Positions 1 to 17,807 of a stretch of DNA of 17,807 nucleotides are shown here, piece after piece. Source of the DNA: Candidatus Eiseniibacteriota bacterium (GTDB lineage Bacteria > Eisenbacteria > RBG-16-71-46); contig JBGAOA010000080.1 in assembly GCA_044222065.1 (NCBI GenBank), positions 1 through 17,807 of the forward strand. The letters are read 5' to 3'. The translations under genes were made by a program, and so were the position numbers. The notes under the pieces are model-generated. The model was given only the letters and a program-made list of their open reading frames with translations, searched no databases and was not told the origin of the DNA. Each line of letters begins with the position of its first letter. Position 1 is the stretch's first letter.

Positions 1-183
1 CGCGGCGATCGCCGCGAGGCGGGCGCGCGCCTCCTGCACGGCGTCCGCGCGGCCGCGATTCACCGCCGACTGGAGCGCGCGCTTCGCGCCGGCGAGCGCG
101 GCGGGGTCGGCGTGGGCGGCGCCGCAGGCGAAGAGGAGCGCGGCGAGCGCCGCGGCGCGGGTCAGGGTCGAGCGAACGTTCAC
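1..183 (-). CDS. Exported helical protein, N-terminal 61 aa only (runs off the left edge); translationally coupled to the LytS kinase
   Basis: Manual translation from GTG at 183: MNVRSTLTRAAALAALLFACGAAHADPAALAGAKRALQSAVNRGRADAVQEARARLAAIAA. Signal peptide (basic N-terminus, hydrophobic core, AHA-D cleavage site). GTGA overlap with the kinase stop at 180-182, AAGGAG RBS at about 192-197. Not in the ORF track. Confidence 0.8.
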   Translation of the reverse strand, partial: MNVRSTLTRAAALAALLFACGAAHADPAALAGAKRALQSAVNRGRADAVQEARARLAAIAA

Positions 184-1292
184 GAGCGGACTCCTTTCGA
201 AGGGAAGGACGGGACGGCTTCGACGACGGGCAGGCGCAGCGTCAGCGTCGTTCCGGCGCCCGGGCGCGAATCCACCTCGAGCGTGTGGCCGGGGCCCGCG
301 ACGCGAAGGCGTTCGCGGACGGAGTGGAGCCCGAAGCCGGTGCCGCTCGGCGGGCCGTCCGAGAAGCCGGGGCCGTCGTCGGCGACGACGAGCACGAGCG
401 ACTCGCCCTCGCGCCGCGCGCGCAGCGTGATCGTCGCCCCGCGCTCGCTCGGCGAGACGGCGTAGCGGACGGCGTTCTCGACGAGCGGCTGGAGCAGCAG
501 CGCCGGCACCGGCAGTCCCTCGAGCCCCGGCGCGACGTCCTCGACGACGCGCAGCCGTTCGGCGAAGCGCGTGTGTTCGATCTCGAGGTAGTTGCGCAGG
601 AACGCCAGTTCCTCGCCGAGCGTCACGTGGTCGCGCTCGCTCGCCGTGAGCGTGTAGCGGAACAGCTCCCCGAGCCGGGTCGTCGTCTCCTCGGCCGCGC
701 GCGGGTCGAGCGTGATGAGCGATGCGATCGTGTTGAGCGTGTTGAAGAGGAAGTGCGGGTGCACCTGGGCGCGGAGCGCCCGCAGTTCGGCCTGCGCGAG
801 TTCGGCGCGCGTCTGCTCGATCGCGCGCGCCCGCGAGACCGCGAGCCGGTAGAACTCGCGGGCGAACGCGATGCCGCTGAAGAGCACGGCGAACAGCAGC
901 GTGTAGAGCCCGGAGACGACCCACGCCCGCGGGCTGCCGAGGAACCCGCGGCCGAACGTCAGCTCGAGGATGCCGGCGGCGAGGTAGCTGCACAGGATCG
1001 CGGCCGCGACGTACGCGGCGCCGATGCGCCAGCTGCGGCTCCACTCGCTGCCCTCGGACGGCACCGGGATGTGCGGGCGGATCCACGTCTCGACCGCCCA
1101 CATGCCGAGTCCGATGCAGTACGAGAAGACGAGCGCCGCGCCGTACGACCACAGGTAGCGCTCCCAGCCGCCGCCGAAGATCGTCCCGAAGAACAGCGCG
1201 AACGGCACGGCCACGAGCGGCTGGCGCACGAGGGTCCACAGCAGTCGGCGTGCGGGACGGCGGGGCGGGTCGCAATCGTTCGGGTTCGTCAT
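180..1292 (-). CDS. LytS/YehU-family membrane sensor histidine kinase (His_kinase + HATPase_c), 370 aa
   Basis: About 4 N-terminal TM helices. 'LRAQVHPHFLFNTLNTI' H-box, 'LGEELAFLRNYLEIEHTRF', 'LLQPLVENAVRY' N-box, 'DDGPG', 'GTGFGLHSVRERL'. GGAGG RBS upstream of the ATG. Confidence 0.95.
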   Translation of the reverse strand: MTNPNDCDPPRRPARRLLWTLVRQPLVAVPFALFFGTIFGGGWERYLWSYGAALVFSYCIGLGMWAVETWIRPHIPVPSEGSEWSRSWRIGAAYVAAAILCSYLAAGILELTFGRGFLGSPRAWVVSGLYTLLFAVLFSGIAFAREFYRLAVSRARAIEQTRAELAQAELRALRAQVHPHFLFNTLNTIASLITLDPRAAEETTTRLGELFRYTLTASERDHVTLGEELAFLRNYLEIEHTRFAERLRVVEDVAPGLEGLPVPALLLQPLVENAVRYAVSPSERGATITLRARREGESLVLVVADDGPGFSDGPPSGTGFGLHSVRERLRVAGPGHTLEVDSRPGAGTTLTLRLPVVEAVPSFPSKGVRS

Positions 1293-1307
1293 CGTGTCCT
1301 CCGCTCA

Positions 1308-1380
1308 CAGCATCGGGGCTCGGCGGAGCGGTGTCGCGACCGGAGCCGACGAACGGTCGTCCGGGACGGATGAACGGTCA
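1308..1380 (-). promoter_or_regulatory. Putative LytTR-activated promoter of the kinase: direct repeats TGACCGTTCATC (1380-1369) and CGACCGTTCGTC (1359-1348), plus -10-like CGATGCTG (1315-1308)
   Basis: 12-bp direct repeats with a 21-bp period, matching the AlgR consensus ACCGTTCGTC. The same architecture recurs at 2605-2677. Confidence 0.8.
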
Positions 1381-2598
1381 GCGGGGGGCGCCGCCCGCGG
1401 GGAGCACGCGCAGCGCCATGACGGTGATGTCGTCGCCGGGCTCCGCGCCGGCGAGGAACTCGCGGACGCCTTCGAGCACGCGGTCCACGACCGCCTGGCT
1501 CGACAGGTCGCGCGGCAGCGCGTCGAGCAGCGCGTAGAGGCGCTCCTCGCCGTACATGTCGCCGTCGGCGCGCGCCGCCTCGGTGACGCCGTCGGTGTAG
1601 AACACGATGCGGTCGCCTTCCGCGAGCGCGAGCGACTCTTCTTCGTACGGCGCGTGCTCGATCATGCCGACGACGAGGCCGCCGCGCTCGAGCAGCACGC
1701 GCTCGCCGCTCGCGCGCTGCAGGACGGGCAGGTTGTGGCCGGCGTTCGTGAAGCGCAGCGTGAGGCTCGGCTCGTGGATCGCCGCGAGGAAGAACGTCGC
1801 GAACTGGCCCGTGCTCGCGCGCTGGCACGCGAGCGCGTTGATCGTGCTCATCATCGCGGCGGGCGAGGCCACGGCGCCGGCCTGCGTGCGCAGCGAGGCC
1901 TGGAGCATCGAGGACAGGATCGCCGCCGGGACGCCCTTCCCGGAAACGTCGGCGATCGCGAGCAGGATCTCGGCGTCGTTCGGCGCGATCACGTCGTACA
2001 CGTCGCCGCTCACCTGCTTCGACGACACGTTCACCGCGTGCACCTCGACGCGCGAGCGGCGCGGGAATTCCGAGAGCAGGAACGAGCGCTGGATGCGTCT
2101 CGCGAGCTGGAGCTCGCGTTCCGAGCCGGCGTGCTCCATCGCGCGCCGGTAGAAGTTGATCGCGAGCGCGATCGCCATGAAGCCGGTGCCGAACAGCAGG
2201 CTGTACGTGAGCGACAGCACGATGCCGCGGGCGTTGCCGAGGAACCCGGGCACGATCCACTGGTTCACGACGAGCATGGCCGCGATCGTGCCGAGCAGGC
2301 TCATCACGAGGTGCGCGCCCGCGATCCACCAGGTGCGCGGACCCTCGTGGCGGAAGCGCTGCGCGAGCATCGGCCGCAGCGCGTGGTGCGCGACCCACAG
2401 CGCGCCGTGGATGCAGAAGCCGAACACGCCCGCGACGAGCAGGAACCCCGTCAGCGTTTCGCGGCGGCCGTCGTTCGTGAACCAGAAGAACACGCCGAAC
2501 GGCAGCGCGCTCGCCGGAGCGCGCCACAGGATGTGGAGCAGGTCCGGCAGCGGCGCGGGTTCGGCGCGCGGACGGCGGGGCTTCGGGGCGGCGCTCAT
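1378..2598 (-). CDS. Membrane-anchored PP2C/SpoIIE (RsbU-like) Ser/Thr phosphatase, 406 aa
   Basis: Motifs 'ELQLARRIQRSFL', 'VSGDVYD', 'IADVSGKG', 'FATFF', 'NAGH', 'FYTDGVTEA', 'GDDIT'. About 4 N-terminal TM helices. Start set at ATG 2598 (MSAAPK) because the longer ORF-track extension overlaps pdxH and the promoter. Confidence 0.93.
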   Translation of the reverse strand: MSAAPKPRRPRAEPAPLPDLLHILWRAPASALPFGVFFWFTNDGRRETLTGFLLVAGVFGFCIHGALWVAHHALRPMLAQRFRHEGPRTWWIAGAHLVMSLLGTIAAMLVVNQWIVPGFLGNARGIVLSLTYSLLFGTGFMAIALAINFYRRAMEHAGSERELQLARRIQRSFLLSEFPRRSRVEVHAVNVSSKQVSGDVYDVIAPNDAEILLAIADVSGKGVPAAILSSMLQASLRTQAGAVASPAAMMSTINALACQRASTGQFATFFLAAIHEPSLTLRFTNAGHNLPVLQRASGERVLLERGGLVVGMIEHAPYEEESLALAEGDRIVFYTDGVTEAARADGDMYGEERLYALLDALPRDLSSQAVVDRVLEGVREFLAGAEPGDDITVMALRVLPAGGAPR

Positions 2599-2604
2599 GC
2601 GGAG

Positions 2605-2677
2605 CAGCGTCGCGCGCGCGGCCCGCGGACGGGAGAAGACGGGCGACGAACGGTCGAACGCGAGGGACGAACGGTCG
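2605..2677 (-). promoter_or_regulatory. Putative LytTR-activated promoter of the PP2C gene: two perfect CGACCGTTCGTC boxes (2677-2666, 2656-2645) plus -10-like CGACGCTG (2612-2605)
   Basis: Identical 12-mers with a 21-bp period. Box-to-CGAYGCTG spacing is the same as at 1308-1380. Confidence 0.82.
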
Positions 2678-2692
2678 TCGCGCGCCCCGGGC

Positions 2693-3310
2693 TCACGGCG
2701 CGAGCCGCTCGCGCCGCCAGCCCGTTCCGTCGGGGCGGTAGCGGATGCGGTCGTGGAGCCGGTGCTTGCGCCCCTGCCAGAACTCCCAGGCCCCGGGGAC
2801 CAGGCGATAGCCGCCCCAGAAGTCCGGGCGCGGGGGATGGCCGTGCGGGTGTTCGGCGAGCAGCCGCTCGACGGCGGCTTCGAGCGCGCGGCGATCCGGG
2901 ACGACGCGGCTCTGGGGCGAGGCCGCGGCGCTGAAGCGGTGGCCGAGCGGACGCGAGGCGAAGTACGCGTCGGCCTCGGCGGCCGCAACCGTCTCGACGC
3001 GGCCCTCGATCCGCACCTGGCGCTCGAGCGGCGGCCAGTGGAAGACGAGCGCGGCGCGCGGATTCGCGCGCAGTTCGTCGCCCTTGCGGCTCTCGAGATT
3101 CGTGTAGAACACGAGCCCGCGCTCGTCGAGCCCGCGCATCAGCACGATGCGGACGGACGGTGCGCCGTCGGGAGTCGCGGTCGCGAGCGCCATCGAGACG
3201 GCTTCGTCGCCGACCGCGCGTTCGGCGTCCGCGAGCCAGAGGCGGAACTGCGCGAGCGGGTCGGGATCCGCGTCGGCGGCATCGAACGGCGTCGTGAGCG
3301 GGTCGCGCAT
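2693..3310 (-). CDS. pdxH: Pyridoxine/pyridoxamine 5'-phosphate oxidase, 205 aa
   Basis: 'DPLAQFRLW', 'MALATA', 'PSVRIVL', 'FYTNLESRKG', 'RQVRIEG', 'YFASRP', 'EFWQGRKHRLHDR', C-terminal 'RLAP'. Start ATG 3310 preferred; GTG 3319 is the alternative. Confidence 0.96.
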   Translation of the reverse strand: MRDPLTTPFDAADADPDPLAQFRLWLADAERAVGDEAVSMALATATPDGAPSVRIVLMRGLDERGLVFYTNLESRKGDELRANPRAALVFHWPPLERQVRIEGRVETVAAAEADAYFASRPLGHRFSAAASPQSRVVPDRRALEAAVERLLAEHPHGHPPRPDFWGGYRLVPGAWEFWQGRKHRLHDRIRYRPDGTGWRRERLAP

Positions 3311-3317
3311 CGGCGGC

Positions 3318-3326
3318 ACACTAGCA
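3318..3326 (-). promoter_or_regulatory. Extended -10 (TGCTAGTGT) for probably leaderless pdxH
   Basis: TGn-TAGTGT sits 7 nt before ATG 3310, with no SD sequence. Confidence 0.55.
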
Positions 3327-3354
3327 ACGCGCGATGGCGCTCGCCAGCGGCGCT

Positions 3355-5160
3355 TCAGGCGGCGGCGCGCAGCGCGCCGTAGGCCGGGATGCGAATCGTG
3401 AAGCGGCTGCCGACGCCGGGAGCGCTCTCAAGCTCGATCGTGCCGCCGTGCGCTTCGACCACTCCGCGCGCGATCGACAGCCCGAGCCCGAGCCCCGCGG
3501 ACCCGAATTCGAGCGTCGCCGAGGAGTGGTGCTTGGAGTGGTCGTAGACGGTGATGCTGCGATCGAAGAGCGTCGCGTGACGTTCGGGCTCGATGCCGAC
3601 GCCGTCGTCCTCGACCTCGAGTTCGAGCCGGTCGTGGTGGCGCCGAGCCCGCACGACGACGTGACCGCCGTCGGGCGTGAAGCGGATGCCGTTCGCGACG
3701 AGATGGAACAGGCACTCCGAACTCTGCGCCGCGTCGAGCAGCGCGCCGTCGAGCCCCGGCGCGACCTCGGTCGTGACCGACACCCGCCGGTCCGGGCCCG
3801 CCGCGAGCGCGGCGCGGACGGCCGCCTCCACGAGTTCTCCCACCCGGGCCTCGGCGCGCTCGAGCCGCAGGCCCGTGCTGCGGATCTGCGCGAACCGCGT
3901 CGCGTCCTCGGCGATCTTGAGCAGCGTGCGCGCGCTGTGGCCGATCGCGTCCAGCGCCTCGCGCTGCTCCGCGCTCACCGGGCCGAGCAGTCGCTGCGAC
4001 ATCATCTCTTGGTAGCCCTGGATGACGCTGATCGGCGTGCGCAGCTCGTGCGAGGCGACGCTGATGAACTCCGACTTGAGACGCGTCACTTCCTCGAGGC
4101 TCGACACGTAGCGGCGATGACTCTGTCGCATCGCATCGAAGCGCCCGGCGAGGTCGCCGAGTTCGTCGCGCCGCGCGCGGTCGAGCGGCGCTTCGTAGTC
4201 GCCGTGCTCCATCGCCTCGGACGCCCGCACCATGCGCTGGATCGGGGCGACGAAGCCGCTCGAGACGAACAGGTTCACGAGCACCGCGACCGCGAGCACG
4301 ACGAGGCCGAGCCCGAGCATCTCGGCCTGAGCCCGGCGCAGCCCGGCGAATTCCGCGCGCAGCGAGCGCTGCAGGACGTAGCGCTGGCCGAGCGCGGGAT
4401 CGGCGTTCGGCAGCGGCCGGACGAGCGTCAGGAACACGTCGTCCTCGACGCGTGTCTCGGACAGGCCGTCGCCGACGAGCGGACGGAGCGGGGCGCCGGC
4501 GAGCACCGCGGTCCGCCGGCCCTCCTCGAGCGTCGAGGCGGTCGCGACGCCGCCGCTCAGGAACGACACTTCGCTGCGCGTGCGCGTCTTGAGCTGCTCG
4601 GCGAGCTCGCCGCCGACGCGGGCGCCGAGCACGAGCACGCCGACGACGCGGCCGCCCGCGACGACCGGCGAGGCGTTCACCTGCACGAGCACGCCGCGCA
4701 CGAGCACGGTGCGCGAGACGGGACGTCCTTCGAGCGCGGGACGCGCGAGCTCGGCGCGATGCGGTTCGCCGACGCTCTCGCGGCCGACGCTCGCCACGAG
4801 CGCGCCCGATTCGTCGAGCACGTCGAACACGTCGTGACCGACGATCGCGTTGAAGTCGCGCGCGACCCCGGCCATCGTCTCGCGCAGCGTCGGGTCCGCG
4901 GCGCCGCCCGGAATCGTGAGCGTGGCGAAGAACTTGGGGTCCTGCGCGATGACCTGCGCCTCGCCCGCGAGTTCGTGCGCGCGCGTCGCGAGCAGGTCCT
5001 CGAGCACGCCCGAGGCGCGCCGCAAGTCGCCGCGCAGCGTCGCGTCGGCCTGCTGCGATACCGCGCGCCCGAAGATCGCGAGCGTACCGGCGACGATCAC
5101 GACGATCGGTGGAAGGGTGAGCAGCAGCAGCCGGACCCGGAGCGGGATCCGGCGGATCAC
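3355..5160 (-). CDS. Sensor histidine kinase (TM-extracytoplasmic Cache-like-TM-HAMP-HisKA-HATPase_c), 601 aa
   Basis: TM 'LLLLTLPPIVVIVAGTLAIF'. HAMP 'PIQRMVRASEAMEHGDY...DELGDLAGRFDAM'. H-box 'EFISVASHELRTP', N-box 'LVANGIRFT', 'DDGVGI', 'GLGLGLSIARGVVEAHGG'. GTG start at 5160 overlaps the upstream stop (GTGA). Confidence 0.93.
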   Translation of the reverse strand: MIRRIPLRVRLLLLTLPPIVVIVAGTLAIFGRAVSQQADATLRGDLRRASGVLEDLLATRAHELAGEAQVIAQDPKFFATLTIPGGAADPTLRETMAGVARDFNAIVGHDVFDVLDESGALVASVGRESVGEPHRAELARPALEGRPVSRTVLVRGVLVQVNASPVVAGGRVVGVLVLGARVGGELAEQLKTRTRSEVSFLSGGVATASTLEEGRRTAVLAGAPLRPLVGDGLSETRVEDDVFLTLVRPLPNADPALGQRYVLQRSLRAEFAGLRRAQAEMLGLGLVVLAVAVLVNLFVSSGFVAPIQRMVRASEAMEHGDYEAPLDRARRDELGDLAGRFDAMRQSHRRYVSSLEEVTRLKSEFISVASHELRTPISVIQGYQEMMSQRLLGPVSAEQREALDAIGHSARTLLKIAEDATRFAQIRSTGLRLERAEARVGELVEAAVRAALAAGPDRRVSVTTEVAPGLDGALLDAAQSSECLFHLVANGIRFTPDGGHVVVRARRHHDRLELEVEDDGVGIEPERHATLFDRSITVYDHSKHHSSATLEFGSAGLGLGLSIARGVVEAHGGTIELESAPGVGSRFTIRIPAYGALRAAA

Positions 5161-5828
5161 AACGCCAGCTCCGTCCGCGCCTCGCCCTGATCCGGCACGT
5201 CCACGTCGCGCTCGGTCTCGGTGAAGTCCGGGTGCCACACGCGCACGCGATACCGGCCGGCCGGCAGGTCGGGCAGCGTGAAGTTGCCCTCGCGGTCCGG
5301 GCGGGCGAAGACGGGGTGCGGGATCACGAGCACGAAGGCCTGCATGTGCGAGTGGATGTCGCAGAACACGTTCACGAGCCCGGCGCGCGCGAAGGTGACG
5401 CGGCGGCTCTGGCCCTTCGGGTACTTGCCGAGGTCGAAGCGCTTGACGGGCGAGGGGCTGAACACGTTGTGGTAGACCGGATCGTCGTTCGGAAAATCCA
5501 CGGAGCCGCCCGTGGCGATCGCAACCACCCGCGGCTCGAAGCACTCGTTGCGCTGGCGCAATTCGGGCCGCTTCGCGCGCACGGCGTAGATCGAGTCCGC
5601 GCTCGCGGGCGCCGTCTGCACGAACACGACCGCGTCGGAGACGAGTCCGCGCGGCATGCGGCGGGCGTTCGCCATCGCGCTCGCCTGCCCGGGGTAGGCG
5701 TGCAACTCGGGCGCGGCCGCCGGCGCCGCGCTCCGCACGACGATGCGGCCGCTCAGCGTGCCGGCGGAGGCCGGGGCGGCGAGCGCGAAAGCGAAGACGA
5801 CGAGGGTTCCGAGGGGTGCGGGTCGCAT
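5157..5828 (-). CDS. Exported cupredoxin-like protein with C-terminal carboxypeptidase-regulatory-like (prealbumin-fold) domain, MauL-like, 223 aa
   Basis: Signal peptide ending 'APASA-G'. 'FEPRVVAI...VDFPNDDPVYHNVFS' and 'VFCDIHSHM' supply His, Cys-x2-His-x2-Met. 'GNFTLPDLPAGRYRVRVWHP'. AGGA RBS before ATG 5828. Confidence 0.85.
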   Translation of the reverse strand: MRPAPLGTLVVFAFALAAPASAGTLSGRIVVRSAAPAAAPELHAYPGQASAMANARRMPRGLVSDAVVFVQTAPASADSIYAVRAKRPELRQRNECFEPRVVAIATGGSVDFPNDDPVYHNVFSPSPVKRFDLGKYPKGQSRRVTFARAGLVNVFCDIHSHMQAFVLVIPHPVFARPDREGNFTLPDLPAGRYRVRVWHPDFTETERDVDVPDQGEARTELAL

Positions 5829-6073
5829 GAGGTCCTGGGTGCGGGAGGGGCAGCGGCCGGCGGACGGAGGCTCCCGGGCGTTTTCGACCCGACGCCGGAG
5901 GCGCTTGAGCCGGAATCGGCCGCGATCGGCTGCGATGGCGCGTGCAACGGCGGCCCGAAGCGCTTCCGGAAAGGTCGCTTGCGCGAAGCCCGCGGCGCGC
6001 AACCGACCGGAGGCGTCGCCGGAACCTGGGGGGGCCGGCGTCACGCGGGCCCCGCGCGAGCGACGACGCTGAC

Positions 6074-6673
6074 GTGAGCGCACGACTCCTTCGAATCGGG
6101 CTTGCGGGGCTCGCGGTGGCGATGGCCGCGGCCGTGCCCGCGATCGCGCGCGCCGGGGGGCACGAGGCCGGCCAGCTTCGGCTCGCGCCGGTGGCGGGCG
6201 CGACGAGCGTGTGGGCCTACGAAGGCGGGTCGGACGACGAACGCCTCGCGTGGGGCGGCTCGCTCGAGTACTACGCCACGCGCCGCGCGGGCGTCGCGCT
6301 CGACGTGCTCGGCTCGCACCAGGACAACCCGTATCCGCAGTACTACCGCGAGTACTCGTCCTCCGAGCTCATCCTCGGACTGACGCTGCGCGGTTACTTC
6401 CTGCCCGACGCTCCCGTCACGCCGTACGGGATCGCGCGCATCACGCGCACGTCGCGCTCGACGCACGTCCTCACGCCCTGGTACGAGTCGAACACGGACG
6501 ACGCGTGGGCGGGGCTCGACGTCGGGCTCGGGTTCCAGGCGCCGCTCGCACGGACCGGGCTCGAACTCGGCGTCGAAGCGAGCGTCGGCGGATTGCCGCT
6601 GCCGCTGATCGCGCTCGGCGGCCGGACGATCCTGCTCGCCCGGCTCAGCGTGCCGCTGCTCGCGACGCGCTGA
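6074..6673 (+). CDS. Putative outer-membrane beta-barrel protein (OMP_b-brl-like), about 199 aa
   Basis: GTG start, signal peptide ending 'AIARA-G'. Amphipathic strands 'AWGGSLEYY', 'LGLTLRGYFLPDAPVTPYG', 'AGLDVGLGFQ'. Start codon uncertain, and there is no terminal Phe. Confidence 0.65.
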   Translation: MSARLLRIGLAGLAVAMAAAVPAIARAGGHEAGQLRLAPVAGATSVWAYEGGSDDERLAWGGSLEYYATRRAGVALDVLGSHQDNPYPQYYREYSSSELILGLTLRGYFLPDAPVTPYGIARITRTSRSTHVLTPWYESNTDDAWAGLDVGLGFQAPLARTGLELGVEASVGGLPLPLIALGGRTILLARLSVPLLATR

Positions 6674-6690
6674 GCGGGACGGAAACGCGA

Positions 6691-6717
6691 ACGCCCGGCG
6701 CTCGGGGCGCCGGGCGT
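6691..6717. terminator. Hairpin between convergent genes, probable terminator for the acyl-CoA dehydrogenase
   Basis: ACGCCCGGCGC-TCGGG-GCGCCGGGCGT, an 11-bp perfect stem, followed by TCGCGTTT on the minus strand. Confidence 0.7.
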
Positions 6718-6740
6718 CGCGCGGGACTTCGCGGCCGCGG

Positions 6741-7928
6741 TCAGCGGTACGCGGCGAGACCCGTCACGGCCTCGCCGAGCACGAGCGTGTGGATGTTGTG
6801 CGTCCCCTCGTAGGTCTTCACCGACTCGAGGTTGCACATGTGCCGCATGACCGGGTACTCGGCCGTGATGCCGTTCGCGCCGAGGATGTCGCGCGAGCGG
6901 CGCGCGACGTCGAGCGCGATCTCGCAGTTGTTGCGCTTCGCCATCGAGATCTGCTGCGGCGTCACGCTGCCGCGCTCCTTGATGCGGCCGAGCTGGATCG
7001 CGAGCAGCTGCGCCTTCGTGATCTCGGTGAGCATGTCGGCGAATTCCGACTGCACCATCTGGAACGAACCGATCGGCTTTCCGAACATGATCCGCGACTT
7101 CGAGTATTCGGCCGCGGCGTGGAAGCACGCCATCGCCGCGCCGACGACGCCGAACGCGATGCCGAAGCGCGCCTGCGAGAGGCAGCCGAGCGGTCCCTTG
7201 AGTCCCGAGACGTTCGGCAGCAGGTTCGCTTCGGGCACGAACACGTCCTGCAGGATGAGTTCGCTCGTCACCGATGCGCGCAGCGAGTGCTTGCGCTTCT
7301 GCTCGGGGGCGCTGTAGCCCTTCGTGCCCTTCTCGACGAGGAAGCCCTTGATCTCTTCCTTGCCGGTCGCCTCGTTCTTGAGCTTCGCCCACACGACGGC
7401 GAGGTCCGCGACCGTGCCGTTCGTGATCCACATCTTCGCGCCGTTCAGGACGTAGCCGCCGTCCGCCTTCTTCGCCCGCGTGATCATGCCGCCCGGATCG
7501 GAGCCGAAGTCGGGCTCGGTGAGGCCGAAGCAGCCGATGACTTCGCCCTTCGCGAGCTTCGGCAGCCACTTCACTCGCTGCTCCTCGGAGCCGTAGGCGT
7601 AGATCGGCCACATCACGAGCGATCCCTGCACCGAGGCGAAGGAACGCAGGCCGGAGTCGCCGCGCTCGAGCTCCTGCATCGCGATGCCGTACGCCGTGGC
7701 GGACACGCCGGCGCAGCCGTACTTCTCGGGCAGCGACGCCCCGAGCAGGCCCATCTCGGCGACCTCGGGGATCACGTCGGCGGGGAAGTAGGCCTTCTCG
7801 TACGCGTCCTCGATCAGCGGGAGGTAGCGCTCCTCGACCCAGCCGCGCACGTGATCGCGGATCTGGATCTCGTCTTCGGTGAGCAGCGAGTCGATCTCGT
7901 AGAAGTCGACGCCGGTGAAGCGTGACAT
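6741..7928 (-). CDS. gcdH: Acyl-CoA dehydrogenase of the glutaryl-CoA dehydrogenase subfamily, 395 aa
   Basis: 'ELERGDSGLRSFASVQGSLVMWPIY', 'GCFGLTEPDFGSDP', 'LNGAKMWITNG', 'SLRASVT', 'KRNN', 'NLESVKTYEGTHNIH' are typical of the GCDH clade. GGAG RBS. Confidence 0.9.
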   Translation of the reverse strand: MSRFTGVDFYEIDSLLTEDEIQIRDHVRGWVEERYLPLIEDAYEKAYFPADVIPEVAEMGLLGASLPEKYGCAGVSATAYGIAMQELERGDSGLRSFASVQGSLVMWPIYAYGSEEQRVKWLPKLAKGEVIGCFGLTEPDFGSDPGGMITRAKKADGGYVLNGAKMWITNGTVADLAVVWAKLKNEATGKEEIKGFLVEKGTKGYSAPEQKRKHSLRASVTSELILQDVFVPEANLLPNVSGLKGPLGCLSQARFGIAFGVVGAAMACFHAAAEYSKSRIMFGKPIGSFQMVQSEFADMLTEITKAQLLAIQLGRIKERGSVTPQQISMAKRNNCEIALDVARRSRDILGANGITAEYPVMRHMCNLESVKTYEGTHNIHTLVLGEAVTGLAAYR

Positions 7929-7985
7929 GGGTTCTCTCCGGGAAGCGGCGCGGATGCGCCGATGGAACGTCGCGGAAGCGCGCGG

Positions 7986-8014
7986 AGTATAGGCGGCGCT
8001 CTCAGGCCCCTCAA
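7986..8014 (-). promoter_or_regulatory. sigma70-type promoter for gcdH (TTGAGG-N17-TATACT)
   Basis: -35 at 8014-8009, -10 at 7991-7986, 17-bp spacer. Confidence 0.65.
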
Positions 8015-8076
8015 ACGCGGCCCGCGATGCGTTGCCTCGGAATTTCGCGCGCGTCGGGCGGCCGTGCCGCGTCCCG

Positions 8077-8106
8077 TTGCGGCGGCAGCGCGCCGGCGAC
8101 TAGGCT
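8077..8106 (+). promoter_or_regulatory. sigma70-type promoter for ggt (TTGCGG-N18-TAGGCT)
   Basis: -35 at 8077-8082, -10 at 8101-8106, GGAGG RBS at 8137-8141. Confidence 0.5.
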
Positions 8107-8148
8107 GCGCGCCGTGCGCCGCACGTCCACCCACGCGGAGGATGCGTC

Positions 8149-9861
8149 ATGCCTCGCCGAACGCCCGCGCTCACGCTCGTGTGCGCGATGGGACTCCTGA
8201 TGAGCGAAGCGATGGACCAGACCGCACACGCCGCGCGCGGGAACGCCACCCGCTCCGTCGTCTACGGTCGCCACGGAATGGTCGCGTGCGCGCAGCCGCT
8301 CGCGGCCCAGGCCGGGCTCGAGATGCTGAAGAAGGGCGGCAGCGCGGTGGACGCGGCGATCGCGATCAACGCCTGCCTCGGCCTCATGGAGCCGACCGCG
8401 AACGGACTCGGCGGCGACCTGTTCGCGATCGTGTGGGACCCGAAGGCGAAATCGCTCGAGGGCCTGAACGCGAGCGGGCGCGCGCCGCTCGCGCTCACGA
8501 TCGACAAGGTGCCCCCCGAGAAGGACGGGACGATTCCGCTCTACTCGCCCTACGCGTGGACGGTGCCGGGTGCGTGCGACGGCTGGTTCGCGCTGCACGC
8601 GAAGTTCGGGAAGCTGCCGATGAAGGAGGTGCTCGCTCCGGCGATCCGCTACGCCGAAGAGGGCTTCCCGCTTTCGCCCGTGATCGCGGGCGACTGGCAG
8701 CGCTCGGTCGCGCGCTTCAAGGACAAGCCCGGCTTCGCCGACGTGTTCCTGCCCGGCGGCCGCGCGCCGGCCGAAGGCGAGGTGTTCCGCAATCCCGCCC
8801 TCGCGCGCACGCTGCGGCTGCTCGCGACGAAGGGCCGCGACGCGTTCTACCGCGGCGAGATCGCGGACGAGATCGTGAAGTTCTCGAAGGCGAACGGCGG
8901 GTTCTTCGAAAAGGAGGACTTCGCGCGCCACACGTCCACGTGGCAGAAGCCGGTCTCGACCGACTACCGCGGCTGGACGGTGTGGGAGCTGCCGCCGCCC
9001 GGGCAGGGCGTGACGGCGCTCCAGCTGCTGAACCTGATCGAGAACTTCGACCTGAAGGGCATGGGGCGTGAGTCGGCCGACTTCTGGCACCTGTTCGTCG
9101 AGGCGAAGAAGCTCGCGTTCGCCGATCGCGCGCGCTGGTTCGCCGATCCCGAGTACGCGAAGGCTCCGATCGCGGAGCTGCTGAGCAAGGACTACGCGAA
9201 GCGCCGCGCCGTGCTCGTGGACCGTGCGCACGCCGCGACCACGGACGCGCCGGGCGAGGTGAGCGCGCTCAACCAGAAGGAGACGACGTACCTGTGCGCC
9301 GCGGACGGGAACGGCATGATGGTGTCGCTGATCCAGAGCAACTACACCGGCTTCGGCAGCGGCTACTGCGTGCCGGCGGTCGGCATCGGGCTCCAGGACC
9401 GCGGCGGGCTGTTCTCGCTCGACCCGAAGCATCCGAACGCGCTCGCGCCCGGCAAGCGTCCATTCCACACGATCATCCCGGCGTTCGTGACGATCGCGGG
9501 TGAGCCGGTGATGGCGTTCGGACTCATGGGCGGGGACATGCAGCCGCAGGGCCACGCGCAGGTGATCGTGAACCTCGTGGACTTCGGCATGAACCTGCAG
9601 GAGGCGGGCGACGCGATCCGCTTCCACCACACCGGCTCGACCGAGCCGACGGGCACGGTCATGACGGACGGCGGCGTCCTGCACCTCGAGGACGGCCTGC
9701 CGGCGGAAGTGCTCGACGAGCTGAAGCGCCGCGGTCACGTGATCGAGCCCGAGCCCGTCGGCGCGTACGGCGGCTATCAGGCGATCTGGCGCGATCCGAA
9801 GACGGGCGTCTACTCGGGCGCGACCGAGAAGCGCAAGGACGGCTGCGCGCTCGGCTACTGA
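8149..9861 (+). CDS. ggt: Gamma-glutamyltransferase / glutathione hydrolase (Ntn hydrolase), 570 aa, probably exported
   Basis: 'GGSAVDAAIA', 'GLGGDLFA', 'TVPG', 'ELPPPGQG', nucleophile Thr in 'ETTYLCAAD', 'PGKRPFHTIIP', 'GLMGGDMQPQGH', 'RKDGCALGY'. Confidence 0.95.
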   Translation: MPRRTPALTLVCAMGLLMSEAMDQTAHAARGNATRSVVYGRHGMVACAQPLAAQAGLEMLKKGGSAVDAAIAINACLGLMEPTANGLGGDLFAIVWDPKAKSLEGLNASGRAPLALTIDKVPPEKDGTIPLYSPYAWTVPGACDGWFALHAKFGKLPMKEVLAPAIRYAEEGFPLSPVIAGDWQRSVARFKDKPGFADVFLPGGRAPAEGEVFRNPALARTLRLLATKGRDAFYRGEIADEIVKFSKANGGFFEKEDFARHTSTWQKPVSTDYRGWTVWELPPPGQGVTALQLLNLIENFDLKGMGRESADFWHLFVEAKKLAFADRARWFADPEYAKAPIAELLSKDYAKRRAVLVDRAHAATTDAPGEVSALNQKETTYLCAADGNGMMVSLIQSNYTGFGSGYCVPAVGIGLQDRGGLFSLDPKHPNALAPGKRPFHTIIPAFVTIAGEPVMAFGLMGGDMQPQGHAQVIVNLVDFGMNLQEAGDAIRFHHTGSTEPTGTVMTDGGVLHLEDGLPAEVLDELKRRGHVIEPEPVGAYGGYQAIWRDPKTGVYSGATEKRKDGCALGY

Positions 9862-9874
9862 GCGCGCGCGACGG

Positions 9875-9904
9875 AACGGGGCCCGCGGCGGCGCGGGCCC
9901 CGTT
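9875..9904. terminator. Probable intrinsic (possibly bidirectional) terminator
   Basis: AACGGGGCCCGCG-GCGG-CGCGGGCCCCGTT, a 13-bp stem between convergent genes, with a T-containing tail on +. Confidence 0.75.
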
Positions 9905-9927
9905 TCGCGTTCGAGGCGGCGCGCCGT

Positions 9928-10689
9928 TCAGCGCGGCGCGGGCAGCGTGAAGCGAGCGCCGACCGCGATCGCGCTCGCGTCCGCGCCCCCCGACGTGCCG
10001 AAGCGTCCCGTGAGCCGCGCCTCGATTCCCGGCCGCAGTTCACAGCGCAGCCGGACGAACCCGCCGGCGCCCTCGTACGGTCCGCCGGTCGCGAGGCCGG
10101 CGTGCACGTGGAGCGGGCGCCAGTTCATGCGGCCGCCGCCGCCGATCGTCAGGTAGCCGCCGTCGGAATAGAGCGGCACGCCTTCCATCCACTCGACGGC
10201 GAAGAACTTCTCGTCGCGATCGCCCAGGCGCAGGTGCGCGCTGATGTCGTTGAGCGGATGGTCGTCCGCTTCGCGCGCGCCTTCGCCCGCGGTCGGGAAT
10301 TCGCGCTCGTGCAGCACGACGCCGATGCCCGCGCCGCTGTGCGGGCCCTCGAGCGCGAGGTAGGGGTTCACGTAGCGGTTGTCTGCGGGAGCTTCCGCCG
10401 CGGGCGTCGCGGGATCCTCGTCCGGGTCGTCTCGCAGCACGCCGCCGCGCACGCCCGCGGTCAGTCCCGGACCCGCGAAGCGGTGTTCGAGCTGTGCTCC
10501 GGCGTCGGCGAAGTGCACGAAGTCCTGGTCCACGATCTGTCCTTCGCACCCGCGCGAGATCAGCGCGTACTCGCCGTAGCCGGCCCCGAGTTCGAGCGTC
10601 GTCTCGGACGAGGCCGTGTCGCGCGGCACGTCGAACGCCAGCGGCGTGGCGGCGGACAGCACAACGATCGCGATCAAAGATCGGTTCAT
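9928..10689 (-). CDS. Hypothetical exported protein, possibly a beta-barrel, 253 aa
   Basis: AGGAGG RBS, signal-like N-terminus, Gly/aromatic amphipathic strands (ELGAGYGEY, LTAGVRGG, IAVGARF), normal GC3-rich codon use. Confidence 0.72.
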   Translation of the reverse strand: MNRSLIAIVVLSAATPLAFDVPRDTASSETTLELGAGYGEYALISRGCEGQIVDQDFVHFADAGAQLEHRFAGPGLTAGVRGGVLRDDPDEDPATPAAEAPADNRYVNPYLALEGPHSGAGIGVVLHEREFPTAGEGAREADDHPLNDISAHLRLGDRDEKFFAVEWMEGVPLYSDGGYLTIGGGGRMNWRPLHVHAGLATGGPYEGAGGFVRLRCELRPGIEARLTGRFGTSGGADASAIAVGARFTLPAPR

Positions 10690-10809
10690 GGCGACCCTCC
10701 TGAGTCGTCGTCGTCCCGGGCCGGTGCGTGTGACATGCTACGATGCGCGCCCCCGCGCGTCACCGCTCGGGCTCCGGCCGCCGACCGACATCCGACGGAG
10801 GTTCGTTTC

Positions 10810-13371
10810 GTGGCGTACCGCTCTCTCGCTCGCATCCCGGCGCGCGCCTCGTGCGCGTTGCTGCTGCTCCTCCTCGTCGCGCCCGGGGCGCGCTCCGACG
10901 TCCGCCCGCCCGACTCGAAGAACGCCGCCGAGATCCGCGAAGCGCTCGCGAAGCTCCAGGTGACGGGCAGCGTGCTGTACGTCGCCGCGCACCCGGACGA
11001 CGAGAACACGGCGTTCATCGCGTGGTGCTCGCAGGGCCGGAGGCTCCGGACCGGTTATCTCGCGATGACCCGCGGCGACGGCGGACAGAACCTGATCGGC
11101 ACCGAGATCGGCTCCGAACTCGGCGTGCTGCGCACGCAGGAGCTGCTCGCGGCGCGGCGCGTGGACGGCGGCGAGCAGTTCTTCACCCGCGCGCTCGACT
11201 TCGGCTATTCGAAATCTCCGGACGAGACGATGCGCGTGTGGGACCACGACCGCGTGCTCGCCGACGCGGTGTGGGTGATCCGCCGCTTCCGCCCGGACGT
11301 GATCGTGACGCGCTTCGGCGTGGACGGCAGCGGCGGGCACGGCCACCACACGGCGTCCGCGATGATCGCCGAAGAGGCGTTCGAGGCCGCGGCCGACCCC
11401 GCGCGCTTCCCCGACCAGCTCGCGCGGGTGAAGCCGTGGCGCGCGAAGCGGCTCCTCTGGAACAACTGGCAGGCGAAGCGGACGCCCGAGGGGCCGCCGG
11501 TCCTCGGCATCGATCTCGGCGACTGGAACCCGCGGCTCGGCGCGGCCTACACCGAGATCGCCGGCCGCAGCCGCAGCATGCACAAGAGCCAGGGCTTCGG
11601 CGCGCCCGAGCGCCGCGGCACGATCCCGAACGCGTTCGAGCACCGCCTCGGCGAACCCGCGGCGCGCGACCTCATGGACGGCGTCACGCTCGACTGGACG
11701 CGCGTGCCGGGCGGCGGCGCGGTCGCGCGCGCGCTCGAGCAGGCGAGTGCGGCGTTCGATCCCGAGCGGCCGGCCGCGATCGTTCCCGCGCTGCTCGATG
11801 CCGACGCGGCGATGGCGTCGCTCCCGGACGAGCCGCTCGTGCGCGCGAAGCGCCGCGAGCTGAACGAGCTCGTGCGTGCGTGCGCGGGACTGTGGATCGA
11901 GGCGCTCGCCCAGCGTCCGACGACGTCGCCCGGGGCGACGCTGCGCGTCGCGACCTCGGTGCTGCAGCGCGCGGGCGCGCCGTTCTCGGTCGAATCGGTC
12001 GCGCTGCCGGGCGCCACCGAGACGCGCTGGTCGGGCGACCAGCCGGGCGCGGAGTTCGCGCCGCTGCGCGCGGCGCCGCTCGCCTCAGCGGGGCCGTTCG
12101 CGCTCGAGCCGAACCGCACGCTGCGCGCGGAGCAGTCGGTCGTTCTGCCCGCCGACGCGCCGATCACGCAGCCCTACTGGCTCGAACGTCCGGCGCGGCC
12201 GGGTTCGTTCGAAGTGGACGATCTCGCGCGCATCGGTGCGCCCGAGAACGCGCCGGCGCTCGTCGCGCGCGTGACGCTCGCGCTCGGCGCGCGGCGCTTC
12301 GTCGTGGACGCGCCCGTCGTCTACAAGTGGACCGATCCCGTCGAAGGCGAGCGCTACCGGCCGCTCGAAGTCGCGCCGCCCGTGACGTGCCGCCTCGACG
12401 AGCCCGTCGTGCTGTTCGCGAGCGCCGCACCGAAGACCGTGCGCGTGATCGCGCGCGCGAGCGTGTCGGACACGGCGGCGACGCTGCGGCTCGAAGCCCC
12501 GGCGGGCTTCCGCGTCGAGCCGGCCTCGCGCGCGGTGCGCGTGCCCGCGGGCGACGCCGAAGTGACGGCCGAATTCACCGTGACGCCGCCCGCGGGCGCC
12601 GCGACCGGCGTGCTGCGCGCGGTCGCCGAGGTCGGCGGCCGGCCGTGGTCCCACCGGCTCGTGCGCATCGACCACTCGCACGTCCCGATCCAGACGCTGT
12701 TCCCGCCGGCCGAGGCGAAGCTCGTGCGCGCCGACGTGCGCGCGAGCGGCGGCGAGGTCGGCTACGTCATGGGCTCGGGCGACCCGGTCCCCGAGGCGCT
12801 GCGGCAGCTCGGCTTCAAGGTGACGCTGCTCTCGGACGACGAGCTCGAGCGCGCGCCGCTCCAGCGCTTCGCCGCGATCGTCGTCGGCGTGCGCGCGTAC
12901 AACACGCGCGAGCGGCTGCGTGCGCTGAAGCCGCGCCTCTCGGCCTACGTCGAGGGCGGCGGCCGGCTCGTCGTGCAGTACGACACCGCCGACACGACGC
13001 TCGACGACCGCATCGGCCCGTACCGCTTCCGCATCTCGCGCGACCGCGTGACGGTCGAAGAGGCCGAGATGCACTTCAAGAACGCGGCGCACCCGCTGCT
13101 CACGACGCCGAACCGCATCGGCGCCGCCGACTTCGACGGCTGGGTGCAGGAGCGCGGCCTCTACTTCGCGGGCTCGTGGGACCCGCGCTACGAGACCGTG
13201 CTGTCGGCGAACGATCCGGGCGAGTCGCCGAAGGACGGCTCGATCCTGTACGCGAAGTTCGGCAAGGGCGTGTTCGTCTACACCGGGCTCGCGTGGTTCC
13301 GCCAGCTGCCCGCGGGCGTGCCGGGCGCCTACCGGCTGTTCGCGAACCTCGTGAGCGCGCCGAGGCCGTGA
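10810..13371 (+). CDS. PIG-L/LmbE-family de-N-acetylase with Ig-like (NEW3/NPCBM-associated-like) and C-terminal GATase-like domains, exported, 853 aa
   Basis: 'AAHPDDE', 'TRGDGGQN', 'LRTQELLAARRVDG', 'DFGYSK', 'HGHH', 'RSMHKSQGFG', 'WVQERGLYF', 'FRQLPAGVPGAYRLFANL'. GGAGG at 10797-10801 precedes GTG 10810, followed by a signal peptide. Confidence 0.92.
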   Translation: MAYRSLARIPARASCALLLLLLVAPGARSDVRPPDSKNAAEIREALAKLQVTGSVLYVAAHPDDENTAFIAWCSQGRRLRTGYLAMTRGDGGQNLIGTEIGSELGVLRTQELLAARRVDGGEQFFTRALDFGYSKSPDETMRVWDHDRVLADAVWVIRRFRPDVIVTRFGVDGSGGHGHHTASAMIAEEAFEAAADPARFPDQLARVKPWRAKRLLWNNWQAKRTPEGPPVLGIDLGDWNPRLGAAYTEIAGRSRSMHKSQGFGAPERRGTIPNAFEHRLGEPAARDLMDGVTLDWTRVPGGGAVARALEQASAAFDPERPAAIVPALLDADAAMASLPDEPLVRAKRRELNELVRACAGLWIEALAQRPTTSPGATLRVATSVLQRAGAPFSVESVALPGATETRWSGDQPGAEFAPLRAAPLASAGPFALEPNRTLRAEQSVVLPADAPITQPYWLERPARPGSFEVDDLARIGAPENAPALVARVTLALGARRFVVDAPVVYKWTDPVEGERYRPLEVAPPVTCRLDEPVVLFASAAPKTVRVIARASVSDTAATLRLEAPAGFRVEPASRAVRVPAGDAEVTAEFTVTPPAGAATGVLRAVAEVGGRPWSHRLVRIDHSHVPIQTLFPPAEAKLVRADVRASGGEVGYVMGSGDPVPEALRQLGFKVTLLSDDELERAPLQRFAAIVVGVRAYNTRERLRALKPRLSAYVEGGGRLVVQYDTADTTLDDRIGPYRFRISRDRVTVEEAEMHFKNAAHPLLTTPNRIGAADFDGWVQERGLYFAGSWDPRYETVLSANDPGESPKDGSILYAKFGKGVFVYTGLAWFRQLPAGVPGAYRLFANLVSAPRP

Positions 13372-13505
13372 ACGCGCGGACGGGCGCGACGGACGAGCCC
13401 GAACCGCCGGTCCCGGGCGGCTGGCGCGCGCTGTACGCGCTCGTCGTGCTCGAACTCGCCGCCGTGATCGCGGCGCTCGGGTGGCTCAGCCGCCGCTTCG
13501 GATGA
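13368..13505 (+). CDS. Small single-TM protein (45 aa), probable symporter accessory subunit
   Basis: MNARTGATDEPEPPVPGGWRALYALVVLELAAVIAALGWLSRRFG. GTGA overlap with the deacetylase stop and ATGA overlap with the symporter start. Confidence 0.8.
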   Translation: MNARTGATDEPEPPVPGGWRALYALVVLELAAVIAALGWLSRRFG

Positions 13506-15202
13506 GCGCGCTCGACTGGCTCGTGATGTTCGGCACGCTCGGCGCGTTCGTCGCGTACGGCGTGTGGCGCGGTCGCGGCGCTCGCGATCTGTCGGGATTC
13601 CTGCTCGCGGGCCGCAGCCTGCCGTGGCCCGCGGTCGCGCTGTCCGTCATGGCGACGCAGGCGAGCGCCATCACGTTTCTCTCGACGCCGGGACAGGGCT
13701 ACGCGGACGGCCTGCGCTTCGTCCAGTTCTACCTCGGCCTGCCGCTCGCGATGGTCGTGCTGTGCGTCACCGCGGTCCCGATCTTCCACCGGCTCGGCGT
13801 GTTCACGGCCTACGAGTACCTGGAGAGCCGCTTCGACCCGAAGACGCGCTCGCTCGCCGCGGCGCTGTTCCTCGTCCAGCGCGGGCTCGCCGCCGGACTG
13901 ACGATCTACGCGCCGGCGCTCATCCTGTCGGTCGTGCTCGGCTGGGACGTGCGCTGGACGTGCGCGCTGATCGGCGCGCTCGTCGTCGCGTACACGGCGA
14001 CAGGCGGCAGTCGCGCGGTGAGTCACACGCACGTTCTCCAGTTCACGATCGTCCTCGCCACGATGGCCGCAGCGTTCGCGCTCGCGGTGCGCGCGCTGCC
14101 GGAGGGCGTCGGCTTCGGCGGCGCGCTCCAGACGGCGGGCGAACTCGGCAAGCTGCGCGCGCTCGAGACGCGCTTCGACCCGAACGACCGCTACAACCTG
14201 TGGTCGGGACTGATCGGCGGGTTCTTCCTGCAGCTCGCGTATTTCGGCACGGACCAGTCGCAGGTCGGCCGCTACCTCACGGGGCGTTCGATCGGCGAGA
14301 GCCGGCTCGGGCTGTTGTTCAACGGCGTCGTGAAGATCCCGATGCAGTTCGCGATCCTGCTGCTCGGCGTGACGGTGTGGGTGTTCTACCTGTTCGCTCC
14401 GGCGCCGGCGTCGTTCAATCCCGGCCAGCGCGCGTCGCTCGCGCGCGGGGCGCTCGCCGCGGACGCGGCGGCGGTCGAGCGCGACCACTCGGCCGCGTGG
14501 GGCGCGCGTCGCGACGCGGCGCGCGCGTGCTCGTCGCGGCGATCCGCCGGAGGACGCGCCGCTCGTCGCGCGCGCGCGCGAGCCGTGCGCGACGCCGATC
14601 GCGGTCGACGCGCGCTCGCGCTGGAATTCGCTCGCGAAGCGCGCCGATCGCGGCGCCGTCGAACGACGCGAACTACGTGTTCCTGGCCTTCGTGCTCGGG
14701 GCGCTGCCGGCCGGCCTCGTCGGCCTCGTCTTCGCGGCCGTCTTCGCCGCGTCCATGAACTCGACCTCGGCCGAGCTGTCGGCGCTCACCTCGACGACGG
14801 TCGTGGACGTGATCCGCCGGCTCCCGGGCCATCGCGCGGACGAACGGCTGCGACGTCGCGACGTCGCGCCTCGTGACCGTGGTCTGGACGCTGTTCGCGA
14901 TCGGCTTCGCCCAGTGGGCGAGCGGGCTCGGCACGCTCGTCGAGGCCGTGAACATCCTGGGGTCGCTGTTCTACGGGACGATCCTCGGCATCTTCCTCAC
15001 GGCGTTCTACCTGCGCCGCGTGGGCGGCACGGCGGTGTTCGCCGCGGCGATCGTCGCCGAGGCCGTCGTGATCGCGTGCTTCGCGCTCACGAAGCTGTCG
15101 TTCCTCTGGTACAACGTGATCGGCGCGCTGCTCGTGATGCTCGTCGCGGCGCTGCTCGCCGCGGCCGGCGTCGGCCGGCGCGCGGCGGACGCGGCGCGCT
15201 AA
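13502..15202 (+). pseudogene. Sodium:solute symporter (SSS/SLC5 family), frameshifted in this sequence (likely sequencing error, or a true pseudogene)
   Basis: N-terminal part 'SVMATQASAITFLSTPGQGY', 'TAYEYLESRFD', 'YFGTDQSQVGRYL' is in the 13502 frame. The middle 'NDANYVFLAF...AASMNSTSAELSAL' (about 14660-14845) is in another frame. The C-terminal 'LVEAVNILGSLFYGTILGIF...SFLWYNVIG' returns to the original frame. In-frame TGA at 14756-14758. Confidence 0.85.
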
Positions 15203-15855
15203 CGCGCGACGACGACGCGGCGGCGGACGGACTCGTTTCCGAACGCCGCGCGCACGAGGTAGAGCCCCGGCGCGACCGCGCGTCCGTCGCCGTCGCGCAG
15301 GTCCCACCGCAGGGTCGACGCGCCGGCCGAGCGCCAGCCCCGCGCGAGCGCGCGGACGTGTCGGCCGTTCACGTCGAACACGTCCACCGCGAGCGGCGCG
15401 TCGCCCGGGAGCGAGAACGCGAACACCGCCTCGGAGCGCACCGGGTTCGGCGTCGGCGGCGCGAACGCGAAGGCGGCCGCGCCCGGCTCGACGCCGGTCG
15501 TCGTGCTCGACATCGCGATGACGTTCGAGATCGAGGACCAGTTGAACGCCTCGTCGCGCGTCCGCAGCGCGAAGAAGTAGTTGGGGCCCACGGCGAGCCC
15601 CGGCACCGTGAACTGCTCCGGCTGCCCCGCCGCGCGCGGCGCGGCGAGCCCCGCGACGGGCGTCGCCTGCGCGAAGTTCGCGGCGTGGATCGGGGCGGTC
15701 GAGTAGCGGAGTTCGTACGCGGCGGCGCGGCCGACGACGCCGTCGTCGCCCGGTGCGGTCCAGTGGAGCGTGATCGAGACGGTCGGCGCGGCGGATCCGA
15801 CGCCTGCAACGAGGAGACACGGAACGGCGAGGGCCAGCGCAGCGATGAGACGCAT
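15199..15855 (-). CDS. Secreted protein: FN3-like domain + FlgD-Ig/T9SS-type-A-like C-terminal domain, 218 aa
   Basis: Signal peptide. FN3-like 'ITLHWTAPGDDG...YELRYS...VPGL...YFFALRTRDEAFNWSSISN'. C-terminal 'PTPNPVR...VFDVNGRHVRAL...WDLRDGDGRAVAPGLYLVR'. GGAGG RBS before ATG 15855. Confidence 0.87.
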   Translation of the reverse strand: MRLIAALALAVPCLLVAGVGSAAPTVSITLHWTAPGDDGVVGRAAAYELRYSTAPIHAANFAQATPVAGLAAPRAAGQPEQFTVPGLAVGPNYFFALRTRDEAFNWSSISNVIAMSSTTTGVEPGAAAFAFAPPTPNPVRSEAVFAFSLPGDAPLAVDVFDVNGRHVRALARGWRSAGASTLRWDLRDGDGRAVAPGLYLVRAAFGNESVRRRVVVAR

Positions 15856-16022
15856 GCGTCCTCCCGGTGGGCGCGCGCGAGCGCGCGCCGCTCTGGCGAA
15901 CAGCGGTCGTGTCGGGGAGTGGGACGTGGGAGCGGCCCGGTCACTCGAGGGGGATCCGAGTTCGTCGCGCGCGGAGCCGCGAGGAGGTGCGGAGGCGCGC
16001 GACGCGAGCCGGCGACGGACAC

Positions 16023-16038
16023 TGCAAGCGCGGTGCCG
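16023..16038 (-). promoter_or_regulatory. Putative sigma54 (-24/-12) promoter for the FN3/FlgD gene
   Basis: CGGCACCGCGCTTGCA on the minus strand is GG-N10-GC and matches TGGCAC-N5-TTGCA. It lies about 170 bp upstream of the ATG. Confidence 0.7.
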
Positions 16039-16245
16039 CGACCGGCACGGCGGCGATCGGGCCGCGCATCGCGTTGCGGCGAGGCGCGCAGTGCGTTCGC
16101 ACGCACGCGCGGCGGAGCGCGCGTGGAAGTTCTGCGCATCGCTTTGCAGAAATTGCAGCGCGGCCGATTCGCCGAGCGCGTCCGGGCGGGCGGATCGGGT
16201 TCCGCGACTCCGGATGCGCGCGGAGGCCGGAAACGCCCTCAACGA

Positions 16246-16277
16246 CGCAGGCCCGCGGGCGAACCCGCGGGCCTGCG
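16246..16277 (-). terminator. Hairpin downstream of the DUF2911 gene
   Basis: 14-bp perfect stem CGCAGGCCCGCGGG/CCCGCGGGCCTGCG with a UUCG loop on the minus strand. The U tail is weak. Confidence 0.7.
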
Positions 16278-16303
16278 CGTGACGGAGTGCCGCGGGCGGA
16301 CGG

Positions 16304-17164
16304 CTACTTCGCCTTCCACTCCGCGACGAGCTTCTCGAGCGAGGTCATGTCCGGCTTGTCGGCGCTCTTCTTGCCGTCCTCGATCGCGAGCGCGGCGCTC
16401 GCGATCGCGTCCTTCGTCTTGCCTTCCTTCGCCTGCCAGCGGGCGAGGAGGCCGAGCGTCGAGTAGTTCTTCGTGATCGCGAGCGCCTGGTCGAGCCAGC
16501 CGCGGCCCTCGGCGAGCGCCTGGTCGTTGTCGAGGCACCAGCGCGCGGCACTCACGCGCATCCGCCAGTCGTCGGCCTTCGCCGCAGCGAGCGAAGTGCG
16601 CGCGCCGCCGAGCACCGTGCCGGGGAGATCCACGGCGATCGGGACCGACACCGCGAGCTTCTCCCAGCGCAGCACGAGGTCGGCGGAGTTCGCGGTCAGG
16701 TTCTCGAACGAGAAGCGCATCCACTCCTCGTGCTCGGCCGCCGCGGGCTTGACCTTCACGCGCACGACGTCGCGCTCGGGCTTGTACGCGAACGCGCCCC
16801 ACAGCTCCTTCTCGGAGTTGAGCGCCACGGTCCACTCGTCCTTTCCGGGGATCGTGACGAGCGCGTAGCTGCCGGCCGCGACCTGCTGGCCGCCGAACGT
16901 CACGTCGGTCGACACGGTGAGGTTCGTCGCTTCGTTCGCGCCCGTCCTCCACGGCTTGTCGTAGGGCACGAGCTCGCCCCAGATCGTGCGGTTCTTCACG
17001 CCGGGACGGCTGTACGAGATCGAGAGGTTCGTGACTCCGACCGTTTGCGTGACCGTGGCGTTCGGGCTCACGCGCGGCAGCTTGAGCTGCGCCGCGGCGG
17101 GGGAGGCGAGGATCGCGAGCGTCGCGACGAGCGCGAAACCCGGTGCAAGGCGATGCGTAGGCAT
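16304..17164 (-). CDS. DUF2911 domain exported protein with C-terminal TPR-like helices, 286 aa
   Basis: 'QLKLPRVSP', 'ISYSRPGVKNRTIWGELVPYDKPWRTGANEAT', 'AGSYALVTIP..DEWTV', 'LRWEKLAV'. GAGGAG RBS before ATG 17164, followed by a signal peptide. Confidence 0.92.
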   Translation of the reverse strand: MPTHRLAPGFALVATLAILASPAAAQLKLPRVSPNATVTQTVGVTNLSISYSRPGVKNRTIWGELVPYDKPWRTGANEATNLTVSTDVTFGGQQVAAGSYALVTIPGKDEWTVALNSEKELWGAFAYKPERDVVRVKVKPAAAEHEEWMRFSFENLTANSADLVLRWEKLAVSVPIAVDLPGTVLGGARTSLAAAKADDWRMRVSAARWCLDNDQALAEGRGWLDQALAITKNYSTLGLLARWQAKEGKTKDAIASAALAIEDGKKSADKPDMTSLEKLVAEWKAK

Positions 17165-17226
17165 GGTTCGATACTCCTCGAACGGATGGACTCGGTGACG
17201 CGGCCGCAGGGTGAGCGAGGCCGCGC

Positions 17227-17255
17227 ACCATAAGCAGACCGCGCTCCCCCGGCAA
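17227..17255 (-). promoter_or_regulatory. sigma70-type promoter for the DUF2911 gene (TTGCCG-N17-TATGGT)
   Basis: -35 at 17255-17250, -10 at 17232-17227. Confidence 0.55.
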
Positions 17256-17285
17256 CCGGCCCCGCGGCCGCGAAGGAGAACCGCG

Positions 17286-17807
17286 ATGGACGTTCGCGAG
17301 GCGCAGCGAGAGATCCACGACGTGTATTGGGGCGGCGGCATCGGCGCGCTCGTCTCGGCCGCGGTGTGGGCGGTGTCCACCGCGCTCACGGCGACCCGAT
17401 CGGAATCCCTCGGCCGGGCGGCGCTGTTCATCGGCGGCGCGTTCATCTTCCCCGGCACGATGCTCGCGCTGCGGCTCCTCGGCCGGCGCGCTTCGATGTC
17501 GCACGAGAATCCGCTCGGCGCGCTCGCGACCCAGATCGCGTTCACGGTGCCGGCCGCGTTCCCGCTCGCGTTCGCGCTCGCACTGTTCCGCCCCGGCTGG
17601 TTCTACCCGGCGGCGCTCGTGATCGTCGGCGCGCACTACCTGCCGTTCATCTTCCTCTATGGCCGCGCCCACTACGGCGTGCTCGCAGGCGTCATGGCGG
17701 GCGCGGGGCTCGCGCTCGGGCTCTACCGGCCGCGCGAGGTCGCGCTCGGCGGCTGGATCGGCGCGGGGCTGTTAGTCGTCTTCGGCGCCTACGTTTTGAT
17801 GACCACG
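17286..17807 (+). CDS. Multi-pass membrane protein, DUF7010-like (runs off the right edge)
   Basis: Manual translation: MDVREAQREIHDVYWGGGIGALVSAAVW...FIGGAFIFP...HENPLGALATQIAF...WFYPAALVIVGAHYLPFIFLYG... AAGGAG RBS at 17272-17277, open to the window end. Family assignment is from recalled motifs only. Confidence 0.78.
   Translation, partial: MDVREAQREIHDVYWGGGIGALVSAAVWAVSTALTATRSESLGRAALFIGGAFIFPGTMLALRLLGRRASMSHENPLGALATQIAFTVPAAFPLAFALALFRPGWFYPAALVIVGAHYLPFIFLYGRAHYGVLAGVMAGAGLALGLYRPREVALGGWIGAGLLVVFGAYVLMTT

Follow-up and report, generated by a model that had tools for sequence, protein, structure and literature searches.

Twin four-helix membrane sensors on a LytS-type kinase and a LytTR-boxed PP2C phosphatase of Eisenbacteria suggest a self-activating circuit with output to partner switching

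Introduction

Why should a histidine kinase and a PP2C phosphatase, adjacent on the chromosome, begin with the same membrane domain? The question is raised by a 17,807-nucleotide stretch of a Candidatus Eiseniibacteriota genome (contig JBGAOA010000080.1; hereafter the window), one end of which carries the following features.

180..1292, minus strand: sensor histidine kinase of the LytS type, 370 aa (a four-helix membrane sensor and a coiled coil, then His_kinase with H-box His180 and HATPase_c)
837..1250, minus strand: 4-TM sensor, kinase copy (residues 15–152)
1378..2598, minus strand: RsbU/SpoIIE-type PP2C phosphatase, 406 aa (a four-helix membrane sensor, then a short linker helix and a catalytic domain that carries metal-binding Asp motifs)
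2137..2547, minus strand: 4-TM sensor, phosphatase copy (residues 18–154)

A first-pass annotation, made from the letters alone, had placed both open reading frames correctly and had proposed that a duplicated, unnamed sensor either routes one input to two outputs or builds a heteromeric receptor. The reading that we favor, at a probability of roughly one half, is a self-activating LytS/LytTR circuit in which twin sensors at the inner membrane respond to haem, a porphyrin or a similar hydrophobic ligand, with output to partner switching.

Results

A shared membrane domain without a named family

The N-termini of kinase and phosphatase align by BLASTP with 51/152 identities (34%, E 2e-17), and their Smith–Waterman score of 167 stands far above that of fully shuffled sequences (mean 32.7, maximum 68, n=5000; z 23.6). 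Shuffling within windows of 5, 10 or 20 residues, which retains the hydrophobicity pattern, also never reached this score (0/5000); the alignment thus stays significant against shuffled hydrophobic sequences, and these statistics rule out a chance likeness of hydrophobic segments. The two gapless blocks counted by hand in the first pass were reproduced (20/57 and 19/36 identical), as was the FYRxA motif that ends the domain (FYRLA in the kinase, FYRRA in the phosphatase); within the “CI...W” signature offered as conserved, the Ile holds up (62–91%) and the Cys does not (at most 26% per group).

An AlphaFold2 model predicts four helices, as first read from the letters (pLDDT 90.2, pTM 0.80). 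None of the Pfam or NCBIfam profiles used (MASE, Lyt, MHYT, 7TM and others) matches more than 2/64 sensor domains at E 0.1, 5TM-5TMR_LYT and GAF have no Pfam match in the kinase, the phosphatase or any of the 64, and Foldseek against the PDB returned nothing for the model at E≤0.001, so that the description of the sensor as unnamed stands. The best VIA match (Z 7.8, rmsd 3.6 over 127) leads to generic helical bundles; such an absent fold match does not establish a new fold. Weak matches to aquaporin and cytochrome bd were put down to composition effects. The ESM Atlas holds unnamed Bacteroidota clusters at 0.91–0.92.

LytS kinases and SpoIIE-type PP2Cs are the only partners detected in a search for proteins that carry the domain. 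No homology was detected to the sensors of other LytS proteins (three from Hymenobacter, one from Gemmatirosa, two further kinases of the same genome), nor to that of a Chondrinema kinase found in a cassette of similar make-up. Two metagenome kinases, found behind a DNA box identical to the one described below, score weakly (10–12 bits, a level reached by 1 and 0 of 200 shuffles; hhalign 44%), and a wider sensor family that includes them is possible on these sequence scores. Residues of a putative pocket (P30, F31, F34, F35, G40, F56, PGFLG, R122, F134, A144) are common to both copies at 60–100%; on the outer face of the domain, Phe residues are conserved, as is a single Arg (79%), and no His, Met or Cys stands out in the alignment of relatives as a well-conserved iron ligand.

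Pfam identifies both output modules, with His_kinase (PF06580) at 168–247 plus HATPase_c in the kinase and SpoIIE (PF07228) at 208–398 in the phosphatase. Kinase relatives retain the N box (46/46), G1 (44/46) and G2 (46/46); the H box was the sorting criterion for this set and hence has no independent count. The phosphatase keeps the metal-binding Asp of motifs 1, 2, 8 and 11, and retention of the catalytic Asp motifs across its relatives (49/49, 48/49 and 49/49) argues that enzyme output is under selection. Its nearest solved chains are RssB (3EQ2/3ES2), Rv1364c, SiaA-like 6K4E and SpoIIE. Between helix 4 and the H-box, the kinase linker is of one length in 46/46 kinases; the phosphatase linker comes in three lengths, in steps of four residues (37, 2 and 9 of 48), and there is a 15-residue difference between the kinase and phosphatase linkers.

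Predicted LytTR operators precede both genes

The kinase gene heads an operon that continues beyond the window on contig C58 (28-bp contig overlap), and both sensor genes follow a predicted operator.

1..183, minus strand: secreted HusA-like (haemophore-like) TPR protein, 5′ part; its GTG start overlaps the kinase stop, and the gene runs off the window onto C58
C58:643–2847: TonB-dependent receptor, after the HusA-like gene
C58:2858–3628: REC-LytTR regulator, after the receptor and last in the kinase operon
1348..1379, minus strand: predicted LytTR operator of the kinase operon, GACCGTTCRTC twice with a 21-bp period, beginning in the phosphatase stop codon
1309..1314, minus strand: predicted −10 hexamer of the kinase operon promoter, 34–39 bp after the box
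2645..2676, minus strand: predicted LytTR operator of the phosphatase gene, the same double repeat
2606..2611, minus strand: predicted −10 hexamer of the phosphatase promoter, with the start codon 7 bp later

The phosphatase mRNA is likely leaderless. The double repeat has a 9 + 12 bp spacing and lies 10 bp before the −35 element, the geometry given for known LytTR operators (9 bp + 12-bp spacer, ~10 bp before −35) in the part consulted of PMC6193735; its 9-bp core is identical to the AlgR site, quoted as CCGTTCGTC in the accessible text of a review (PMC4064291). In the boxed genes, position +35 is A, position +39 is T and position +11 is T, each in 35/46 cases.

Three strong boxes occur in the genome, before the kinase operon, the phosphatase and an ABC exporter. 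Scored with a leave-one-locus-out matrix at a cut-off of 12 bits, the box precedes 26/32 kinase and 20/32 phosphatase genes, and 0/448 other genes of the same loci. The six unboxed kinases each lie directly behind a boxed phosphatase, kinase and phosphatase standing under one promoter in six genomes; twelve of the 32 phosphatase genes have no box. Across 102 genomes of the order the pattern is found in 63 (reversed control 0), with box and kinase together in 61, kinase only in 6, box only in 2 and neither in 33. Away from sensor genes there are 32 boxes, 26 of them upstream of an ABC exporter; in 22/32 cases the exporter is DrrAB/ABC-2-like, which is no known family of haem exporters. Genes for biosynthesis or for a precursor peptide were seen behind none of the 32. 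Eighty metagenome loci with the exact box, called with a gene caller tuned to high GC, begin with a sensor gene in 11 cases and an ABC ATPase in 2, no gene being called in 37. One group of boxes, in apparent actinobacterial DNA, lies upstream of a two-gene pair that we take to be DUF485-like/solute-symporter, and is probably another LytTR system.

We regard a LytTR regulon as very probable. Because both genes carry the LytTR box, the phosphatase would also act downstream of the kinase; from the “one input, two outputs” of the first-pass annotation, the two output classes survive and the simple parallel arrangement does not.

The pair is conserved, and its sensors sort by output type

Among 206 Eisenbacteria genomes, 48 encode both proteins, in tandem in 36, so the adjacency extends beyond the source genome. 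The kinase occurs alone in 22 genomes and the phosphatase alone in 33, some of these owed to incomplete assemblies. Sensors of the same genome do not co-vary (identity 0.346 vs 0.340 across genomes, n=35, p=0.43; mean rank 16.9 vs 18 expected). Since each protein occurs alone and the sensors lack co-variation, an obligate kinase–phosphatase heteromer is unlikely, and the heteromeric receptor proposed earlier is not borne out as an obligate state.

A broader proposal is that the phosphatase acts on the kinase, their membrane domains pairing or competing for ligand to give negative feedback or a heteromeric receptor. Tandem placement, induction of both genes by the same box (with the shared promoters noted above) and a kinase–phosphatase sensor identity (33.7%) near that between phosphatases (34.5%) would all fit; against this stand the solitary genes, the missing co-variation, the selected catalytic motifs and the 15-residue difference between the linkers, and we consider such an arrangement improbable.

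In the sensor tree, which lacks resolution at its deep nodes, the domains group by output type (7 label changes vs 35 in shuffles); with own-genome pairs no closer than others, this leaves recent within-genome duplication or gene conversion unsupported. A single origin of the sensor–PP2C fusion was rejected (AU p=0.006, from a quick tree of 23 rows in which branches are long), the sensor having been joined to two different PP2C lineages. These results could mean that the sensors are old paralogs which read different signals, the domain being shared through modular shuffling and the phosphatase a plain member of the regulon. Consistent with that, the phosphatase copy is less conserved than the kinase copy (34.5% vs 40.4%) and lacks several kinase-specific residues (among them W27, Y46 and G128), and one family (f11) has sensor-phosphatases with neither box nor kinase. 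The pocket residues common to both copies and the operator that precedes most phosphatase genes speak against this account, to which we give little credence; the twin-sensor circuit would have both copies read the same or a related ligand.

A HusA homolog in the operon points to a ligand class

The TPR protein encoded after the kinase is a HusA homolog. It matches the HusA profile at E 5.5e-19 over positions 16–186, and HusA is its top match both in Foldseek (E 8.8e-7, TM 0.65/0.77) and in VIA (Z 20.2, rmsd 3.7 over 194), as well as the only natural protein matched across the whole domain. HusA is described as binding haem and metal-free porphyrins, with the TonB receptor HusB as its partner, in the sections consulted of PMC6173696; FqPBP, the other characterised relative of the binder, also binds porphyrins. 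The operon order kinase–TPR protein–receptor–LytTR regulator recurs in relatives.

The source genome (94% complete) encodes two haem-copper oxidase subunits I, and HemB, HemC and HemH were not found in it. Within its family, HemB is present in 4/43 genomes with the HusA-like gene and in 16/46 without, a tally that overstates the association because kin are not independent. Two sister families have HemB in 13/13 genomes, yet the HusA-like gene in 9.

That a tetrapyrrole is the ligand comes, in our estimate, close to even odds while falling short of them. The same wiring could instead serve another hydrophobic compound: a lipid, an antibiotic or peptide that acts on membranes, or a signal of the cell's own making that leaves by the ABC transporter and returns by the TonB receptor. 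At the seven HusA groove positions compared (F80, M116, L122, P126, W130, L157, Y164), hydrophobic character, P126 and L157 are retained in the HusA-like proteins; F80 and W130 are not, being replaced by L/M/V in 27/29 and by M/A/G/V in 29/29 respectively, and position 164 is H in 15, N in 10 and Y in 4. Other top fold matches are lipid or sterol binders (TatT and a sterol transporter, Z 15–17), the DrrAB/ABC-2-type exporter is the most constant non-sensor target of the box, and the haem-synthesising relatives above retain the cassette. Genus g22 keeps kinase, regulator, box and exporter while binder and receptor are absent (HusA-like gene in 0/18). The porphyrin binding of both characterised relatives, the whole-domain match to HusA, the missing Hem enzymes and the lack of biosynthetic or precursor-peptide genes behind the boxes weigh on the other side, and we judge a non-tetrapyrrole ligand unlikely, if far from negligible.

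Discussion

How the favored circuit would work

In the twin-sensor circuit, ligand would enter a pocket formed by the kinase helices in their outer half, lined by PF..FF..G of helix 1 and by the PGFLG..R loop before helix 4, and would turn the fixed-length coiled coil. The kinase would then phosphorylate the LytTR regulator whose gene closes the operon, a step established for the family, and the regulator would bind the repeats found at its own operon, the ABC-2 exporter and the phosphatase. The phosphatase, once made, would use its copy of the sensor to read that ligand or a related one, form dimers by way of its linker in the manner of RsbU-type enzymes, and dephosphorylate a STAS protein. 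As the phosphatase would be both induced and ligand-gated, its output would need induction and ligand together, making it a coherent feed-forward AND gate.

Regulation of the phosphatase through its own sensor is probable, and a STAS substrate quite likely. The genome encodes an RsbW-like kinase, three STAS proteins, FliA-like sigma factors and about eight PP2Cs; the phosphatase has no STAS or anti-sigma gene as a neighbour. One sensor can drive PP2Cs and kinases alike through coiled-coil linkers, according to the portion consulted of PMC12143880. A more specific version would make the domain a new four-helix intramembrane haem/porphyrin receptor used twice, once for a LytS scavenge-and-export regulon in free-living haem auxotrophs and once on a regulon-induced PP2C that forms an AND gate into partner switching, with at least two PP2C recruitments; this we advance tentatively, as rather doubtful in its entirety.

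Relation to known systems

With LytS/LytTR systems the locus shares a PF06580 kinase and a REC-LytTR regulator in the same operon. Nearest in anatomy is AlgZ(FimS)/AlgR of Pseudomonas aeruginosa, whose AlgZ has four N-terminal helices of unknown function in the accessible text of PMC4064291; the likeness rests on this described helix number and on the shared 9-bp core, and the AlgR sites as reviewed there include no 21-bp tandem pair, unlike the boxes here. BtsS combines a Lyt domain with GAF (PMC5936718, as far as consulted), so that the BtsS/YpdA/LytS subfamily differs from the four-helix sensor, which matches neither 5TM-5TMR_LYT nor GAF. No phosphatase twin is described for LytS/LytTR systems, AlgZ/AlgR and BtsS/BtsR included, in the literature consulted, nor was the kinase–phosphatase twin-sensor combination found there (mainly open journals without supplements). 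The LytTR Regulatory Systems HdrRM and BrsRM show similar autoregulation, 9-bp direct repeats 12 bp apart and links to ABC transporters; they are described, in the part consulted of PMC6193735, with a membrane inhibitor and no kinase, whereas a receiver-domain regulator and its cognate kinase are found here.

The Hus system of Porphyromonas gingivalis (HusA, HusB), with which we group the related porphyrin-binding protein FqPBP of Flavobacterium, resembles the locus in a HusA homolog beside a TonB-dependent receptor and in a host apparently without haem synthesis. The hus operon is described with a regulator HusC and a membrane protein HusD, and no two-component system, in the consulted part of PMC11681262; in contrast, the operon here comprises only kinase, binder, receptor and LytTR regulator, HusC and HusD were not found in it, and the binder differs from HusA in an extra C-terminal TPR and the altered groove residues.

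RsbU/RsbP/RssB-type PP2Cs share the SpoIIE-family catalytic domain with its Asp motifs intact and, N-terminal to it, a linker helix; the phosphatase here differs in its membrane-embedded four-helix sensor, its LytTR operator, the sensor paralog on the adjoining kinase and the lack of a nearby anti-sigma or STAS gene.

HssS-type haem kinases are described as reading membrane haem via outer-face Phe and Arg and inducing an ABC exporter (PMC11237747, in the text consulted). HssS/HssR–HrtAB of Staphylococcus aureus and ChrS/HrrS of Corynebacterium therefore offer a works-like analogy with the conserved Phe residues and single Arg here, by which this membrane domain might read haem in a similar manner; these kinases belong to a different class (HisKA for HssS), work with another regulator class and have no detected homology to the sensor. 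HrtB is presumably of the MacB type, a class found behind only 2/32 of the non-sensor boxes.

Significance

An unnamed membrane sensor family thereby gains a testable ligand class; four-helix LytS sensors such as AlgZ are without a known signal in the review text consulted (PMC4064291), so that a ligand for the sensor here would offer a useful lead. One domain, attached to a kinase and to a PP2C by linkers of constrained length, provides a natural two-output test bed for the idea that sensors can be exchanged between the two enzyme classes by means of coiled-coil linkers, and a predicted feed-forward link from a LytTR regulon to Ser/Thr partner switching can be read from DNA. Given the shared domain and the shared DNA switch, we predict that one membrane signal, likely haem or a similar hydrophobic molecule, would induce the genes for uptake and export first and the phosphatase pathway after them, which suggests how soil and freshwater Eisenbacteria apparently lacking haem synthesis may control scavenging from their neighbours.

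Kinase and phosphatase carry paralogous membrane sensors

The window comprises an entire contig of a 4.2-Mb source genome (94% complete), and the features of interest within it are:

1..183, minus strand: start of the gene for a secreted, HusA-like TPR protein
180..1292, minus strand: LytS-type sensor histidine kinase
1348..1379, minus strand: predicted LytTR operator before the kinase operon
1378..2598, minus strand: RsbU/SpoIIE-type PP2C phosphatase
2645..2676, minus strand: predicted LytTR operator before the phosphatase gene
3355..5904, minus strand: HAMP/HisKA kinase with a dCache-like domain, and a cupredoxin/carboxypeptidase-like secreted protein
17211..17807, plus strand: DUF7010 membrane protein

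The kinase and phosphatase translations agree with the first-pass annotation, and Pfam identifies SpoIIE in the phosphatase and His_kinase plus HATPase_c in the kinase; neither N-terminus has a Pfam or NCBIfam match above cut-off. The N-termini align with one another over 152 residues (34% identity, E 2e-17). Earlier hand counts of 20/57 and 19/36 identities are exact on recount, and the likeness they implied exceeds chance, none of four kinds of shuffle (5000 each) approaching the real score; the two sensors are paralogs. They are also old ones: sensors cluster by output type (7 changes vs 35 in shuffles, 0/500; quick tree), and kinase and phosphatase sensors from one genome resemble each other no more than those taken from different genomes (n = 35, p = 0.43).

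The phosphatase domains bearing this sensor split into two lineages (a single clade is rejected on a 23-row quick tree with long branches, AU p = 0.006), and the present one clusters with a GAF-PP2C of 770 aa found in these same genomes. Its nearest relative is a 776-aa membrane GAF-PP2C on contig C46 of the source genome (L183:178-2508); in several genomes, the GAF-PP2C lies about 20–30 kb from the kinase–phosphatase pair on one contig.

Prediction from a 64-sequence alignment gives a four-helix sensor fold (pLDDT 90). Lys and Arg are most abundant in the helix 2–3 loop (4.0, compared with 0.7 and 1.2 for loops 1 and 3), which places both termini inside and two short loops outside. Residues common to both copies cluster on helix 1, in its outer half (P30, F31, F34, F35, G40), at F56, in a PGFLG..R loop and at the end of helix 4. 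The domain had been described as unnamed, and indeed at most 2 of the 64 members match any one Pfam family; PDB searches by sequence and by fold gave no clear match. The family is narrow (138 matches among 1.84 billion representatives); among the 62 matches scanned for outputs, mostly the longer ones, 29 carry SpoIIE, 9 His_kinase and 24 (mostly fragments) none.

Within Eisenbacteria, 109 of 206 genomes contain the sensor. Full-length profiles, in which genes cut at contig ends score below threshold, detect the sensor-kinase in 70, the sensor-phosphatase in 81 and both in 48; in 36 of these 48, the two are adjacent, with the phosphatase at most 3 kb upstream of the kinase on the same strand. 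The kinase occurs without the phosphatase in 22 genomes and the phosphatase without the kinase in 33, of which 26 belong to family f11 (sensor-kinase in 0/41 genomes); some single-protein genomes, e.g. G006, are artefacts of that contig-end threshold effect.

Both outputs look active from their sequences, with catalytic motifs intact in 38–49 of 49 phosphatases and 44–46 of 46 kinases. One helix 4-to-H-box distance is shared by 46/46 kinases, and phosphatase linkers fall into three lengths separated by steps of 4 residues (about one turn). A register-dependent coiled coil would predict such lengths, in agreement with the RsbU mechanism, wherein linkers are reported to connect interchangeable sensors with PP2C and kinase outputs alike (PMC12143880).

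The kinase operon and its predicted operator

The gene exiting the window resumes on contig C58 (28-bp overlap) as the secreted TPR protein, followed by a TonB-dependent receptor and a REC-LytTR regulator, completing a kinase–TPR–receptor–regulator operon. TPR and receptor genes lie behind the kinase in 30 of 41 mapped loci, and remain with it where the kinase–phosphatase pair is split. The cassette recurs in family f12 and on a Bacteroidota plasmid, the latter with a sensor that looks unrelated. A Chondrinema plasmid cassette (L351:4102-8869; HusA-like protein, TonB receptor, LytS kinase, LytTR) has a different 21-bp-period repeat at 3982. The window genes at 3355..5904 are syntenic upstream of pdxH in 12–13 of 41 loci and have no box.

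Upstream of both kinase and phosphatase genes stands a double repeat of GACCGTTCRTC with a 21-bp period (the box). Scored leave-one-locus-out, it reaches at least 12 bits before 26/32 kinase genes and 20/32 phosphatase genes, compared with 0 of 448 control genes; each of the six kinase genes without a box sits directly behind a boxed phosphatase. The source genome has three strong sites (36–40 bits), before the kinase, the phosphatase and an ABC-2 exporter on contig C34; the next best (19.5 bits) is within coding DNA, and the three other LytS loci examined have no box-like site. Among the 102 genomes in the order, 63 have the pattern (reversed pattern, 0), and it co-occurs with the kinase: both in 61, kinase alone in 6, box alone in 2, neither in 33. 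The −35 element starts 10 bp past the box and the −10 lies at +34 to +39, a box/−35 spacing matching the reported geometry of LytTR operators (PMC6193735), and the 9-bp core is that reported for the AlgR site (PMC4064291); we infer that the LytTR regulator binds here. The 32 boxes not preceding a sensor gene lie before an ABC ATPase (24, of which 22 with an ABC-2 permease), a HlyD/MacB-type exporter (2), a DUF7010 gene (2), other genes (3) or none (1).

Several further observations concern these sites. Of 46 boxed genes, about 20 have a start codon some 7 bp past the −10 (window 2598–2611 and relatives), which suggests leaderless mRNAs. Homologs of the window's DUF7010 gene follow a LytTR box in three genomes (G127, G129, G024); no box was found before the window's own copy. 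Two metagenome loci that do not look like Eisenbacteria (L230:1125-3359 and L246) carry an identical box; behind it come a lipoprotein with weak similarity to HusA-like proteins (E 1e-4 to 2e-4), a four-helix LytS kinase and a LytTR regulator, and the available stretch contains no TonB receptor. The exact box also occurs at L241, L251, L280, L283 and L291, upstream of genes for a small membrane protein and a sodium:solute symporter (at L291, twice in tandem); these loci, in actinobacteria-like DNA, probably form a separate LytTR regulon. Four exact double-box matches inside 180 bp at L249 are probably a tandem repeat and not an operator. On contig C94 (L180:3752-7253), a second LytS/LytTR system lies behind two membrane genes of LiaF/LiaI-like type, an arrangement reminiscent of an envelope-stress module.

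HusA homology points to a possible haem-related ligand

The TPR protein is a homolog of HusA, its best fold match (predicted fold, pLDDT 96) and only natural whole-domain sequence match (E 5.5e-19). The hydrophobic groove of HusA is reported to accommodate both haem and metal-free porphyrins, and HusA to supply the TonB receptor HusB (PMC6173696); porphyrin binding is also reported for a Flavobacterium relative (bioRxiv 10.64898/2026.04.07.716877). The groove here is likewise hydrophobic, yet F80 and W130 are mostly substituted; the HusA Y164 position is His in 15 of 29 HusA-like proteins.

Searches of the source genome for HemB, HemC and HemH found none, and it encodes two haem-copper oxidase subunits I. 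Of the 88 other genomes in its family, 20 have HemB, versus 13/13 in sister families and 37/41 in family f11, making widespread haem auxotrophy in the family probable. Within the family, HemB accompanies the HusA-like gene in 4/43 genomes and occurs in 16/46 without it (Fisher p = 0.005, inflated by kinship). Against a strict link between binder and haem loss, 9 of 13 haem-synthesising sister genomes have the binder, and genus g22 has it in 0/18 while keeping kinase and box. As a working analogy for the kinase sensor, without claim of homology, we consider HssS, which is reported to sense haem in the membrane, to have Phe and Arg residues for this and to induce an exporter (PMC11237747). The kinase ligand may be haem-related.

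Proposed circuit

Most likely, a membrane ligand would activate the kinase and through it the LytTR regulator, which would induce its own operon (positive feedback and uptake), the exporter and also the phosphatase, which would read the ligand through its own sensor copy. That both sensors share one ligand is our inference; a kinase–phosphatase heteromer, also raised by the first-pass annotation, is the weaker reading of the paired sensors. For the second output, the genome encodes one RsbW-like kinase (contig C98), three STAS proteins, FliA-like sigma factors and about eight PP2Cs. None of these genes adjoins the sensor-phosphatase, and its STAS substrate is accordingly a putative one, assigned by family. 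Two tandem STAS anti-sigma antagonist genes on contig C106 (L184:6437-7137), flanked by a TPR gene on one side and exbB-exbD-exbD-tonB-tonB on the other, are candidate substrates, with a possible link to TonB energisation; another STAS gene separates mraZ from rsmH at the start of a division/cell wall cluster (L185:6294-6743, contig C51).

Neither the sensor, nor a HusA cassette under LytTR control, nor a tandem kinase–PP2C pair with twin sensors under one operator was described in what our literature search returned. The parts of the system are each of a known kind, and that PP2Cs and kinases can share sensors has already been described as a principle (PMC12143880). The twin-sensor observation is real, and what it adds is a twin-sensor phosphatase under the same operator as the kinase, an exporter arm, a double fusion history and a gap in the haem pathway.
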